64,000 nucleotides of DNA from Thermoplasmata archaeon (GTDB lineage Archaea; Thermoplasmatota; Thermoplasmata; Lutacidiplasmatales; UBA184). Of the stretch, positions 1 through 64,000 are shown one piece after another. A program made the position numbers and the translations under genes. Under the pieces are notes generated by a model, which was not told where the DNA came from, made no database searches, and worked only from the letters and a program-made list of their open reading frames with translations. The stretch's first letter is position 1. Every line of letters starts with the position of its first letter. Location: NCBI GenBank assembly GCA_028864975.1, contig JAGWLG010000004.1, forward strand, positions 82,192 to 146,191. The letters are read 5' to 3'.

Positions 1-276
1 CGGACACTGGAAGACCTGGACACTGGTCGAGGTGTTGCCGTACTCGTAGCTGAGCGTGAAACTCTGAGTGGCGTTCGGGCCGGGGGCCACGAAGGGCAGT
101 CCCACGGGCGCGCTCGGGACGATCGAATAGGGTACGGGGGTGGTCGTGTTATAGCCGGGGAAGACCCCTCCCGAACCCACCAGCGTCGCGGAACCGGGGT
201 TCACGATGAAGAGGAGCGCGCTGACCACGGCGGCCAGCCACAGGAGCATCCCCAGGTAGACGAAGAAGGCCCTCAT
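1..276 (-). CDS. Hypothetical membrane/secreted protein, partial (runs off window start)
   Basis: ATG at 276 opens a stop-free frame to position 1: MRAFFVYLGMLLWLAAVVSALLFIVNPGS... with a hydrophobic N-terminus and an N/T/S/Y-rich remainder; not in the ORF track. Confidence 0.65.
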   Translation of the reverse strand, partial: MRAFFVYLGMLLWLAAVVSALLFIVNPGSATLVGSGGVFPGYNTTTPVPYSIVPSAPVGLPFVAPGPNATQSFTLSYEYGNTSTSVQVFQCP

Positions 277-307
277 GCGCTGCTCTTCCCTCCGGTGCGC
301 TCTAGGC

Positions 308-1591
308 CTACCCCAGCCGGACCCGAGGGTCCAAGATGCCGTAGACCACGTCCACGATGACGTTCGCGACCACAATGATGATCGTGAAGAGGACCGTGCT
401 GGCGAAGATCGTGCTAATGTCGGGAGGAGGTAGGACCGAGTAGGCGAACATCGAACCCACCCCAAAGAGGCCGAACAAGGTCTCGGTCACCGCGAAGCCC
501 CCCAAGAAGGCGGCGAAGGTCAATCCGAGGATCGTCACCGTGACGTTGAGCGAGTTCCGGCCCGCGTGATGCTTGACCACCTGTCGTTCCGGTACCCCCT
601 TGGCGCGGGCTGTCCGGATGAAATCCAGGTTCATCACCTCAAGCATCGAGTTGCGGACGAACCGAAGCAGGGTGGCCACAGATCCGTAAGCGATCGTGAG
701 CGCAGGAATGAGCAGGCGGAGGAAGTGGTCGCCGACCAGGTCCCAGTAGTAGTACTTTCCCCCGGGCATGCCGGGCGCGGGCGCGTGCGACGCGGCGAAG
801 ATGACCCCGTCCAACGTGGGTAACCCTGTAGGTTGTGTGCCCCAGAGAGGATTCGTAAAGTGGGGCTGTCCCGGCGGCATGAGGTTCGAGGTGCCGTTGG
901 AGAAGTGCTGGTAGTAGCACTGGCTCAACGCCGGCGGCCAACTGCCGACGATCTGCTCGTACGCGCTGTTCTCGCAGGCGAAGGCGTTGTTCTGGTCGTA
1001 AGGGTTGGAGACGGTCAGGGCCGAGTAGAGCACCAGGATGATGAGCGCCCCTAGCAAGAAACTGGGAAGGGCGAAGCCACTGAAGGAGAAGACCCGTGTC
1101 CCTTGGTCCAAGGGTCGGTTCCGATGGACGGCGGACTTATTCCCGAGAGGGATGGCGATGGCCAGAATGAGCACGAGGGAGATGGCGGCGAGCTCGATGG
1201 TGTACGGAAGCCAGTTCGACACGAGGGTCATGACCGTACATCCCCCCTGTTGCTGCGAGATATTCATCGAAAAGCAGGGCTTCACCGGGGAGTTCGACGC
1301 CTGCACCATCCCACTATCGTTCGAAACGTAGCCCCACTGACCTGTGAACGTGTGGTAGAGGTAGCGGCCGTACTGGACAGGGGGTGTCTGGTCCAGACCG
1401 CAGATGCGGAGCTCATTGGCGTATTGCGGGGTGCCCGGAGGAGGATACCCCCCTCTGGGAGGAGGGATGCAGGCCGCGATACGCTGACTGACGGGAACCG
1501 CAGAGATGATGATGAACGTGATGGTGACGACCCCGATCAGGACGGGGATCATCAAGAGCAGGCGTCGAAGGAGGAAGACCCAGAGCTTCAC
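308..1591 (-). CDS. dppB: Peptide/nickel ABC transporter permease (DppB/OppB family)
   Basis: Starts KLWVFLLRRLL and contains the EAA motif DFIRTARAKGV and C-terminal DVVYGILDPRVR. Start set at GTG 1591, preceded by GAGGTG Shine-Dalgarno. Confidence 0.9.
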   Translation of the reverse strand: MKLWVFLLRRLLLMIPVLIGVVTITFIIISAVPVSQRIAACIPPPRGGYPPPGTPQYANELRICGLDQTPPVQYGRYLYHTFTGQWGYVSNDSGMVQASNSPVKPCFSMNISQQQGGCTVMTLVSNWLPYTIELAAISLVLILAIAIPLGNKSAVHRNRPLDQGTRVFSFSGFALPSFLLGALIILVLYSALTVSNPYDQNNAFACENSAYEQIVGSWPPALSQCYYQHFSNGTSNLMPPGQPHFTNPLWGTQPTGLPTLDGVIFAASHAPAPGMPGGKYYYWDLVGDHFLRLLIPALTIAYGSVATLLRFVRNSMLEVMNLDFIRTARAKGVPERQVVKHHAGRNSLNVTVTILGLTFAAFLGGFAVTETLFGLFGVGSMFAYSVLPPPDISTIFASTVLFTIIIVVANVIVDVVYGILDPRVRLG

Positions 1592-1792
1592 GGTCGCACC
1601 TCGATCGGCCTCGGATGCCCTCGAACAGCCTCCAGGCTCTTCACCACCGTGCGAGACTTTCTCGAGGTATTTATGTATTGGCCACTTTGACCGAGAGAGG
1701 ACGGTGTCGGGCCGACATTGCACCTCGAGATGGGCCTAACGGCGCTCGTTTCAAGTGCGGTCCCGCAGACCCGCACCAAGGACTCCCGGCTC

Positions 1793-2167
1793 CTATAGCA
1801 GCGGGAGGTTCCCGGTGACCCGGTCGATCTGTCCAGCCGTCCCGGGGCCGATCCCCAGGACCGTGCGGGTCCCTGGAGGCACCTCCGTGAGCCCCGCGTC
1901 CTCCACCACCACCGTCGGGATACCCATCGCCTCGGCCTTCTTTCGAAGCGCTTCGAGCTCGGCGATCGTCTCCACCTTGAGGGCGACCTTCTTCTGGCCC
2001 TGCTCGAGCCAGAGGCGGAACTCCCTTCGGCGCCGGACCTTTTCGTCCAGGGAGAGCATCACCGCCGCGTGCGCGACCTGGACGGCGGCCTTCCCCGCCG
2101 AGAGGCCAAGCTCGTGCCGAAGCACGAGGACCATTTTGACGCTGTCTCCGGATGCTCGGTCAGCCAC
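1793..2167 (-). CDS. pth2: Peptidyl-tRNA hydrolase, archaeal Pth2 type
   Basis: KMVLVLRHELGLSAGKAAVQVAHA, WLEQGQKKVALKV, DAGLTEVPPGTRTVLGIGP. Start either GTG 2167 (overlapping upstream stop) or ATG 2134. Confidence 0.93.
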   Translation of the reverse strand: MADRASGDSVKMVLVLRHELGLSAGKAAVQVAHAAVMLSLDEKVRRRREFRLWLEQGQKKVALKVETIAELEALRKKAEAMGIPTVVVEDAGLTEVPPGTRTVLGIGPGTAGQIDRVTGNLPLL

Positions 2168-2714
2168 GAAGCTCCTCCTCCCTCTCCTTCTCCATCCGAC
2201 GGCGCTTATCCCCCAGCTCTTGGAGCTCCGCCTTAAGACGTTCGACATCCCCCGAAGCTCGACCGCTGCGTTGCGCCGTCCGAAGCTCCCGCCGCGCCTC
2301 CCGCTCCCGGCGTGAGAGCGCCTGGAATCGTTCGAGGAGCGGCTCTACGTCCTCCTCCCCAGGCAGCGGGGGCTCGACGAACGAGGGAGCCGGCGGGGGT
2401 TCCGCGCGGTACGCCCCGCGGATCCATCCGAGAGCCAAGAACCCGAGGGCGAAGGTGGCGAGGACCCCCTCCAAGACCGGGTCGGAGGGCGCCGCAGCGA
2501 AGGTCCCGGTGTTCCCGAGCACGAAGCCTACGACGAGGAAGATCGAGAGGCTGGCGACGAACCCCCCCGTGAGGAGCTCCAGCGCATCCATGGTGCCCCG
2601 CGGGCCCTTCCAGCGCTTCTCCGGCCAGAGGGCCTTCATCATCAGGTACCCCGGTGCGAAGAAGAAGAGGGCGAGCGCCCCCAGGGCAAAGATCGGGTTC
2701 ACGGGGGGCACCAT
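2160..2714 (-). CDS. DUF1616-like membrane protein with C-terminal coiled coil
   Basis: FFFAPGY..KALWP motif, three hydrophobic segments, charged helical tail; operonic between srp54 and pth2. Confidence 0.65.
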   Translation of the reverse strand: MVPPVNPIFALGALALFFFAPGYLMMKALWPEKRWKGPRGTMDALELLTGGFVASLSIFLVVGFVLGNTGTFAAAPSDPVLEGVLATFALGFLALGWIRGAYRAEPPPAPSFVEPPLPGEEDVEPLLERFQALSRREREARRELRTAQRSGRASGDVERLKAELQELGDKRRRMEKEREEELRG

Positions 2715-2764
2715 CCCGGGGTCGTTCCTCCGTTATCTCTTCGAGCCGCGGGTGGCGAGCGACC

Positions 2765-4108
2765 TCACGAGGGCTTGGGACCGCCACTCGCGGCGAGCTG
2801 CCGTTCCATGTGGCGCCGGAGCTTGCGGTTGGAGGCGATCCCGTGCGCGGCCCGTTTCGTCTGCTCATAGTACTTGAGCAGGGCTCGCACCTCCTGGGGC
2901 CGGTGGCCGCTCCCCCGAGCGATGCGCTGGACGCGGTCCCCCTTGATGAGCTGAGGGTTCGTCATCTCCTCTTTGGTCATCGAGTCCATGATGACCTTGA
3001 ACGCGGCGAGCCGGGTCTGGGTCTCTTCGACCTGAGCGTCATCGATCTTCGCCTGCGCGAGGCCGGGGATGAGCGACTTGAGCTTCGTGAACGGCCCCAT
3101 CTTCCCGAGCGAGTCCAACTGGACGTAGAACTCCTTGAGCGTGAACTTCCCCGTGAGGAGCGACTCCGCGGCCTTCTCCGCCTCTTCCTTCCCCTCCAGC
3201 GTCTCGAAGCGCTCGAGCAGGGTCTGGATGTCCCCCATCCCCAGGAGCTGAGAGACGAAGCGGGTCGGGTCGAACTTCTCTAGGTCCTCGGCGTGCTCCC
3301 CCACCCCCACGAACAGGATGGGCGCCCCGCTGCGCGCGACCGCCGAGAGCGCGCCACCCCCCTTGGCCGACCCATCGAGCTTCGTCAAGATGACCCCCGT
3401 GAGGCCCACCGCCTTGTGGAAGGCCTCCGCCGACCGGCCCGCGGACTGCCCCATGGCCGCGTCCAGGACGAGGAGGACCTCCTGGGGGTCGAAGGTCTTC
3501 TTGCAGCGCTGGATCTCGGCGACGAGCTCGGCGTCGAGGTTGGACCGACCGGCGGTGTCCAGGATCATCACGTCCGTGGCGGGGAACTTCTCCCGGCCCT
3601 GGGTGGCGATCACCTCGGCCCGCTTCTCCTCCCGGTTCGCGTAGAAGGAAGCGTTGACCTTCTTCGCAAGTTGTTCCAACTGGTCGATGGCCGCCGGACG
3701 ATGGACATCGGCGGCGATGAGGGCGGCCCGGACGCCCTTCTTCTGGAAGAGCCGCGCGAGCTTCGCCGCGGTGGTCGTCTTTCCTTGCCCGAAAAGGCCT
3801 ACCAGCATGATGCGACGCGGACGCATCTCGAAGACGCGGTCCTCGCCCATGATGCGACGGATCTCCTCATAGACGATCCGGACGAGGAAGTCCCGAAGGC
3901 TGGCCCCTGCCGGGGGCTTTTCCTCCTTGGCCCTCGTCTTGACCCGGGTCGTGAGCTCGAGCGCGAGCTGGACGTTCACGTCGGACTGCAGGAGGGCCCG
4001 CTGGATGTCGCGGGAGACCTCGGCCAGAAGCTCTTCGTCGACCGCCCCGCTCTTCGCGATCTTCGCGAGGACATTGCGGAGCGATTTGCCGAGAGAGTCC
4101 AGCACCAT
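2765..4108 (-). CDS. srp54: Signal recognition particle protein SRP54 (Ffh)
   Basis: GLFGQGKTTTAAKLA, DVHRPAAIDQL, DTAGR, TKLDGSAKGGGALS and M-domain IMDSMT..RIARGSG. Confidence 0.98.
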   Translation of the reverse strand: MVLDSLGKSLRNVLAKIAKSGAVDEELLAEVSRDIQRALLQSDVNVQLALELTTRVKTRAKEEKPPAGASLRDFLVRIVYEEIRRIMGEDRVFEMRPRRIMLVGLFGQGKTTTAAKLARLFQKKGVRAALIAADVHRPAAIDQLEQLAKKVNASFYANREEKRAEVIATQGREKFPATDVMILDTAGRSNLDAELVAEIQRCKKTFDPQEVLLVLDAAMGQSAGRSAEAFHKAVGLTGVILTKLDGSAKGGGALSAVARSGAPILFVGVGEHAEDLEKFDPTRFVSQLLGMGDIQTLLERFETLEGKEEAEKAAESLLTGKFTLKEFYVQLDSLGKMGPFTKLKSLIPGLAQAKIDDAQVEETQTRLAAFKVIMDSMTKEEMTNPQLIKGDRVQRIARGSGHRPQEVRALLKYYEQTKRAAHGIASNRKLRRHMERQLAASGGPKPS

Positions 4109-4270
4109 GGCTTCGACCTTGGGCCCCCGTCACGGCGGGGGATGCGTTAGAAACGAAGGGACGCCCCTTATCTCTTCTAGGTCGCCCAGGACACTGCCTT
4201 CTGGCACTCCGTGCCACACCAAGGCACGGCCTTCCAGGGGCCCGTTATACCTCCCCCCTCCGTGAATCAG

Positions 4271-5770
4271 ATGATGACCGCCGGCACCGAGGCCGCCATC
4301 CCCCCCGCGGTCCCGGCGAAGACGCCCCCGAAGCTCAATCCGGTGCGTGTCCACGTCCCCGAGTCCCCCGTCGAGGAGCGGGTCCATAACTTCGAGGAGA
4401 TCATCCATCCCTACACTCTAGAGGATGCGGTCCTCGAGGCCAAGCGCTGCATCCAGTGCCGTCGTCCTTGGTGCGTCGAGGCCTGCCCGATCTCCCAGGA
4501 CTGCCGCGAGTACATCCTGAAACTTGCCGAGCGCGACTTCGACGGGGCGGCGCGGGTGACGCTCCGGGACGACCCGATGGCCACCACGCTCTGCAAGGTC
4601 TGCTACCATTACTGCGAGGACGCCTGCGTCGTGAAGAAGAAGGGGGTCCCCATCGCCATCCGGCAGCTCAAGCGCTCCTCGCTCGAGCTCGGGAAGAGCG
4701 ATCTCGTCTACGTCGCGCAGAAGCCCAGGGACCAGCGGGTGGCGATCGTCGGCGGGGGCCCTGCCGGGGTCATGGCCGCCTGGGAGCTCGGCATCCGCGG
4801 CTACGGCGTCACGGTCTACGAACAGGAGGAGCTCTTGGGCGGGCTCGTCCTCTCCATCCCGAGCTACCGTGTCACCGACCGGGAGGTCCAGGAGGACCTT
4901 GCGCGCTTCCGCGACCTCGATGTGACCTTCGTGAAGAGCACCAAGGTCGGCGTTACGCTCCCTGCGGAGAAGCTCCTCGAACAGGGGTACGCTGCGGTCC
5001 TTCTGACCCTCGGGACCCCTCTCCATCGGAAGCTCAACATCCCTGGCGAGGACCTCCCGGGGGTCGTCCCGGCCCTCCGCATGCTCCTCGACCTGCACCA
5101 CGGCCGACCCGCCAAAGTGGGGAAGCGGATCATGGTCATCGGGGGTGGGGACGTGGCGATGGATGCGATCCGCTCCTCGGTCCGTCTCTCGCAGGGGGGA
5201 GAGGTCACCTTGGTCTACCGCAGGACGGAGGAGGAGATGCCCGCGGACCGCGAGGAGCTCCTCGGCGCCAAGGAGGAGGGGGTCAAGTTCCTCTGGCAGA
5301 AAGCGCCGGTGCGGATCGTGGGGAGCGACCGCGTGGAGGGCCTCGTGGTCCAACGCGTGGAGCTAGGGCCTCCCGATGCCTCGGGACGCCGGGCCCCCGT
5401 TCTTGTCCCCGGCTCGGAGGAGACCCTTCCGTGCGACACGGTCATCGTCGCCGTTGGCCAGAGATCGGACACGACAGGGTTCGACAGCGACCTCGACCTC
5501 CGGGTCACCGCGCAGGGCTGGGTCGAGGGGAAGGGCCCTGACCTCATGACGGGGGTCGAAGGGGTGTTCGCGGCGGGAGGGAAGTCCGTGGTCTACGCGA
5601 TGGCGGCGGGCATGCGCGCAGCCGAAGCGATCGACGGCTACCTTCGGAAGAAGAAGGGAGAAGCCCCCGCCCCGCGGCCAGATCCCTTCGGCGGGTCGAC
5701 GCCGTTCCACCTTCCCGCGGGATACGCGAAGGCGAACTGGAACCCGAACCCCACGTACGGGAAGGCCTAG
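4271..5770 (+). CDS. GltD/SudA-like FAD/NAD(P)-dependent Fe-S oxidoreductase (stand-alone glutamate synthase small-chain homologue)
   Basis: EAKRCIQCRRPWCVEACP and CKVCYHYCEDAC Fe-S motifs; GGGPAG and GGGDVAMD dinucleotide-binding motifs. Confidence 0.88.
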   Translation: MMTAGTEAAIPPAVPAKTPPKLNPVRVHVPESPVEERVHNFEEIIHPYTLEDAVLEAKRCIQCRRPWCVEACPISQDCREYILKLAERDFDGAARVTLRDDPMATTLCKVCYHYCEDACVVKKKGVPIAIRQLKRSSLELGKSDLVYVAQKPRDQRVAIVGGGPAGVMAAWELGIRGYGVTVYEQEELLGGLVLSIPSYRVTDREVQEDLARFRDLDVTFVKSTKVGVTLPAEKLLEQGYAAVLLTLGTPLHRKLNIPGEDLPGVVPALRMLLDLHHGRPAKVGKRIMVIGGGDVAMDAIRSSVRLSQGGEVTLVYRRTEEEMPADREELLGAKEEGVKFLWQKAPVRIVGSDRVEGLVVQRVELGPPDASGRRAPVLVPGSEETLPCDTVIVAVGQRSDTTGFDSDLDLRVTAQGWVEGKGPDLMTGVEGVFAAGGKSVVYAMAAGMRAAEAIDGYLRKKKGEAPAPRPDPFGGSTPFHLPAGYAKANWNPNPTYGKA

Positions 5771-5839
5771 CCGGCAGGCTACCGTGGAGGGGCAGATAGT
5801 GGCCCCACGCGGCCTTATCTTGGGAGACGTTCCTCCCCT

Positions 5840-8800
5840 ATGGCGATGGTTGAACGGGAAGGGGGTTCCCCGCGAGTGCGAGGACCCTTCCGTGCGCTTC
5901 TGCGGAACATGAGGCTCTCTCCCAGGGCCGTCGTGGTCTTCGTGGCGCTCGCCTCGCTGGTCGTTTCGACCTGGGCGCTCACTCCCTACCTACCCGTTTC
6001 CGCCGCGAGCGGGACCTTGGACGAGCTCGCCTCCTCCCATGGAGTGCTGCCCTCCTGGCAAGCCGCGCGCGCGATGCACCTCTCCGTGACCGACCCCCTG
6101 GGACTCCTGGGGTACGACGCCGCCACCGTGGAGGGGCTCTCCAACGAGCGGGCCCTGGCGTCGAGCACCCCCGAGACCCTCGGGATCGCGCTCATCCCCC
6201 GCGACCCCGCGGGACTGCAGCAACTGGACCTCGCGGTGAACGAGCCGGGCAGTCCCCTTCTCGGTCACTATCTCACCCCACAGCAGTACCAGGAGCGATT
6301 CGCGCCCACGGTCGCCGCGGAGCAGCAGGTGGAACAGATCCTCCGCGCTGGCGGGTTCACGGTCACCTACGCTTCCGCGGACCGCAGCTTCGTCCAGGTC
6401 GAGGGGACCGCGGGGGCAGCGAACGCGCTGTTCTCGACCGAGCTGGTGGCGGGAACGTACCAGGGCCGCTCGGAGGTCGTCCCTTCGACCGCCCCGACGC
6501 TCCCTTCGTCGCTCTCCCCCTACGTCCTCTCCGTGACCGGGCTTGAGGTGAACGTCGCGCCGTTCTCCTTCGCTCCGCTCTGGTCGCACGCGATCACCCC
6601 CTCCTCCAGCTCGACGTGTCTGCTCACGTGCAGCACGATCTACCCTGACTGGACCCACTTCATGTACGACCTCGACAAGCTCTACAACAACACCGCGAGC
6701 GCGGGGCCCCACTTCGCCCAGACCTCGACGATCGGGATCCTCCTCTGGGGTGGTAGCTACGGGGGCTTCTCTCCCAACGACATCCAGCAGTACGCGCAGG
6801 GGCTCTACTGGGGGCCCCCCTTCACCTACACCCCCTATCCCATCGACGGAGCCGCGCCCCCGGGGCCGAACGCCCCCAGCGACCCGAGCCTGGCCCCCAT
6901 GGAGCTCACGCTGGACATGGAGTGGTCCGAATCCCAGGCCCCCGGCGCTTCGCTCGATGTCGTCTATGTGCCGGAAGGAACCGCGGCAAACAACTACTCC
7001 CCGAACCCGGTGGAGCTCGAGCATGGGATCGCGGTCCTCGTGAACCTCTCGGGGCTCACGGTGATCACGCAATCCTTCGGCGCTCCCGAGGGGGACCAGG
7101 CGTTCCAGAGCTTCTTCGACGCCGAGTTCGTCCACGCGGGCGCTCTCGGGATCTCGGTCTTCGCCGCTTCCGGGGACGATGGCGGATCTACCGGCTCCAT
7201 CTCGAACGGATGCACCCAGAACCCCCAGGTGGACTATCCTGCGGCTTCTCCGTACGCGACCGCGGTGGGCGGCACGGCCCCTACGGTGAACGCGAGCGGA
7301 GGGGGCGGTCCATCGGGGACCGTCGGGGTCGACACCGAATCCGCCTGGCAGTTCAGCGGCGGCGGCTACTCCACCTCCTACGGGCTCCCCCCGTGGCAGC
7401 GCGGCGGGAGCGCGTACGCGACCATCATGACCGCCACGTCGAACGCGGGCGCGCGGGGGGTACCGGACGTGGCAGGCCCGGCGGCCGACAATGCCTTCGT
7501 CTACAACGGGGCCCTCCAGGGAGGGGAGGGCACGAGCTTCGCCTCCCCCTTCTGGGCCGGGCTCACGGCGGAGATGGTCGCGGTCCGCGGCGGGGCGCTC
7601 CTGGGCTGGCTCAACCCGAGGCTCTACGCGCTGGGGGCGGCGCAGGACCAGGGGTCGCTCACCCCCGCTCCGTACCGCGAGATCCTTCAGGGCCAGAACC
7701 CCGGCATGGCGGCGAGCTGTCTCTACTATGCCCAGCCCGGGTGGGACGCGGTGACCGGGTACGGGGCGCCGAAGGACGCGTTCAACCTCTACGCCGACCT
7801 GGTCGCGAACTACATCGACCTCAACATCACCTTCAACCCGGATACGGCCTCCCCCGGGAGCACGGTCACCGTCCGGGTCGCCGCGACGAACAGCACGAAC
7901 GGACAGCCGTTCACCTCCGGGACGATCGACCTCAGGATCTTCTCGCTCCCCCAGACCCTCAAGTCGACGCCGCTGCTCACCGAGACCCAGGTCGCTCTGA
8001 ACTCCCAGGGGACGGGGAGCTTCTCGTACTCGATCGACCTGTTCTACAAGTACGGGCATCTGCTCGCGCAGGCCGAGATCTTCAGCGCTCACTCCGTGGG
8101 GAGCACTTCGAGCATCCTCACGGTGACGCTCCTGGGTTCGTGGTACCAGGCGATCCAACCCCTGCTGGCCCCTCCGTGGAACTACCTGTTCTTCGCGTTG
8201 ATCATGGGTCTCGCGACGGCCCTGGGCTGGGTGCTCGGGCTGAGGGCGCCCAGGCCGATCGGGAGCCCCTCGCCCCTTCGGCGATTGCTTCCCGTCCGCC
8301 GGAGGGCCCCGGTGCGAGGTCCGACCCCGGGACCGCCGGTTCCGGTGTCCTATGCAGGAGGTCTAGGAGGACCGAGGAGGCCGTCCGTCGCTGCGCGACC
8401 GGGCCCTGGCGGCCCCCCGAGGCGCGGCCCCGGCCAACGACCCGCCACCCCGCGCCCATCGGGAGGACCTGCGACCGCGGCGCAGCGAGCGAGGCCGCCG
8501 ACCGCGCCAAGCGGCGCACCGACAGGGGCGCCTCGCTCCATGGAGCGGCCTGCCCCAGGGACGGAAGCGCAGGTCGCCCCCGGGGTGACGATGGTCGTCC
8601 CCCCGAAACCCTCGCCCGCGCCGCCATCACCGGTCGAGACGTCCTCCGAGACACCCCCCGCTCCTTCTCCTACCGCGGCTTCCGACGCGCCTGCCGTTCC
8701 GTTGCCGGAGGATGCCACAGCGCCGCCTCCCGCGGCGACCGAGGGCTCCGCCGGGACCGCGACCGCCACGCCGCCCGAGGTCCCGCCCGAGGCGGTCGCC

Positions 8801-9550
8801 TCCGAGGCCGAGACCTCTCCACTTCCCCAAACCCGTGAGCGTGCTCCCGAGGAGGCAGGGGCAGCACGCCCTCCTCCAGAGAGCGGGCCGGTTGCGGAGG
8901 GCGTAGCGGCGTCCGAATCGACGGCACCCGCCGCGCCTACCGAGGAGGAAATGGCCGCGAGCCTGGCCTCGATGCAAGCCCAGGCTCAGGACGAGGCTGC
9001 CCCCGCGCCATCGGCCGCACCCGAGGAGGCGGCTCCTGCCGCGGAACCCCGCGAGGCCTCCTCTCTGCCGAGCCCCGAGGTTCCCGAAACGCCTCCGTCG
9101 GAGCCCCCCAGCGAGCCCGCGCCCGCGCCGCCCGTGGCTCCCGCGGTGCCGACGGAGCCCCTTCCTCCCACGCTCCCCGAGCCCGAGGTCGCTCCGCCGC
9201 CTCCACCTGCACCCCTCCAGATCTCCCCCGAGGCCGCGCCGGCACCCCGAAGGCCGCGGGTCCGCAAGGTCCAACGTCCGGTGGTGGCGGCGGCAGCCCC
9301 TCCCGCCCCCGTGGTCCCTGCGGTCTCCCGCCCTCCTCCGTCGCCCGCGCCACCCGTCGCGGTGCCCGCCTCCGTCGTGAAGGCCCCCCGCGAGGGGCTC
9401 GTCGCGAGGGTCGAGGGGGATGTCGAGAAGCTCGAGAAAAAGGTCTCCCGCGCCGTGCGACGTCCCAAGGCGACGTGTCCCCGTTGCGGCAAGGGGGTCT
9501 CCGCCAGCGCCAAGAGCTGCCCGAGCTGCCATGCCCCGCTCGGGGGGTAG
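5840..9550 (+). CDS. Membrane-anchored S53 (sedolisin/kumamolisin) serine peptidase with prodomain, long Pro/Ala/Glu-rich tail and C-terminal zinc ribbon
   Basis: Prodomain motif YLTPQQYQERFAPT; catalytic ELTLD, ASGDDG, GTSFASP; Ca-site GWDAVTGYGAP; TM near WNYLFFALIMGLATALGWVL; terminal CPRC..CPSC. Confidence 0.92.
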   Translation: MAMVEREGGSPRVRGPFRALLRNMRLSPRAVVVFVALASLVVSTWALTPYLPVSAASGTLDELASSHGVLPSWQAARAMHLSVTDPLGLLGYDAATVEGLSNERALASSTPETLGIALIPRDPAGLQQLDLAVNEPGSPLLGHYLTPQQYQERFAPTVAAEQQVEQILRAGGFTVTYASADRSFVQVEGTAGAANALFSTELVAGTYQGRSEVVPSTAPTLPSSLSPYVLSVTGLEVNVAPFSFAPLWSHAITPSSSSTCLLTCSTIYPDWTHFMYDLDKLYNNTASAGPHFAQTSTIGILLWGGSYGGFSPNDIQQYAQGLYWGPPFTYTPYPIDGAAPPGPNAPSDPSLAPMELTLDMEWSESQAPGASLDVVYVPEGTAANNYSPNPVELEHGIAVLVNLSGLTVITQSFGAPEGDQAFQSFFDAEFVHAGALGISVFAASGDDGGSTGSISNGCTQNPQVDYPAASPYATAVGGTAPTVNASGGGGPSGTVGVDTESAWQFSGGGYSTSYGLPPWQRGGSAYATIMTATSNAGARGVPDVAGPAADNAFVYNGALQGGEGTSFASPFWAGLTAEMVAVRGGALLGWLNPRLYALGAAQDQGSLTPAPYREILQGQNPGMAASCLYYAQPGWDAVTGYGAPKDAFNLYADLVANYIDLNITFNPDTASPGSTVTVRVAATNSTNGQPFTSGTIDLRIFSLPQTLKSTPLLTETQVALNSQGTGSFSYSIDLFYKYGHLLAQAEIFSAHSVGSTSSILTVTLLGSWYQAIQPLLAPPWNYLFFALIMGLATALGWVLGLRAPRPIGSPSPLRRLLPVRRRAPVRGPTPGPPVPVSYAGGLGGPRRPSVAARPGPGGPPRRGPGQRPATPRPSGGPATAAQRARPPTAPSGAPTGAPRSMERPAPGTEAQVAPGVTMVVPPKPSPAPPSPVETSSETPPAPSPTAASDAPAVPLPEDATAPPPAATEGSAGTATATPPEVPPEAVASEAETSPLPQTRERAPEEAGAARPPPESGPVAEGVAASESTAPAAPTEEEMAASLASMQAQAQDEAAPAPSAAPEEAAPAAEPREASSLPSPEVPETPPSEPPSEPAPAPPVAPAVPTEPLPPTLPEPEVAPPPPPAPLQISPEAAPAPRRPRVRKVQRPVVAAAAPPAPVVPAVSRPPPSPAPPVAVPASVVKAPREGLVARVEGDVEKLEKKVSRAVRRPKATCPRCGKGVSASAKSCPSCHAPLGG

Positions 9551-9574
9551 GCCCCGGCGGGCGGCCCACGTTTC

Positions 9575-11638
9575 ATGCGGTGTTCCCAGCGTGGACTCGG
9601 GCGCCTCCCTATCCGACCCACGACGGTATCACGTTCCTCCGGGCGGTCTCGCGTCGCCGCGGGGGTGGGGGCACTGGTCGTCCTCACGGTCCTGGGGCTC
9701 GCGGGCCTCGCTGCCCCGCACCCCGCCACGTCGCTCCATGCCACCTCCGCGGCCTCTTCGTCCAGCCCCACGGGCGCCGCCTCCTCCCTCTCCTTCCCCT
9801 ACCAGCCGCTCCCGCAAGCGGTGAGCTCGTCCTATCGAAGCGGCCCGGGCGCGTTCTCGACGAGCCCGCCTCCGCTCCTGCCGCGGCAGTTCCGTAGCTC
9901 GTACGGCGTGGACGCCTTGTTGAACGCGAGCGGGGTCTCGAGGTTCCCGGTCAACGAGACGATCGCGGTCGTCGCGTGGGGGTATGGCTACGACCCCTCC
10001 GACCTCTCCACCTTCTTTGGCACCTACTACCCCTCGAACTTTCCCGTTCCGAAGGTGATCCCGGTCCCTATCGACGGGGCACCGCCGCCGGGGGTCAATG
10101 CCCCGAACGATCCCTCGGGCGGTTCGCAGGAGCTCACCATCGACATCGAGTGGGCCTCCTCGATGGCCCCCGGGGCGACGATCTACGCCATCTACGCCCC
10201 GCCGACGAACAGCACCCCCTACAGCCCCACCGACGCGGCCATCGAGGACGCGCTGCACTACGCCGTCGCGATGGGGAACCTTACGGCGCTCTCGATGTCG
10301 TTCGGAGAGGCCCAAGGCTCGGACCCGTCGCTCGAGAGCGCGATGAACACGGACTTCGCTTCGCTCATCAAGAACGGGACGACGGTCCTCTCCTCCTCGG
10401 GGGACGACGGGGGCTCTCCCAACTCTCCGCTCTCGGGCCCGTGCTCGCGGGGGCCCGGGGTCGACTTCCCCGCCGCGAGCCCGTACGTCCTCGCGGTGGG
10501 GGGCACGGATGCCACGGGAGGGGGGACCGAAACGACGTGGGTGTTCAGCGGTGGAGGCTCGGCCTCGAGCTCGGCCAACGACCCCGCTCCCAGCTGGCAG
10601 ACGATGGGCAGTGCGGGAAGCCTCGCCGCCCGCACGGGGACCCGCGGGGTCCCCGACGTCAGTGCGAACGCGAACGACAGCGGCTTCTACTTCAATTCCC
10701 GCCTCTCGGCCGGGATGGGGACCAGCTTCTCCTCGCCCCTCTGGGCCGGGGTCGTCGCCGACCTGGCGAGCGCCGACCATGCGACCTTCGGTCTGCTCGA
10801 CAGCAAGCTCTACGCCTTGGGGGCGATCCGTGAAGCGACCGGGATCGGCCTCGCGCCCTTTACCGACATCACGCACGGGGCGAACTGCTACGAGCCCGCC
10901 CGACCGGGATGGGACCCCGTGACCGGTTGGGGGACCCCCAACGCCTTGGCGCTCGCCCAGCTCCTGCAGGGGACGACCTTCACCCAGCTCGGGCTCTCCT
11001 TCCAGCCCTCCCAGGGCGTCTCCGCGGGGGCCACGGTCACCGCATCGGTCACGGACCCGACCGGGGCCCCAGCCGCGCTCGCAGGGCGGCCCCTGACGGT
11101 GAGCCTCCTCGACCCCTCGAACGATTCGTGGGCCCTCCGGATCTCGGGCATCCTACCCGCTGCGGGCGCGGTCCCCTGGACCGGGACGTTCGCCTTCCCT
11201 TCCGGGCTCACGGGGAGATGGACGAACGCGACCGTGGTCGTCGAGAACGGGTCGAACTGGGGCGTCGCGAGCGCGGCGTTCGCGCCACCGCCGCGCGGAG
11301 CGCCCCCGGGGCCTTCCGTCTGGGAGCTCCTGATCGACTACCAGCTCCCGCTGCTCGCCGGGTTCATGATCCTCCTCCTCGCGTTCCGCTTCCTGGGCGA
11401 CCGGCACCGCTCCATCCTGAAGGGCCCTTCTCCCCGGGAGCTGTCGGGCGAAGCGTGCCCGCCCCCCGCGAAGGGAGACGCGGGGCGGACCCCCGCTTCG
11501 AGCCCCGGCCCCGCCTCGGTCTCCGCCCCACCCACGGCCAGGTACGGCGAGGTGCTGACGCCCTTCTGCTGGAAGTGCGGGACGACGCTCAAAGGTAACG
11601 AGGCGCGGTGTCCGTCGTGCGGCACGCAGTTCTCTTGA
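9575..11638 (+). CDS. Second membrane-anchored S53 peptidase, apparently without prodomain, with C-terminal zinc ribbon
   Basis: ELTID, SSGDDG, GTSFSSP, GWDPVTGWGTP; TM LPLLAGFMILLLAFRF; terminal CWKC..CPSC. Confidence 0.9.
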   Translation: MRCSQRGLGRLPIRPTTVSRSSGRSRVAAGVGALVVLTVLGLAGLAAPHPATSLHATSAASSSSPTGAASSLSFPYQPLPQAVSSSYRSGPGAFSTSPPPLLPRQFRSSYGVDALLNASGVSRFPVNETIAVVAWGYGYDPSDLSTFFGTYYPSNFPVPKVIPVPIDGAPPPGVNAPNDPSGGSQELTIDIEWASSMAPGATIYAIYAPPTNSTPYSPTDAAIEDALHYAVAMGNLTALSMSFGEAQGSDPSLESAMNTDFASLIKNGTTVLSSSGDDGGSPNSPLSGPCSRGPGVDFPAASPYVLAVGGTDATGGGTETTWVFSGGGSASSSANDPAPSWQTMGSAGSLAARTGTRGVPDVSANANDSGFYFNSRLSAGMGTSFSSPLWAGVVADLASADHATFGLLDSKLYALGAIREATGIGLAPFTDITHGANCYEPARPGWDPVTGWGTPNALALAQLLQGTTFTQLGLSFQPSQGVSAGATVTASVTDPTGAPAALAGRPLTVSLLDPSNDSWALRISGILPAAGAVPWTGTFAFPSGLTGRWTNATVVVENGSNWGVASAAFAPPPRGAPPGPSVWELLIDYQLPLLAGFMILLLAFRFLGDRHRSILKGPSPRELSGEACPPPAKGDAGRTPASSPGPASVSAPPTARYGEVLTPFCWKCGTTLKGNEARCPSCGTQFS

Positions 11639-11703
11639 ACGCTCCCTGTTGAACGCACGTGCGTGCATTCCCCTTATCTTCCGGCACCCTCCTCTCCCGC
11701 GCC

Positions 11704-13239
11704 GTGGCCGCGCCCGAGCCCGGGTCGCCGTCGGTGGGCGACCTCACCCTGACCCTCTCCCCGCCCGAGGTCCGCCTGCTGAAGGTGCTGAAGAGCTCGC
11801 CCTCGGGCAAGGCCGTCCCGGAGGAGGAGGTCGCGCAGAGGTCCGAGCTCTCTCCCGACGCCACGCGTGGCGGGCTGGAGCGGTTGCGGAGCAAGAGGCT
11901 GACCGTTCTCGAGGAAAGGAGCGAGGAGCGGTGGACCCTGACGTCGCTTGGGAACTCGGTGGTCAAGGACGGGCTGCCGGAACGTCGCGTGCTGACCGTG
12001 CTCGCGGCGAAGGGGCCGCTCGCCCCCTCGGAGATCCCGGACGCGGCCCTCCCCGTCGCGATCCGCCCCGAGGAGGTCACGATCGCCATCGGTCCGCTGC
12101 GGCGCCAAGGTCGTATCGTCATGGGCGAGAAGCTCTCGGTCGTTATCGAGTATCTGGGAAACGCTCTCGAACTCGAGGGAGCCCTTCAGACCCTTGCGGC
12201 GGGCGGCACCGTCTCCGAGGACAAGGTCCTCAAGGAGCTCGCACGGCGAGGGGTCCTTTCGAGGTCCCCCGAACGCCACCGGGCATGGAAGCTCTCCCCC
12301 GAAGGGCTCGCGCTCCCGCTGGAGGAGACCTCGACGAGCCTCGGCGCCATCACCCCCTCGTTGCTCAAGAGCCGGGCCTGGGCGAAGGGCTCGTTCCGTC
12401 CGTACGACGTGCGGGCCCAGGTGCCTCACCTGGGCGGGTCGCGCCGCCACCTCTACCGGGAGTGGCTTCGACAGGTGGAGGAGGTCCTGGTGGGGCTCGG
12501 GTTCGAGGAGTTCCGGGGCCCTCTCGTGGAGCTCGAGTTCTACAACAACGACCTGCTCTTCATGCCTCAGGAGCACCCCGCTCGCTCGATGCACGACATG
12601 TTCTTCGTCGAGGGGGTGGAGGGGCATGGACTCCCGCCTCGCCTCCTGCGTTCGGTCGCGGCGGTGCACGAGGGTCGGGCCCTCCCTCGCCAGGGCGCGC
12701 CCCTCTCCTCGGGCTGGCAGACCCCTTATGGGGAGGAGGTGGCGCGACGAGTGGTCCTGAGGAGCCAGACCACCGCGGCGACGATGCGCTACCTCGCTTC
12801 CCATCCGAAGCCCCCCTTCCGCATGTACTCGCTCGACGCGGTCTTCCGCTACGACCAATTGGACGCGACGCACCTGATCCAGTTCGACCAGTGCGAGGGG
12901 GCCGTGGGGAAGAGCGGGCTCACCTTCCGCCACTTGCTCGGGTTGCTGACGCAGTTCGCGAAAGCGCTCGGGATCCCGGAGGTCAAGTTCCAGCCGACCT
13001 ACTTCCCGTTCACGGAGCCCTCGGTCCAGGGGTTCGTTCGACATCCCACGCTGGGCTGGGTGGAGATGATGCCGGGAGGCATGTTCCGCCCGGAGGTGCT
13101 GAGGCCGCTCGGCATCAAGGTCCCCGTTGCCGCCTGGGGGATCGGGATCGGCCGGCTCGCCATGGTGGCGCTAGGGCTCAGCGACATCCGCGACCTTTTC
13201 ATGGACGACCTTCCCCGCCTGTCCAAGGCGAGGGTGTGA
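11704..13239 (+). CDS. pheS: Phenylalanine-tRNA ligase alpha subunit (archaeal type)
   Basis: N-terminal winged helices; FYNNDLLFMPQEHPARSMHD, LRSQTTA, DATHLIQFDQCEG, YFPFTEPS, AWGIGIGRLAM. Start moved to GTG 11704 because a CCTTATCT promoter box lies at 11672. Confidence 0.97.
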   Translation: MAAPEPGSPSVGDLTLTLSPPEVRLLKVLKSSPSGKAVPEEEVAQRSELSPDATRGGLERLRSKRLTVLEERSEERWTLTSLGNSVVKDGLPERRVLTVLAAKGPLAPSEIPDAALPVAIRPEEVTIAIGPLRRQGRIVMGEKLSVVIEYLGNALELEGALQTLAAGGTVSEDKVLKELARRGVLSRSPERHRAWKLSPEGLALPLEETSTSLGAITPSLLKSRAWAKGSFRPYDVRAQVPHLGGSRRHLYREWLRQVEEVLVGLGFEEFRGPLVELEFYNNDLLFMPQEHPARSMHDMFFVEGVEGHGLPPRLLRSVAAVHEGRALPRQGAPLSSGWQTPYGEEVARRVVLRSQTTAATMRYLASHPKPPFRMYSLDAVFRYDQLDATHLIQFDQCEGAVGKSGLTFRHLLGLLTQFAKALGIPEVKFQPTYFPFTEPSVQGFVRHPTLGWVEMMPGGMFRPEVLRPLGIKVPVAAWGIGIGRLAMVALGLSDIRDLFMDDLPRLSKARV

Positions 13240-13257
13240 CGCGGGCGGGTCAGGTCC

Positions 13258-14955
13258 ATGCCACGTTCCACTCTCTCGACCGAGCGGTTGTTCGGTCTCC
13301 TGGGTCAGCAGCTCTCGGAGTCCGAGCTTCGCGAGACCCTTTTCCGCACGAAGGTCGAGATCGAGTCGCTTAAGGACGGGCTGGTCGAGGTCGAGGTCAA
13401 CGCCGACCGCCTGGACCTTCTCGACGAGGGAGGGCTCGCGCTCGAGCTCCAGGGCGCGATGGGAAAGGCGACGGGGCCGGTCCTCCGCGTGGATGGGGAA
13501 GCGCTCCCCGGGGTCGAGGCGCGGGTGAACGCCTCGGTGGCCCCGCTGCGACCCGAGCTCTCGATGGCGGTGGTCGAAGCTCCCCCAGGGAAGGCCCTGG
13601 ACGAAGGGCTCCTCGAGGAGCTCGTTCGCTACCAGGAACTCCTCCATGCGACGCTCGGTCGGCTCCGTCAGGCGGCGAGCATCGGGCTCTACCCGATCGA
13701 GAAGCTTCGCCCTCCGTTCCACTATGCGATGGAGCCCCTGGGCCAGGTCCGCTTCGTGCCTCTCGGGGGAACCACGGAGGTCTCCGGAGAGGCGTTCTAT
13801 CCGGAGCACGCGATGGCCCGGGAGTTCGGGGTCCTTGGGCGGCGGGAGGACCTGGCCCTCACCTTGAGGGACGACGCGCGCACGGTCCTCTCGCTTCCTC
13901 CGGTCCTGAATGCGGCGGGGGCGGGCGAGGTCCGACCCGGCGACCGGCGCGTCCTCATCGAAGCGACCGGGACACGTGCCGCGCGCACGCGGGAGATGGT
14001 GGGATACATGCTGCTGCCCTTCGCCGCCCGCGGCTGGTCCGTCCATCCGGTCCCTGTGCACCGTCCCAGCGGAATGTCTGACGGGACCGAGGTCGTCCGA
14101 CCTCGCAAGGTGCAGGTCCAACCGACGCTCATCTCTCGTCTCCTAGGCTCGCGTCTCTCCTCCGGAGAGGTAGAGGACGCGCTGCAGAAGTCGCGTCTCG
14201 GGGTCGAACGCGTCTCCGGGAGCCTGCTCGCGCTGGTCCCTCCATGGCGCGCGGACATCCTGGCGCCGGTGGACCTCGCGGAGGAAGTGGCGATCGCTCG
14301 AGGGTACGGAAGCTTCGCTCCAATCCTCCCTCCCGCGGTGACCATGGGGCGTCGGCGTCCCGAGCGACGGTACGAATCGCGGTTGGCGGAGGTCCTCCTA
14401 GGGATGGGATATCAGGAGCTCCACACACCCGTGCTCCTCTCCCAGTCCTCCGTCGAGCGGGTCTGCGCTCCAGGAGAGGCGCTCTTCCTGCGCAACCCCA
14501 TCTCCTCGGAGCTCACCCATCTGCGTCCGGTCCTCCGTGCAAGCCTGCTGGATGCCCTCGGACGGAACACGGGGTCGGGATACCCGCAGAAGATCTTCGA
14601 GATCGGTCCGGTCATCGTCCGGGACCCGGAGGGCGAGACGGGGACCCGCACCGAGACCCATCTCGCGCTGGCCGACGCGGGGGAGGGCGCAGGGTTCGCC
14701 CTCGCCGCCGGGGTGGCCGAGCGGCTCTTCGAGGTCCTGGGTTTCAACTCGCCCCGCGAGCCGGCCGAGGCAAGCGGTACGGTCCCGGGTCGCGTCGCGA
14801 AGCTGCGGATAGCCGGGGAGAGGGTCGCCCTGGCGGGGGAAGTGCACCCCGGGGTCCTGGCCGACCTCCACGTGCCGATGCCCGTGAGCTGGGTCGAGGT
14901 GGAATTGACGCGCCTGGAGCAGCTCCGCGGTGTTCTCCCGACTCCCGGCGCGTAG
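13258..14955 (+). CDS. pheT: Phenylalanine-tRNA ligase beta subunit (archaeal type)
   Basis: VNADRLDLL, YQELLHATLGR, PPWRADILAPVDLAEEVAIARGY, NPISSELTHLR; directly after pheS. Confidence 0.96.
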   Translation: MPRSTLSTERLFGLLGQQLSESELRETLFRTKVEIESLKDGLVEVEVNADRLDLLDEGGLALELQGAMGKATGPVLRVDGEALPGVEARVNASVAPLRPELSMAVVEAPPGKALDEGLLEELVRYQELLHATLGRLRQAASIGLYPIEKLRPPFHYAMEPLGQVRFVPLGGTTEVSGEAFYPEHAMAREFGVLGRREDLALTLRDDARTVLSLPPVLNAAGAGEVRPGDRRVLIEATGTRAARTREMVGYMLLPFAARGWSVHPVPVHRPSGMSDGTEVVRPRKVQVQPTLISRLLGSRLSSGEVEDALQKSRLGVERVSGSLLALVPPWRADILAPVDLAEEVAIARGYGSFAPILPPAVTMGRRRPERRYESRLAEVLLGMGYQELHTPVLLSQSSVERVCAPGEALFLRNPISSELTHLRPVLRASLLDALGRNTGSGYPQKIFEIGPVIVRDPEGETGTRTETHLALADAGEGAGFALAAGVAERLFEVLGFNSPREPAEASGTVPGRVAKLRIAGERVALAGEVHPGVLADLHVPMPVSWVEVELTRLEQLRGVLPTPGA

Positions 14956-15021
14956 GGTGCGGGCCGTGCGGCGGGCATCTTCAGGGGGTTGGTGCACGCG
15001 AGTCCCTCCTGGACCTCCCTC

Positions 15022-15062
15022 GCGCCCTTTCCTCGGTCCGCGAAGATTCCCTTCACGGATCC
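15022..15062 (+). repeat. Cassette-boundary-like repeat R0 (41 bp, leader plus hairpin)
   Basis: GCGCCCTTTCCTCGGTCCGCGAAGATTCCCTTCACGGATCC; 32/41 identical to R1, with a compensatory A-T for G-C pair in the stem. Confidence 0.8.
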
Positions 15063-15229
15063 TTCTAGCTCTCCCGTCCACCTGGATCTGGCCCGGTTCG
15101 GATGGAACGGGCGTAGGCGACCTGGAGTCGTCTCCCCCCTCGGACCTGCTCCGTGCGGAGGCGACGGGTCGCCATGCGTGACGCGGGCATGGAAGCCCTA
15201 TGGACACCATGCGCTACCTAGGGAATTGG

Positions 15230-15241
15230 AAATGCTCATTT
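15230..15241. promoter_or_regulatory. Palindromic operator candidate upstream of AbrB antitoxin 1
   Basis: AAATG-CT-CATTT in an AT-rich stretch ~25 bp before GTG 15264. Confidence 0.4.
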
Positions 15242-15263
15242 TTTTGGAGAAACCACCGAGGCC

Positions 15264-15500
15264 GTGGCGGCACCGTCGAAGGTCTCGAAGGGGAATCTGA
15301 CCGTCGTTCCGAAGGACGTTCGTGCGGCCACGGGCATCCACGAGGGTGACATCCTAACTTGGAAGCTGGAGGATGGGAAACTCTTGGTAGAACGACGGCG
15401 ACCACGGACGCTGAACGACATCATCGGTATCGCCCCGCACGGGGGCGATGCTGTCGAGCCCAAGCGAGCAGTTCAGAGGACAGGCCACGCCCTTCGGTGA
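15264..15500 (+). CDS. AbrB/MazE/SpoVT family antitoxin (VapB-like)
   Basis: SKVSKGNLTVVPKDVRAATGIHEGDILTW swapped-hairpin signature; overlaps PIN gene. Confidence 0.88.
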   Translation: MAAPSKVSKGNLTVVPKDVRAATGIHEGDILTWKLEDGKLLVERRRPRTLNDIIGIAPHGGDAVEPKRAVQRTGHALR

Positions 15501-15873
15501 CACATCCTATTTCATTGCCCCGACGGACCCAAGGGATCAGTGGCGCTCCAGGGCGGTCAAGGTCGCTGAGAGGGACCGGGGGAGGCTCAAGGTAACAGAG
15601 TTGGTCATGTCGGAGTCGATCACTACGGTCGGAGCGCACTGTGGGGCGAAGCCTGCCCGTCAGCTGTACGAGTTCTTCTTGGATTCCACGGAGATTCTGT
15701 ACACCACCCCCGACGTCTTCGACGAAGCCATGGACGATCACACGAGATTCGACGGGGCCCTCTCGGTTTCGGATGGTGTAACCGTCGTTGGAATGGCACG
15801 GTCGAAAGACCTCTACGTCGTCTCGTTTGGTTCTGACTTCGATAAGGTTCGGGGGATCCATCGGACCTCCTGA
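15487..15873 (+). CDS. vapC: PIN-domain VapC toxin, possibly attenuated or inactive
   Basis: PFGDTSYFIA, SESIT, SVSDGVTV, VSFGSDF. Expected ATG at 15487 reads ACG, and the usual FD.DF aspartate is Gly. Confidence 0.75.
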   Translation, partial: TPFGDTSYFIAPTDPRDQWRSRAVKVAERDRGRLKVTELVMSESITTVGAHCGAKPARQLYEFFLDSTEILYTTPDVFDEAMDDHTRFDGALSVSDGVTVVGMARSKDLYVVSFGSDFDKVRGIHRTS

Positions 15874-15878
15874 ACCTC

Positions 15879-15919
15879 GCGCCCTCTCCTCGCTCGGTGA
15901 GGACGCTCCTCACGGATCC
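15879..15919 (+). repeat. Repeat R1 (41 bp)
   Basis: GCGCCCTCTCCTCGCTCGGTGAGGACGCTCCTCACGGATCC; stem GTGAGGA/TCCTCAC; 35/41 identical to R2. Confidence 0.88.
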
Positions 15920-15968
15920 AGAATCCATCGCTCCGACCAGCGAGACTTCCGAATCGAGGCGTGAGGGA

Positions 15969-16286
15969 TCATGCTTGGGAGGAAAGGTAGCGCCCATCCG
16001 GAGGATGTAGACTGTGGAGGTCGACGTAAACGGTCTCGTGCGGTCCGAAGATGATGAACACCACTTCCATCCCATCCATGGCATACATCGCTCGCCACTC
16101 CTTGCCCCTGCACAGCGCCCAGACGTTCTGGTATCCCCAGAGTTGATGGATGTTCACCGTGGGAGTCCGGGTCCGAGGATCCTGAGCAAGGACGTCGAAA
16201 CGGTCGTTGAAGTAGTTCCGCACGACTCGAGGCAAGCGGTCGAAGCTCTGCCCCGCGATGGGCCGGGCGAACCGCACCCGAGACAT
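15969..16286 (-). CDS. RelE/ParE-superfamily-like toxin
   Basis: 105 aa: FDRLPRVVRNYF..LAQDPR..IHQLWG..WRAMY..VFIIFGPHETVY follows the RelE/YoeB pattern; TGATG overlap with the upstream gene. Confidence 0.7.
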   Translation of the reverse strand: MSRVRFARPIAGQSFDRLPRVVRNYFNDRFDVLAQDPRTRTPTVNIHQLWGYQNVWALCRGKEWRAMYAMDGMEVVFIIFGPHETVYVDLHSLHPPDGRYLSSQA

Positions 16287-16522
16287 CAGCGAGACCGCTT
16301 CGGTGCGGTCAGTCCTCGTGACTGGCGGAACTCCTCCAGAGACTCCTGGGGGAGAGCGAGGGCCCATTGGAGATCCCGACGGAAGTAGTCCGGCGGGATC
16401 TCGTCCATGAACTCCTCGATCACCTCAGCGGGGGTCTTTCCGGCGATCTGGTAATCGAGGAGGCGTCGCCGAACGGAAACCGGGAGGCTGATGGTCGTTG
16501 GGCGCTCGCTGGAGGTGGGCAT
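16286..16522 (-). CDS. Ribbon-helix-helix-like antitoxin
   Basis: PTTISLPVSVRRRLLDYQIAGKTPAEVIEEFMD; stop overlaps the toxin start. Confidence 0.72.
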   Translation of the reverse strand: MPTSSERPTTISLPVSVRRRLLDYQIAGKTPAEVIEEFMDEIPPDYFRRDLQWALALPQESLEEFRQSRGLTAPKRSR

Positions 16523-16528
16523 GGGGAA

Positions 16529-16563
16529 CTCATGAAGTGCATGAGATATATGGCTTACATGAG
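16529..16563. promoter_or_regulatory. Operator/promoter of the RHH-RelE module
   Basis: CTCATG-N5-CATGAG inverted repeat (16529-16545), ATATAT box (16546-16551) and a third CATGAG at 16558. Confidence 0.55.
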
Positions 16564-16582
16564 GCGCTTCAAAGAGCTTGTG

Positions 16583-16623
16583 GCGCCCTCTCCCCCGTCC
16601 GTGAGGAGGCTCCTCACGAATCC
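16583..16623 (+). repeat. Repeat R2 (41 bp)
   Basis: GCGCCCTCTCCCCCGTCCGTGAGGAGGCTCCTCACGAATCC; 8-bp stem CGTGAGGA/TCCTCACG. Confidence 0.88.
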
Positions 16624-16796
16624 CCGTTTCGGCCATTGCCCCCGACCTACGGCCCGGAGGTGGAGGCCCGTGCCACGCATCGGATCTCTTTCCTGCGGCG
16701 CCCCCGGCCATGGGCCCTTCGTCCTCCCGGGACCGTCTCACACGTTGCGAACCACGGGGGGTCTCTCGCCGCGAGGCACCCTTCCGTGCAGCGGAG

Positions 16797-16824
16797 GGAA
16801 GTAATGCTTATTAGTAAGACTTCC
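16797..16824. promoter_or_regulatory. Operator/TATA region of AbrB antitoxin 2
   Basis: GGAAGT..ACTTCC inverted repeat enclosing CTTA-TTAG-TAAG, ~20 bp before ATG 16844. Confidence 0.5.
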
Positions 16825-16843
16825 ATCCTAACGCCGGGTTACC

Positions 16844-17092
16844 ATGAGTGCGGTTGGGGTCGGGTCCGTCACCACCAAGGGGCAGGTGACGATCCCCAAG
16901 GAGATTCGGGATGCGCTGGACCTTCACCCGGGGGACAAGGTCGTTTTCGACCTCGAGGGACGCGCTGCCCGGGTCCAGAAGGTCGGCGAGGAGAAGCTGA
17001 GCGACATCCTTGCCCGGATGGGACCCCTGGGTGAAGACGCGGTATCCTTCCAGAGGAGGCTGAGACATGAGTGGAATCAGCGCTCTCCTTGA
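16844..17092 (+). CDS. AbrB/MazE/SpoVT family antitoxin
   Basis: SVTTKGQVTIPKEIRDALDLHPGDKVVF. Confidence 0.92.
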   Translation: MSAVGVGSVTTKGQVTIPKEIRDALDLHPGDKVVFDLEGRAARVQKVGEEKLSDILARMGPLGEDAVSFQRRLRHEWNQRSP

Positions 17093-17516
17093 CACGAACG
17101 TGTTCATCGCCGCCCGGAGTCCTGATGAGCGGCACTACCTGACGAGCAAGGCCGTGCTCGACGGTGCGGACGAGGGCCGGTTCACCGCGGTCATCTCGAC
17201 GGTGACCCTGATCGAGGTTGGCGTGGGGTACCTGAGGGCGGGCACCGCCGAGTTGCGGAAGCAGTTCATGCATCATGTCCAGACCTCACCCAACTTCCGG
17301 GTCGTACCGGTCGATGTCGCGGTGGCGGATGCAGCGGCCATCGTTCGCCACGAGTCGTCCCTCAAGCTGCCCGATGCTGTCCTGGTGGCTACCGCGAGAC
17401 AGGAACAGGCGAGCTGGCTCGTGACCCACGACGACCGGATCTCCAAGCTCGTGAAGAATCCAGGCGTGATCTCGACCGACCGGTTCCTGAGAGAGATCTC
17501 ATCCCACCCCCGGTGA
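17067..17516 (+). CDS. vapC: PIN-domain VapC toxin
   Basis: LDTNVFI, TLIEV, LPDAVLVATA, LVTHDD: all four acidic positions present. Confidence 0.92.
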   Translation: MSGISALLDTNVFIAARSPDERHYLTSKAVLDGADEGRFTAVISTVTLIEVGVGYLRAGTAELRKQFMHHVQTSPNFRVVPVDVAVADAAAIVRHESSLKLPDAVLVATARQEQASWLVTHDDRISKLVKNPGVISTDRFLREISSHPR

Positions 17517-17559
17517 ACGAGCGGCTGAAGCAGTTCCAAGGAGAGCCATGGGGACCCCA

Positions 17560-17599
17560 GCGCCCGCTCCTCTCTACGCGACGAGCAGTCGCGTAGTCC
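17560..17599 (+). repeat. Repeat R3 (40 bp, diverged)
   Basis: GCGCCCGCTCCTCTCTACGCGACGAGCAGTCGCGTAGTCC; same leader and TCC end, perfect 8-bp stem TACGCGAC/GTCGCGTA. Confidence 0.7.
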
Positions 17600-17719
17600 G
17601 ATTCGGCTGCACTCCGCTACGACCATGGCGGGGCCAAGGTCGAGGTCAGCCCTCCGAGACAGCCCCCCTTCAGGGGACGCCCCGAGTGGGCAGGACGTCC
17701 AGTCGAGGGCGGGCGGGTG

Positions 17720-18350
17720 CCCGGGTGCACCGGTGGCAAGTGTTGGGCCTGGGGCTCGCTGGCGGTGAGGCACGTCTACGGTGGGGACGCGAACTACGAA
17801 CTCGCCCCGTCCTACCACAGGTGCCGGCGGCGCGACCATGCCTCCCCTCGTCCCAGCCGGACCGGAGCGCCATCCCGAAGGCCGCGCGAGAAACGATGCG
17901 CGAGCACGACACGCTTCTCGCGGAGCGGGACCGGGCTCGGGACGGGAGGTTCCTGATCTTCAGCACCGACCTCTCCCTGAACGGCTCGGAGATGTACGAG
18001 ACCTACTTCGCGAGTGACGGGATCGAGAAGGTCTTCCGAACGGGCAAGGGCGAGCTTCACCTGGAGCCCATCCGAAAGCAACGGTTGGACCGGATGTACG
18101 CGAGCGCCACGATCCTCTTCACGGCGTGGCTGCTCTGGAGCTGGACGGAGCGGACCCTGAAGCGGAAACTCCCGAAGATGAGCCTCGCCGAGGCGCTGAG
18201 GCTCCTCGAAAAAGAGCCACGGGTGAGGACAGGCGCGGGAAAATCGGTCCGGGAAGGGGTTCCCCGCCTCTCGGGCAAGCAGGACGAGGTCCTCACCGCC
18301 GTCGGGGCGACACGCTACCTGCCTGTGGTGTAAGGCTCACGGAACCCAGG
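17720..18350 (+). mobile_element. Truncated, frameshifted IS1634-like (IS4 superfamily) DDE transposase remnant
   Basis: C-terminal motif GRFLIFSTDLSL..YETYFASDGIEKVFRTGKGELHLEPIR; no N-terminal half; stop at 18333 followed by GGAACCCAGG, a possible right end. Confidence 0.7.
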
Positions 18351-18553
18351 ACTGGAGAAGATACTCGGCCGGCCTCAGATTGGGATTCCGAGAGAGTTCC
18401 CGTACAACCCCTCCTCGAGGGAACGTCGAGGCTCCGTCCTCTTGTTCGGGGGTTCACCTGCCACCAACCTGACCCGCTAGCAACCCGCTCCCCGGGCGCG
18501 GTCCAGAGCTCGTCAGGTCTTTGAGCTCCGGGGACGATGAGGGTTCCTTGACA

Positions 18554-21151
18554 GTGGACGTCCAAGCCACGGTGCGACTACGCAACGAGCCACCCTTCGT
18601 GGGTCGCCGGGCCGAGCAGTCCGAGCTCTCCTCGTCCCTGGCTCGCTTGCGGGAGGGACGGGGAGGTGCCTGGAGAATCACCGGTCCCGAGGGGATCGGA
18701 AAGAGTCGGCTCGCACGGTGGCTCGCGGACCAGGCCCTCCAGGACCACCTTGACGTCCGATGGGCCCACGGGCTCAGCGAAGGGGGCGTCCCGTTCTTCC
18801 TCTTCGAACAGCTCCTCCGCGACCCGGCGGATGACCACCACGACCTCGCATCCATCCCCATGCCTCCGTCGCTCGCGAAGTACTCCCTGGCCCCCGCAGC
18901 TCGAATGATGGCCTACCTGGACCGGCTGGACATCCTGGCGAGAAAGGGCGCGGCCCTCCTCATCCTGGACGATCTTCAGTGGGCGGACGACGCATCCGTA
19001 CGCGCGCTCCAGTTCCTGGTGAGGAACTCTCGCGACCGCCCAGTCCTTTGGGTCGCTTGCGAACGGTCGGACCCCGACACGACGGCCCCCACCCGCCTCG
19101 GTGAGGTCTTCCAGCGCTTGGAGACCGAGGGAGCCCTCTCCCAGCTCCGACTGAGGGGCATGAGCCCTGAGGAGCTCAGCGAAGTGCTCCGGGGGGTAAC
19201 CCAACCCCCGCTCGATCTCGAAGCGGGGGATGGCGGGTTCCGACGGTTCCTTCTCAAGACTGCCGGGAACCCGCATTTCGCTCTCGCCGCCCTCCGGCTG
19301 ATGTACGACCAGGGGCGCCTTCGCCCCGAAGAGGGTCGTATCGTCGTGGAGGCCCCGCCCCGCCCCGAAGCCCAGGACGGGGCCTCCTGGCCGGAGACGC
19401 TCCGTCAGGCCACCGAGGGACGTCTTGCCCTTCTCGGGCCCGAGGAGCTCCGCTTCCTCTCCATCGCCGCCCTCCTGGGAAAGGATTTCGAGCTGACCCC
19501 GTTGCAGGAGGTATCAGAACCCTCGCGTGAGGCGCTCCGCCACCGGGCACGGGGCCTCGAAACGCTGCACGGTCTCATCCGCCCCGTGTTCGGAGGGCGG
19601 GACCGGTGGACCTTCACAGAGGGCATGGCGGCGGACCTCGCCCTTGGGAAGCTCCCGACGGAGCTCCGGCGTTCGGCGGCGAGGAAGCTAGGGGACTGGT
19701 GGGCCGAGCACCGTCCCGAGGATGTCGAGCAGGTCGCCCGCCTCTACCACGACGCGGGGGACGGGAGCCTGGCGGCCCCCTGGATCACCAAGGCGATCGA
19801 CCGGGCGGCCTTGGAGGAATCCGCGGAGCCGGTGGAACGCTACGTCCAGTGGGCTCGGGACCTGGGGTCCTCGGACCCCGCCGCCACGGCCTCACGCGGC
19901 CTGGAGGAAGTGCGTGTCGCACGCTCGCTCCGGCGATTCGGGGCGAACGCTCCGGCCCTCCGGATCCTGAGGTCCATCCCCGGAGAGGGACTCCCCCTGG
20001 GGGTGGCGCGGGAACGCGACCTCGCGGTGATCGACGTGCTTACGGACCTCGACCCCCGGGAGGCCCACGACCGGCTGCGCCAGCTGGAACAGCTGGTCGA
20101 TGCCACCCCAACGACGGAGGTCCCCCCGCTGTTCCATGCGCGCCTATGCGGGACCCGAGCCTACCTCGCCCGGGTGACGGGGGCCTTCCCGGAAGGGCTC
20201 GCCGCGGCCGAGAAGGCCCTCACGTACCTCGACGCGAGCATGGACCCTCGCGAGCGTGCCCGCGCCCTCTACGAGGCTGGCTGGTGTGCCCTCGAGCTCG
20301 AGAAATGGGACCTCGCGACGCACTACTTCGAGAGGAACCTCGAGGTCGGGCGGAGCGCAAACCTGCTCCGCAGCCAGGCCAGCGCACTCGGGGGGCTGGG
20401 CGGGGTCGCCTTTCTGATGGGAAAGGTCCGCGAGGCCCGCGAGCACTTCGAGTCCGCCGTGCGCCTCCAACGAGAGGGAGGAGAGCTCTCCCGCATCGTC
20501 CCCCTCCTGCTCAACCTCTCCGAGGTGGCGGTCGCGGAAGGGGACCTGCGCCGGGCCTGGGGACACCACGAGGAGGCCAGCCGCCTCGCCGACCGGTTCG
20601 ACCTACCGCGATGGCGCGCCTCTGCCGCCGGCCAGCGAGGGCTCCTCCTCCTGCGTGAGCGTCGGTGGGAAGAGGCCCAGCGGGCCTTGGAGCTCGGGAG
20701 GGAGCTGACCCGGCCGCTGGGGGCTCGGATGTACCTGGAGGAGGTGGAGATCGGGTTGGCCTGGGCGCGTGGAGAGCGGGGCGACCCGCAGGGGGCGATG
20801 GCCACCCTCGACCCGCTGGAGCGCGGCCCGCCCCCGCTCGCGGCACAGCACGCCGACTTCTTCTACGAGGTGCGCGGACGCCTGAAGGCCATGCTCAGTG
20901 ACCCCAGCGGCGCACGCGCCGACCTGGACCAAGCCCTCGGTCGCGCCGGTCCGAGTCTCGTGCGTCGGGCCCACATCCTCGGCGACCTCTCGGCCTGGGA
21001 GGTCGACCACGGTGACGCGGAGCACGCCCTCGAACTGAGGGCCCAGGCGGACGACCTCTACCACCGCTCCGGGGTCGACCCGGAGAAGGCCAGGGTGGTC
21101 AACGAGGTGTTCGTGGGATCGGCCACGGCGCCAACGCCCTCGAAGAGATGA
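18554..21151 (+). CDS. STAND-class AAA ATPase (AAA_16-like) with C-terminal TPR repeats
   Basis: PFVGRRAE, Walker A GPEGIGKS, Walker B LLILDDLQWAD, GNPHF, then multiple TPR-like helices. Confidence 0.85.
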   Translation: MDVQATVRLRNEPPFVGRRAEQSELSSSLARLREGRGGAWRITGPEGIGKSRLARWLADQALQDHLDVRWAHGLSEGGVPFFLFEQLLRDPADDHHDLASIPMPPSLAKYSLAPAARMMAYLDRLDILARKGAALLILDDLQWADDASVRALQFLVRNSRDRPVLWVACERSDPDTTAPTRLGEVFQRLETEGALSQLRLRGMSPEELSEVLRGVTQPPLDLEAGDGGFRRFLLKTAGNPHFALAALRLMYDQGRLRPEEGRIVVEAPPRPEAQDGASWPETLRQATEGRLALLGPEELRFLSIAALLGKDFELTPLQEVSEPSREALRHRARGLETLHGLIRPVFGGRDRWTFTEGMAADLALGKLPTELRRSAARKLGDWWAEHRPEDVEQVARLYHDAGDGSLAAPWITKAIDRAALEESAEPVERYVQWARDLGSSDPAATASRGLEEVRVARSLRRFGANAPALRILRSIPGEGLPLGVARERDLAVIDVLTDLDPREAHDRLRQLEQLVDATPTTEVPPLFHARLCGTRAYLARVTGAFPEGLAAAEKALTYLDASMDPRERARALYEAGWCALELEKWDLATHYFERNLEVGRSANLLRSQASALGGLGGVAFLMGKVREAREHFESAVRLQREGGELSRIVPLLLNLSEVAVAEGDLRRAWGHHEEASRLADRFDLPRWRASAAGQRGLLLLRERRWEEAQRALELGRELTRPLGARMYLEEVEIGLAWARGERGDPQGAMATLDPLERGPPPLAAQHADFFYEVRGRLKAMLSDPSGARADLDQALGRAGPSLVRRAHILGDLSAWEVDHGDAEHALELRAQADDLYHRSGVDPEKARVVNEVFVGSATAPTPSKR

Positions 21152-21254
21152 TAGGCCGGACACCGCTCAAGGGCACTCACGGTGCACCCGATCACCGGGC
21201 AGAGCGGGAGGACCCCCCGAATGGTTCATGAGGTCGTCTTCGCCTTAGCGCACC

Positions 21255-22982
21255 ATGCCTCGCCACCCAGCGTCTCGGCCTCCCCGTTCCCCCGAGGAGG
21301 CGCGTTGGCGAAAGGAGGTGGAGGAAAAGCTCCCTCCGGACGAGAGGTCCCGCGGAGACCCGCCCGCCCTCGGGCTTCCGGAGGAGGACGAGGCGCACCG
21401 GTACGAGGCCCATCTCGGCTTCCCCGGGCGCCCGCCCTTCACGCGCGGCGTGCAACCGACGATGTACCGGGGCCGTCTCTGGACGATGAGGCAGTACTCC
21501 GGGTTCGGGACCGCGGAGGAGACCAACGCGCGGTTCCGCGACCTGCTCGCGCACGGTCAGACCGGCCTCTCGGTGGCCTTCGACCTCCCGACACAGATCG
21601 GTTACGACCCGGACCATCCCCGGTCGAAAGGGGAAGTGGGGCGCTGTGGCGTCTCCATCTCGACGCTGAGGGACATGGAGTCCCTCTTCCACGACATCCC
21701 CCTCGACAAAGCCACGGTCTCGATGACCATCAACGCCACCGCGACCATCCTCCTGGGGCTCCTGGTGAACGTCGCCGAGGCCCACGGCGTGTCCCGCGCT
21801 CGACTGGGAGGGACCGTCCAGAACGATGTCCTCAAGGAGTACGCCGCCCGAGGGACCTACATCTATCCGCCCGACGCCTCGCTCCGTCTCACGGCCGACC
21901 TCATCGAGTTCACGACCCGGGAGATGCCGCAGTGGAACGGCATCAGCGTCTCGGGCTACCACATGCGCGAGGCGGGGGCGACCGCGGCCCAGGAGGTCGC
22001 GTTCACCCTCTCGGACGGTATCGCCTACGCACGGGCGGTGAAGGCACGAGGTCTCCCGGTCGATGAGTTCCTTCCTCGGGTCTCCTTCTTCTTCTCGGCC
22101 GACCGGAACTTCCTCGAAGAGGTGGCCAAGTTCCGCGCGGCCCGTCGTCTCTGGTCACGCCTCACGAGCGAGGCCCTCGGCGCCAAGAGCTCCCGGGCCC
22201 GGGAGCTGAGGTTCCACACGCAGACCGCGGGCTCCTCGCTCACGGCCCAGCAGCCCGAGCTCAATGTGGTCCGGACGACCTTGGAGGCGCTCTCCGCGGT
22301 GCTGGGGGGCACGCAGTCCTTGCACACGAACGCGATGGACGAGGCGCTGGGTCTCCCGACCCCCGAGTCCGCGCGTCTTGCGCTCCGGACGCAGCAGATC
22401 CTCGCCGAGGAAAGCGGGGTCCCCAACACCGTCGATCCGCTGGGAGGGGCGTGGGCCATCGAGGACTTGACGGACCGCATCGAGGAGGACGCCCAGAGAT
22501 ACCTCGACCAGATCGAGGAGATGGGCGGGGCGAGCGTCGCCGTCGCCCGAGGGTTCTACCAGAAGGAGATCGGCCGGGAGGCCTACCTGCGCGCTCGGTC
22601 ACTGGAAGAGCGCGCTGCCCATGTCGTCGGGGTCAATGTCCATGCCGAAGGGAACTCCGCCTTCGACCTCTTCCCGGGCAAGGGGAAGGGAACGGGAAAG
22701 GGCACAGGGAAGCGCACGCCGGCGGGCACGGCAGGGCCGAGAGGACAGCGCATCTCCCCCGAGCTCGAGCGAAAGGCGGTTCGTGCCGTGGTCGCATGGA
22801 GGAAAGCGCGCAGGGCCCCCGACACCGAAAGGGCCATCTCTTCCCTGCGCAAGGCGACCGAAGAGGGTCGGAACGTGATGCCCCAGGTCATCGAGGCCCT
22901 CAAGAAGGGCACGACGTTGGGGGAGATCGCCGGCCTCTGGCGAGAGATATTCGGCGAGCACCATCCCTCGCGCGAGTACTGA
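21255..22982 (+). CDS. Methylmalonyl-CoA mutase, substrate-binding (large) subunit
   Basis: PFTRG..WTMRQYSGFG (Tyr at the specificity position), GTVQNDVLKEY..RGTY, SGYHMREAG, HTQTAG, LHTNAMDEAL. Confidence 0.95.
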   Translation: MPRHPASRPPRSPEEARWRKEVEEKLPPDERSRGDPPALGLPEEDEAHRYEAHLGFPGRPPFTRGVQPTMYRGRLWTMRQYSGFGTAEETNARFRDLLAHGQTGLSVAFDLPTQIGYDPDHPRSKGEVGRCGVSISTLRDMESLFHDIPLDKATVSMTINATATILLGLLVNVAEAHGVSRARLGGTVQNDVLKEYAARGTYIYPPDASLRLTADLIEFTTREMPQWNGISVSGYHMREAGATAAQEVAFTLSDGIAYARAVKARGLPVDEFLPRVSFFFSADRNFLEEVAKFRAARRLWSRLTSEALGAKSSRARELRFHTQTAGSSLTAQQPELNVVRTTLEALSAVLGGTQSLHTNAMDEALGLPTPESARLALRTQQILAEESGVPNTVDPLGGAWAIEDLTDRIEEDAQRYLDQIEEMGGASVAVARGFYQKEIGREAYLRARSLEERAAHVVGVNVHAEGNSAFDLFPGKGKGTGKGTGKRTPAGTAGPRGQRISPELERKAVRAVVAWRKARRAPDTERAISSLRKATEEGRNVMPQVIEALKKGTTLGEIAGLWREIFGEHHPSREY

Positions 22983-23005
22983 GAAGAACCGGAGCGTCGA
23001 ACCCC

Positions 23006-23461
23006 GTGACCCTTGGGACCCGCGCTCAGATCTCCGAGACGGGAGCAGGGCTCCCTATCGACCATCTTGGTATCGCTGTGGTGCACCTGGAGAGCGCGGT
23101 CCCTCTGTGGGAACGCTCGCTCGGAACCCTGGCTTCCCCCGCCGAGGAGGTCCCATCGCAGAAGGTCCGTGTCCGATTCCTGACGGTGGGCGAGAGCCAC
23201 TTGGAGCTCCTCGAGCCAACCTCTCCGGAGGCCACGATCGCCAAGTTCCTGGAGAAGCGAGGCGAGGGGCTCCACCACATCGCCTTCCAGGTCTCGGACC
23301 TTCGCGCGAAGCTCTCCGAGCTCTCGAAGGCGGGGGTCCGTCTCATCGACGAGGCCCCGCGGCAGGGGGCTCGGGGCCGTTGGGTCGCGTTCGCGCATCC
23401 TTCTTCCTTTGGTGGGGTCCTGACCGAGTTCGTGTCGGACCGACCGGGGGGCGGCGCATGA
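23006..23461 (+). CDS. mce: Methylmalonyl-CoA epimerase (VOC superfamily)
   Basis: IDHLGIAV, LELLEP, KFLEKRGEGLHHIAFQV, FAHP..GGVLTEF; follows the mutase. Confidence 0.93.
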   Translation: MTLGTRAQISETGAGLPIDHLGIAVVHLESAVPLWERSLGTLASPAEEVPSQKVRVRFLTVGESHLELLEPTSPEATIAKFLEKRGEGLHHIAFQVSDLRAKLSELSKAGVRLIDEAPRQGARGRWVAFAHPSSFGGVLTEFVSDRPGGGA

Positions 23462-24720
23462 GCACCGCCGCGCACGCCCCGCGTTCGCCGCAGGAGCGAG
23501 CGATGGTGGTGCGGGCGCGCCTGGCGCGCGTCTTCGACTCCCGGGGCAATCCCACGGTCGAGGCGACCCTGACCTCGAGCGACGGGTCCACCGGGCGCGC
23601 GGCCTCCCCGAGCGGCGCCTCCACGGGCGCCACCGAGGTCCAAGCTTTCCCAGATGGGGGGGTCCCGGTCGCCCTCGAACGCTTCTCGCAACGCGTCGCA
23701 CCACGACTCTCGGGCTTCGGTCTTGACGACCAGACGGGGTTCGACGCGCTGCTCAAGGAGATCGACGGGACGCCCGAGCTCAAGGAGATCGGGGGGAACA
23801 CCGCCACCGCCCTCTCGATCGCCTACGCGCTTCTCCGCGCGAACGCGCGGGGACTCCCGTTGTGGCGTGCGGTCCCCGGGGCGCCCGACCGGCCGAAGTT
23901 CCCCGCGATCGTGGGGAACGTGATCAACGGGGGTGCCCACGCCGTGGGGGGTCCCGAGTTCCAGGAATACATCGCGTTCTCCGAGGCCGCGGACCCCGGA
24001 GCGGCGATCGAGGCCGCGGTGGCGGTACACCGCAGTGTCGGGAAACGCCTGCGGGAGAGGTTCCCGAAGGCGGCCTTGGGGCGTGGTGACGAGGGAGGGT
24101 GGGTCGCCCCGCTCTCCAGCGTCGAGGCGCTCGAGCTCCTCGCGACCTGCTGCCAGGAGGTCAACGATGCGCGGAGGTCGAGCGGGGTCTCGGTCCGTCC
24201 CGGTCTCGACCTGGCAGCGAGCGAGTTCTACCGCAAAGGCCGCTACGTCTACCGCGACCAGACCCTGGACCCGGATGGCCAGGTGGGGTTCATCGGGAAG
24301 CTCACGGAGAAGTACGACCTCGCCTACCTCGAGGACCCTCTGGAGGAGAGCGACTTCTCGGGTTTCGCACGGCTGACCTCCCGGGTGGGGCGCAGCGGGA
24401 GGACCCTAGTGGTGGGGGACGACCTGTACACCACCCACCCCTCCCGGCTCGAGCGCGGGATCCACGAGAAGGCGGGGAACGCCGTCCTGCTCAAAGTGAA
24501 CCAGGTGGGGACCCTCACCGATACCCTCCGTTGTGTCGAGCTCGCGAAGGGGGCGCTTTGGGCGACCATCGCTTCCCACCGGTCGGGCGAGGTCCCGGAC
24601 GCCTGGCTCGCCCACCTGGCCGTTGCCTTCGGGAGCCGGGGGATCAAGACCGGCGTCCTCGGCGGTGAACGCGTGGCCAAGCTTAATGAACTGACCCGAC
24701 TCGCGACCTCCCCCCCATGA
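23458..24720 (+). CDS. eno: Enolase (phosphopyruvate hydratase)
   Basis: DSRGNPTVE, PSGASTG, NGGAH, GDEGG, DLAASEF, EDP, GDDL, LKVNQ, SHRSGE. Confidence 0.96.
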   Translation: MSTAAHAPRSPQERAMVVRARLARVFDSRGNPTVEATLTSSDGSTGRAASPSGASTGATEVQAFPDGGVPVALERFSQRVAPRLSGFGLDDQTGFDALLKEIDGTPELKEIGGNTATALSIAYALLRANARGLPLWRAVPGAPDRPKFPAIVGNVINGGAHAVGGPEFQEYIAFSEAADPGAAIEAAVAVHRSVGKRLRERFPKAALGRGDEGGWVAPLSSVEALELLATCCQEVNDARRSSGVSVRPGLDLAASEFYRKGRYVYRDQTLDPDGQVGFIGKLTEKYDLAYLEDPLEESDFSGFARLTSRVGRSGRTLVVGDDLYTTHPSRLERGIHEKAGNAVLLKVNQVGTLTDTLRCVELAKGALWATIASHRSGEVPDAWLAHLAVAFGSRGIKTGVLGGERVAKLNELTRLATSPP

Positions 24721-25382
24721 GCCCCGAGGAAGAGCAGGGAGAGGTCGCGGCGACGCCCATGGCGCTGCCGTCGGACCGACGCGGCGAAGGGGACCTCCTG
24801 ATCCCGGAGGACACCTACCTCACGAGCGGCGTCCACATCGGGACCCAGCAGAAGTCGGCCTCGATGCGCCGGTTCATCTTCAAGATCCGCTACGACGGTC
24901 TCTACGTCCTCGACATCAAGGAGACCGACCGCCGCATCCGGCTCGCGGCGAAGTTCCTCTCCCGCTTCCCTTCGGAGAAGATCCTCGCGGTCTCCCAACG
25001 CCAGTACGGTCAGAAGCCCGTGCGGACCTTCGCGAAGCAGGTGGGCGCGATGACCCTCTCGGAGCGCTTCGTCCCTGGTTCGCTCACGAACCCCAACCTC
25101 CCGACCTTCGTCGAACCGAAGGTGCTGGTCGTTTCCGACCCGGCCACGGACATGCAGGCGCTCTCCGAGGCCCTCTCTGTTGGGATCCCCGTCGTGGGGT
25201 TCTGCGATGTCAACAACGACACGCGGTACGTCGACCTGGTGATCCCCGCGAACAACAAGGGCCGCGCTTCGCTGGCCACGCTCTACTGGCTCCTGTCCCG
25301 GGAGCTCTTGAAGGAACAGGGGAAGTCGACCGCGGAGAACCCGTTCACGCTCACGGTCGACGACTTCCAGGCCGCGCTCTGA
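24717..25382 (+). CDS. rps2: 30S ribosomal protein S2 (uS2)
   Basis: YLTSGVHIGTQQK, GLYVLDIKETD, RFVPGSLTNP, IPANNKGRASLA. Confidence 0.98.
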   Translation: MSPEEEQGEVAATPMALPSDRRGEGDLLIPEDTYLTSGVHIGTQQKSASMRRFIFKIRYDGLYVLDIKETDRRIRLAAKFLSRFPSEKILAVSQRQYGQKPVRTFAKQVGAMTLSERFVPGSLTNPNLPTFVEPKVLVVSDPATDMQALSEALSVGIPVVGFCDVNNDTRYVDLVIPANNKGRASLATLYWLLSRELLKEQGKSTAENPFTLTVDDFQAAL

Positions 25383-25550
25383 TCCTCCGGCTCCGTGGGA
25401 GTTGCCCGTCGTGGTTCGAGAGGGGCTGCCCTGCCCCGCCCGGGGCCAGAAAGTTGAAGGTCTGGGTATCGCGTTCCCCCCTGCGAGGTGCGGGTCCGCT
25501 GTGACGAGGGTGGCCAGGTCGGTCGTCGCCGCGATCGTTCGTCGTCGTCC

Positions 25551-26885
25551 ATGACCGCAAGCGCTGCGCCCGCTGCGGAGGCGCCCTCCCAGCTCGAGTC
25601 GCTGCTCACGCGATTAGGGTTGTCCCCTCGGCTCGCTCGCAGCTACCTCATCGTCGCGCGGCAGGGACCGATGTCCGCCCCCGAGCTCGCGCGAATGGCC
25701 GGGACCCACCGCGTCGCCGCGTATCGGGACGCGAAGGAGCTCATGACCCGAGGCCTCTTGACCGCCAAAGGGTCCCCTCGCCGTTTCGAAGGGGCCCCGC
25801 TGAAGCGCGCCCTCGACCTGCTCGAGCGGGAGGCTCGCGCCCAGGTGCGACATCTCAAGGACACCCGTCGAAAGATCGAGCGCCTGTGGGGTGCCGAGGA
25901 GTCCCGGCCGTGGGAGCAGGCCGAGTCCCTTCGTTTCCGCTACTTCGAGGGGCGGGAGCAGGTGGTGGAGGCGACCCGTCGGCTCTTCGGCCTTACCGTG
26001 AAGAGGATCGACGCGGTCCTGCCGCCGAACCCCCGGCACCAGGAGCTATGGACACGGATCCCGCTCGCCCAGAGCGCGCATGCCCGGGGGGTGAAGTTCC
26101 GCACGGTCGTCCAGCTATCCCGCGAGAACCTGGCCCTGGTCCGCAAGCTGGCGACCTTCACGGAGTGCCGTGACGTCCAGGGGCTCTACTCCTTCCGGTA
26201 CAGCATCTTCGATGGTCGAGGGATCCTGATGGCCCTCACCGAAGACCCCGCCGGCGGCTCCCGCGGGTTCGATGCCGCCGTGTGGACCACGGCCCCCGAG
26301 GCGCTCAGGTTCTACCGGCGCCACTTCGAGATGCTCTTCTCGCAAGGTACTCCCATCGACCGGAGCCTGACCTTCTACGAGGCGATGCCCCAGATTCGTC
26401 CGGTGCTGACCCGACCTTCCGCGGGGGCGGTCCTGGCCTCTCTGGAGGAGGTCGCGAACCGCTGGCTTTCGCTCTTCCGGGTGGCCCGGGTCCGAATGGA
26501 CCTCACTCCGATCCTGCAATCGTTGGGTTACCAGGTGGGGGTCGCTCTGGGTCGGGAGCTCCCTCGCGGCAAGCTTCCTGCCGTCGTCCGTGGGCTCGAC
26601 CGTCGTTTCGCACGGGAGTCCCTGGGCCATCTAGTGCTCTCAGGGCGAGGAGGGGACAGCCTCGTGCGTTGGGAGAGGTGTCCCTGCTGCTCGGGGGCTC
26701 TCGCCCAGCTCGGCAGCGAGGTCTGCCCCGCGGTGCTCCAGGGAGCCCTGCGTACGGCGGTGTCCGACCGCCTGGTGATCCGCGCTGTCGACTCCCGGCC
26801 CCCGTCTCGGGGCGTGCACATCTTGCTGGTGCGGCCGCAGGGAGCGACTGGGGTGCTTTCCAGGGAAACCGTGGGCCTCGGGTGA
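25551..26885 (+). CDS. TrmB-family transcriptional regulator with C-terminal V4R-like cysteine domain
   Basis: TrmB wHTH (LGLSPRLARSY..ELAR..YRDAKELMTRGLL), PLD-like effector domain (FRYSIFDGRGIL), C-terminal WERCPCC..VCPAVLQGAL. Confidence 0.78.
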   Translation: MTASAAPAAEAPSQLESLLTRLGLSPRLARSYLIVARQGPMSAPELARMAGTHRVAAYRDAKELMTRGLLTAKGSPRRFEGAPLKRALDLLEREARAQVRHLKDTRRKIERLWGAEESRPWEQAESLRFRYFEGREQVVEATRRLFGLTVKRIDAVLPPNPRHQELWTRIPLAQSAHARGVKFRTVVQLSRENLALVRKLATFTECRDVQGLYSFRYSIFDGRGILMALTEDPAGGSRGFDAAVWTTAPEALRFYRRHFEMLFSQGTPIDRSLTFYEAMPQIRPVLTRPSAGAVLASLEEVANRWLSLFRVARVRMDLTPILQSLGYQVGVALGRELPRGKLPAVVRGLDRRFARESLGHLVLSGRGGDSLVRWERCPCCSGALAQLGSEVCPAVLQGALRTAVSDRLVIRAVDSRPPSRGVHILLVRPQGATGVLSRETVGLG

Positions 26886-27130
26886 AGCCGAGGACGCCTC
26901 CTCAGGTTGGCCACCCGACTTCCCCGGGCCTTCCGATGCCGTGCCTATAGTTCGTTACAGTTGTTACAAAACCAAGCTGGGACGGGAGCGTATTTCTTAC
27001 ACACCTCAAGGGTAAGACACAAGGTCCATAACCCTCTGGATGTTACGTATTGGTGCGTTCCTGGAGGGGGACAGGGGATGGTCATCCAACGGTGCGGGGG
27101 TCCGCAGGCCCGCGCATCTCTGTACAAGAG

Positions 27131-28162
27131 ATGAGCGTACGGTCGCCCCCACCCCAGCCGCTCCGGTCCGAAACCGGAGAGGACGCCTGCCCGACGTGCC
27201 GGTCGGTCCATTTGACGCGCGACGAGATGCGCGGGGAAGTGGTCTGCAGCGACTGCGGCCTAGTGCTCGACGGAGGCGCGTTCCTTTCGGACCGTGCTCC
27301 CCGCCACCGCGAGGACGACGACGGAAGGACGGCGCGCGGGTACGGCCCGGCCATCTCCAACCTGCTCCCCGACAAGGGGCTCTTCAGCGAGATCGGTTCA
27401 CCCGGGCGCGACTTCCAAGGCAACCCCCTCTCCCGCCACGCTTCCCTCAAGTTCTACCACCTGCGCAAGCTCAACCACCGCCTGCGCACGGTGCGCACGC
27501 ATCAGAGGAACCTGAGCGTCGCGCTGGCTGAGATCCAACGCCTCTCGAGCGTCCTCGGGCTGTCGCGAGAGGTCAAGGAGTCGGCGACGTTCATCTACCG
27601 CAAGGCGCTCGAGCACAAGGCGACGCGGGGGAAGAAGATCGTCTCGCTCGTCGCCGCGTCGGTCTACGCGGCCTGCAGGCAATGCCGGGTCCCCCGGACG
27701 ATGAAGGAGATCATCGTCCACTCGAAGGCGAGCAAGATCGAGGTGGGCCGCGCCTTCACCCTCCTGGCCCGCGAGCTCCACCTGGGGCTGCGGCCGATCG
27801 AGCCCCGCGACTATCTCGTGCGGTTCACCCAGGACCTGAACCTCTCGCGCGATGTGCGACAAAGGGTGCTGGAGCTCCTCGCGCAGGTGGAGAAGGTCTA
27901 CTCGACGAGCGGGGTCCTGCCGAACGGGGTCCTGGCGACGATCATCTACATCGCCTGCAACTCTCTGGGCGAGCCACGGAGCCAGGACCGTATCGCGGCG
28001 GTGGCGAACGTCACCCCCGTCACCATCCGGAACCACTACAAGGAATTCCTCGACCTCCTGGGGCTCCCCCGGCCCACCCCCAACGTCCCGGCGAGCGCGC
28101 GCGCCGTCACGATCTCGGCCGGCAGCCAGCTCGGGGCCAACGCCCTCGGGACGGCCCACTGA
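27131..28162 (+). CDS. tfb: Transcription initiation factor IIB (TFB), divergent paralogue
   Basis: Zn ribbon CPTC..RGEVVCSDCGLVL, LRKLNHR, two cyclin repeats, VTPVTIRNHYKE. Confidence 0.95.
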   Translation: MSVRSPPPQPLRSETGEDACPTCRSVHLTRDEMRGEVVCSDCGLVLDGGAFLSDRAPRHREDDDGRTARGYGPAISNLLPDKGLFSEIGSPGRDFQGNPLSRHASLKFYHLRKLNHRLRTVRTHQRNLSVALAEIQRLSSVLGLSREVKESATFIYRKALEHKATRGKKIVSLVAASVYAACRQCRVPRTMKEIIVHSKASKIEVGRAFTLLARELHLGLRPIEPRDYLVRFTQDLNLSRDVRQRVLELLAQVEKVYSTSGVLPNGVLATIIYIACNSLGEPRSQDRIAAVANVTPVTIRNHYKEFLDLLGLPRPTPNVPASARAVTISAGSQLGANALGTAH

Positions 28163-28221
28163 ACGGCGGCGGCGCAGCGTCTCCCCCAAAAGGCCTTACG
28201 GCCAGCAGTCTCCCATCGCCG

Positions 28222-29463
28222 ATGGGCACGGTTCCTCCGCTCTCCTATTCCGGGTTCTCTGCCTACGAGGAGTGCCCGCTCCGCTGGAAGTTCCGGTACA
28301 TCGACAAGTTGCCGGAGCTCCCCCGCGGTTACTTCTCCTTCGGTCGGTCCATCCACTCGGCGCTCGAGGAGTTCGTCGGCCCCCTCGCGAAGGCGGCGGG
28401 CGTCGGGATCGTCCCGGCGGGCGCGCCGGGCACGGTGCAGAGGACGCTCCGCGACTTCGACGCGAGGTCGGGGAAGGTCGAACCCGAGGAGGAGCGCACC
28501 CTCCCGCCACCCATGCCCCTCCCGGAGCTCCTGGAGATCTATCGACGTGTGTGGGTCTCGGACGGCTACCTCTCCCCGGAGGACGAGAAGCGCTACTTCG
28601 ACCTAGGCGCGGACCTCTTGCGGCGCTTCCATGCGCTCTTCTTGTCCGCGCCCCCATGCCCCATCGCCGTCGAGCAAGAGCTCGATGCGCAGCTGGACGG
28701 CATCCGCGTCCACGGCATCGTCGACCGGATCGACACGACGCCGAAGGGCGCTCTCGAGGTGTTGGATTACAAGACCTCGAAGGAGCTCTCCTGGCAGGAT
28801 GCCAAGGAGTCGGACCAACTGACCCTCTACCAGGTCCTCGTGGAGCGGAACTATTCCCGCCCCGTCGAGACCCTCACCCTCTACCACATGCGCACGCTCT
28901 CGCCGCTGCGCACCCCAGCCCGCGGCCCCGACGAGGTCTCGGAGCTCGCCTCCCGCATGGGGGAGGTCTCGGACGGCATCCGGGCCGAGGTCTACGACCC
29001 GCGGCCCGGGCCGTACTGCCAGCGGTGCGACTTCCGCGCGCGCTGCCCGGAGTGGAAAGAGGTCCCCGTGGAGGAGCGTGCCAGGGTCTTCGAGCTGGTC
29101 GAGCGATACGCCGAGCTACGCCGTCAGGGGGAAGGGCTGCGGCAGGAGATGGAGGCCGTCGCGAGCGAGCTCCACGAGATCTCGGAGCACCTGGGGGTCC
29201 ACCGGCTCTCTGGACGCAGCGGGACCGTCTACCGGCACAAAGAGACCCCCTGGGTCTTCCCGCCGGAGCAGGTCCTGCCCGTCCTCCAAGCGGCCGGCCT
29301 CCTCCCCCGCACGAGCCGGGTCGACGGCGAGCAGGTCGCTCGCCTCCTGCACGACTCGAAGGTCCCCCCCGAGGTGCGGCGCACGCTCCGGGAGAAAGGC
29401 TCGCGCCGGGCCGAGTGGGCCCTCCGGTTCGAACGCAACGGCGGTCGATACCGGGACAGCTAG
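28222..29463 (+). CDS. RecB/AddB/Cas4-like PD-(D/E)XK nuclease with 4Fe-4S cysteines
   Basis: LSYSGFSAYEECPLRWKF, GRSIHSALE, IVDRID..LDYKT, YCQRCDFRARC. Confidence 0.88.
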   Translation: MGTVPPLSYSGFSAYEECPLRWKFRYIDKLPELPRGYFSFGRSIHSALEEFVGPLAKAAGVGIVPAGAPGTVQRTLRDFDARSGKVEPEEERTLPPPMPLPELLEIYRRVWVSDGYLSPEDEKRYFDLGADLLRRFHALFLSAPPCPIAVEQELDAQLDGIRVHGIVDRIDTTPKGALEVLDYKTSKELSWQDAKESDQLTLYQVLVERNYSRPVETLTLYHMRTLSPLRTPARGPDEVSELASRMGEVSDGIRAEVYDPRPGPYCQRCDFRARCPEWKEVPVEERARVFELVERYAELRRQGEGLRQEMEAVASELHEISEHLGVHRLSGRSGTVYRHKETPWVFPPEQVLPVLQAAGLLPRTSRVDGEQVARLLHDSKVPPEVRRTLREKGSRRAEWALRFERNGGRYRDS

Positions 29464-29760
29464 CCGGGAGCCCCGTTCTCGGGGGCCTTCTGGAGGCGGG
29501 GTTCATGGAGGTGGCTTTCGGCCACTTCGAGCATAGCGAGGAGGGCGTCCCGGCCCGCGTCGGGGGCACGGCTCCGCCGTTGGCGAAGCTCAACGAATCG
29601 GACCTCCGGGGGCTTCGTGGGCCCCTCCCCCGACGGGTTCCTGGTGGTCCCCAAACGAGGGGAGACTCCTCCACCCATCCACCGACCTTCTCGCAGCAGT
29701 CCCAACGACCCTCGTCTACCCGGGCTGAAGGGTCCCGGGTCACCACCCAGAACGTTCAAG

Positions 29761-29789
29761 CATTGTCATTCCATTGACATTTCCATGAC
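29761..29789. promoter_or_regulatory. Operator overlapping the start of AbrB antitoxin 3
   Basis: TGTCA-N6-TGACA (29764-29779) plus a TGAC half-site 11 bp further on that overlaps ATG 29785. Confidence 0.5.
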
Positions 29790-29997
29790 GGAGTTCGACG
29801 CCACGGTCCGCAAGGTCGGCGACTCGATGGGGATCCTGATCCCGGCGAACATTCTGAAGCAACTCCACGCGCACCCGGGAACGAAGCTCCACATCGTCAT
29901 CCCGCAGAAGATCGACTGGTCGGGCTTCCGGGGGGAGTTCCACTCTACGAAGTCCACCGAGGAACTGATCCGCAGGGCCCGGACGGAGCGCGATTGA
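29785..29997 (+). CDS. AbrB/MazE/SpoVT family antitoxin
   Basis: ATVRKVGDSMGILIPANILKQLHAHPG. Confidence 0.88.
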   Translation: MTEFDATVRKVGDSMGILIPANILKQLHAHPGTKLHIVIPQKIDWSGFRGEFHSTKSTEELIRRARTERD

Positions 29998-30365
29998 GCG
30001 TCTTCCTCGATTCGTACGCCATCCTCGAGATGGCGAGAGGCAACCCCCGGTACGACCCGATCGAAGCCGAGTCCGTGGTTACCTCCGTATGGGACCTCTT
30101 GGAGGCGTACTACATCCTCGCCCAAGCCGGAGAGGGGGGGCTCGCGGAGCGGGCGCTCCAGAAGCTCGCCCAGGTATCGTTCGAGGTCCCGGTCGACCTC
30201 GTCCCCGAGATCGCGAAGTTCCGTCTCGAGAGGAAGGGGACCACCGGGCGACGCTTTTCCTACGCCGACGCCGCGGGCTACGTCTTCGCACGGGACCGCG
30301 GGCTCGAGTTCGTCACGGGAGCCCACGAGTTCGAGGGGTTCCAAGGGGTTCGGTTCCTGCGCTAG
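29994..30365 (+). CDS. vapC: PIN-domain VapC toxin
   Basis: FLDSYAILE, LLEAYY, FSYADA, FVTGAHEF (usual TGD aspartate is Ala); TTGA overlap with the antitoxin stop. Confidence 0.85.
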   Translation: MSVFLDSYAILEMARGNPRYDPIEAESVVTSVWDLLEAYYILAQAGEGGLAERALQKLAQVSFEVPVDLVPEIAKFRLERKGTTGRRFSYADAAGYVFARDRGLEFVTGAHEFEGFQGVRFLR

Positions 30366-30515
30366 ATCAGCGATCGCGAGGTCTCGGCGTCTGACGTGGG
30401 GGCCACGAGCGAGCTTTCGAGTCGGGACGGCAGGCCGCCCCTCCAAACCCCCAGCGGCCCCACCAGAACCCTATGGACCGCATGGTTGCAGTTTCTTGAA
30501 CTAGTCTCATAGGTT

Positions 30516-31175
30516 GTGTCCAGAATGGTGGGAATGCGTGCGCATGAGGAGAGGCATCATGCAACGAGCGTAGGTGCAGCCGGTAATGCGGGAGGTGAAT
30601 CCGGTCTGTCCAATCCTCAAGAATCCAGCTTACCCACAAGGCGAAAGCGGAAGTTGTTGGGGCCGGAAGTACGTTTGCTGAAGTCTCTTGAGCCAGCGGA
30701 TTGGGCGGTAGCCTCCATCCTGATCTTCCTGGCAATTACGATGGGCACGCTCCTCCTCCTGAGCTCAAGTCTCTCTTGGCTCAGCCGGTCCGTTTCTCCG
30801 ATTCGCGCTGCCTGGTCTCTGACGGTCTTGCTGCTCCTTGTTGGGGGTCTTGCCATCGGTTGGAGCGGTCGCGCGCGCTCTAGACTCATCGGAAGAGCCC
30901 TCGCGGACGGGTCAGCAGTTGAGTACGGGGCGACAGCAATTCTCTACAGGGTCCGTGGGTCTCCCAGCTTGGTCCTCAAGATTGGCGAATTCGGGTGGAA
31001 CTTGGGGCCCCACACCGCGCTGGCGCTTACTAGGGCTGCCGGGCACCGTTTGAATCGCTCTGCCCTGGTATTGGCCGGAATAGAACCCAATAGCCCTTGG
31101 CGGTGGGGATTCTGGGTGCTATCCGTAGATGGGACGACACTTCCAAGTGTGATTGGGATTGACCGTGTCCGCTGA
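30516..31175 (+). CDS. Hypothetical two-TM membrane protein, lower GC than flanks
   Basis: 219-aa ORF with two clear hydrophobic helices; many A/T-ending codons. Confidence 0.5.
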   Translation: MSRMVGMRAHEERHHATSVGAAGNAGGESGLSNPQESSLPTRRKRKLLGPEVRLLKSLEPADWAVASILIFLAITMGTLLLLSSSLSWLSRSVSPIRAAWSLTVLLLLVGGLAIGWSGRARSRLIGRALADGSAVEYGATAILYRVRGSPSLVLKIGEFGWNLGPHTALALTRAAGHRLNRSALVLAGIEPNSPWRWGFWVLSVDGTTLPSVIGIDRVR

Positions 31176-31367
31176 CCCACCGGACGTCCTTCCCAGAGGA
31201 CTCTTCTACCAGGTGACTCAATGTGTTCTGGGTACGGACCAGACCCACCCGTTTGACCAGGTGGGCCAGTGCACGATCAGGGTCTTCGTGTGCGATTGCA
31301 ACCGGGCTCGTGTCACCCAGAGTGCGGTGAGCGTGGAAACCGAAGGGACCTTCGTGGTCCCCGCGGG

Positions 31368-31410
31368 GCGCCCTCCTCCTCTTGGTGGGGGCGCCTCCGG
31401 TCACGGATTC
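31368..31410 (+). repeat. Repeat R4 (degenerate copy of R0-R3)
   Basis: GCGCCCTCCTCCTCTTGGTGGGGGCGCCTCCGGTCACGGATTC aligns to the R1 leader, CGC loop and TCACGGAT.C end. Confidence 0.6.
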
Positions 31411-31482
31411 GGTTTACCTCCTCGAGATGCGTCTCAGGCCAGGAGCTGGGTCCGAGGCGAGGTTCGCGAGAGAGATCTCGAA

Positions 31483-32061
31483 CTATGCGGGTGGCGCGGA
31501 AGAAAGGTAGCTGAGGTCGACGTAGAGCTCGACCGTCGAGTTGCTCGGGTTCGTCCAGAGGAACGCATACCAGTCGGTGTACGCGGCCGTGAAGGTGACG
31601 GGAGAGGCCCCCGTCGGGTGCATCGGGTAGAGGTTCTGGGACATTCGCTCGCTCCAGTTCCCGTTCCCGGAAGGGAGCACATCGAACGCCACCGCCTGGC
31701 CGTGGGGCGAGGCTACCGTGAAGTTCCCCGCGACCACGTCGTCACCGTCCACCCGACCCGAGAGGCCGGTCGTGTTGTGCGGGGCGATCGAGAGCCACTT
31801 CGCGACCGTCAGGGGGTCGGGGGCGGGCTGGGCCGTGTTGGTGATCTCCGGCAGGATCACCGCGGTCACGAGACCTAGCATGCCGACGATCATGACGAGC
31901 CGCATCGCGTTGTAGTAGAATCCCCGTCGTCCCGGGGTGGAAAGGGCCCAGAGGAAGGCCCCGTGGAGCGGACGCAGCGGCCGGGGAAGCGACCCCGCGT
32001 CTGCGGCCGGCGGCGGCGCGGGTTGCGCTCCCTGAGCGGGAGGGAGGGTCTCGTCCCCCAT
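31483..32061 (-). CDS. Hypothetical single-pass membrane protein with beta-rich extracellular domain
   Basis: TM MRLVMIVGMLGLVTAVIL; C-terminal AGNFTV..WYAFLWTN..VELYVDLSY pattern. Confidence 0.7.
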   Translation of the reverse strand: MGDETLPPAQGAQPAPPPAADAGSLPRPLRPLHGAFLWALSTPGRRGFYYNAMRLVMIVGMLGLVTAVILPEITNTAQPAPDPLTVAKWLSIAPHNTTGLSGRVDGDDVVAGNFTVASPHGQAVAFDVLPSGNGNWSERMSQNLYPMHPTGASPVTFTAAYTDWYAFLWTNPSNSTVELYVDLSYLSSAPPA

Positions 32062-32136
32062 CGCCCCTCGGGGGGAAGCCCCCTGTAAGAGGTTTGCTGG
32101 CGGGCTCGATCGCACGGCCTTGGAGTGCCATGCAGG

Positions 32137-32751
32137 TCAGACGTAGAGGGAGCACCCGTAGCAGTAGTGGCGCTGGTACTGCGGGATCCACGTTGCCGTC
32201 TTCCCGCAGCGAAGGCACGCAGGAGCGGACGCGTGCGGTGGAGGCGAAGCCATGAGCACCGGGGCCGAGGGCAGCGGGGCCGCCATGGGAGTTGCCGGGA
32301 CCATGACGTACCCGGGTGGGGGGGCGTAGGCGTAGCCCGGATGGGCGAACATCATGACCGGGACCATCGGTCGGGTCCGCTCCTGGATCGCATCGTCGAG
32401 CTTGCCGTAGGCGAGCAGGTAGAAGATCCCCGGGAGGAGGCCGAAGAAGATCCCGAGGATCCCCAGGAGCAGCGTCACGCCCCTGGCCCCCTCGTAGTTG
32501 CCGCGCTTCGTGCGCGAATAGCTCCACTCCCAGGCCGCGAAGAGCATGAAGACGATCACGGCCACGATGAGCCCCCCGATGACCCAGAAGCCGGAGCTCA
32601 CGACCCCTAGGACCCCGAAGAAGACGAACACAAACAAGAGGAAGCCCAGCGAGGAGAGGATCTGACAGATGAGCCCGATGAGGATGTAGGTCTCGGCCTC
32701 CCCTCCGGCGAGGTTCTTCGTGGCGATGGGGAGGGCCGGCTGGGCGTACAC
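32137..32751 (-). CDS. Hypothetical membrane protein with Pro-rich linker and C-terminal zinc finger
   Basis: Three to four TM helices, then PACLRCGKTATWIPQYQRHYCYGC. Confidence 0.75.
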   Translation of the reverse strand: MYAQPALPIATKNLAGGEAETYILIGLICQILSSLGFLLFVFVFFGVLGVVSSGFWVIGGLIVAVIVFMLFAAWEWSYSRTKRGNYEGARGVTLLLGILGIFFGLLPGIFYLLAYGKLDDAIQERTRPMVPVMMFAHPGYAYAPPPGYVMVPATPMAAPLPSAPVLMASPPPHASAPACLRCGKTATWIPQYQRHYCYGCSLYV

Positions 32752-32918
32752 GACATCTCATGATAGGGGTCGGACCATAACCGTTGGCCTCGCGGCCCTG
32801 GAGCATCGTGAGCGTCGTGGCGCAGCGCCATCGACCTCACCCGGTCCATATGGCCCCTCACACCGCCACCGAGGGGCGCGGCGCAGCGCCGGTGGGAAGC
32901 TCGAGCGTTCCGAGGCGG

Positions 32919-33833
32919 TCAGTAATGCCCCGAGAAGTTCGCCAGCACCTCGCTCGCGAAGTTCTGGTCCTCGAAGTAGCTCACCTTTCCAGGGGTGTAG
33001 GAGTCCAATTGCGGGATGTGGAGGTCGGGGAAGAGGTAGGCATGGTCGTAGGCGACCGACTCCGCCGAGGGGGCGTCGACGAGGCCATCGTTGGCGTGGC
33101 CCGAGAAATAGGCCATCGCCCAGTAGGGGTTCGCGTACCCGACATAGGTGAGCCACTCGGTCGAGGGATAGTTCGCTCGAGCGTTCGGCACCCACGCGTG
33201 CAGCTCCGTGAGGAAGGCCGACCCCTGGGACATCTCGGCGGCCTGGTAACCGCTCAGGTTGAGCCAGGGGGTGAGGTAGGTCACCGGGGCTCCGTCAAGG
33301 GGGGAGCCCAACCAGATCACGTTCTTGAGGGTGACGCCGGTGAGGCGAGTGTGCTCGAGCATGTACTCGGTGACGAGGCCTCCCATGCTGTGCCCGAGGA
33401 TGTCGACGGTCGCCGCCGTGTGGGCGAAGGCCCGGGTCAGCATCTTCGCGAGCTCCATCGAGATGGTCTCGATAGGAACGGCAGTCGTCCCGTAGTACGA
33501 CGGGTCCGAGTACGTCGTCCCGTTGCTGAAGGCCAGCGTGAAGGTCCCGTAGTAGGTCACAACGCCGACGATGTAGCCCGCGTTGACGAGCTGCTGGTAG
33601 AGGTTGACACCGTAGGTCCAGACCACGGTCGCGGGCGTGGTGCTCGGGTCGTACCCGTGCACGAGGATGACGTAGGTCGGGGAAGGGAGCGCGTGGTGCG
33701 GAGGGGGCCCTGAGAGCAGCGCTCCGGAGGTCGGAAGGAACGGGACCGACCCTAGGAGCATCCCTGCCACGGCGATGGCCCCTAGGAGGGCGGCGAACGC
33801 CGGGGGCGCGAGCGGGCTTCCTCCTGAGGGCAT
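32919..33833 (-). CDS. Secreted alpha/beta hydrolase (lipase/esterase family)
   Basis: Signal peptide, ILVHGY oxyanion motif, nucleophile elbow GHSMGG, WLGSPLDG, NDGLV, C-terminal His. Confidence 0.88.
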   Translation of the reverse strand: MPSGGSPLAPPAFAALLGAIAVAGMLLGSVPFLPTSGALLSGPPPHHALPSPTYVILVHGYDPSTTPATVVWTYGVNLYQQLVNAGYIVGVVTYYGTFTLAFSNGTTYSDPSYYGTTAVPIETISMELAKMLTRAFAHTAATVDILGHSMGGLVTEYMLEHTRLTGVTLKNVIWLGSPLDGAPVTYLTPWLNLSGYQAAEMSQGSAFLTELHAWVPNARANYPSTEWLTYVGYANPYWAMAYFSGHANDGLVDAPSAESVAYDHAYLFPDLHIPQLDSYTPGKVSYFEDQNFASEVLANFSGHY

Positions 33834-33963
33834 GGACGGACGAGCCGAGATGGGCTATTTCGTCCTTTGTTCAACGCGGACGGCCTGGAGGGCCGTTGCC
33901 GAAGGACTTCGAGGAAGGTCCGCGAGTGGCAAAGGCAAATATCCCTCGGCGATTGGAGCCGTA

Positions 33964-35034
33964 ATGGGAGCGCCTCGCCTCGCGTCGGACAAGGTCCTGG
34001 AGCCCCTCAAGGGGCGCGACCCGACCATCGCCACCATCTGCTCTCACTCCTCGCTCCAGATCTTCCACGGGGCGCGTCTCGAGGGGTTCCGGACCCTAGG
34101 GATCGCCCGGGGCCGCCCCCCCCGGTTCTACGACGCCTTCCCGCTCGCCAAGCCCGACCTCTTCTTGGCGCTGCCCAAGGTGGCGGAGATCGGCGAGCAT
34201 GCCGAACGTCTCCGAAAGGAAGGGGCGGTCCTGGTCCCGACGGGGTCGTTCGTCGAGTATGTGGGACCCGAACGCTTCTCGAAGCTCCCGGTGCCGGTCT
34301 TCGGCAACCGCAAGGTCATGGAGTGGGAGTCGGACCGGGAAAAGGAGCGCCTCTGGCTCGAAGGGGCCGGGGTGCGAATGCCGCGGAAGTTCACGGACCC
34401 CTCAGAGATCGATGGGCCGGTGATCGTGAAGTACTATGGGGCGAAGGGCGGACGCGGGTTCATCCTGGCCAAGAACCGACGGGAGCTCGAGAGCCACAAG
34501 ATCGACGAGCCCCACGTCATCCAGGAGTACGTCATCGGGACGCGCTACTACATCCACTTCTTCTACTCCCCCCTGAACGACCGCGGGTACCGTGTGGGGG
34601 ACGGGTCCCTCGAGCTCCTGGGGATGGACCGAAGGGACGAGGCGAACATCGACGAGCTCTACAAGCTCGGGAGCCAGGAGGAGCTTCTTCGGGCAGGGAT
34701 CCACCCGACCTTCGTGGTCACGGGGAACGTCCCCGTGGTCATCCGGGAGTCGCTCCTTCCGGAGGTCTTCGAGATCGGCGAGAAGATCGTCGAGCGCTCG
34801 ATCGACCTCTTCGGAGGGATGGTGGGGCCCTTCTGCGTGGAGGGCATCATGACGGAGAAGCTCGAGTTCTACGTCTTCGAGATCTCCACGCGCATCGTCG
34901 CCGGGACGAACGTCTACATCAACGGCTCGCCCTATTCCGACATGGTCGCCCCTGGGCTCTCAACGGGCCGGAGGATCGCGATCGAGCTCAAGCGAGCGAT
35001 CTCCGAGGGGCGGCTGGCCGAGGTCCTGAGCTGA
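33964..35034 (+). CDS. purP: Formate-phosphoribosylaminoimidazolecarboxamide ligase (ATP-grasp PurP)
   Basis: IATICSHSSLQIFHGA, PTGSFVEY, VKYYGAKGGRG, TGNVPVVIRESLL, FEISTRIVAGTN. Confidence 0.93.
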   Translation: MGAPRLASDKVLEPLKGRDPTIATICSHSSLQIFHGARLEGFRTLGIARGRPPRFYDAFPLAKPDLFLALPKVAEIGEHAERLRKEGAVLVPTGSFVEYVGPERFSKLPVPVFGNRKVMEWESDREKERLWLEGAGVRMPRKFTDPSEIDGPVIVKYYGAKGGRGFILAKNRRELESHKIDEPHVIQEYVIGTRYYIHFFYSPLNDRGYRVGDGSLELLGMDRRDEANIDELYKLGSQEELLRAGIHPTFVVTGNVPVVIRESLLPEVFEIGEKIVERSIDLFGGMVGPFCVEGIMTEKLEFYVFEISTRIVAGTNVYINGSPYSDMVAPGLSTGRRIAIELKRAISEGRLAEVLS

Positions 35035-35114
35035 GGCGCCCCGCCCTGGGCGGCGCGGCCCGCCGAGGCCCGGCGGGCTCCCCTTAAGTTCGGAGTGGGG
35101 TGGGAACGGGCGCC

Positions 35115-36062
35115 ATGACGGAGGTCCTCGTCGCTCGGAAGCTCGGCCGACGCTACCGGTGGCGAGGAGGGTCGAACCAAGCGCTCCTCGACGTGGACCT
35201 CTCGGTCCCGAAGGGGGTCGTCCTGGGGCTCCTGGGGAGGAACGGCGCGGGGAAGACCACGTTCGTCCGGATCGCCGCCACGTCGCTGATGCCGACGAGC
35301 GGGTCCCTCGAGGTCTTCGGGCACGATGTGGTGCGCGAGGCGGATGCGGTCCGCGAACGTATCGCGGTGATCCCCCAGGAGTCGCGCCCGTTCTACTGGA
35401 TGAGCCCGACGGAGCTCGTGGCGTACTACCTGCGGATGCGCGGTGAGAGCACCGGCGCGGCCCTACGCCAGGCCAAGGAGACCCTCGAAGAGCTCGAGCT
35501 CACGAGGTGGAAGGACACCCAGGTGAACCGCTTGAGCGGCGGGCTTCGGCGGCGGGTCATGGTGGCCATGGTCATGGCCTCGGACGCCGAGTTCCTGTTC
35601 CTCGACGAGCCGACCACCGGGCTCGACCCGCTCGCCCGTCGCAGCGTCTGGGCCGCGATCCGGAAGGCCGCCAAGGCGAACCGTACCGTCCTCCTCACGA
35701 CGCACTACCTGGACGAGGCCGAGGCGCTCTCCGACCGCCTCGCCATCCTCGAGAGCGGCCGCCTCCTGGCGAGCGGAACTCCGAGGGAGATCGCCGCACG
35801 GGTCCGACACCCCTACCGTGTGACGCTCGAGGGCGGCTTCTCGGAGAAGGAGCTTCGCGCCCTGGGCCAGGTCACCCAGGTCGGGGCGAAGACCTTGCTC
35901 TTCACGGGAGAGCAGGAGGCGAGGGAGCTCGCGCGGGTCTCGCTCGAGAAGGGGACACGGATCTCCATGGGGCCCGTGAGCCTGGAGGACCTCTTCGTTC
36001 AGATCGTCGGAAAGGAGATCTCCGAGGAGGACGAGGAGGTGGAGGCGAGCCATGCCGCGTGA
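35115..36062 (+). CDS. ABC-2 type exporter ATP-binding protein
   Basis: GRNGAGKT, LSGG, LFLDEPTTGLD, LTTHYLDEAE. Confidence 0.95.
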   Translation: MTEVLVARKLGRRYRWRGGSNQALLDVDLSVPKGVVLGLLGRNGAGKTTFVRIAATSLMPTSGSLEVFGHDVVREADAVRERIAVIPQESRPFYWMSPTELVAYYLRMRGESTGAALRQAKETLEELELTRWKDTQVNRLSGGLRRRVMVAMVMASDAEFLFLDEPTTGLDPLARRSVWAAIRKAAKANRTVLLTTHYLDEAEALSDRLAILESGRLLASGTPREIAARVRHPYRVTLEGGFSEKELRALGQVTQVGAKTLLFTGEQEARELARVSLEKGTRISMGPVSLEDLFVQIVGKEISEEDEEVEASHAA

Positions 36063-36801
36063 ACGCCTGCGCGCGATCTGGGCCTTGGTCTCGCTGAACG
36101 GGCTGCTCCCGCTCCGCCGGCAACCGCTGTTCCTGCTCAACACGCTCACGAGCCCGTTCTCCTTCCTCTTCCTCATCTACGTGGTCTCGGGGGGGAAGCT
36201 CGTCGCGGATGCCGTAGAAGGGGGCATGGTCCTGACGGTCCTCTCGATCGGGACCTCGCTCCAGACCGATCTCACGCACTACAAGCAGGACCTGAAGTTC
36301 CACGAGATGGCGGTCGCTTCACCCGTCTCGGCGGGCACCTACGTGGTGGGCCTCGCGTTGAGCGAGTTCGTCTACTCCCTCCCGGGGATGGTCATCTTCG
36401 TGATCCTCTCGTTCTTCTATGCCCACTACATCTTCCTCGGAGGCCTCATCGTCTTCGGGACCCTCATCCTCATCTGGATCTTCGCGAGTTCGCTGGGGTT
36501 CACGCTCGCTACGTACCTCGCCGACGTTCGCGAGACCTTCGCGGTGTCGCCGCTGATCTCGATCGGTCTTACGGTCATCCCTCCCGTGTACTACCCGATG
36601 AGCGCTCTCGCTCCCTGGCCCTGGTTGCAGGTCGCCGCCCAGATCGCCCCCACCACCTGGGCGGCGAACCTGGTCAAGGGGGCGATGGGCCTGGCCCCGC
36701 TCTCGTTCGCCGGAGGGGTCGAGGCGGTGCTCATCCTCCTGGCCTCGGCGGGACTGCTGTTCCTGACCGCGTGGAAGAAGGCCCAGTGGCGAGAGAGCTG
36801 A
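36052..36801 (+). CDS. ABC-2 type exporter permease
   Basis: Six TM helices, PPVYYP and IAPTT motifs; overlaps the ATPase gene. Confidence 0.9.
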   Translation: MPRERLRAIWALVSLNGLLPLRRQPLFLLNTLTSPFSFLFLIYVVSGGKLVADAVEGGMVLTVLSIGTSLQTDLTHYKQDLKFHEMAVASPVSAGTYVVGLALSEFVYSLPGMVIFVILSFFYAHYIFLGGLIVFGTLILIWIFASSLGFTLATYLADVRETFAVSPLISIGLTVIPPVYYPMSALAPWPWLQVAAQIAPTTWAANLVKGAMGLAPLSFAGGVEAVLILLASAGLLFLTAWKKAQWRES

Positions 36802-37037
36802 CGCGCTCTTCCTCTGCGGAGCTTGCGCGTTGTCCGCGGAACGACTCTTTTCCCTCAGGTCCGGCCGCGTTCGGGTCCCTTTCCGCTCTCGGAGCGGACC
36901 GCCGGCGGACCTCGTTCTCGAGGTGCGCGCGTCATGCTTCGACGCATCAATTCGCGTGCAAAAGTCCGGAGTTGGAGTCCCAAGTCCGGGAGCAGGTCGG
37001 CAGCCTTATCTTGCTGCAGGCTGCTCCGAACCTTCGA

Positions 37038-37277
37038 ATGCTTGTGGACGCCGACATCCGCATGTTCTCTGCCACCGAGGAGAAGTTCCAGCACTGTCTC
37101 TCGTGCGGCAAGGACCTGGTGGTCCTTCCCGAGGACCGGCGCCACGGGCTCTGTTTCGATTGCCTCTCACCGCTCGGACCGCTTTCGGCGAACTGCACGA
37201 ACTGCGGGTACTGGCTCGAGGCGGATGTGCGGCCGGTCCCCTGTCCCCGCTGCGGGACTTCGGTCTCAGCCTGGTGA
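37038..37277 (+). CDS. Small multi-CxxC zinc-finger protein
   Basis: CLSC, CFDC, CTNC, CPRC in ~79 aa; CCTTATCT box ~30 bp upstream. Confidence 0.7.
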   Translation: MLVDADIRMFSATEEKFQHCLSCGKDLVVLPEDRRHGLCFDCLSPLGPLSANCTNCGYWLEADVRPVPCPRCGTSVSAW

Positions 37278-37388
37278 GCGTCGAGGGCCGCGCCCCCCTC
37301 GGAAAGGAATCTCTCCCGCCCCTGCGACCGTAGCGTCGCGGTCGTCCTGAGCTCACCTCCACGCCGGCCCCTCGAGAGGCTTCATCCC

Positions 37389-38777
37389 ATGTCCTCGATG
37401 GTCTCGCCCGTGCCCACGGCCCCCTCTGCCTCTCACGGACCGCCGACTTCCAGCGGAACGTCAGGGCCGGGCCCCCGGCCCCGCCCCTCGTGGCTCCGTT
37501 CCTTCTCCCAGTTCGACCGCCGGATCTACCTCATGGGCGTCGGAGCGTTCGTGCGCTCTTCGGGGAGGAGCGCGAGCTGGCTCTTCCTGCCGCTGCTGCT
37601 CTACCTGGGGTATGGTCTCCCCTACGACGAGATCGGGTTGCTGACCGCCGTCATCGTTCCCGTCGCGATCGCGGCGAACTGGCTGGGCGGCGCGGCCGCG
37701 GACCGCTGGGGTCGGCGATGGCTCTCCACCGCGCCCCCCTTCGTTGCCGCGGCCACCTTCTCGCTCCTCTACCTCTACTGGCACGTCTCGCTCGGGCTGC
37801 TCATGGGGCTCTGGGCGCTCAACAGCCTCATGATGAACCTCCAGACGCCGGCGCAGAACGCCGTGATCGGGGACGTCACCCGGGCGGACCTGGCCGTTCA
37901 GGGGTTCAGCTTCCAGCGGGTCCTCTCCAACGCGGGGTTCGCGCTCTCTCCGGCCCTTGGCGGTCTCCTCGCGGCCTCCCATGGGCTTCCCATCGTCTTC
38001 GCGATGGCGGCGACAGGCTCGGCGCTCGAAGGACTGCTCCTACTCGCGTTCCTTCGAGAGAGCCGTCCGCGCTCCTCCTCCGAGGACCCCGTTGACGACG
38101 CTGGGACGGGGAGGAGGCTCCTCGAGACCCGTCCCTGGAGGGGCGGCCTGGTCGAGCCCTTCCGCGACCGCTCGCTGGTGCTCTTCGGCGCCGTGGGGTT
38201 CGGGCTGACGCTGGCGACCCAGCAGTTCGGGACCGCGCTTTCGCTCTATCTCCGGACCTCGCAGTCACTCCCTTTCGACCAGATCGGTGCGATCTACTCC
38301 TTGAACGGGATCCTGGTGGTCCTGCTGCAGCTCCCCATCTCTCTCCTGATGAGGAAGCGCCCCCTCTCCTGGCTCGCCGTGGGTTCGCTGCTCTACGGAG
38401 CAGCCTTCGTGATCTTCGACGCCTCGGCGGGGTTCCTCTTCGACCTAGGGGCGATGACGGTCCTGACCATCGGGGAGGACGTCACGAGCCCGCTCCAGAA
38501 CTCGGTCGTCTCCGGGCTCGGGGGGTCGAAGAGGAGAGGAGGATACTTTGGGGCCTTCAATGTCTTCACCCAGGCCTCTCGGGTGGTGGCTCCCCCTATG
38601 GGCACCCTCCTGCTCGCCGTGAGCGCGACGGCACTTTGGGGGACCTCCGCCTCCATCGCGGTCCTGGCCGCCGCAGGGTATCTCCTGCTCCAGCGGGCGC
38701 GAGGAGAGCGGTTCGAGCCCCCGATGGCGAAGGAGGCCGGGCCGGGAGTCGGGCTTGCCACCGCGAAGCCGGGCTGA
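37389..38777 (+). CDS. Major facilitator superfamily transporter
   Basis: 12 TM pattern, GAAADRWGRR motif A. Confidence 0.92.
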   Translation: MSSMVSPVPTAPSASHGPPTSSGTSGPGPRPRPSWLRSFSQFDRRIYLMGVGAFVRSSGRSASWLFLPLLLYLGYGLPYDEIGLLTAVIVPVAIAANWLGGAAADRWGRRWLSTAPPFVAAATFSLLYLYWHVSLGLLMGLWALNSLMMNLQTPAQNAVIGDVTRADLAVQGFSFQRVLSNAGFALSPALGGLLAASHGLPIVFAMAATGSALEGLLLLAFLRESRPRSSSEDPVDDAGTGRRLLETRPWRGGLVEPFRDRSLVLFGAVGFGLTLATQQFGTALSLYLRTSQSLPFDQIGAIYSLNGILVVLLQLPISLLMRKRPLSWLAVGSLLYGAAFVIFDASAGFLFDLGAMTVLTIGEDVTSPLQNSVVSGLGGSKRRGGYFGAFNVFTQASRVVAPPMGTLLLAVSATALWGTSASIAVLAAAGYLLLQRARGERFEPPMAKEAGPGVGLATAKPG

Positions 38778-38879
38778 AGGCCCACCGAGCGGGACGGAAC
38801 CCGGAAGGGAGGACGGGCCCCCGTCGCCCAGGCGAAGCCATCACCGTTATCTCGGGGACATCATCCGACCCCTGGGGCT

Positions 38880-38997
38880 GCCGAGGTGGCTCAGACCGGT
38901 ACGGCGCGAGCCTGGAAAGCTCGTGGTGGATCTCCACCGCGGGAGTTCAAAGACCGACGGGGACTCCCCCCGTCGATGGAAAGTCTCCCCCTCGGCG
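38880..38997 (+). tRNA. tRNA-Ser(GGA) with 32-nt intron in the T-loop (59/60; intron 38952-38983)
   Basis: Acceptor GCCGAGG/CCTCGGC, discriminator G, anticodon stem CGAGC/GCTCG with GGA at 38914-38916, long variable arm GGTGG/CCACC, T-stem GGGAG/CTCCC interrupted by a hairpin intron forming a relaxed BHB; TTATCT box ~30 bp upstream. Confidence 0.93.
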
Positions 38998-39043
38998 CTC
39001 CCCTTTCCCCGCCGCGACGTCCGGAGCCGAGGTCCGCCGCCCC

Positions 39044-39538
39044 ATGAACATCGATCCCGCTCGCGCTGAGCGCGCGCTGGAAGAAGGAAAGGCGCTGCTT
39101 CGGGGGGCCCCGCGGAACGCGGCGTTCACCCCGCTGTGCCAATGGCTTCGCAAAGGATTCCCGCAGTACAACTGGGTCGGGGTTTACCTCCTCGAAGGTC
39201 AGGAGCTCTCTCTCGCCGCGTGGGATGGCGAGAACGCGACCGAGCACACGACCATTCCTCTCGCGATGGGCATCTGCGGGATGGCCGCCCGCGAGAAGCG
39301 CACGATCAACGTGAAGGACGTCCGCAAGCGACCGGAGTATCTCGCATGCTTCCTCGAGACCCGCAGCGAGATCGTCGTGCCGATCATGGACGGGAGGACG
39401 TGCCTGGGGGAGATCGACATCGATGGGAAGACCGAGGGGGCCTACGACGCCTCGGACGAGAGCTTCCTCGAGCGTCTCGCGGTCGAGCTGGTCCCGTTCG
39501 CCCGAGCGGAGCTCAGGTCCTCATCCTCGAGAGCTTGA
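39044..39538 (+). CDS. msrC: GAF-domain free methionine-R-sulfoxide reductase (fRMsr/YebR family)
   Basis: YNWVGVY, GICG, YLACF..RSEIVVPI, GEIDID. Confidence 0.82.
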   Translation: MNIDPARAERALEEGKALLRGAPRNAAFTPLCQWLRKGFPQYNWVGVYLLEGQELSLAAWDGENATEHTTIPLAMGICGMAAREKRTINVKDVRKRPEYLACFLETRSEIVVPIMDGRTCLGEIDIDGKTEGAYDASDESFLERLAVELVPFARAELRSSSSRA

Positions 39539-40289
39539 GGAGCCGCTCGCGGATCGTCGAGAGCGCCTCGCCGCGCAACGCGGGCCCGTCCGCACTGGAA
39601 GCGATGGCGCGGAGCGTGCGCGGCGCCTTGCGGCGGAGCCGCACGGCCTCTCTCCGCACGTGCGAGAGCGCCCGGGATAGCTCATCGATGATCGGAAGCT
39701 GCGCCACGACCGCGGTGCGAGAGAGGGGGTTCAGGTCGATCGCGATGACGAACTTCCCCGCCAGGACGAGCGCCTGCGCCCGGTCCCCGTCCTCGAGGGG
39801 GACCAAGACCACGTCCGCGCGCAAGATGCCCAGAGGGTCGACCCAGCTGCGGTCCGAGGCGAGCCCCCGCAGCCGGGCGGTGGGGCGGACCCCGAGCACC
39901 TCCTTCACTCCCGCCGCCCGGAGCGCGTGGGCGACGAGCTCGGCCCGACGCGGGGTCCGATGGAACAGGTTCACTTCGACCCGCAGGTGAGGGATGGCGC
40001 GCGCGAGCGCGGCCACTTCCCGGGAGGCGAGAGCGGCCACGTTCCCGTTGACGGAGAGAACGGGTCGCTCGGCCAGCAGGAGGCGGGCGGCCGCCGCTTG
40101 GGCCGCACGTGCCGCAGAAGGCGTGGTCCGCTCTCCGAGGAGGTAATCAAAGGCCTCGCCCCTTCCGTGGGCCATCAGCCCCTCCGGGACGACCAGTCCG
40201 CGTTGCATCTCCTCGGCGAGACCCGCCCGGACCAGCAGGCTGCGGTACCGCGGATGCGACCGGGGGATCACGGTCATGGTCCTCGCCAT
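39513..40289 (-). CDS. Phosphopantothenate synthetase (4-phosphopantoate--beta-alanine ligase)
   Basis: IPRSHPRY, AHGRGEAFDYLLGE, SVNGNVAAL, EVNLFHR, VPLEDGDR, IDLNPLSRTA. Confidence 0.95.
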   Translation of the reverse strand: MARTMTVIPRSHPRYRSLLVRAGLAEEMQRGLVVPEGLMAHGRGEAFDYLLGERTTPSAARAAQAAAARLLLAERPVLSVNGNVAALASREVAALARAIPHLRVEVNLFHRTPRRAELVAHALRAAGVKEVLGVRPTARLRGLASDRSWVDPLGILRADVVLVPLEDGDRAQALVLAGKFVIAIDLNPLSRTAVVAQLPIIDELSRALSHVRREAVRLRRKAPRTLRAIASSADGPALRGEALSTIRERLLKLSRMRT

Positions 40290-40299
40290 GGACGGGCGC

Positions 40300-41127
40300 T
40301 CAAAGAGGCTCGCGCTCGCGCGTCGAGGGGGAGGGCGGTGCGAGGTCGGATGCCGGGTCCCATCGCGGCGACCGAACCGGGAGCGGCCCGCCCCAGAGAG
40401 CCCCTCCTGGGGTCACGTGCAGGGCCCTGCCGAGAATGAGCACGCCCCCACTCCTTGCCCGCTCGACCGCTCGGGCGAACCGGGGGTCCATCGCCCCGTA
40501 GGGACGTACCTCACGCACGTCGTCCCTCTGGACGAGGAAGAGGAGGGCGGCGCGTCCCCCTCGCCTGAGCACGAAACGGGTCAGAGCCTCGACATGGGAC
40601 GCGCCTCGCACCGTGGGGGCGTCCGGGAAGAGCGCGGTAGGGCCTTCGCGGAGGTTCGAGCTCTTCACCTCCAAGAGGGCCCGGGGCGTGGGCCGACCGC
40701 CCGCGAGGAGCACCGCGTGGTCGAAGCGGTGGTGTCCCCAGGGGACCTCGCTCGACCATCTCCCCCAGTCGGCCACCGGGCGGACCCAACCGCCCTCCAG
40801 CGCCTGGTCGACGAGGGGCCGAGCCGCCCCCGTGTCGATGGAGACGAGGGTGGTGGGGTCGCCCGGGGCTTCGACGTCCACCAGGGTCCACGACGTGCGC
40901 CGCTGCCCTTGGGCGGAGGGCGAGGTCCTCTCGCGCGGCGGGACGATGTGGCCGTAGGTCCGTCCCGGAGGAAGGAGCTCCCGCAACCGTCCCGGGTTCG
41001 GAACGTGGGCCTCGAGCACTCCAAGCTCCGGGTCCTCGACCCGGCAGAGGTAGCGGTTGGGCCGCTCCAGGAAGCGCACGCGGCGGGCGGCCCCGGCGTA
41101 CCGCAGTTCGGGGCGCGCTCGGCCCAC
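40300..41127 (-). CDS. sfsA: Sugar fermentation stimulation protein SfsA (PD-(D/E)XK nuclease)
   Basis: FLERPNRY, HVPNPGRLRELL, RFD, LEVKS, FPDAPTVRG..H, LFLVQR. Confidence 0.9.
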   Translation of the reverse strand: MGRARPELRYAGAARRVRFLERPNRYLCRVEDPELGVLEAHVPNPGRLRELLPPGRTYGHIVPPRERTSPSAQGQRRTSWTLVDVEAPGDPTTLVSIDTGAARPLVDQALEGGWVRPVADWGRWSSEVPWGHHRFDHAVLLAGGRPTPRALLEVKSSNLREGPTALFPDAPTVRGASHVEALTRFVLRRGGRAALLFLVQRDDVREVRPYGAMDPRFARAVERARSGGVLILGRALHVTPGGALWGGPLPVRSPRWDPASDLAPPSPSTREREPL

Positions 41128-41144
41128 GTCCCCTCGTCCGTCTC

Positions 41145-42308
41145 TCAGTCGAAGCCCGGGCCTAGGAGCTCGCGCGCGATCACCAGACGGCGGATCTCGC
41201 TCGTACCGGCCCCGATCTCGAGGAGCTTGGCGTCGCGCATCAACCGTTCCACCGGGAGGTCGCGCATGTAGCCGTTCCCGCCATGGACCTGGATCGCCTC
41301 CAGCGCCACGCGCGTCGAGGCTTCGCTCGCGTACGTCAGGGCTGCGCAGGCGGGTCGGCCCGTCCGCTTGTCGCGGCCCACCGCGTCCAGAGCAGCCCAC
41401 ACGAGCCCGCGCGACGCCTCGAGCTGCATGTACATGTTGGCGAGCTTCTCCTGGATGAGCTGGAACTGACCGATCTTCTTCTGGAACTGTTCGCGCTCCT
41501 GGGCGTACTTGGTGGACAAGGCGAGGCACTCGTCCATGATCCCCAGCGGGATCGCGGCCAGCACCGCACGCTCGACGTTGAGACCGCTCATCACGATCTC
41601 GACGCCCTGGTTCTCCTTCCCTAGGAGGTTCTCCTTCGGGACCTCGACGTTGTCGAAGACAAGCTCGCCGGTGGGAGACCCTCGCATCCCCATCTTGTCC
41701 AGCTTGCGACTCACCGAAAAGCCCGAGAAGGTCTTCTCGACGATGAAGGCACTGATGCCGCGGGAGCCCCTCGACGGATCGGTCTTGGCGTAGACGAGGA
41801 GCGTGTCCGCTACGGGACCGTTCGTGATGAACTGCTTCGTGCCGTTCAGGACGTAGTGTCCCCCCTTCCTCTCCGCCCTCGTCTGGAGCGACACGGCATC
41901 CGACCCGGCGTTGGGCTCGGTCAGGGCGAGGGCACCCGTACGTTCCCCCTTCGCGAGCGAGGGAACGTACTTCTTCCGCTGCTCCGCGCTGGCGTTACGG
42001 CACAGATTGTCGAGGCAAAGGTTCGAGTGGGCCCCGACCGAAAGGGCGAAGGCGGGAGAGATCCGGGCGATCTCCTCGAGGATGAGGGCCTGGGCCACGT
42101 AGTCGAGGCCAGCCCCCTCAAGCTCCGTCGGTACGGTCACGCCCAGGTACCCCTGGGCCCCCATCCGTCGGAAGACGTCGATCGGCCAGAAGTCCTCCCG
42201 GTCCATCTTGTCCGCGACCGGGGCGAGCTCCTTGCGGACGAAGCTCCGTACGGACTCCTGGAGCGAGCGTTCCTCCTCGGAGAGGGAAAGCTGCACGGTC
42301 TCCCCCAT
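41145..42308 (-). CDS. Acyl-CoA dehydrogenase (isovaleryl-CoA dehydrogenase-like)
   Basis: [54 protein letters not shown]. Confidence 0.93.
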
Positions 42309-42397
42309 GGGCTCCTCCCAAAAACCCCTAGGGGAAGCGTGGAGGGCCACCTGCGGGCCCCGACGACCGAAGCCGAGGACGGGCTCCCTCCTATGAC

Positions 42398-42425
42398 GGT
42401 AATATATATTACCATTAACGGTAAT
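42398..42425. promoter_or_regulatory. Perfect 16-bp palindrome plus third half-site in a divergent promoter
   Basis: GGTAATATATATTACC (42398-42413), then GGTAAT at 42420-42425. Confidence 0.75.
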
Positions 42426-42436
42426 CTAGAATACCT

Positions 42437-43834
42437 ATGTTCGTGGGTCGGTCCTGGGAACTCTCCGCCCTCCTGAGGGCCCTGGAGAAGGGCCCTCCTC
42501 AGTTCGTGCGTGTCCTAGGTCGACGTCGCGTGGGGAAGACCGAGCTCCTTCTCCATTTCCTCGAAGGGCGGAAGGCCCTGCTCTTCGACGTCGATGAGAC
42601 GACCACCCCCGTGATGCTAGGGACGCTGGCCGCCCAGTTCGCGACCCAGGTGCGGACCGACCCACCCTTCCTGCGCACGTGGGATGACTTCTTGGACGCC
42701 GTTGAGCGCTCCGGCCTCCCGCTGATCGTCTTCGATGAGTTCCAGCATGTCCTCGAGTCAGGAGGCGGTGGCGAAGGCCGGCTCCGTTCCCGATGGGACC
42801 GGCGATGGCGCAAGAGTGGCCCGAGCGTCATCCTCTGCGGGAGCAGCATCGGAATGATGCGAGGGCTCGCGGAGGCCCGAGGGGCCCCGCTCTACGGTCG
42901 GCTGACCGCGGACCTGCGGCTACGACCGATGGAGTACCGGGATGTCCGTGCCTTCCACCCGGACCTTTCGGAGGCCGAGCGGGTCCGTCGGTTCGCGGTC
43001 TTCGGAGGCACCCCCTACTACCAGGCGATGTCGCTCAAAGGGACCCTGGAGGAGTCGATCTCACGGGCGCTCCTCAACCCCGAATCTCCGTTGCTCAACG
43101 AGCCGACCTTGCTGCTCCGGTCCGAGTACGGGGACCCGACCCGCTACAACAGCGTCCTGACCGCGGTGGGAGAGGGGTGCCACGCGCTGCACGACATCGA
43201 GTCCCGGCTGGGAACCCCCCATGGGGGTCTGGGGTCGTACCTGCGGTCCCTCCAGGAGGACATGGACCTGATATCGCTCGAGGTTCCCTTGCTGGGCAGG
43301 TCGAAACTCGGTCGCTACGTGATCAGCGATCCCTTCTTTGCGTTCTACTACCGGTTCATTCCCAAGGAGCGCCCTCTGATCGAAGCCCGGAAAGGGGACG
43401 ATGTCCTCTCCCGGATCCGGCCCCAGCTGGAGGAGCGGGCCGGGAGGGTTTTCGAGCGTGTAGCTCTCGAGGCCCTGGTCCGCGCCCCAGAGATAGGGGG
43501 TCGGTCGCCACGGCTGCGAGCCTGGGGGCGTTGGTGGAACCGTACCGGGGAGGAGATCGATATCGTGCTCGTGGGAGAGGACCGCGTCTGGGCGGGTGAG
43601 GTCAAGTGGTCCTCAGCGCCCCAAGGCACGTCTCTGGTCTACGACCTCCTGCGGAAGATCCCCCTCATCGAAGGACGCGGGCAGCTCACCGTGCTGCCCT
43701 TCGTCGTGAGCCGCGGGGGAGTCACCGACGGTGCCGCGCATCTCCTCGAAGAGCGAGGAGGATTCGCGCTGACCCTGGAGGACCTGACGGGGCTGTTCGA
43801 AGGACTGGAGCGAGCACCTCTACACGGGTCGTGA
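42437..43834 (+). CDS. Archaeal ATPase (ATPase_2) with wHTH and DUF234 / PD-(D/E)XK C-terminal domain
   Basis: FVGRSWEL, GRRRVGKT, FDEFQ, CGSS, LYGR, GGTPYY, DPFFAFYYRF, EIDIV..GEVKW. Confidence 0.9.
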   Translation: MFVGRSWELSALLRALEKGPPQFVRVLGRRRVGKTELLLHFLEGRKALLFDVDETTTPVMLGTLAAQFATQVRTDPPFLRTWDDFLDAVERSGLPLIVFDEFQHVLESGGGGEGRLRSRWDRRWRKSGPSVILCGSSIGMMRGLAEARGAPLYGRLTADLRLRPMEYRDVRAFHPDLSEAERVRRFAVFGGTPYYQAMSLKGTLEESISRALLNPESPLLNEPTLLLRSEYGDPTRYNSVLTAVGEGCHALHDIESRLGTPHGGLGSYLRSLQEDMDLISLEVPLLGRSKLGRYVISDPFFAFYYRFIPKERPLIEARKGDDVLSRIRPQLEERAGRVFERVALEALVRAPEIGGRSPRLRAWGRWWNRTGEEIDIVLVGEDRVWAGEVKWSSAPQGTSLVYDLLRKIPLIEGRGQLTVLPFVVSRGGVTDGAAHLLEERGGFALTLEDLTGLFEGLERAPLHGS

Positions 43835-44420
43835 GCTGGCCCCTGGTGGCGCGGGTTGCTGCACCGTCCCGGTCTCCGTGCCGGTCGAAGTCATGCACCC
43901 CATGCCACCCTGTCCCCCCATGCCCTGGTCGTAGTCTCCGCCGGTACCATTGCCGCTGCGGTGGCCGCAGCAGGGGCCGCTGCCCCCCCCCAGTCCCGAT
44001 TCCTCTCACGATCCCGTTGCCTCCCCAGGTGCCGTTCTGCCGCCCTCCTCCCGGGTCTCCGACCATGGGCCCCTGACCTTGACCCCACGGGGAGCAAGCC
44101 CCCAGGGGTCCCGCGTGACCCGTGGGCTCACCCCAGGGACCCGAGAAGGTCCCGCCGGAGGCGACCGCGAAGATCCGGCCTCCGCCCATCAGGTCCATGA
44201 CGGCGCCCACCAGGACCCCTTTGCCGCTCAGCCACCCGCCGACCCCGCACCATCCCGGGGTCGCCCCGACCATGGTTTGGACCGCCTGGACATCCGTGGG
44301 GGGAACCACCTCGAACTTGGAAGAGATCCGTACGACCCGCTCGTTCGAACATCACGCTGGAGTGGGGGACGATCGTCGAACGGACCCGACACGTTCGCTT
44401 CCGCGAAGGTGCCGCGCGAC
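43830..44420 (-). pseudogene. Possible decayed Gly-rich ORF
   Basis: Protein-like stretches in different frames (TFAEANVSGPFDD; VVRISSKFEVVPPTDVQAVQTMVGATPGWCGVGG; Gly-rich tail) broken by shifts. Confidence 0.25.
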
Positions 44421-44581
44421 CTCGCGCGCCGCCGGCACGGGGCTTGTCAACGCAGTCCGTCGGAACGGGTCCTCTGTCTCGGTGACTAGCAGGCGTGCTG
44501 GGGGGAGTTCCGGGTGCATAGGTTGGAGGATGAGATGGAGGGACAGAACCTATCTGTACCTCTCGACCTTGAAACCTAGGA

Positions 44582-44914
44582 ATGCCGAAGGAGATTCCCG
44601 CCCTCGACCCGGAGCTCCTTGCCGACATCATACGACGTGTCGTTCGCGTAGCCCATCCCGTCAGGATCGTGCTGTTCGGGTCCTCCGCCCGTGGCCAGCG
44701 AAGGCCCGACAGCGACGTCGACCTGCTCGTCGTGGTCCGCCCCCGCGTCCATCGTGGGCACCTCGCCGAACGGATCTACCAGAGCTTCATCGGCCTTGAG
44801 GTCCCCGTGGATGTCATCGTCGCCACCGAGGACGACATTGAGCGCCATCGATCGAACCCGGGACTGATCTACCAGACCATCCTGGAGGAGGGAACTGCCG
44901 TCTATGGCTCGTAG
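44582..44914 (+). CDS. Minimal nucleotidyltransferase (MNT) antitoxin
   Basis: IVLFGSSARG..DSDVDLLVV. Confidence 0.92.
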   Translation: MPKEIPALDPELLADIIRRVVRVAHPVRIVLFGSSARGQRRPDSDVDLLVVVRPRVHRGHLAERIYQSFIGLEVPVDVIVATEDDIERHRSNPGLIYQTILEEGTAVYGS

Positions 44915-45283
44915 CGGAGCGAGGGATGGCAGCCCACAGGACTGGCTGGCGCGTGCGCTCAGCAATCTGACCCGAGCTCGCCAGCCAAGGCCGATGGACG
45001 TCTTCTGGGAGGACCTGTGCTTCGATGCCCAACAGGCGGCCGAGAAGAGCCACAAGGCCGTATTGGTCTCCCGTGGCAGCACCGTTCCACGGACCCACAG
45101 CTTCGCCGACCTCCTCACGCTCCTTTCGAAATCGACCCCTTCATTCCCCGAGTAGCTTGGAGAGGTTGCCGGTCTCACACGGTACGCGGCAGAGGCCGAC
45201 ACCGGACGACCTCTGACCCGGTCACGGATGCCATGACCGATCCTCGCCACAAACTCGCGGAGACGGTGCGGCCGAACGTCTGA
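44904..45283 (+). pseudogene. HEPN-domain toxin, disrupted (in-frame TAG plus frameshift)
   Basis: DWLARA..CFDAQQAAEK..PRTHS; TAG at 45153-45155 is followed in frame by LGEVAGLTRYAAEA (the LT.YA..RYP motif), then the frame shifts. Confidence 0.75.
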
Positions 45284-45308
45284 AGAGAGCCTTCCGCTGG
45301 AGGCAGGC

Positions 45309-45794
45309 ATGTCCTTCCTCGAGAACCCCCCCGAGAACGTGTGCTTCGGCTGCGGCAAGGCCAATCCGCGAGGACTGCACCTCGATTTCGAGCTCAAGCC
45401 ATCCTCCCCGCCGGGAGGGGAGCGGGTCGTGACCCAGTTCGTCCCCAAGGAGGACGAGGTCGGATGGCCGGGGCTCCTCCATACCGGGTTCCATCAGTTC
45501 GTCCTGTTCGAGACCGCCTATTGGGCAGCGCTCACGCTGGGTGGGAAGGTGCACCGGTTCGGGGGCCATGCCTCCTTCGACCAGGACCGGCTTCCGAGAG
45601 TAGGGCGCGTATGCACCGTGGAGGCCTCCATCGTTGGCAGAGACCCCGAACTCAAGGTCCTCGCGACCTCACGCAACGATCGTGGGGCTCCTTGCGGTAG
45701 GCTGGAGACGAACTGGGTTCCCGCCAGTCGGAAGGCCGTGGAGGCGGCGGGCATCTCTCTGCCCACCTACCTCCTTGACGAGATGGACCCCTAG
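45309..45794 (+). CDS. PaaI-like hotdog-fold thioesterase
   Basis: NVCFGCGKANPRGL, GWPGLLHTG. Confidence 0.82.
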   Translation: MSFLENPPENVCFGCGKANPRGLHLDFELKPSSPPGGERVVTQFVPKEDEVGWPGLLHTGFHQFVLFETAYWAALTLGGKVHRFGGHASFDQDRLPRVGRVCTVEASIVGRDPELKVLATSRNDRGAPCGRLETNWVPASRKAVEAAGISLPTYLLDEMDP

Positions 45795-45906
45795 ACTCGG
45801 CGGCTGTGCCGAGGTCGTCCACCACCCCTCGTCATCCGTTGAGGGGCGGCGGCCGGAGGAGGCGTGCGTCGCCTCCCGCCCGGCTCCAACGGGGAGGGGG
45901 CGCGTT

Positions 45907-47475
45907 CTAGCTCGCGACCCGCACCCGCATCCCAAGATGGGAGCGCCACGCGGCACGCGGTCGAGGGAAGTCTGTCCGGTAGTGCCCTCCCCGGCTCTCT
46001 TCTCGGGCCAGGGCCCCTCGTGCAATGAGAAGCCCGGTCAAGAGCAGGTCGGAGATGTCCGGGCCCTCCCCCGTGCGCTCCTGCCGGGCGTGCTCGGCGA
46101 GCGACCAGTCCTGTCCGATCCGCGCTACCGCCTCGTGGAGCCGGTACGGTTCTCGGAGGATGCCGACCTTCTCCCAGAGCAGCTTTCCCAGACCGTTCCG
46201 CGTGAGAGGTCCGCCTGGCACAAGGGGGAGGTCGTGCCGGGGGACCGTGCGCAGGAGGACCTCGCGCGCCGGGGGGACCGGTCCCTTCCACGGGGTGCGG
46301 ACCTTCAGCGCGCGCACGATGCGCTCGCCAAAGACGATCCCCTCCATCAGCGAATTGCTGGCGAGCCGGTTCGCGCCATGCAGGCCCGTCGAGGCCACCT
46401 CCCCGCAGGCGTAGAGCCCTCGCAGGCTCGTCTCGCCGAAGAGGTTGGTCGCGACCCCTCCCACCATGAAGTGGGCAGCAGGGGCCACGGGGATGGCGTC
46501 CCTCGAGAGGTCGAGGCCCTGTCGCTCGAGAAAGTGTCCCACCGTCGGGAAGCGTTGCAGCAGCCGCTGGCGGGGGATCGCCGTCGCGTCCAAGAGGACC
46601 GAGCGTTCCCCTGACCGCTCGAGCTCGAAGGCGATGGCGCGGGAGACCACGTCGCGCGGGGCCAGTTCCGCCGAGGGATGGTAGCGCGGCATGAAGCGCT
46701 CCCCGGCGAGGTTGCGCAGCACCGCTCCTTCCCCTCGAAGGGCTTCGGTCAGGAGGAAACGTGGCGCACCCTCTCGGAAGAAGACGGTCGGGTGGAACTG
46801 GATGAACTCCATGTCGCACACCAGGGCGCCCGCCCGCGCGGCGATCGCCACCCCCTCCCCCGTCGCCCCCGCCGGGTTCGAGGACTCATGGTACAGGTGT
46901 CCCGCGCCACCCGAGGCGAGGACCGCCGCCGGGGCTCGGAGCTCCTCTTCGCCCGAGGGCGACCGGACGAGGAGGGTCATCCCGTCCTTCGCTGGCGCCG
47001 TCCGAGCAAGTAGGTGGGTATGTTCCCGCACCTCGATCCCGGCCTCGGTCGCGCGCTCCTGCAGGGTCTCTTCGATGTGGAGCCCGGTCGCATCCCCCCC
47101 GGCGTGGAGGATGCGGTCCCGGCTGTGGGCGGCCTCGCGTCCCAGGGCGATGCTCCCCTCGACGGTATCGAACGGGACCCCCCACCGGGCCAGGTCCGCG
47201 ATCCGCTGAGGAGCCTCTTGGGCCAGGGCCCAGGCCGCTTCGCGGTCCACGATCCCGGCCCCGGCCTTGACCGTGTCTTGGAAGTGGAGCTTGGGGGAGT
47301 CTCCCGGTCCGATGGCGGCCGCGATGCCGCCTTGGGCGTGCCGGGTGTTCGACTCGGTGAGACGCGACTTGGTGAGCACCCAGGGGTCGAGCCCCTCTTC
47401 GCGCGCCCGCAACGCGACGTAGAGGCCCGCGATCCCGCTCCCGACGACGATCAGGTCGGGGCCACGCTTCGCCAC
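45907..47475 (-). CDS. nadB: L-aspartate oxidase
   Basis: VGSGIAGL, AQGGIAAA, REAAHSRDRILH, EFIQFHPT, EALRGEG, LAPRDVV, HGANRLASNSL, ESRGGHYR. Confidence 0.94.
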   Translation of the reverse strand: MAKRGPDLIVVGSGIAGLYVALRAREEGLDPWVLTKSRLTESNTRHAQGGIAAAIGPGDSPKLHFQDTVKAGAGIVDREAAWALAQEAPQRIADLARWGVPFDTVEGSIALGREAAHSRDRILHAGGDATGLHIEETLQERATEAGIEVREHTHLLARTAPAKDGMTLLVRSPSGEEELRAPAAVLASGGAGHLYHESSNPAGATGEGVAIAARAGALVCDMEFIQFHPTVFFREGAPRFLLTEALRGEGAVLRNLAGERFMPRYHPSAELAPRDVVSRAIAFELERSGERSVLLDATAIPRQRLLQRFPTVGHFLERQGLDLSRDAIPVAPAAHFMVGGVATNLFGETSLRGLYACGEVASTGLHGANRLASNSLMEGIVFGERIVRALKVRTPWKGPVPPAREVLLRTVPRHDLPLVPGGPLTRNGLGKLLWEKVGILREPYRLHEAVARIGQDWSLAEHARQERTGEGPDISDLLLTGLLIARGALAREESRGGHYRTDFPRPRAAWRSHLGMRVRVAS

Positions 47476-47651
47476 GGCCTGCGGAGAGGTTCCGCTCGAT
47501 AAGATGGAGGGCCGCGGAGCCCCCCCGCCTAGCTTCCGAATCTCGCAAGGGGGAGGCGTTCCCCTGCCGTGCTACGTCTCAGCCGGGCACACATCTTTAT
47601 CCGTATCGCCCTTCGGGGGACCCAGGGAGGGTTGACGGGTCCTTCCACGGC

Positions 47652-50600
47652 ATGAACGGCATGATCGCGGAGGTGGCCGGAACCCCCACCTCCGGGCGGG
47701 CGCTCCTTCCTCTTCTCGCGGGCCTTCTGATGGTCCTCTCGATCCTGTTGTCCGCGCCGGTCGGGAGCTCCGCGCCGGCCGCGGTCGGCTCGCTCCCTCA
47801 CGCAGCCGTGGTGCTGCCTCCGACTCACAGTGCTTCCGCTCCGATCTCCCCGGGCCGGTCTGCCCCCTTCGTCTCCAGCTTCAATCCGCCCCACCTGACC
47901 ACCGCGATCCGCAACGCCCCTTCGCTCATCTACACGTACAAGAACCAGCAGGAGCTCTATCCCCAGGACTCCCAGGTCTCGCTCTTCGTGAACGCGACCG
48001 GGAACGGGGTCCCGAACTACGCGAACGTCCAGGTGGTCTTCGTCGTCGAGACGACGCTCTACGATGGGGTCTACGACCCCACGGTCTCCGACCCCGGGTA
48101 CAACAACCCCTGCAACGGGCCCTGCGACGAATCGAACGCCGTCCCGTACTTCATCGCCAACTCGGGACGCCTCGCCGCCGACATCGCCTCGAACAACCCG
48201 TACTCCCAGGTCTCCTTCGCGATGGTCGACTACTTCGCGACCCTGGGGACGCACGATGACGGGGACGGGGCGGAGTACCACGTCGACGTCGGGACGTTCA
48301 CCCCCGCGGGGAGCTTCCAGAGCGCGGTCGTGAACGGCTTCCAGAACCCCGTGCTCGGAGGAGCCTGGTACTACGGCGACTCCGACTACTCGGACAACAT
48401 CGGCGACTCCTCCTCCATCACCGCGCTCTACGGGGCGCTCAAGGGCTCGAACCTGGCCTGGAACCCGGCGGACCACCACGTCATCGTCTGGGTCGGGTCC
48501 ACCGCGCCGCGGGACCCGAACTACGCATTCAACTACGCCGGCACGCACTCCGACTACAACAGCGGCATGAGCACCACCTGCGAGCCCTCGTACAACTACG
48601 GGGGAGGGCTCACCTCGCCCAACTGCGAGCAATGGACGACGGGTTCCAACAACCTGGCCTCCCTCGCGAAGTCCTTGGGGGTCACGATCGACACCATCGA
48701 CGTGGCGAGCGGCATGACCATCGCCTCGAGCCAGGACTACACGAGCAGCTCCTACGGGACCGCGGACAGCAACGCGATCAACAGCGCGGGTTGCAACCTG
48801 GCGAGCGCCACCGGAGGGTCCTGGGAAGGTCCCTCGGGGGTCAGCTGCTCCGTCGCCTCCACGGGGACGGGCACGGGCAACCTGACCTGCGCCTCGGGGA
48901 GCTCCTGCTTCCAGGGACAGAGCGGGACGACCTATTCGAACCCGCCTCGCACCTGGGGGACGAACAGTGCGCTCGGCTGGGCCATTGACCACATCTCCTT
49001 CGGGCCGGTCTCGGTCTCGAACGTCACCGCGAGCTCGAACGGACAGCCGATGTTCCAGTTCACGCCCGAGCTCAACATCACCGCGGACCCGTACAATCCG
49101 GCGTGGAGCGTGAGCTGCCTTCGGAACGGCGCTCCGCTGTCGGGCTGCCAGCAGACCCCCACCACGACCAGCGTGGGGGCCGCGACCGTCTACGGATGGG
49201 GCTGGCCCGCCTCCACGATGGACCTGAACGACACCTGGACCGCGACCTTCAACGTCGTCGCGACGGGCTCGCCGTACAACGTCAGCTATCCCCTGGACGC
49301 GTGCACCGCTTCCGGGTGCACGGGGCCCGTCGGCGGGGCGGGGGCCTACTCGCTCGTTGATTACAAGAACTACCAGGGGACGCCGACCAGCCTCTCGTTC
49401 CCGCCGAGCAACATCTACGTCGTCTACCCGGGGATGAGCGTCTTCGTGAGCCCGCCCTACGCGCGGGGGCTCTCCGGATTCACCCAGCTCTTCTCGGTGA
49501 CGGTGGGAGGCGGCCAGCCTCCGTACACCTACCAGTGGTATGTCAACAGCGTTGCCCAGTCGGGGGCCACCGGGCCTTCGTTCCTGGGGACCTTCTCCTC
49601 GACGGGCACCTACATCGTGCGTTGCCTGGTCTGGGACGCCTACGGCAAGCAAGCGAGCGGCACCTCGCAGGTGACGATCCTCGCCTCCTCCTCCAATTTG
49701 TTCTCGCTCCAGGGGACCCTCACCAATAGCAAGACGCTCCAGGGCATACCGGGGGCTACCGTCGGGCTGAACGGCACGTGGGGCTCGACCCTCTCCGGCT
49801 CTACTGGGGGTTACACGCTGGGGCCCATCGTCAACGGGACCTACACGCTCTACGTCAACGCTTCCGGTTACAGGCCCTACGCCGGACCGGTGACCGTGAA
49901 AGGGAACACCTGGGACAACCTCTCGCTCACCCCTGTGCCTCCGAAGAGCTACACGGTCACAGGGTACGTGACGAGCTACGCGACAGGGGCGGCGCTCCCC
50001 GGCGCCGACGTGGTCCTCTCCTACTTCGGGACGACGATGGCCAACGTCACGTCGAACGCCCAGGGCGCCTTCGTCCTGTCGGGCATTCTGAACGCGTCCT
50101 ACACCCTCTCGGCAACGCTCTCCGGCTACAATCCCGCGAGCCTTTCGGTCGTGGTCCAGGGAGCGAACGTGACCCAGAACATCTCGCTCACCACGCTCCC
50201 CCCATCCGCCTACTACATCACGGGGACGGTCACGAACAACGCGACCGGGGCGGCGATCTCGGGCGCCCTGGTGACCCTCAACAACTCCGCTCTCTCCAAC
50301 ACCACGAACGCGAACGGGGTCTACCTGCTTACCCCCGTCTACGCGGGGGTCTACACGGTCTCCGTGAGCGCCACGGGGTACTCTTCCCAGTCGAAGGCCA
50401 CGACGGTCGCGAGCGGTCCGATGACCGTGAGCTTCCAGCTCTCCCCGCCGCCTCCGCCTCCCACGCCGACCTTCACCCTCCAGGGCACCGTGCTGGACCA
50501 GAAGACGCTCCTGCCTGTCAGCGGGGCGACGGTCATCGTCACCGACAGCACGGGGAAGCTCATCGCGACGGTCCACGCCTCCGTTTCCGGGGACTACGCG

Positions 50601-51500
50601 GTCACGGGGCTCGTGAACGGCACGTACAACGCCAAGGTGGGAGCTCCGAACTACCTCAACGCGAGCGTGGGGTTCTCGATCGTGGGCATGTCCCACGCCC
50701 AGAACTTCTACCTGACGCCTCTCGCAGGAGGGAAGGTGACCACCTACACGGTCCAAGGGGTCCTGGTCAACTGTCTCACCGGTCAGGGGGTGACCGGGGC
50801 GACCATCACCGTGGTCCCGACCCTGGGGACCACGACCTCCGGTTCCAGCGGAGCCTTCGGGTACACCCAGGCGGCGAACGGCACGTACTCGCTGTCGGCC
50901 TCCGCGACGGGGCATCGGACGGCGTACCAGAACTTCACGGTCTCGGGCTCGAACGTCCAGTTGACGGTGGAGATGGACTGCGTCACGCTCTACCAGGTCT
51001 CGGGCCTGGTCGAGGATGCGTCCAGCGGAACGGGGATCCAGTACGCGACCGTGACCGTGCTCAACGCGACGACGCCCCCGATCCCGCCCAACACCACGCA
51101 GTCCGGCGGAAGCTTCCACTTCTCCTCTCCGAGCGGCCACCTCGAGCTCAAGGTCGCTGCGGGAGGCTACCAGATCGCCTTCGACAACATCACCGTACGG
51201 AACGTGGCCCTCTCAGGGGTCTTGATCTACCTCAAGCCGGTCATCCCGGGGGGCTCGACCTCTCCCGGCAATACCAACGGATGGTTGAAACCCGGCCCCT
51301 ACGGGCTCTACCTTCAGGTCTGGGCGCCGCTCGCAGGGGGGCTGGCCACGTTCGCGATCGGTTTCCTGTTCCTGAAGCGGCGCCACCAGGCGGCCGCGCG
51401 GCTGGGGAAGGGGCCTGGCGCGTCGCCCACAGATCCCGAGGGCGCTACGGTGGCGCAGGTCGAGGGGAGACCGCCCTCGCCGCCACCTCCTCAGGGATGA
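47652..51500 (+). CDS. Large surface-anchored protein: vWA-like N-domain, PKD-like domain, six carboxypeptidase-regulatory-like repeats, C-terminal TM
   Basis: Signal peptide; VVFVVETT, VIVWVGST, GVTIDTI (vWA strands); PYTYQWY; six G.V....TG..I.GA.V repeats; TM then KRRH. Confidence 0.8.
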   Translation: MNGMIAEVAGTPTSGRALLPLLAGLLMVLSILLSAPVGSSAPAAVGSLPHAAVVLPPTHSASAPISPGRSAPFVSSFNPPHLTTAIRNAPSLIYTYKNQQELYPQDSQVSLFVNATGNGVPNYANVQVVFVVETTLYDGVYDPTVSDPGYNNPCNGPCDESNAVPYFIANSGRLAADIASNNPYSQVSFAMVDYFATLGTHDDGDGAEYHVDVGTFTPAGSFQSAVVNGFQNPVLGGAWYYGDSDYSDNIGDSSSITALYGALKGSNLAWNPADHHVIVWVGSTAPRDPNYAFNYAGTHSDYNSGMSTTCEPSYNYGGGLTSPNCEQWTTGSNNLASLAKSLGVTIDTIDVASGMTIASSQDYTSSSYGTADSNAINSAGCNLASATGGSWEGPSGVSCSVASTGTGTGNLTCASGSSCFQGQSGTTYSNPPRTWGTNSALGWAIDHISFGPVSVSNVTASSNGQPMFQFTPELNITADPYNPAWSVSCLRNGAPLSGCQQTPTTTSVGAATVYGWGWPASTMDLNDTWTATFNVVATGSPYNVSYPLDACTASGCTGPVGGAGAYSLVDYKNYQGTPTSLSFPPSNIYVVYPGMSVFVSPPYARGLSGFTQLFSVTVGGGQPPYTYQWYVNSVAQSGATGPSFLGTFSSTGTYIVRCLVWDAYGKQASGTSQVTILASSSNLFSLQGTLTNSKTLQGIPGATVGLNGTWGSTLSGSTGGYTLGPIVNGTYTLYVNASGYRPYAGPVTVKGNTWDNLSLTPVPPKSYTVTGYVTSYATGAALPGADVVLSYFGTTMANVTSNAQGAFVLSGILNASYTLSATLSGYNPASLSVVVQGANVTQNISLTTLPPSAYYITGTVTNNATGAAISGALVTLNNSALSNTTNANGVYLLTPVYAGVYTVSVSATGYSSQSKATTVASGPMTVSFQLSPPPPPPTPTFTLQGTVLDQKTLLPVSGATVIVTDSTGKLIATVHASVSGDYAVTGLVNGTYNAKVGAPNYLNASVGFSIVGMSHAQNFYLTPLAGGKVTTYTVQGVLVNCLTGQGVTGATITVVPTLGTTTSGSSGAFGYTQAANGTYSLSASATGHRTAYQNFTVSGSNVQLTVEMDCVTLYQVSGLVEDASSGTGIQYATVTVLNATTPPIPPNTTQSGGSFHFSSPSGHLELKVAAGGYQIAFDNITVRNVALSGVLIYLKPVIPGGSTSPGNTNGWLKPGPYGLYLQVWAPLAGGLATFAIGFLFLKRRHQAAARLGKGPGASPTDPEGATVAQVEGRPPSPPPPQG

Positions 51501-51738
51501 GGCGTGGGCCCCCGGGAGCGTGGGGGTGTCCGGTGGGGATGGGGGAACCCACCGGGAGCTGGAGACGCCATCTAGCACGCGAGGCCGGTTCTCCGTCGAG
51601 ATTCATGTTCAGCACTGTCCGGTTCGGGGCATGGACATCCTCCGGGTTCTCGATCACGGCCCCAGGTTCGACACGCAGGTCGTGCGACGCTCCGGTAGCC
51701 CGCTCGCCAGAGGGCATGTGGGGTTGGACTGCGCGCTA

Positions 51739-52299
51739 CTAGAGTTTCAGCAGGTCCAGGAACATGGTGGGGTTGCGAGTGTTCTTCCCGACACGGTCCA
51801 CGGCCACGAAGCCGCACTTCTCATAGAAGGAGATGGATTTTGGTACAGCCTCAAGTACGATGAGCCGGACCCCTACCGTCTTCGCCATCTCCTGCGCCAT
51901 GCCGACGATGTATTTCACCGCCCAACGCCCGTAGTGAGGCTCCTTCCCAGCGAATTCCCTGTCGATTGCTAACCGGCCGATTAGCAAGGACGGAATGTGG
52001 TTGAGTCCTTTGGGAATGCCGTCCCCGTACTGCTTCTTGATCTTCGCCAAGTTGAGCCCGTCCGTCGAGACAGTGAAGTAGCCGATGAGGCGGCCGTCAG
52101 GGTGGTCGAGCAGGTATGTGCGCCCTAGTCGGAACTTCTCGAACCTGAGCGCCTCTTCCGACGCGATGAACTCGGTGAGGCTTTTGTCGACACACCCGAA
52201 CTCGGCTAGTCTAGGGTCCCGCTCCTCGATTGAGAGAGGGGATATCCGGAAGCGAGGAGCCTGTTCCGAGGCGGTCGAGGTCCCAGACGTCCCCGCCAT
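51739..52299 (-). CDS. GNAT acetyltransferase, AtaT/TacT-like type II toxin
   Basis: F.C....LTEFI, LIGYFTV, IPSLLIGRLAIDREFAGK, GVRLIVLEAV..SISFYEKCGF. Confidence 0.82.
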   Translation of the reverse strand: MAGTSGTSTASEQAPRFRISPLSIEERDPRLAEFGCVDKSLTEFIASEEALRFEKFRLGRTYLLDHPDGRLIGYFTVSTDGLNLAKIKKQYGDGIPKGLNHIPSLLIGRLAIDREFAGKEPHYGRWAVKYIVGMAQEMAKTVGVRLIVLEAVPKSISFYEKCGFVAVDRVGKNTRNPTMFLDLLKL

Positions 52300-52308
52300 T
52301 CTCGGGGA

Positions 52309-52467
52309 CTACGCCTTGCGGCTCTTCGGCTGCGTCTTCAGGTAGAACGCTTCGGCGTCGCGGTAAAACGCGCGATTCTTCGCGCTCACCTTGAATGCGC
52401 GCATCTTTTGGAGGAACATCCTTGCCTCCTTTCCCTTGAGCTCGCGCGGAGACTTCGGATAGCCCAT
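52309..52467 (-). CDS. Small basic protein, putative antitoxin of the GNAT
   Basis: MGYPKSPRELKGKEARMFLQKM.., 52 aa, ends 9 bp before the GNAT start. Confidence 0.6.
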   Translation of the reverse strand: MGYPKSPRELKGKEARMFLQKMRAFKVSAKNRAFYRDAEAFYLKTQPKSRKA

Positions 52468-52757
52468 CGAACTCACCAACTCCCGATTTGCTTCAAGTGA
52501 AACCCTGAGTGTCAAGGCAATGCATCTAACGCTGGGTCCTTGGCACCCTCGCGAACCACGGAAGCATTCAGCAGTATTTCATCCTCACCAACAACCTCGG
52601 CATTGAAGTCCGCATTGACTGGGACGACTGTTGGCGGGTCCGAACCGGAAGGTCGGCGGCCAAGGCGGCCTCACCAAGCCCTTGACACCCCCAATCCAGG
52701 CCACACTCGTCCCCCATCCATCTCCGTTGGGGCCATTTCCATGATCGCCCTTCCGTT

Positions 52758-52798
52758 GGAAGTCCTCCGCCGAGGGGGGGAAACCAGGGAAAGGGGCC
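52758..52798 (-). repeat. Repeat R5 (structure-conserved, sequence-diverged copy)
   Basis: Minus strand GGCCCCTTTCCCTGGTTTCCCCCCCTCGGCGGAGGACTTCC: 41 nt, similar leader, TCC end, stem pairing at the same positions 18-36 to 25-29 (6/8 pairs). Confidence 0.4.
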
Positions 52799-52863
52799 GG
52801 GCCTTGAACTTCTGATCGAGGTAGGGCGGCCCCGCACCGGGACTGACCTGACCTGGCACCAGC

Positions 52864-52886
52864 CTTCATGTAACGTGAAGAGTTAC
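52864..52886. promoter_or_regulatory. Interlocked inverted repeats before the TumE-like gene
   Basis: CTTCA-N7-TGAAG and GTAAC-N7-GTTAC immediately before ATG 52889. Confidence 0.5.
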
Positions 52887-52888
52887 CT

Positions 52889-53206
52889 ATGGTGAGGCAA
52901 GCGCGGTTCAGAATCCGCCTCTCGGACGAGGATCGGATCGAGGTCACCATGGAGAAGGATGCAGGAGATGTGGTCTCCTTCGTCGTGAACTATGTGGCCA
53001 CGGTCGGGGACAAGGAGTGCTCCGTGGTCCGTTACGATACCCACCACGGATTCCCTCACAAGGACATCCTTCGGCCGGACGGCTCCCTGGATCGAAAGGA
53101 GAGTTTTGGAGAACAGGACCTTCTCGCGCTGGTCGACCTCGCGATCGACGACCTCAAGTCCCACGGGGAAACCTATCGAGCGAGGTTCGAACGATGGCGG
53201 AAGTAA
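52889..53206 (+). CDS. DUF6516/DUF7718-like (TumE-type) putative toxin
   Basis: VVRYDTHHGFPHKD motif; paired with a downstream HTH gene. Confidence 0.62.
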   Translation: MVRQARFRIRLSDEDRIEVTMEKDAGDVVSFVVNYVATVGDKECSVVRYDTHHGFPHKDILRPDGSLDRKESFGEQDLLALVDLAIDDLKSHGETYRARFERWRK

Positions 53207-53595
53207 AGCGGAGGCAGGTCGACAAGCGCCTCGAACAGGTTCGCAGCTTCATGCACACCCTTGTGGATCACCCGGAGTTCCTCGACATCTTCCCCCAGGA
53301 CATGGTCGTGCCCCTGGGAGCCGACGTGTCCTCGGTCTTCGCCCCGGCGAGGGTGGAACTGATGCTGGAGATCTCCCGAGGTCGCGCGACTGTCGGTGCG
53401 CTCGCTCGGGCTCTCCATCGCAATCGCCCCGCGGTCTCTCGGGACCTGCATCTCCTCTCACGTCACGGACTGGTCAGGATCCGGAGGGTCGGACGGGAAA
53501 GCTATCCCGAACTGACGCGTCGTTTCGTCGTGCTGCCTCTCGGCCCCCCAGGAGGGAGAACGGTGGCACGAGGACCAGGGGCCGCGACGGCCTGA
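53194..53595 (+). CDS. HTH DNA-binding protein (HVO_A0114/COG4190-like), putative antitoxin
   Basis: VFAPARVELM..TVGALARALHRNRPAVSRDLHLLSRHGLV; overlaps the upstream gene. Confidence 0.75.
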   Translation: MAEVKRRQVDKRLEQVRSFMHTLVDHPEFLDIFPQDMVVPLGADVSSVFAPARVELMLEISRGRATVGALARALHRNRPAVSRDLHLLSRHGLVRIRRVGRESYPELTRRFVVLPLGPPGGRTVARGPGAATA

Positions 53596-53656
53596 CGGGA
53601 AGGAGTGGGGGCCCCGCGCTCTACCCGGAGGGGAGCGTGGCTCCGTCCATAGCCCA

Positions 53657-54673
53657 CTACGACGCGCGCGGCGCCGTCCACCGCAGGATGCGCCCCAAAC
53701 GTTCCGTCGTGAACCCCGCACGTTCGTAGAGCTTGAGCGCGCCCGTGTTCGCCTCGGTGACCCACAGGCGGGCCTCGGTGAAACCGAGGGCCACGAGCCC
53801 CCGCAAGCTTCGCGCGAGGATCGCCTTCCCGATCCCCTGCTTGCGGTACTTGGGCAGCACTGCGATGTCGGCGAGCAGCGCGCTGTGGGGGTTCTCCTCC
53901 AAGCAGAGCGAGAACCCGACGAGGTGGCCCTTCGGCCCTTCGCTCGATTCCTCCTCCAGGACCACCGCGGCGGAAGCCTCTCGCAGGGGGGCGCCCAGGT
54001 CTCCCTCCAGAAGGCCGCGGAGGAGGCGTTCGTTGTCCTCCGGCGTCTCGGCGACCATCGCCTCGTCCGGTCCTCCCACAAAGGACGGGAAGTCGATCGA
54101 CGCGAGAAGGGCGGGGCCAAGGGCGAGCGCCGGGACGAAGCGGAACCGCTCGGGCAGGGTTTCGGCGGGAGGGGGGAGGCTCGGGTCGAGCTTCCGGACC
54201 ATGGCCCTGCGGTGGACCACTGTGAAGGTGAGCTTCGGGTCGGGTGCATCGAGGAGCTTCCCCCAGGCGCTCTCGGTCTCCTCCGGGTCGGCCGAGACCG
54301 CAAGGTCGATCCTCCGCATCCCCGGGGGTCGGTGGGTGTCGACCGCCCGCACCATCTCCATGGCGCCCGGGAGCTCCTGCGGGCCTCCCGAGAAGTGAAT
54401 TTGACCGAACCCTCGTCCGTTGCGGACCGCTAGGACCGCGAGCCCCCGGCGCTCACCTCGAGGCTCCAGCACCCACCCGAGCATCCGCTTTGCGCGGAGC
54501 TCCCCCTCCGCTTCTTCCGGCCAGGTCGGGGGGAGGCTCTCCCCTCGGGCCTTGAGCGCCCTGCGCATCTCGACCAGGAGCTCCAGGAGGTCGCCGTGAT
54601 ACTGTGCGGCAGGGGTGACCTGAGCTGCAGGAGGGACCGATGACGCGGTCCGGGTCGGAGAGGTCTGCGACAC
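53657..54673 (-). CDS. Two-domain GNAT N-acetyltransferase
   Basis: C-terminal LADIAVLPKYRKQGIG, LWVTEANTGALKLYERAGF. Confidence 0.85.
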   Translation of the reverse strand: MSQTSPTRTASSVPPAAQVTPAAQYHGDLLELLVEMRRALKARGESLPPTWPEEAEGELRAKRMLGWVLEPRGERRGLAVLAVRNGRGFGQIHFSGGPQELPGAMEMVRAVDTHRPPGMRRIDLAVSADPEETESAWGKLLDAPDPKLTFTVVHRRAMVRKLDPSLPPPAETLPERFRFVPALALGPALLASIDFPSFVGGPDEAMVAETPEDNERLLRGLLEGDLGAPLREASAAVVLEEESSEGPKGHLVGFSLCLEENPHSALLADIAVLPKYRKQGIGKAILARSLRGLVALGFTEARLWVTEANTGALKLYERAGFTTERLGRILRWTAPRAS

Positions 54674-54694
54674 GCGTCCTCGGTGCCCTTGGCC

Positions 54695-55084
54695 CTAGCC
54701 TTGGGCGGGGGTGGGGGGAGAGGAGAAGTGGGGTCCTCCCGAGGCAGCCGCCAGCTGGGCCGCGCGAAGTTGGACCTCGTGGATCCTGCGAGTGACGGCC
54801 CCGATCTGGTTGGTCGTCGCGAGCAGCCCCTGATAGGCCTGGTCGAGCTCCTCCCTCCAGGGTCGGGAGAGGACCATCCGCCGCTTGAGCTCGTGCTGGA
54901 CTTCGGTCCCGGCGTCCGGTCGCATCGAGAGGAACCGCTCCTCGACCGCTCGGACCCGTTGGAAGCGCTCCTCCAGCTCTCCCCGGAGCCGAGCGTGCTC
55001 GTGGGAGAGGTTGTGGAGCTCTTGCTCTAGGGCGTCGAGCTCGCTACCAGAAGGGTCGTCGGCCGGGGCAGGAGGAGGTGTCAT
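54695..55084 (-). CDS. Hypothetical coiled-coil protein
   Basis: Heptad-like E/L/R-rich 129-aa ORF, operonic between prs and the GNAT. Confidence 0.65.
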   Translation of the reverse strand: MTPPPAPADDPSGSELDALEQELHNLSHEHARLRGELEERFQRVRAVEERFLSMRPDAGTEVQHELKRRMVLSRPWREELDQAYQGLLATTNQIGAVTRRIHEVQLRAAQLAAASGGPHFSSPPTPAQG

Positions 55085-55141
55085 GGGGACCCTTCCTCCC
55101 TCCCGTCCTTCGGTCAGCCGAACTTCGTGGGGGCCATGTCC

Positions 55142-56062
55142 TCAAGACCTCGCGGTCGCAGCGTGGACGGCGGGCTCGGACTCCACGCCTTCCTGCGCGA
55201 GCTCTCTGCGGAGGATGGCCGCGATGTCGGGAGCGACGGAAGCCCGTTCCACGGGGTTCTCCACGGTGTCGGTCGCGAAGACGTCGTCGGTCACGGCCTT
55301 GATCCGTTCGAACGCGTCCTTCAGGAAGAGGCCGTGGGTGCAGGTGGCCGTGATGGCCTCCGCGCCCCGGGCTCGTAGGAGCTTCGCGCTCTCCACGATG
55401 GTCCCCCCGGTGGAGATGACGTCGTCGACGATCACCACGTGCTTCCCTTTCACCTCAGGGGCCGCGGGGGGGAAGTAGAGCTCCACGCGCTCGCTGTCGA
55501 TGCGTTTCTTCTCGAGGGCGATCCAGGGCTTGCCCAGAAGCTCGGCCATGCGTCGGACGCGGTCCACCCCCCCCTTGTCGGGAGAGACGAGGAGGTCGAC
55601 GGGCCGCTCCCGGAGCAGCCGGCCGATGGCGGGGATACCGCTCGCCTCGTGCAGGGGCTTGAGGAAGGCTCCCCGATTGAGCGGGGAGTGGAGGTCGACG
55701 GTGATGATGGCGTCCGCGTCGGTCTCGACACGGCGGGCGAGGGCCCGGGCGGAGACCGGCTCCCCGGGGAAGAAGCGACGGTCCTGTCGGGAGTAGCCGA
55801 AGTAGGGGATGACCGCCCAGACCTTGCGAGCCCCAGCCTCGCGGACGGCGTCCTCCAGAAGGAAGAGCTCGATGACGTCGGAGTCGGACCGCAGGGACTG
55901 GACCACAACGACGTCCTGCCCCTCGAAGCTCCCTCCGACCCTCAGGTAGAGCTCCCCGTCGGGGAACCTCTTGCGGAAGGGGATCGCGAAGGGGGCGTTG
56001 CCCAGCTCGCGGGAGACGCGCTCGGCGAGCGTGGTGGAGGCGCTGCCGCCCAGGACGTGCAT
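55142..56062 (-). CDS. prs: Ribose-phosphate pyrophosphokinase
   Basis: RFPDGELY, IPYFGYSRQD, VDLH, SPDKGG, VDDVISTGGT, CTHG. Confidence 0.96.
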   Translation of the reverse strand: MHVLGGSASTTLAERVSRELGNAPFAIPFRKRFPDGELYLRVGGSFEGQDVVVVQSLRSDSDVIELFLLEDAVREAGARKVWAVIPYFGYSRQDRRFFPGEPVSARALARRVETDADAIITVDLHSPLNRGAFLKPLHEASGIPAIGRLLRERPVDLLVSPDKGGVDRVRRMAELLGKPWIALEKKRIDSERVELYFPPAAPEVKGKHVVIVDDVISTGGTIVESAKLLRARGAEAITATCTHGLFLKDAFERIKAVTDDVFATDTVENPVERASVAPDIAAILRRELAQEGVESEPAVHAATARS

Positions 56063-56273
56063 GGAACCCCCTCTTCGGTCCTCCGCACGCAGCGAGGCTC
56101 TTGTAACCATCGCTCCCCGCTGTGGACCTTCGCACTTCCTGAACTGCCCTGGTCGATCCCCCGTCTGACTCGGCGATCCGCTCGTTGATCTCACCTGCGT
56201 CGAACTTCACCGGGTCGTTCCAGCCTCCATGCCCCTCGCCGGCGCAGGGACGATCATGGAGGGGTCGAGGGGC

Positions 56274-56732
56274 TCACGATTCACGAAGGACGAACTCCTT
56301 TCGAAGCTGGCGAACCGTCACCTCGTACCGATCAAGGAACGGTTTCCGTCCAAGGAGCGGGACAGGAGTGTCCTGCCCACGTTCGGTTACTTGGACGGGC
56401 GCAAGAAGGAAGGATTCGACGGCCCGACCAGATCGGTCTCTCGATGCCAACTGGAACCGGACCTTGGATTCTCGCGCTGGTACCGATCCTCCGACAACCG
56501 TACGCTTGAGCGGCTTGGCGCTGAGCTCAAGGTCGAGCTCCTCGGCCACACTCGAGGGGAGGACCGAGAAGGTGGCTCCCGTGTCGAGGAGCATCCAGCC
56601 CTGCCACGCGTGAGAACCCCAGGACAGGCGAGCCTCGACGGCCGGGGCGAACTCGCGCCTCTCCTCGAACGCGATGGGAAGGTAGGGCAGGACGAACGTC
56701 TGCGCGCTCTTGTGCCGCGAGCGGGAAGACAG
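56274..56732 (-). CDS. Retropepsin-like (clan AA) aspartic protease
   Basis: LLDTGATFSVLPSSVAEEL and LLGR..L motifs; no ATG/GTG/TTG before the active site, so the start is placed at CTG 56732. Confidence 0.78.
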   Translation of the reverse strand: MSSRSRHKSAQTFVLPYLPIAFEERREFAPAVEARLSWGSHAWQGWMLLDTGATFSVLPSSVAEELDLELSAKPLKRTVVGGSVPARESKVRFQLASRDRSGRAVESFLLAPVQVTERGQDTPVPLLGRKPFLDRYEVTVRQLRKEFVLRES

Positions 56733-56743
56733 CCTCGCGCCCC

Positions 56744-56953
56744 CTACAGCATCAGGGTTCCATGCTCGAGCACCCGGAACATGCTGGGCTCGCGACCCTT
56801 GGCGGCCGTGCGGCCCGCGGCGAGAGCCTTCCGCATGTCCCTGCTCGAGGCCACGATCTTGCGGTTCACAATGGCCACCCATTCTCCAGGGTGGCGAGCC
56901 AGCTCCGAGACGGGCGGAAGGGGAGATGGTGGGTGTCGGGGTCTGCCGGGCAT
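56744..56953 (-). CDS. DUF5678-like small protein
   Basis: LARHPGEWVAIVNRKIVASSRD..A pattern; directly upstream of the protease. Confidence 0.75.
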   Translation of the reverse strand: MPGRPRHPPSPLPPVSELARHPGEWVAIVNRKIVASSRDMRKALAAGRTAAKGREPSMFRVLEHGTLML

Positions 56954-57412
56954 CGTCGTTCTCACTTCTCCCAGCGGTCGCGTTCTCATATCGGTTGTGT
57001 GGACCCTGACGGTGCGCCGGGATAGGTCTCGCGTTCGAGGTGTCGCTCCAGATCGGGATCCTCCGCGCGCCACCGGTCCTGATGGCGCAGGCATGAGACC
57101 CAGCCTCCGCCATCGCCGGGGCGAAGTGGGGTTCCCTCTCGCCTGCTTGCGGCCTCGGAGTCTCCTGGTCATCGAGTCCGTCCTAGCGAAACTCTCGCAG
57201 GTGGCGCGGTACCCCACGACGGGAGAGAGGAACGATCTCCCGTGGCATTGTCGCACTTGGGGGGGCGCCTCCAAGAAGCAGGGAGGGCCCGGGGCGGAGC
57301 TTATGACGAAATGCTATTCGACTTTTGACGATAGGTGGGGAGATTCGTTCATATACGGATTCATGCGCATACTATCCCCGAAGGAGGCCCCGAACAGGGG
57401 AATCTAACGAGG

Positions 57413-58000
57413 ATGAAGCGATTGAGCAAGACTCGTGCGAAGGAACTAGATGAACGCGGCGTATCTCCCATCATTGCCACTATCTTATTGGTGGCGATCA
57501 CGGTGGTGTTGGCGGCGGTGCTGTACATCCTCGTGGGGAGTCTTGGAGGATGTGGGGCAAGCTGCCGTGAGCCGGTGGCGGTTTCCATGACCCCCGGTCA
57601 GGGCGGCGCTTGCGACGGGGCGGCGCTCTACGCCATCACCATCGGTAGCGCGAGCTCGGCGCTCACGACCTCAGGGTTCGGGGTCTCGCTGCAGTCCTCG
57701 GGCCAGGCGACCGCGACCGCCCCAGGGAGCGCCGGGGCACCGTCGACGACGAAGTGCGGTGTCGCCCCACCGGCCTCCGGCTGGATCGCGCTGTTGGTCG
57801 CGCCAGGGGGGACCGCCCAACAGGCCTACTACGACAGCGCCGGGTGGCACCAGTGGAACGCGACCGTCTTCCCCGTACCCGTCGAGGGTGGGCAGAGCCT
57901 CGTGATCGTGGCGAGCTCGGGGGTGAACCTCGTCCAGGCCACCGTGAGCCTCTTCGCGACCAACGGAGGACCCACCGTCACGGGCCAGGCAACCCTGTAG
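57413..58000 (+). CDS. Archaeal type IV pilin (class III signal peptide) 1
   Basis: ERG|VSPIIATILLVAITVVLAAVLYILV. Confidence 0.92.
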   Translation: MKRLSKTRAKELDERGVSPIIATILLVAITVVLAAVLYILVGSLGGCGASCREPVAVSMTPGQGGACDGAALYAITIGSASSALTTSGFGVSLQSSGQATATAPGSAGAPSTTKCGVAPPASGWIALLVAPGGTAQQAYYDSAGWHQWNATVFPVPVEGGQSLVIVASSGVNLVQATVSLFATNGGPTVTGQATL

Positions 58001-58290
58001 GTCTACGACGGCGAGAGGCAAGCAGAGGGGGGAGCGAGCGGATGATCGCGATGACCGATGATCCCCCGTACGAGGGTGGGTTCGCGCTACGGCTCGAGCC
58101 GCCTCCCGCCCTCGAGCGACTCCCGTTCCCTGGAAGGTGGAGCTGCCCGCGTTCCCCCTCGATCCAGCGCCGTCGCCCTTCCGATGACCCGCGCCCGCTC
58201 GCCCCCCCCGGCGACCAGGCGCGGTGAGGCCCTCGATCCTGCGAGAGAGCCCGCCCGTAGCTCGCTCGACTTTCTTGATCTGGAGCAGAC

Positions 58291-60813
58291 ATGCCCGAAC
58301 CTGCCGTCCCACCGTTCCCACCGATCCCTCTCCCCCCCGCGAAGGCGTCGACCGAGGAAGGTCTCGTTCCTCCCCCGACCCAGTCGGCCCTCCCACCCCC
58401 GGGTTACCCGGGGGGCCCGACCCCGGCGTCACGAGCACCTCCTCTGCCCCCTCCACCCCCGCCGCCCCTGCCTCCTCGCCGTAGGGCCCCGCGTCCGCTC
58501 CCGAAGCTGACGCTGGCCCGCTACCACCGTCTCCGCCTGGACACCCCCAAGGGTCGGCTCTGGCACCGGGCGGTGGGAACGTCCCTCGTGCTCCTGGGGC
58601 TCACCGCCGGGCTGGCGGCGAACGGCATCCCGCTCTACCACGTCGCGCTTCTCTCCCAAGCGGGGAGCTTCTTCGCCCTCACCGCGACCGGGAACACCTT
58701 GTACGTGGCCTCCTCCAACGGAGGGTCGGTGCTCCTCGAACGGAGCCACGACCGTGGCCTCACCTGGGCCGATTCCCGAGTGCCCTATCCCGTCATCGCG
58801 GGAGGGGCCCCTTGGGACCTCTCGGTCGTCGCCGCGGACGGGAGCGACCTCGTGCTGGCGGCGGCGAGCGGGTTCCGCGAGCCGCCGACCATCAGCAACC
58901 CTCCCCAGCAAAGCTGTGGACGACAGTCGACGATCCTGCTCGCGTCGAGCACGGATGGAGGCACCACGTGGTCGGTCGACGCGTTCCCCACCCCTGGGGC
59001 CACGGTCACGAACCTCCAGGCAGCTGTCCAAGGGAATCGAATGGCGGTCGGTTGGATCGAGGAACCCGTAGGCGCCTGCAGCACCACGGCCCCGGGAAAC
59101 GTCAGCGCCGTCGAAAGCACGAACGCGGGCGGCTTCTGGTCCGTACCCCAGAACCTGACCCCGGCCGGGGCGACCCTACCGGCGAACGAGGAGCTGCAGA
59201 TGACGCAGGAGCAGCAAGGGATCCTCCTTGCCTTCCAGGAGCAGCTGTCCAGCCAGAACGGTAGCAAGATCGCGTTGTGGCTCTTCCCGCCCGCCTCCGG
59301 GGGCTTCGGCTCGTCCCCCGTGCTGCTCAACGCGACCGAGTCCTGGATCCTTCAGGGGAACTCGAGGGCCCCCGCGTTCCTCATCACCCCGTCCTACCTG
59401 ATCCAATTGACGGGGAACTCCCCCTCTCAGATCCTCGGACTCCCGTTCACCGAGCTCCAGTCGGATGCGGGCGTCGGTCGCCTCCCGGGGCTCGTCTCGC
59501 TGGTCCCGCTCTCAGGTTCGGTCGTCGAGATCGCCGCGACCATGCCTTCGGGGGTGGGGGTCGATTGCTGGGTGGTCGACGTCGAGGCGGACGACATCAC
59601 ACCGAGCTGTCACGTTCCCCTGGCGGCCCTGGCCCTCCCCGCGGCCGAGGTCTATCCGATCGTGTCCCTGGTGGAGGGTGGGGGGTATTGGGTCGCAATC
59701 GGGGCCGTGGGGGTTCCCACGTGCTACTACGGTTGTCCGAACGGGGCGAGCTGGGGAGGGGGAGCCGTGGGGTCCCGGGACCTGCCCGCCCAGGACGCAG
59801 GTACCTCGGTGTGCAACCAGGGATGCGCCTCCTCGAGCGGGCTCGCTGCCTATGTCTTCGAGGAGAGCTCGCAGGTCGGCGCCGAGGCGGCGGGGTTCCT
59901 CGCCGTCCTGACCGTCGGGATCGGGCTCGCTTGGCTGGGGGTGACCCGTCGGGCAAGGCGTCGATTGGAGGCGGCGCGACCCCCGAGCGGCGAGCGTGGG
60001 AACGCCTCCGAGGCTGCGGCGAGCAAGGAGCCCCAGCGGGTCCTCAACGACTACCGTCGCGGCCTGCTGGTCTGGTTGCTGGCCTGGGCCCCCCTGCTCA
60101 TCCTCGGGCTTGCGCCGGGGACCGGCGCTGCGGGAGGGTTCGTCTGGGTCTCCGGCCTCGCCATGGTCGGGGGCATCCTGGGAGGTATCGGGGCGATGCC
60201 GTTCCACGCGGCGGTCCGCCGCGCCCTTCAGCAGTCCTACCAGGTCCGTCCCGAGCGGCTCTTCTTCGAGGACCCCTCGACGATGGGGCTCGCGCAAGAA
60301 CGTGTGCGCCTGGCCGCCCTCGCGGCGTACGCGAGCTGGGCCGCGGGTTTTCTCGTGGTCTCGGTCTTCCTGCTGGCGTTGGAGGGTTCGATCACCCGGG
60401 CCGACGTGACCTCGGCGTACAGTCCCCTCGCGAACCAACTGGCCTCGGGGGCCTACATCCTGCTGGGAGCGGTCCTTCTGGTGACGCTCCTGCGCACCGT
60501 CCTGCACGCCTCGCTCGCCGACAGCATGGCCCTCGTGCGCGCGCGGATGACCCTGGGGTCCGACGAGGCTCCGATCCCCCCGAGCACGATCCTTCGGGGT
60601 CGGATCGGGGCGGCCCTGTTGGTGTGGAACCCCTTCGTGGGATTGCTCGTGGGGTGGGCGATGCAGCCGGCGTTCCCTTCCGCTCCCTCGATGCTGCCAT
60701 GGGCGTTCCTCCCCGTTACGCTCCTGGGGATGGCCATCTTGTGGGGGCTCTACGGAGCTACGAGCTGGAGCCCGGAGCCGGTCGCAGAACTCTCGGCCAA
60801 GGGGGTCGCCTAG
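58291..60813 (+). CDS. Polytopic membrane protein with extracellular Asp-box (BNR) beta-propeller-like domain
   Basis: Pro-rich N-terminus, TM, Asp-boxes SHDRGLTW / SSTDGGTTW / STNAGGFW, Cys pairs, then ~6 TM helices. Confidence 0.72.
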   Translation: MPEPAVPPFPPIPLPPAKASTEEGLVPPPTQSALPPPGYPGGPTPASRAPPLPPPPPPPLPPRRRAPRPLPKLTLARYHRLRLDTPKGRLWHRAVGTSLVLLGLTAGLAANGIPLYHVALLSQAGSFFALTATGNTLYVASSNGGSVLLERSHDRGLTWADSRVPYPVIAGGAPWDLSVVAADGSDLVLAAASGFREPPTISNPPQQSCGRQSTILLASSTDGGTTWSVDAFPTPGATVTNLQAAVQGNRMAVGWIEEPVGACSTTAPGNVSAVESTNAGGFWSVPQNLTPAGATLPANEELQMTQEQQGILLAFQEQLSSQNGSKIALWLFPPASGGFGSSPVLLNATESWILQGNSRAPAFLITPSYLIQLTGNSPSQILGLPFTELQSDAGVGRLPGLVSLVPLSGSVVEIAATMPSGVGVDCWVVDVEADDITPSCHVPLAALALPAAEVYPIVSLVEGGGYWVAIGAVGVPTCYYGCPNGASWGGGAVGSRDLPAQDAGTSVCNQGCASSSGLAAYVFEESSQVGAEAAGFLAVLTVGIGLAWLGVTRRARRRLEAARPPSGERGNASEAAASKEPQRVLNDYRRGLLVWLLAWAPLLILGLAPGTGAAGGFVWVSGLAMVGGILGGIGAMPFHAAVRRALQQSYQVRPERLFFEDPSTMGLAQERVRLAALAAYASWAAGFLVVSVFLLALEGSITRADVTSAYSPLANQLASGAYILLGAVLLVTLLRTVLHASLADSMALVRARMTLGSDEAPIPPSTILRGRIGAALLVWNPFVGLLVGWAMQPAFPSAPSMLPWAFLPVTLLGMAILWGLYGATSWSPEPVAELSAKGVA

Positions 60814-62090
60814 GACGGCGGCGCCGACGAAGGCCCCTTCCCCGTGAGCGTTTGGAGGAACGCCCTCCCCACGGCCGCAGCACGATCCCGCTCCCCGGAG
60901 TAGGCGCTCGAAAGGAGCTCCTGCGCCAAGGTAACCCTGCGATAGCGGACCCTGGACGGGTGGTAGTAGCGTCCTCCCGTCCCCTGGGAAAAGAGGCGGA
61001 GGAAGGGCGAACCGTGGGGCGTCACGTCGACGACGAGGGGAGGGAGGTCGAGCTCCTGGAAGAACCGGGGGACGAACTGAAGCTCGCGGCGAACGTTCCC
61101 CCCTTGGAGGAGAGGGACGTTCGCAAGACCAGTACCGATCACCGCGAAGATCCTCACGACGTCGATCGTGTCGGCGAGACGCGCGAGGAAGAGCTTCGTG
61201 CCCTCCATGATGCCGGAGGCGAAGGGCGACAAGCCTCCCCACGGCGCCTCGAGGAAACGGGCCCGGACCGCCTCGAGGTCGGTCGTGAAATCGCTCGCGA
61301 TCACGGCGCGGTTCCCGCGGGAGAGGACGAGTCCAACCTGGTCCCGCCGTTCGTAGGCGTCCAAGAGCAGGGAGCGAACGATGCTCTTGCTCTGCTCCTG
61401 GACCTCCTCGTCGTAGGTGCTGGTGTCCACGACGAGACACATGTAGGATCCCACCCGCGTGTAGCGGACGTTCTCCTGGATGTCCTGCTTGATGATCGCG
61501 AGTCGATCGAGCTGCGGGTCGATGTCCGCCCCCCGGCGGATGGCGGCACGGATGGTCGGAAGGAGCGCGACGTCGACGGTCCCGTCGGGCGGGGCCTGGT
61601 GGTAGGCGACCACCCGCCCCCGACGGCTCTTGGTGAGGCGCGTCGCGGCCCGGCCGTGGCGCTTGACGTTCTCAAGCATCTCCCGTTGGCGCGCGTCGGA
61701 GATCTCGTTGATGATGCGCCTCAGGCGGGGGTCCCTTCCCCCTTCGAGCCCCTTCAGGCTGTCCGCGACCGCCTCGCGGATGGGTCCTGGCTGCCGTTCC
61801 TTGAGGATGTGGAGGAATCGGTCGGTGTCCAGCTCGACGAAGTCCTGGTCCGCGATCAGGAATGCGCTCGTGGTGCGGCCGGCCAGCTGCCCCAGCTCCC
61901 TCCGGAAGGCCCTTTCCAGCTGTTCCAAGGACTCCGGGGTGGCTTCGGCGATCCTCCCGAACGGAAGTCGGGCGTAAACAGCGTACTGCTCCCGGACGAC
62001 CTCCCAACCGAAGTCCCGGGGGAGGTTCTCTCGAAGGTCCTCGACCCCCAGCCCTTCGGCCGGGATGCCCGCCCCCCCCGAGAATGCCAT
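60810..62090 (-). CDS. vWA-domain protein resembling the C-terminal part of Mg/Co-chelatase subunit ChlD/BchD
   Basis: CLVVDTS, SLLLDAYERRDQVGLV, GGLSPFASG, GGRYY. Confidence 0.72.
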   Translation of the reverse strand: MAFSGGAGIPAEGLGVEDLRENLPRDFGWEVVREQYAVYARLPFGRIAEATPESLEQLERAFRRELGQLAGRTTSAFLIADQDFVELDTDRFLHILKERQPGPIREAVADSLKGLEGGRDPRLRRIINEISDARQREMLENVKRHGRAATRLTKSRRGRVVAYHQAPPDGTVDVALLPTIRAAIRRGADIDPQLDRLAIIKQDIQENVRYTRVGSYMCLVVDTSTYDEEVQEQSKSIVRSLLLDAYERRDQVGLVLSRGNRAVIASDFTTDLEAVRARFLEAPWGGLSPFASGIMEGTKLFLARLADTIDVVRIFAVIGTGLANVPLLQGGNVRRELQFVPRFFQELDLPPLVVDVTPHGSPFLRLFSQGTGGRYYHPSRVRYRRVTLAQELLSSAYSGERDRAAAVGRAFLQTLTGKGPSSAPPS

Positions 62091-62250
62091 GGCGCGATGT
62101 TCACTAGGCCGGGGAGACTATATGGGGTCGGTCGACCCCCCGGGCTGGCGATTCGTATAGGTGCGAAGGGCAGGGTGCACCACGCGCGCGGATCGCGCGT
62201 AGGTGTGCGGGGTTATACGCATCTCTGCGGGGCATCCTATGTCGTAATAA

Positions 62251-62314
62251 GGGCTCACGCGGCCATTCGACTAATGCCGATGTTGGCATCGTCAATTGCC
62301 AAGAGAGTGAGCCC
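62251..62314. repeat. 8-bp inverted repeat bracketing a 48-bp segment just upstream of the pilin-2 TATA box
   Basis: GGGCTCAC (62251-62258) and GTGAGCCC (62307-62314); internal ATGCCGA/TTGGCAT stem; TATTATAA at 62320. Confidence 0.6.
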
Positions 62315-62385
62315 AACGCTATTATAAGCCGGAAGGAAACTACCTGCTCGCGCGAGGGCGTTCGCCCTCAAGGAGAAGCGAAAGC

Positions 62386-63012
62386 ATGGAGAGCGTATCT
62401 GCGAACCGCCTTAGCCGAAAGAACCAGCGCGGGGTCAGCCCGATCATCGCTACGATCTTGCTCGTGGCGATTACCGTGGTCCTGGCAGCCGTGTTGTACA
62501 TCCTGGTGACGGGGCTCCTTGGTGGGCACACGTCGGTGACTAGCGCCGTCACGATGACCGCGACTCAAGGCGGCAGCTGTACCACCGCTGCCGGCGGAAC
62601 GCCTGCGAGCGCGACGTTCAGCACGTTTGCAATCGCGATTGGCGGAACCACCCAGACAGTGACCACCGCGAATGTTGGAATCTCGTTGACCACGTCGGGT
62701 TCGGCCACGTCCACAGCCGTCGGTGCAGTCAGCACGGCCGGCCCCGGAACATGCCCGGGCGCTAACCCTAGCACCGCTACGTCTTGGGCCGCTGTCCTGA
62801 TCTCTGCCGGAGGAGGCTCCAACCTTGCCTCCTACTCGTCAGCCACTGGCGGCTGGACCGCTATTTCAGGGACACTGCCGGTCTCGCTAGCGGGCGGTCA
62901 GACCCTCCTGATTATGTCTGGTCAGGGCGCCGGCGCGCCCAGCCTAGTGCAAGCGACTGTCGCAGTCTTTGGCACCAACGGTGCAACGGTCACTGGCTCA
63001 GTCACCCTCTAG
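62386..63012 (+). CDS. Archaeal type IV pilin 2
   Basis: QRG|VSPIIATILLVAITVVLAAVLYILV; AAGGAG SD preceded by GAGGGC/GCCCTC hairpin. Confidence 0.93.
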   Translation: MESVSANRLSRKNQRGVSPIIATILLVAITVVLAAVLYILVTGLLGGHTSVTSAVTMTATQGGSCTTAAGGTPASATFSTFAIAIGGTTQTVTTANVGISLTTSGSATSTAVGAVSTAGPGTCPGANPSTATSWAAVLISAGGGSNLASYSSATGGWTAISGTLPVSLAGGQTLLIMSGQGAGAPSLVQATVAVFGTNGATVTGSVTL

Positions 63013-63057
63013 AGCAGGCATCGACGCGAGGACTCAGCGGGGGGCCAACTCGGACCT

Positions 63058-63112
63058 CCCGCCTAACCCTTTCCCTAACTCATTCCCCTAATTCCCTTCC
63101 CCTGAGACTCCC
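63058..63112 (-). other. C-rich (minus-strand G-rich) tract with three CCTAA-containing repeats; G-quadruplex-capable, or terminator
   Basis: Seven C-runs of 3 or more; runs 63085-88, 63094-96, 63099-102 and 63110-12 fit G3N1-7 on the minus strand. Confidence 0.5.
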
Positions 63113-63144
63113 GGATATCCCGCGCACGTTCAGGTGGGGCCTCG

Positions 63145-63759
63145 ATGCTTCAATCTCAGGGTTCGAGGGTGGCGAGACTCGCCGATCACCGAGCCGTCAC
63201 TCCAATCATCGCAACGATTCTCATGGTTGCAATCACCGTCGTGCTGGCTGCCGTTCTTTACCTTCTGGTCACTCATATACTGGGGACTACACCCCCTCCG
63301 AGCGAAGCATTGGGGCTCGTCACCCAGAGCTCAAGTCAATGTGCAACGACCGGTTCAGGAAGTCAGCCCTATACAGTGTTCCCAGTGGTCCTCGCCAAGG
63401 CCACGGGCCCGCTGACCACGGACGACATTGGAGCTTCCGTTACTCCCTCGACCTGGTCGCATCCCTTCACCCTCGGAGTGGCTTCCACAGCCTCCGCCGG
63501 AACCTGTCCGGCCTACCCCACGTCTTCCACCGCATGGATCGGGTACGTGGTGGCGAACAACGGAACTCCCATCGCGACCTATGACTCGTCCATCGCATCG
63601 GGATGGACAGCCCTGCCTCACCAGACAATCCCCTCAGTACTAGTGACCGGCCTGACATTCTGTGTCGTCGAGTCGACCTCTGGAACGAGTTTAGTGGGCG
63701 CCACGTTAACGATCTTCGGCGTGAACGGGGTCACCGTCACCGCGACAGCGACGCTCTGA
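63145..63759 (+). CDS. Archaeal type IV pilin 3
   Basis: HRA|VTPIIATILMVAITVVLAAVLYLLV. Confidence 0.9.
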   Translation: MLQSQGSRVARLADHRAVTPIIATILMVAITVVLAAVLYLLVTHILGTTPPPSEALGLVTQSSSQCATTGSGSQPYTVFPVVLAKATGPLTTDDIGASVTPSTWSHPFTLGVASTASAGTCPAYPTSSTAWIGYVVANNGTPIATYDSSIASGWTALPHQTIPSVLVTGLTFCVVESTSGTSLVGATLTIFGVNGVTVTATATL

Positions 63760-63796
63760 GTTGGCCCCGTCCGGGACCTGACCGAGTCTGATCGGC

Positions 63797-64000
63797 TCAG
63801 TCCTCCCGATGCGGGGAACTTTCACTGTCGAGCTGCTCCGGGAGGTCGTCGGACTCCTCTTCGTCCCCCGAGCCGCCCTTCTTCCTCGGACTGGCCCGCT
63901 CCTTCCATCGTTGGATCAGCTTGGGCACGTCCGTCGGCAGCACCAGGATCGCCAGGGTGGTCAGCCCCAGGTACTCCCCCGTCTCGGGTGGCACGTCCGC
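63797..64000 (-). CDS. Hypothetical protein, C-terminal part (runs off window end)
   Basis: Open frame ending in an acidic tail GDEEESDDLPEQLDSE. Confidence 0.5.
   Translation of the reverse strand, partial: ADVPPETGEYLGLTTLAILVLPTDVPKLIQRWKERASPRKKGGSGDEEESDDLPEQLDSESSPHRED

What the first reader, a model, noticed from the sequence alone, without database searches (positions are those of the whole stretch)
15022..17599. Repeat-delimited array of toxin-antitoxin cassettes (integron-like layout, non-attC repeat)
Four direct copies of a 40-41 bp element (15022, 15879, 16583, 17560) share the leader GCGCCC(T/G)YTCC, a spacer, a ~8-bp hairpin and a terminal RRTCC. R1/R2 are 35/41 identical and R0/R1 32/41. 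The stem covaries (GAGG/CCTC vs GAAG/CTTC, and a different perfect stem in R3), so structure is conserved beyond sequence. Each intervening segment (816, 663, 936 bp) holds exactly one complete TA module with its own promoter: AbrB-PIN(+), RHH-RelE(-), AbrB-PIN(+). R2 sits between divergent promoters, which argues against a simple terminator. The element lacks GTTRRRY/RYYYAAC integron cores and is not an AT-rich Xer dif site. It may mark a previously undescribed cassette-capture/excision system inserted after pheT, with its recombinase encoded elsewhere (inference).
Basis: partly seen in the sequence, partly recalled or inferred. Interest (0 to 1): 0.9.

Follow-up and report, generated by a model that had tools for sequence, protein, structure and literature searches.

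The report
Integron-like toxin-antitoxin cassette array in Thermoplasmata
A short repeated DNA site after the pheT gene of this uncultured archaeon marks the joints of small swappable gene cassettes (mostly toxin-antitoxin pairs). Related genomes carry the same cassettes in other orders and places, with the breaks exactly at this site, so it works like an integron but with a different site and no known enzyme.

Summary
The repeats are real. R0, R1 and R2 are strong copies of a 41-45 nt element. R3 is a diverged copy with the same layout. None would be expected by chance.

The element is not a genome-wide repeat. It occurs only in cassette arrays of one Thermoplasmata genus and a few close metagenomic relatives. 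The arrays sit at at least six different chromosomal sites.

Shared cassettes have different neighbours in different genomes, and homology breaks at the 3' end of the leader (GCGCCCTCTCC|TC). Two assemblies that carry the identical toxin differ in cassette content at that point. One array site is empty at gene-order level in this genome. The array has lower GC than its flanks.

I read it as an integron-like, site-specific cassette system. The site is not an attC, not the host dif site (which I located), not a REP element and not a terminator.

The claimed stem covariation does not hold: the arms behave as two palindromic CGYGAGG half-sites. No recombinase was identified; only XerA is shared by all carriers. 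A perfect palindromic version of the site lies in front of a zinc-finger gene family and may be the primary target.

This scan's earlier, unchecked notes report similar integrase-less cassette arrays on other DNA and in this genome.

The parts
13258..14955 (+). pheT (phenylalanyl-tRNA synthetase beta chain), the core gene upstream of the array
   Evidence: Pfam B5 and tRNA_synthFbeta. Orthologues in G001, G002 and G003 are 72-75% identical.
15018..15062 (+). R0, first junction site (attL-like). The leader GCGCCCTTTCC has one mismatch; a full right half follows (spacer, CGCGAAG/CTTCACG palindrome, GGATCC tail).
   Evidence: model score 61.9 bits.
15264..15500 (+). Cassette 1 antitoxin (AbrB/MazE fold). 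A T-run at about 15239-15245 is a possible TATA box.
   Evidence: Pfam PF04014, 27.2 bits; sequence.
15448..15873 (+). Cassette 1 PIN-domain toxin. The match is weak and the start codon is uncertain.
   Evidence: Pfam PF01850, 25.6 bits against a cut-off of 23.6.
15875..15919 (+). R1, junction site between cassettes 1 and 2. It lies between convergent genes.
   Evidence: 66.4 bits.
15969..16289 (-). Cassette 2 toxin of the RelE/ParE superfamily, opposite in orientation to the repeats.
   Evidence: No direct Pfam hit. Homologue P0005 (55% identity) scores 26.3 bits on PF05016. Weak YoeB hit in the PDB. The homologous cassette in L042 has the same opposite orientation.
16286..16522 (-). Cassette 2 putative antitoxin (78 aa, RHH-like by inspection only).
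   Evidence: No Pfam or NCBIfam hit. Position and gene overlap with the toxin.
16579..16623 (+). R2, junction site between cassettes 2 and 3. It lies between divergent genes.
   Evidence: 64.2 bits.
16844..17092 (+). Cassette 3 antitoxin (AbrB/MazE).
   Evidence: Pfam PF04014, 40 bits.
17067..17516 (+). Cassette 3 PIN-domain toxin (PIN2).
   Evidence: Pfam PF01850, 64.5 bits. The cassette is 86% identical in DNA in G001 C33, and its 3' end is present in G003 C49.
17556..17600 (+). R3, last junction site. It has the leader GCGCCCGCTCC, then a diverged right half with its own 9-bp stem.
   Evidence: (21 bits). It matches 18/20 to a sequence downstream of pheT in G001.
17922..18350 (+). 3' fragment of an IS1634/IS4-family insertion sequence that abuts the array.
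   Evidence: 95% identical to G000 C7:5986-6414. NCBIfam transpos_IS1634, partial.

Best explanation
The 41-45 nt repeat is the recombination site of an integron-like gene-cassette system.

**Anatomy**
- Each site has a leader (CCTC)GCGCCCTCTCC-TC, about 4 variable bases, two inverted half-sites CGYGAGG / CCTCRCG about 5 nt apart, and a tail RRTCC.
- A cassette is the DNA from just after one leader to the end of the next leader. It starts with spacer, palindrome and tail, carries one self-expressed module (usually a type II toxin-antitoxin pair), and ends with a leader.

**Proposed mechanism (inferred)**
- Cassettes are cut out and put in by conservative site-specific recombination. Strand exchange lies in the conserved CTCTCCTC core at the 3' end of the leader.
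- This gives a first site made of local DNA plus a cassette right half, and a last site made of a cassette leader plus local DNA.
- The enzyme is encoded elsewhere. It is most likely a tyrosine-type recombinase, because leader, about 6-7 nt and GAGGAG form an inverted-arm core.

**Shown:** the arrays, the reshuffling of cassettes, the precise breakpoints, the several insertion sites, and the difference between assemblies.
**Inferred:** the enzyme class, a circular intermediate, and that a perfect palindrome in front of a zinc-finger gene family is the primary target.
For: 1. Distribution. Copies occur only in arrays: G000 has 3 plus R3, G001 has 2 plus a terminal copy on C33 and 1 on C45, and G003 has 7. 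None were real in 176 other genomes of the family. GTDB species representatives gave only G001 and G003.
2. Further arrays turned up through homologues of the cassette-2 toxin: GCA_027376615.1, ENA ERZ27237563 and Logan SRR13300764, with scores up to 68 bits. A more distant organism (SRR28211892 and others) has diverged copies.
3. Reshuffling with exact breakpoints. The G003 C49 junction matches G001 C33 (PIN2 end) on its left as far as GCGCCCTCTCC. On its right it is identical for about 125 nt to G001 C45 (start of MNT-HepT) from TCGGGG onward. The 'X' cassette shares 224 nt at 90.6% between G001 and G003, starting at the leader, with unrelated DNA upstream.
4. First copies have off-consensus leaders where the array follows unrelated genes: aquaporin CCGACCTCCCC, malQ GCGCTCTGACC, pheT GCGCCCTTTCC. 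Last copies keep the leader and lose the right half.
5. Difference between assemblies. L042 ends in a leader-only copy next to a methyltransferase gene. L043 carries the identical toxin protein and a matching shared gene set and repeats, but has a full site there, followed by further DNA.
6. Empty site at gene-order level. GT4 and purT are about 126 nt apart in G000 C32. In L039 they are separated by a 2.5-kb three-cassette array.
7. Not a duplication. PIN1 and PIN2 barely align (E 0.075) and the two AbrB proteins are 35% identical, while the repeats are 71-85% identical.
8. Conservation. Between G000 and G001 the palindrome part matches at 23/24, while the 175 nt behind it does not align.
9. 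GC content is 0.59-0.65 in the array against 0.69-0.73 in the flanks.
10. The ParE cassette keeps its orientation relative to the repeats in two genomes.
Against: - No recombinase gene lies next to any array.
- No non-Xer tyrosine recombinase is shared by G000, G001 and G003. G001 shows only XerA, although that genome is 85% complete.
- Four contigs of the window's species, two of them inspected, have the same array, so there is no sign of current activity in this species.
- The right half of G001's first copy resembles the MNT-HepT cassette's right half, but the DNA downstream differs. So some breaks also fall at the right edge of the site.
- The spacer differs between otherwise homologous junctions.
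- The dataset is about 20 sites from a few related uncultured genomes.
Confidence: 0.7

Rival explanations
1. The repeat is a functional host element, such as an operator-like palindrome. It was copied together with some modules, and the mosaic pattern arises from ordinary homologous recombination or gene conversion between 45-nt repeats, not from a dedicated site-specific system.
For: Perfect palindromic versions of the leader lie 0-2 nt before the start codon of a zinc-finger gene family at four loci, which looks regulatory. Some homology breaks fall at the right edge of the repeat rather than at the leader. No recombinase was found.
Against: Homologous exchange does not explain how unrelated cassettes each acquired the site. 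It does not explain arrays starting at off-consensus pseudo-leaders behind unrelated genes. It does not explain why last copies keep only the leader. The breakpoint in the best-resolved case maps to about 2 nt. R2 lies between divergent promoters and R1 between convergent genes, so there is no single regulatory role.
Confidence: 0.13
2. The cassettes are Xer-dependent modules, like Acinetobacter pdif modules or IMEX elements. The host XerA recombines the palindrome as a dif-like site.
For: XerA is the only tyrosine recombinase found in all three carrier genomes. The palindrome CCGTGAGG-N5-CCTCACGG shares the outer CCGT/ACGG with the family's dif site, and the leader, 6 nt and GAGGAGG have an 11-6-11-like layout. 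dif modules often carry toxin-antitoxin genes (PMC13141974, PMC6449649).
Against: The family's dif site, CCGTATAA-CTGCTG-TTATACGG, is single-copy and conserved in 16 of 24 family genomes. The repeat lacks its ATAA/TTAT inner arms and has an 8-5-8 rather than 8-6-8 spacing. The sites are all direct, not alternately inverted as in pdif modules. Breakpoints lie at the leader, outside the palindrome. G002 has XerA but no repeats.
Confidence: 0.08
3. The element works as folded single-stranded DNA. A hairpin next to a nick site is used by an HUH-type enzyme (IS200/IS605 or PATE style, or rolling-circle), or by an integron-like single-strand pathway.
For: There is a hairpin 6 nt from the inferred cut. 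R0 and R3 carry stems with changes on both sides. All sites have one orientation.
Against: No Y1 HUH transposase was found in any of the four genomes, and an IS91-type gene only in G003. Covariation is not above chance, and C.A mismatches occur in 5 of 17 copies (and inspection of the sequences). There is one hairpin per junction, not one at each end of an element. Hairpins are weak, z -0.8 to -3.0.
Confidence: 0.05
4. The repeat is a transcription terminator, an RNA-processing signal or a REP-like element.
For: R0 and R1 follow stop codons, and the element contains a palindrome.
Against: No T-run follows the stems, and the terminator scan finds 0 sites. R2 lies between divergent genes. There are only 3-7 copies per genome, all in arrays. 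Rfam gives no hit. No RAYT-type gene is present.
Confidence: 0.02

Closest known systems
Integrons, including sedentary chromosomal integrons, integrase-less attC clusters (CALINs) and the archaeal integrons of Ghaly et al. 2022 (PMC9668308)
   Same: Arrays of small cassettes, each bounded by a directional recombination site. Cassette order and content differ between genomes. Many cassettes are toxin-antitoxin modules with their own promoters, some reversed. Insertion also occurs at secondary sites. No integrase lies next to the array, as in CALINs.
   Different: The site is 41-45 nt and has no R''/R' (RYYYAAC/GTTRRRY) cores. It is not a long imperfect palindrome with extrahelical bases. No IntI-type integrase or attI was found. 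The break lies 5' of the palindrome, so most of the site travels at the cassette's leading end. The family is confined to one Thermoplasmata genus and close relatives.
Tandem accretion of integrase-less att-flanked elements (CIMEs; reviewed in PMC5704250) and tycheposon cargo arrays at tRNA genes (bioRxiv 10.1101/2020.12.28.424599)
   Same: Recombinase-less units in tandem, separated by direct att-type repeats and presumably moved in trans. The last or first site is a hybrid with local DNA.
   Different: The units here are 0.7-3.5 kb single modules. The site is not a tRNA or gene 3' end. No integrase-bearing partner element sharing the site was found. Arrays start at several unrelated genes.
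Acinetobacter pdif (dif) modules moved by XerC/XerD (PMC13141974, PMC6449649)
   Same: Small modules, often toxin-antitoxin, bounded by short palindromic recombinase sites and shuffled between replicons. The recombinase is a host enzyme encoded elsewhere.
   Different: The sites are not like the host dif, which was located here. The sites are direct, not alternately inverted. The arrays are chromosomal, not on plasmids.

Membership tests
Integron / CALIN | attC sites: 57-141 nt imperfect palindromes with R'' RYYYAAC and R' GTTRRRY cores | tested here: not met
   The alignment of 14 copies shows no GTT/AAC cores. The site is 41-45 nt, and only a 7-bp stem pairs.
Integron / CALIN | IntI-type tyrosine integrase with attI at the head of the array (absent in CALINs) | tested here: not met
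   PF00589 hits in G000 lie on contigs C73, C23 and C6, none on the window's contig. No integrase was seen in the stretches inspected next to any of the related arrays.
Integron / CALIN | Array of cassettes, each bounded by a site, with order and content varying between genomes | tested here: met
Xer-dependent modules (pdif modules, IMEX) | Bounding sites resemble the host dif (11-6-11 with conserved inner arms) | tested here: not met
   The candidate dif site CCGTATAA-CTGCTG-TTATACGG is single-copy in G000 C32 and conserved across the family. The repeat shares only the outer CCGT/ACGG.
Xer-dependent modules (pdif modules, IMEX) | Neighbouring sites alternate in orientation (pdif modules) | tested here: not met
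   All copies within an array have one orientation.
IS200/IS605 and PATE elements; REP/RAYT | A Y1 HUH transposase (TnpA or RAYT) in the genome | tested here: not met
   PF01797 gives no hit in G000-G003, which are 85-90% complete.
REP/BIME-type dispersed repeats | Many copies dispersed in intergenic regions | tested here: not met
   There are 3-7 copies per genome, all in arrays.
CIME-type tandem accretion at an att site | Integrase-less units flanked by direct att repeats in tandem | tested here: met
CIME-type tandem accretion at an att site | A cognate integrase-bearing element that uses the same att site | tested here: inconclusive
   None was found in four incomplete genomes, IMG/VR or JGI metagenomes. 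Mobile elements are often missing from metagenome bins.
Type II toxin-antitoxin modules (cassette cargo) | Adjacent small antitoxin and toxin genes of known folds | tested here: met
   AbrB plus PIN twice. ParE/RelE through a homologue. MNT-HepT, VapBC and MNT-HEPN in related arrays. The cassette-2 antitoxin is unassigned.

The most novel reading that the evidence does not exclude
This is a new archaeal counterpart of the integron, with several distinctive parts. It has its own three-part site: a leader plus two CGYGAGG half-sites. Its native primary target is a perfect palindrome in front of a zinc-finger gene inside a multi-copy surface-protein module. Its recombinase is not an IntI and is perhaps of an undescribed kind. 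It would be one member of a wider, undescribed class of integrase-less cassette arrays, which this scan's earlier unchecked notes also report in other lineages and at tRNA-Val in this same genome.
Probability: 0.35. Interest if true: 0.9.

Novelty: new variant of a known kind. Interest (0 to 1): 0.75.

Why it matters
Integrons are the textbook device for collecting and reshuffling genes, and in archaea only canonical attC/IntI integrons have been reported (PMC9668308).

This is an archaeal cassette array with the same logic but an unrelated site and no linked integrase. Its breakpoints are mapped to a few bases in natural genomes. It gives a defined DNA substrate with which to look for the missing enzyme, and with which to test how toxin-antitoxin and other small modules spread in uncultured Thermoplasmata. 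It also adds a well-resolved case to the integrase-less cassette arrays noted elsewhere in this scan.

Tried and rejected
- **Exact-pattern scans.** JGI metagenomes and IMG/VR gave nothing.
- **Hairpin covariation.** Not above chance.
- **tRNA or known RNA origin of the repeat.** No tRNA and no Rfam hit in the window.
- **Recombinase hunt.**
  - PF00589 gives only XerA in common.
  - A serine recombinase is present only in G000 and G002. An IS91-type gene is present only in G003. No Y1 HUH gene was found.
  - The C73 integrase cluster has unrelated repeats of its own.
- **Multi-copy hypothetical family next to the G003 array and the native palindromes.** The AlphaFold2 model shows small domains and long disorder, with no recombinase-like fold. 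The Atlas search was uninformative.
- **Empty-site tests that failed.**
  - The malQ region of G001 is absent from the other genomes.
  - The aquaporin and radA genes are 94 kb apart and inverted relative to each other in G000.
  - In G000 the gene that follows pheT in relatives lies on another contig.
- **Weak model hits in G002 and G001 coding sequence.** These are a conserved gene, not a site.
- **IS110 element of L043.** No other copies were found.
- **HepT look-up by exact sequence.** Not on record.
Full report
**1. The observation**

The window is G000:C104:82192-146191, from a 3.6-Mb, 67% GC assembly in 124 contigs.

- The repeat finder reports one family of three 45-nt direct copies at 15018, 15875 and 16579, with 80% and 71% identity to the reference copy.
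- R0/R1 match at 32/41 and R1/R2 at 35/41.
- A consensus pattern matches twice at up to 3 mismatches, against 0.00 expected.
- R3 at 17556-17600 shares the 11-nt leader. It keeps the same layout (6-nt spacer, stem, 5-nt loop, AGTCC tail) but has a different stem. A model built from 11 full copies scores it at only 21 bits.
- R3 lies exactly where G001 and G003 carry a full copy behind the same PIN gene.
- No further copy exists in this genome at up to 9 substitutions.

Gene content:
- Pfam confirms AbrB/MazE plus PIN for cassettes 1 and 3.
- The minus-strand pair of cassette 2 has no direct hit. A homologue of the toxin at 55% identity passes the ParE_toxin cut-off.
- The antitoxin of that pair is unassigned.
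- A/T-rich boxes lie about 21-36 nt upstream of each antitoxin start. I did not test them as archaeal promoters.

**2. The repeat in other genomes**

- A DNA search of 40 relatives found the repeat in two of three other genomes of the same genus, G001 and G003.
- A pattern search of 180 genomes of the family gave real copies only in G000, G001 and G003. The remaining hits were at the level of the reversed-pattern control.
- The GTDB-wide scan returned only these genomes, which are labelled Thermoplasmata archaeon MAGs.
- Homologues of the cassette-2 toxin led to further arrays. Strong copies occur in GCA_027376615.1, an ENA assembly and a Logan run. Diverged copies with the tail GAAACC occur in another organism.

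Arrays found, each read in the orientation of the repeats:

| Genome / contig | Order of genes and sites |
|---|---|
| G000 | pheT, R0, AbrB-PIN, R1, ParE pair (reversed), R2, AbrB-PIN2, R3, IS fragment |
| G001 C33 | aquaporin, site, AbrB-PIN2, site, X (177 aa), leader-only copy, radA |
| G001 C45 | malQ, site, start of MNT-HepT, contig end |
| G003 C17 then C28 | 470-aa ORF, site, MNT-HepT, site, RelE-like pair, site, 3.5-kb metal-transport unit (CsoR-like, NRAMP, MgtE-like), site, partial X, VapBC |
| G003 C49 | PIN2 end, site, MNT-HepT, site, VapBC, palindromic last copy |
| L042 | MNT-HepT, site, ParE pair (reversed), site, MNT-HEPN (reversed), leader-only copy, methyltransferase |
| L039 | purT, 157-aa gene, site, MNT-HepT, site, ParE pair, leader-only copy inside the GT4 3' end |

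The gene names for the G003 metal-transport unit are my reading of the ORF translations, not database hits.

Arrays often coincide with contig ends: G003 C49, C17 and C28, and G001 C45 and C34. The G002 contig stops 7 nt after its pheT match.

**3. Evidence that the repeat is a recombination joint**

- The AbrB-PIN2 cassette is 86% identical between G000 and G001. Its 3' end is 95% identical between G001 and G003.
- In a three-way alignment the G003 C49 junction follows G001 C33 on the left up to GCGCCCTCTCC. On the right it is identical to G001 C45 for about 125 nt from TCGGGG onward. This places the exchange within about 2 nt at the leader's 3' end.
- The X cassette is shared between G001 and G003 from the leader onward, at 90.6% over 224 nt, with unrelated DNA upstream.
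- First copies behind unrelated genes carry off-consensus leaders: CCGACCTCCCC, GCGCTCTGACC and GCGCCCTTTCC. Last copies keep the leader but continue into local DNA. This is the attL/attR pattern expected from insertion of a circular cassette into a leader-like target.
- Two assemblies that encode the identical toxin differ at the end of the array. L042 has a leader-only copy next to a methyltransferase gene. L043 has a full site followed by other DNA.
- GT4 and purT are adjacent in G000 C32, but in L039 they are separated by the 2.5-kb array.
- Downstream of pheT, G001 has an 18/20 match to R3, reached by 2 of 300 shuffles. This may be the unoccupied site. The left flank does not align.
- The array is not a tandem duplication. 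The two PIN proteins barely align, and the two AbrB proteins are 35% identical.
- GC content falls from about 0.70 in the flanks to 0.59-0.65 in the array.

**4. Anatomy and likely mechanism**

- The best-conserved parts are the leader and the 3' arm with its tail.
- The stem does not covary above chance. The variable position is Y in the 5' arm and R in the 3' arm, and the two vary independently. Two inverted double-strand half-sites, CGYGAGG, would give this pattern.
- The leader's CTCCTC is inverted relative to the GAGGAG of the 5' arm, with about 7 nt between them. The leader, that gap and the 5' arm therefore have the layout of a tyrosine-recombinase core, and the inferred exchange point lies at its edge. 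This is inference.
- Perfect palindromes of the leader (GCG[C/A]CCTCTCCTC, 6-7 nt, GAGGAGAGG) occur four times in G000 and G003, against none for the reversed control.
  - One of them is the last copy of the G003 C49 array.
  - Each lies 0-2 nt before the start codon of a zinc-finger gene.
  - The three that are not part of an array lie 1.3-2.6 kb downstream of a member of a multi-copy hypothetical family.
  - The ORF that precedes the G003 C17 array belongs to the same family.
- In the C49 copy, the zinc-finger gene's first codons read ATGTACGAATCC. This contains the repeat's tail, ACGAATCC.
- I therefore suspect that this palindrome is the primary target from which the cassette site derives, and that pheT, aquaporin, malQ and GT4 are secondary sites.
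- The hypothetical family has no recombinase-like fold in an AlphaFold2 model of mean pLDDT 60.

**5. Which enzyme**

- XerA orthologues are the only tyrosine recombinases common to G000, G001 and G003. G002, which lacks the repeat, has one too.
- I located the family's likely dif site, CCGTATAA-CTGCTG-TTATACGG. It is single-copy and conserved in 16 of 24 family genomes searched.
- The repeat shares only the outer CCGT/ACGG with dif and has a different spacing. Xer use is therefore unlikely but not excluded.
- No Y1 HUH gene was found. Serine and IS91-type genes are not shared by the carriers.
- The enzyme remains unknown. The genomes are 85-90% complete, and mobile elements are often missing from metagenome bins.

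**6. Comparison with known systems**

- The logic matches integrons and CALINs, but the defining attC and IntI features are not met.
- It also resembles tandem accretion of integrase-less att-flanked elements and tycheposon arrays. However, the site is not a tRNA or gene end.
- pdif modules share the idea of a host-encoded enzyme and the toxin-antitoxin cargo, but the site is not dif-like and the sites are not alternately inverted.
- I found no description of this in the paper library.
- Earlier notes of this scan are unchecked by me, except for a look at the C73 contig. They list other cassette arrays in this genome and similar integrase-less arrays in other lineages.

**7. Verdict**

This is a real, comparatively well-supported cassette array with a new kind of junction site. 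The mechanism is inferred and the enzyme is unknown. Novelty: a new variant of a known kind. Interest: 0.75.

Noticed in passing
G000 contig C32:98375-98396 (outside the window): Candidate chromosomal dif site, CCGTATAA-CTGCTG-TTATACGG. It is single-copy and identical in G002 and G003. Close variants occur once per genome in 16 of 24 family genomes searched.
   Followed up: partly
L043:94-1811 (ENA ERZ27237563 k141_2213032): A 1.7-kb IS110-family element (DEDD_Tnp_IS110 plus Transposase_20) is inserted inside a repeat leader at GCCCT[CT]CCTCGG, with CT on both sides. This recalls IS1111 elements that target integron attC sites. No other copy was found.
   Followed up: partly
G000 C8:27999-30700 (L038), G000 C92:29390-32200 (L051), G003 C78:110042-113380 (L052): A recurring module: a multi-copy hypothetical protein family (355-470 aa, no Pfam, patchy across the family, often at contig ends or with in-frame stops), a few variable small genes, a perfect palindrome, a zinc-finger gene, and then (seen in the two G000 loci) a giant surface protein. 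The small genes between the family gene and the palindrome differ between the G000 C8 and C92 loci.
   Followed up: partly
window 17922-18350: A 3' fragment of an IS1634/IS4-family element, 95% identical to G000 C7:5986-6414. It lies just after the array and may explain the lost synteny with the gene that follows pheT in relatives. In G000 that gene is on C20:5610, behind a stretch that looks like a tRNA gene.
   Followed up: partly
G000 contig C73:5000-14000 (L046): A cluster of four paralogous tyrosine recombinase genes with their own 170-300 nt repeats, unrelated to the pheT repeat. The XerA orthologue lies on the same contig at 35573-36043.
   Followed up: partly
L012:10534-11067 (G001 C33, cassette X): The 177-aa cassette ORF resembles an internal part of the 2411-aa surface protein of G000 C92 (shared motif GYGYRY.GEQ). 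It may be a captured gene fragment.
   Followed up: no
G002 contig C12, end at 7888 (L014): In the one genus member without detected repeats, the assembly stops 7 nt after the pheT match. An unassembled array at the same site is possible.
   Followed up: no
window 15448-15873: The cassette-1 PIN gene matches Pfam only just above the cut-off and lacks an obvious start codon near the conserved DTS motif. The toxin may be decaying.
   Followed up: no
L012:11524-14103 (G001 C33): The radA ORF next to the G001 array is 859 aa. I read this as an intein-sized insertion. I did not check it.
   Followed up: no

What the first reader, a model, noticed from the sequence alone, without database searches (positions are those of the whole stretch)
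38880..38997. tRNA-Ser(GGA) with a non-canonical T-loop intron (59/60) in a probable Thermoplasmata genome
The 32-nt insert GACCGACGGGGACTCCCCCCGTCGATGGAAAG splits TTCAAA|T. It folds into outer helix GGGAG/CTCCC, 3-nt bulge AGT, 4-bp helix TTCA/GGAA (one mismatch), 3-nt bulge AAG and an 8-bp intron stem. Cleavage after the second nucleotide of each bulge restores a perfect T-loop. Introns outside 37/38 with relaxed BHB motifs are mainly known from Thermoproteales-type and DPANN archaea with broad-specificity endonucleases, whereas euryarchaeal/Thermoplasmatales homodimeric EndA prefers strict BHB. This implies an unusual EndA or a recently gained intron. Standard tRNA scans may miss it.
Basis: partly seen in the sequence, partly recalled or inferred. 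Interest (0 to 1): 0.8.

Follow-up and report, generated by a model that had tools for sequence, protein, structure and literature searches.

The report
Serine tRNA gene with T-loop intron
This is a real, and apparently the only, serine tRNA gene for UCC/UCU codons in an uncultured Thermoplasmata archaeon; a 32-base protein-spliced intron of a known kind splits its T-loop, most of its family has kept that intron, and no unusual cutting enzyme is needed to explain it.

Summary
Window 38880-38997 is a class II tRNA-Ser(GGA) gene with a 32-nt insert (38952-38983) between T-loop positions 59 and 60. ARAGORN and Rfam miss the gene. ARAGORN calls it Ser(gga) once the insert is removed.

Intron-less orthologues in relatives carry exactly the predicted spliced T-loop. 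The intron form occurs in 30 of 36 family genomes examined (six of seven genera). The exons are almost invariant. The intron stem covaries: 7 of 10 pairs change on both sides, matched by 0 of 500 shuffles.

The motif keeps the 3-4-3 bulge-helix-bulge register. One position of the central helix is an invariant A57·G apposition, which also occurs in two canonical 37/38 introns of this genome.

The genome's only detected EndA is an ordinary two-unit (α'2-like) protein without the crenarchaeal specific loop. RtcB is present.

The intron is old, and genus g3 probably lost it.

No RNA data exist, so splicing is inferred.

This scan had already reported the same kind of intron in other tRNA genes of this genome. 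This is one more member. I found nothing in print for Thermoplasmata.

The parts
38847..38851 (+). AT-rich box (TTATC), 29-33 nt upstream of the tRNA 5' end. Inferred archaeal TATA-like promoter element.
   Evidence: By eye, an A/T-rich box (TTATC, TTATA, TAAGA or TAATA type) sits at a similar distance upstream in most of the 36 Ser(GGA) upstream regions printed. The surrounding DNA is otherwise GC-rich. A contig of a related strain in run X1 shows the same box (table 7). Promoter function is inferred, not tested.
38880..38951 (+). 5' exon: tRNA positions 1-59. It holds the acceptor 5' strand, D-arm, anticodon arm (GGA at 38914-38916), long variable arm, T-stem 5' strand and T-loop 54-59.
   Evidence: Columns 1-72 of alignment A1 are almost all invariant.
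38952..38983 (+). 32-nt intron at position 59/60.
   Evidence: Removing it gives an ARAGORN tRNA-Ser(gga) call. Intron-less orthologues have TTCAAAT at this place. The intron sequence varies between genomes while the exons do not.
38984..38997 (+). 3' exon: T60, T-stem 3' strand, acceptor 3' strand and discriminator G73. No CCA is encoded.
38946..38949 (+). Central helix H, exon strand (T54 T55 C56 A57). It faces 38978-38981 (GGAA) in the intron.
   Evidence: U54 faces A or G, U55 faces A or G, and C56 faces G in 28 of 28 distinct rows. A57 faces G in 28 of 28 rows, a non-standard apposition that never varies. The same 4-nt register holds in 9 of 9 T-loop introns of G000.
38950..38952 (+). 5' bulge (A58 A59 | G). 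The cut is predicted after 38951.
   Evidence: Register. The cut site is fixed by the intron-less orthologues. Cleavage itself is inferred.
38953..38977 (+). Intron helix h' (38953-38962 with 38968-38977) and its 5-nt loop (38963-38967). In G000 the second pair is a C·A mismatch.
   Evidence: 7 of 10 pairs change on both sides, and 94-95% of cells are paired. Pair 75-98 is unpaired in 3 of 28 distinct rows, G000's among them. predict the 8-bp core.
38978..38981 (+). Central helix H, intron strand (GGAA).
38982..38984 (+). 3' bulge (A G | T60). The cut is predicted after 38983.
   Evidence: Cleavage is inferred.

Best explanation
Window 38880-38997 is a functional gene for tRNA-Ser(GGA), the tRNA for UCC and UCU codons. 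It is transcribed as a 118-nt precursor from its own promoter, in the gap between an MFS transporter gene and a small GAF-domain gene.

In the precursor, the T-stem, T-loop positions 54-57 and the last nucleotides of the insert build a bulge-helix-bulge motif in the same register as a standard anticodon-loop intron. T-loop 59/60 corresponds to anticodon-loop 37/38. The elements are:
- the outer helix, which is the T-stem;
- a 4-position central helix: U54-A, U55-A, C56-G and an A57·G apposition;
- two 3-nt bulges;
- an inner 10-position intron helix.

The genome's single two-unit (α'2-like) EndA is predicted to cut after the second nucleotide of each bulge, and RtcB to join the halves. That restores the T-loop TTCAAAT.

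The gene structure, its conservation, the covariation and the presence of the enzymes are shown here. Transcription, cleavage and ligation are inferred.

The intron is old. It is present in six of the seven sampled genera of the family and was probably lost precisely in genus g3.
For: 1. Gene identity.
- ARAGORN calls Ser(gga) after the insert is removed.
- The gene has a class II variable arm and G73.
- BLAST finds only one match to it in G000 (G000 row).

2. Splice product.
- Ten intron-less orthologues of 84-86 nt all carry GGGAG-TTCAAAT-CTCCC (one with TTCGAAT). They are 4 genomes of genus g3 and 6 genomes of other families.

3. Conservation.
- The intron form occurs in 30 of the 36 family-f1 genomes counted (G000 included, G028 left out). 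It is intron-less in 4 and was not found in 2.
- The exons are nearly invariant.

4. Structure.
- No shuffle of 500 reaches the observed paired percentage, the number of double-changed pairs, or the covariation score.
- In h', 7 of 10 pairs change on both sides.
- 94.7% of cells are paired, against 43.6-55.6% when the partners are slid.

5. Same architecture elsewhere in G000.
- All 9 T-loop introns of G000 share it.
- The A·G apposition also occurs at the same place in two canonical 37/38 introns of G000, Met-CAU and Leu-UAA.

6. Enzymes.
- One EndA ORF has two N+C unit pairs.
- RtcB scores 565 bits on the same contig.

7. Need for this tRNA.
- UCC plus UCU make up about 37% of serine codons in 769 long ORFs. 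This is an approximate ORF set.

8. The DNA is real.
- Contigs from 4 runs of 2 studies cover the stretch with no differences and no joint. Some of these runs may be the source of this assembly.
Against: - No RNA run holds the locus, so no spliced product has been seen.
- The nearest-neighbour fold of the T-arm plus intron does not form the 3-pair central helix.
- In G000 the 5' cut site is weakly framed. An A·G apposition lies on one side. A single A-U pair followed by a C·A mismatch lies on the other. My own strict motif scan therefore did not rank it.
- The papers read say α'2 enzymes need a strict 3-4-3 motif. Whether an A·G in the helix counts as strict has not been tested.
- In the Thermoplasma-like complete genome G054, 5 of 6 canonical introns have four standard pairs in this helix and none has the A·G apposition.
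- The assembly is 89.6% complete, so a second copy in the unassembled part cannot be excluded.
Confidence: 0.82

Rival explanations
1. The motif is truly relaxed. The EndA of this lineage has gained broad specificity by some means other than the known L1-L3 loop insertions.
For: - A57·G is invariant in the central helix.
- h' of G000 carries a C·A mismatch.
- The central helix is not predicted by folding.
- The genome holds at least 9 T-loop introns. Earlier notes of this scan report D-loop introns as well (not tested here).
- The N-terminal unit carries a class-wide conserved PRGG..KTPS.WWV stretch where the A. fulgidus enzyme has a gap.
Against: - Both 3-nt bulges and the 4-position spacing are in register in 28 of 28 rows and in 9 of 9 T-loop introns.
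- There is no CSL-type insertion in the catalytic unit.
- The conserved N-unit stretch is also present in the out-of-family relatives G045, G059, G058 and G055, so it does not track the f1 intron.
- In the related genome G048 the same 59/60 site has four standard pairs in the helix.
Confidence: 0.15
2. The insert is a recent insertion and the gene is a decaying pseudogene. Another tRNA reads UCC and UCU.
For: - Standard tools do not call the gene.
- ARAGORN labels a second gene, G000:C83:15780-15883, as Ser(gga).
Against: - The exons are invariant or nearly so across 31 copies from six genera, whose EndA proteins are only 45-59% identical to that of G000.
- The intron stem shows compensatory changes.
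- An upstream box is conserved.
- The C83 gene has no counterpart in any of the 60 relatives. Its only good bulge-helix-bulge lies at 37/38 and would give the loop CCGAAGA, not a GGA anticodon.
Confidence: 0.02
3. The insert is removed at another pair of sites (for example 58/59), or it is not removed and forms an expanded T-arm.
For: No RNA data fix the junction.
Against: - Only the 59/60 pair of cuts gives TTCAAAT, the T-loop of all ten intron-less orthologues (one with TTCGAAT).
- Shifting the cuts by one nucleotide would make position 59 differ between genomes (columns 104-106).
- An unspliced T-loop would lack the conserved 7-nt loop.
Confidence: 0.03

Closest known systems
[quoted passage not shown] 2011, PMC3239211; passages read)
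   Same: Same position (59/60, in the T-loop) and the same kind of protein-spliced bulge-helix-bulge intron. Like the Pro(GGG) case, both bulges are present.
   Different: The host enzyme there is the three-unit ε2 EndA with a specific loop and broad specificity. Here it is a two-unit α'2-like EndA without the CSL-type insertion. The host is Thermoplasmata, not DPANN. The central helix here has an invariant A·G apposition.
Canonical 37/38 archaeal tRNA introns cut by α'2 EndA (A. fulgidus, T. acidophilum; Hirata 2019 review, PMC6379350; passages read)
   Same: Same 3-4-3 register, built on a 5-bp stem plus a 7-nt loop. Same enzyme architecture. The same A·G apposition is seen in two 37/38 introns of this genome.
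   Different: The motif is built on the T-arm instead of the anticodon arm.
Non-canonical and multiple introns of Thermoproteales and other TACK archaea (Fujishima and Kanai 2014 review, PMC4033280, passages read; Kaneta et al. 2018, PMC5829648, passages read)
   Same: Many tRNA genes per genome are interrupted outside 37/38. The same tRNA carries introns at different places in related lineages.
   Different: Those lineages have (αβ)2 EndA with the L1 loop, and many of their motifs lack a bulge. Here no such loop was found and both bulges are kept.

Membership tests
Archaeal protein-spliced (bulge-helix-bulge) tRNA intron | Two 3-nt bulges on opposite strands, each holding a splice site after its second nucleotide | tested here: met
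   The register is fixed in 28 of 28 distinct rows and in 9 of 9 T-loop introns of G000. The cut sites deduced from the intron-less orthologues fall after the second bulge nucleotide on both sides.
Archaeal protein-spliced (bulge-helix-bulge) tRNA intron | Central helix of 4 base pairs between the bulges | tested here: inconclusive
   Three standard pairs (U-A or U-G, U-A or U-G, C-G) plus an invariant A57·G. The helix is not formed in the minimum-free-energy fold. The exon strand is invariant, so no change on both sides is possible.
Archaeal protein-spliced (bulge-helix-bulge) tRNA intron | Flanking helices h and h' | tested here: met
   h is the T-stem: 5 pairs, 100% paired. h' has 10 pairs, 7 with changes on both sides. 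G000 has one C·A mismatch at the second pair of h'.
Archaeal protein-spliced (bulge-helix-bulge) tRNA intron | Excision restores a standard tRNA | tested here: met
   ARAGORN calls Ser(gga), 86 nt, after removal. The product's T-loop is identical to that of intron-less orthologues.
Archaeal protein-spliced (bulge-helix-bulge) tRNA intron | Splicing endonuclease and RtcB ligase encoded by the host | tested here: met
   EndA at G000:C53:49115-50236. RtcB at G000:C104:51240-52547, 565 bits.
Archaeal protein-spliced (bulge-helix-bulge) tRNA intron | The spliced product exists in cells | not testable with these tools
   No listed run that holds the locus is on record as RNA.
Relaxed motifs (hBH, HBh', BHL) that need a broad-specificity EndA | One bulge disrupted or missing (definition from PMC5829648 and PMC6379350; passages read) | tested here: not met
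   Both bulges are present in register. In G000 the A·G apposition and the C·A mismatch loosen the 5' side, so this is borderline by energy but not by register.
tRNA-Ser, class II | Long variable arm, discriminator G73, serine anticodon | tested here: met
   5-bp variable arm, G at 38997, GGA at 38914-38916. That G73 and the variable arm are serine identity elements is recalled knowledge, not a call.
α'2-type EndA | Two tandem EndA units (N and C domains twice) in one polypeptide | tested here: met
   PF02778 and PF01974 each match two stretches of the 374-aa ORF. Residues 44-355 align with the A. fulgidus α'2 chains 1r0v and 2gjw.
α'2-type EndA | No specific-loop insertion (L1/CSL) in the N-terminal part of the catalytic unit | tested here: met
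   The A. pernix α chain 3p1z_B has about 10 extra residues around K44 that the query lacks. The query matches M. jannaschii 1a79 without a gap at that place. L2 and L3 were not checked by a structural alignment.
α'2-type EndA | Homodimer with narrow specificity | not testable with these tools
   Needs the protein and an assay.

The most novel reading that the evidence does not exclude
A whole family, and probably much of the class, of Thermoplasmata runs many tRNA introns outside 37/38 on a plain two-unit EndA without any known specificity loop. Some of those motifs are loosened by a conserved A·G apposition. If so, the published link between EndA loop insertions and disrupted tRNA genes is not general. 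The invariant G opposite A57 or A35 may then be a lineage-specific recognition feature rather than a defect.
Probability: 0.3. Interest if true: 0.6.

Novelty: new member of a known kind. Interest (0 to 1): 0.35.

Why it matters
For annotation: common tRNA finders miss this gene, so genomes of this family look as if they lack tRNA-Ser(GGA) and at least eight other tRNAs. That distorts completeness and decoding estimates.

For biology: the reviews read here list disrupted tRNA genes for TACK, DPANN and a few methanogens, not for Thermoplasmata. They tie such genes to EndA types with loop insertions. This locus adds a well-supported case in which a non-anticodon intron sits in an essential tRNA of a lineage with a plain α'2-like EndA.

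The simplest reading is that position does not matter to the enzyme as long as the 3-4-3 register is kept. That fits the known rule rather than breaking it.

The same tRNA carries its intron at 37/38, at 59/60, in the D-loop, at two sites, or nowhere in different families of the class. That makes it a useful marker for intron gain and loss.

Tried and rejected
- Expression: the look-up of sequencing runs listed no RNA holder. This says nothing for or against expression. The 4 DNA runs I laid only show that the intron form exists as DNA.
- Own strict motif scan: it needs at least 2 contiguous h' pairs, so it did not rank the true site in G000, because of the C·A mismatch. I kept the site on comparative grounds.
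- Second Ser(GGA) at G000:C83: rejected as a rival. It has no orthologue in 60 relatives, and its good motif at 37/38 gives another loop.
- ARAGORN's 'Ser(gga)' at C38 is the two-intron Lys(UUU) gene.
- Intron transposition: the His and Ser(GGA) intron cores are the most alike of 36 pairs (z = 3.3; 1 of 300 shuffles reaches the score). That is not significant after 36 tests.
- EndA insertion idea: the extra stretch relative to A. fulgidus lies in the structural N-terminal unit and is class-wide, so it does not explain a family-specific intron.
- Literature: I found no paper on non-canonical tRNA introns in Thermoplasmata in searches. The Lutacidiplasmatales paper has 0 occurrences of 'intron'. 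Marck and Grosjean 2003 and Tocchini-Valentini 2005a are not held, and supplements are closed, so tables there could bear on this.
- tRNAscan-SE and SPLITS are not available here.
- The GTDB family name was not obtained. That isolates AcS1-67 and SubAcS10-22, seen among the hits, belong to Lutacidiplasmatales is recalled, not shown by a call.

Full report
**What is there**

Window 38880-38997 (+ strand) reads as a class II tRNA:
- a 7-bp acceptor stem;
- a 3-bp D-stem;
- an anticodon arm with loop CTGGAAA (GGA at 38914-38916);
- a 5-bp variable arm;
- the T-stem GGGAG/CTCCC;
- discriminator G at 38997.

A 32-nt insert (38952-38983) splits the T-loop between A59 and T60. The window is G000:C104:82192-146191, in a 3.61-Mb assembly of 124 contigs that is 89.6% complete. 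The assembly has 67.4% G+C.

ARAGORN finds no tRNA in the window, and with introns allowed it still does not list this gene. Rfam gives nothing at the gathering threshold. At a loose threshold Rfam gives a 22.2-bit partial match on 38880-38941 that takes the variable arm for the T-arm. tRNAscan-SE is not available here.

**Is it a tRNA gene?**

I scanned the genome for a T-stem followed by TTC, a matching 3' strand up to 140 nt further on, and a 7-bp acceptor pair. This gave 226 candidates. I removed each T-loop insert in five registers and passed the results to ARAGORN. The locus is then called tRNA-Ser(gga), 86 nt.

The same procedure finds eight more tRNA genes of G000 with a 28-41-nt insert at the same place: Ser-GCU, Lys-UUU, Gly-UCC, Arg-UCG, His, Ala-GGC, Asn and Asp. 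Two further rows look false: a 'Phe(aaa)' and a 'Leu(aag)' that each pass in only some registers.

All nine genes have the same layout:
- T-stem;
- positions 54-57;
- positions 58, 59 and one intron nucleotide as the first bulge;
- the intron helix;
- four nucleotides that face 54-57;
- two intron nucleotides plus T60 as the second bulge;
- T-stem.

The second of the four facing nucleotides is G in 9 of 9 genes. The third and fourth are purines in 9 of 9.

**Relatives**

BLAST of the 118 nt against 61 genomes (G000 plus 60 relatives of the same class) gives one match in G000 and full-length matches in family f1.

Family f1, G000 included and the unpublished G028 left out (36 genomes):

| Form of Ser(GGA) | Genomes | Which |
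|---|---|---|
| 116-118-nt intron form | 30 | genera g1, g2, g4, g5, g6, g7 |
| Intron-less, 84-85 nt | 4 | G005, G010, G020, G024, all genus g3 |
| No Ser(GGA) identified | 2 | G015 (93% complete), G033 (85% complete) |

Six genomes of other families are also intron-less. All ten intron-less genes have GGGAG-TTCAAAT-CTCCC (TTCGAAT in one). In this sequence only one pair of cuts, after 38951 and after 38983, gives that T-loop.

Among the 24 genomes outside f1, I read the following by eye:

| Ser(GGA) in genomes outside f1 | Genomes |
|---|---|
| Insert right after position 37 | 11 |
| Insert at 37/38 and a 59-nt one at 59/60 (G048) | 1 |
| Insert of about 30 nt in the D-loop (G058; ends not determined) | 1 |
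| None | 6 |
| Ser(GGA) not identified | 5 |

I checked the motif only for G048. There the 59/60 site has four standard pairs in the central helix and two 3-nt bulges.

**Structure**

On the alignment of 31 intron-bearing copies (28 distinct rows) I named the cloverleaf plus the bulge-helix-bulge and counted pairs.
- 94.7% of cells pair, against 88.8% in shuffles (0 of 500 reach it) and 43.6-55.6% when the 3' partners are slid by 1-3 columns.
- 11 pairs change on both sides, against a shuffle mean of 6.9 (0 of 500 reach it).
- The intron helix h' carries the signal: 7 of its 10 pairs change on both sides, with 94-95% of cells paired.
- The central helix has U54 facing A or G, U55 facing A or G, C56 facing G, and A57 facing G in 28 of 28 rows. 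That is three standard pairs and one invariant non-standard apposition.
- The exon strand cannot vary, so this helix cannot show compensatory change.

The minimum-free-energy fold of the T-arm plus intron forms the T-stem and the 8-bp intron core but leaves the short helix open. In G000 and its closest kin the second pair of h' is a C·A mismatch (3 of 28 rows unpaired at that pair). Because of this, my own strict motif scan did not rank the site.

The A·G apposition is not special to the T-loop. Two canonical 37/38 introns of G000, in Met-CAU and Leu-UAA, have A35 facing G at the equivalent place. In the complete Thermoplasma-like genome G054, 5 of 6 canonical introns have four standard pairs, and the Met-CAU intron has A35-U. 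So the feature belongs to this lineage's substrates in general.

**Enzymes**

Pfam PF01974 finds two domains in one open frame of G000 and nothing else. The ORF (L001:1447-2571, minus strand, 374 aa) matches PF02778 and PF01974 in two stretches each.

Comparison with solved structures:
- It aligns over residues 44-355 with the A. fulgidus α'2 chains.
- Its best match is the fused M. kandleri enzyme 5x89.
- Against the A. pernix catalytic subunit 3p1z_B, the query lacks about 10 residues around K44. By the passages of PMC5829648 read, that is the crenarchaeal specific loop.
- It aligns with M. jannaschii 1a79 without a gap at that place.

Fifty-nine of 61 genomes have a match to this protein, 57 of them a single match. 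In an alignment of 29 of these proteins, the regions I displayed show no length difference between family f1 and four out-of-family rows.

The stretch that looks like an insertion relative to A. fulgidus (PRGG..KTPS.WWV) lies in the N-terminal, structural unit and is conserved in all 29 rows. PMC5829648 says the structural units of Archaeoglobales and Thermoplasmatales carry a deletion in the C-terminal domain.

RtcB is present at 565 bits.

**What the papers say**

I read passages only; supplements are closed.
- PMC3239211 states that α4 and α2 types need a strict 3-4-3 hBHBh' motif. It describes 59/60 introns in ARMAN-2, one strict and one relaxed.
- PMC6379350 lists the A. fulgidus and T. 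acidophilum enzymes as narrow. It notes that the canonical motif also occurs in pre-rRNA and pre-mRNA.
- PMC5829648 ties broad specificity to loop insertions.
- PMC4033280 lists lineages with multiple-intron tRNAs and does not name Thermoplasmata.

None of the passages read makes position the criterion; the criterion is the shape of the motif. The motif here keeps that shape except for the A·G apposition. I therefore read the locus as a near-canonical motif at a non-canonical place that a plain α'2 enzyme can be expected to cut. This last step is inference.

**Age**

A maximum-likelihood tree of 29 EndA proteins (one gene) puts four out-of-family rows on one side with 100/100 support. It splits f1 into two groups:
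- g2, g3 and (g1+g7), with 84/85 support, the branching within it unresolved;
- g4, g5 and g6, with 100/99 support.

Both groups hold the intron, and g3 lies inside the first. One gain at the base of the family plus one precise loss in g3 fits best. Two gains would need the same site, nearly the same length (32-33 nt; a few copies are 1-2 nt shorter) and shared intron positions: alignment A1 has invariant columns inside the intron. A recent gain is excluded either way.

**Need and context**

UCC and UCU make up about 37% of serine codons in 769 non-overlapping long ORFs. That ORF set is crude.

The gene lies between an MFS transporter gene (37389-38777) and a GAF-domain ORF. Inside that ORF, an ATG at 39044 lies in frame after the tRNA. 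By eye, an AT-rich box sits about 29-36 nt upstream in most of the 36 regions printed.

The closest relatives by EndA (73% identity) are records titled 'Thermoplasmata archaeon', from metagenome-assembled genomes.

The DNA holders with at least 0.87 of the sampled words are mine-drainage and soil metagenomes from two studies, and some may be the source of this assembly. The four runs I laid show the intron form without differences or joints.

**Other candidate Ser(GGA) genes**

- ARAGORN labels G000:C83:15780-15883 as Ser(gga) with a 19-nt insert at 32/33. No bulge-helix-bulge fits that cut. A very good one (4 central pairs, 7 outer, 4 inner) fits a cut at 37/38, and that would give the loop CCGAAGA. 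The gene has no counterpart in any of the 60 relatives. It does not replace the window's gene.
- The 'Ser(gga)' at C38 is the two-intron Lys(UUU) gene.

**Verdict**

- The identity, the position and the taxon are supported.
- The inference of an unusual enzyme or a recent gain is not supported.
- The kind of intron is known (ARMAN-2, Thermoproteales). This scan had already reported the same kind in other tRNA genes of this genome. I re-derived six of those here.
- What this report adds: the splice product is proved by intron-less orthologues; the intron stem covaries; the A·G apposition is invariant and shared with canonical introns; the CSL-type loop is absent on a direct alignment; genus g3 probably lost the intron; and the intron position in this one tRNA varies across the class.

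Noticed in passing
G000:C83:15780-15883 (L097), outside the window: A class II tRNA-like gene with G73. ARAGORN calls it Ser(gga) with a 32/33 intron. Its only good bulge-helix-bulge (4 central, 7 outer, 4 inner pairs) lies at 37/38 and would give the anticodon loop CCGAAGA (GAA with C33). It has no counterpart in 60 relatives, not even in the same genus. It may be a strain-specific acquired or aberrant tRNA.
   Followed up: partly
G000:C10:2785-2897 (L099) and G000:C81:10553-10664 (L100): Two paralogous class II-like tRNA genes share the acceptor stem and T-arm and have inserts around the anticodon. ARAGORN calls them Trp(cca) and Ala(cgc), which does not fit a long variable arm. My motif scan found no convincing splice motif in the anticodon region.
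   Followed up: partly
G000:C6:96501-96615: ARAGORN calls this Arg(gcg). A canonical bulge-helix-bulge with a 44-nt intron gives the loop CTGTAGA, which is tRNA-Tyr(GUA), the otherwise missing tyrosine tRNA.
   Followed up: partly
Loci L083-L094, L050, L088 (relatives G037-G059): The same tRNA-Ser(GGA) carries its intron at 37/38 in 11 genomes. G048 has introns at 37/38 and 59/60, G058 has one in the D-loop, and 6 genomes outside family f1 have none. Intron position in this one tRNA turns over across the class.
   Followed up: partly
L041 (G038:C24) and L044/L095 (G050:C6): Other serine isoacceptors in other families also have T-loop inserts: a tRNA-Ser(UGA) with a 15-nt insert in G038, and a tRNA-Ser(CGA) with a 31-nt insert at 59/60 in G050.
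   Followed up: no
G000 canonical introns at C6:72947-73050 (Met-CAU) and C104:69857-69972 (Leu-UAA), compared with G054 loci L189-L194: In G000 the central-helix position next to the 5' bulge is an A·G apposition in canonical introns too. In the Thermoplasma-like genome G054 the Met-CAU intron has a standard A-U there. This may be a lineage-specific substrate feature.
   Followed up: partly
EndA, L001:1447-2571 (-), residues about 125-145: The N-terminal (structural) unit has a stretch, PRGG..KTPS.WWV...SER, conserved in all 29 aligned Thermoplasmata EndA proteins. It lies where the A. fulgidus enzyme has a gap and seems to correspond to the catalytic-site region of the C-terminal unit.
   Followed up: partly
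G000 T-loop introns of His (C93:18312-18417) and Ser-GGA (window 38952-38983): These two intron cores are the most alike of 36 pairs (z = 3.3; 1 of 300 shuffles). His and Asp come next. This is a weak hint of shared ancestry among T-loop introns and is not significant after multiple testing.
   Followed up: yes
window 38874, run X1 (table 7): A 638-base contig shares the first 30 nt of the tRNA. Upstream it runs into different sequence that keeps the GTTATCTCGGGG box. That upstream sequence is identical to the same-genus relatives G001 and G019a. So a sister strain is present in the same sample.
   Followed up: no
G019 (two copies: C151:493-610 and C217:160-276): This genome (7% contamination) holds two intron-bearing Ser(GGA) copies. 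One is identical to that of the genus g1 genome G001. This probably reflects contamination of the bin rather than a duplication.
   Followed up: no
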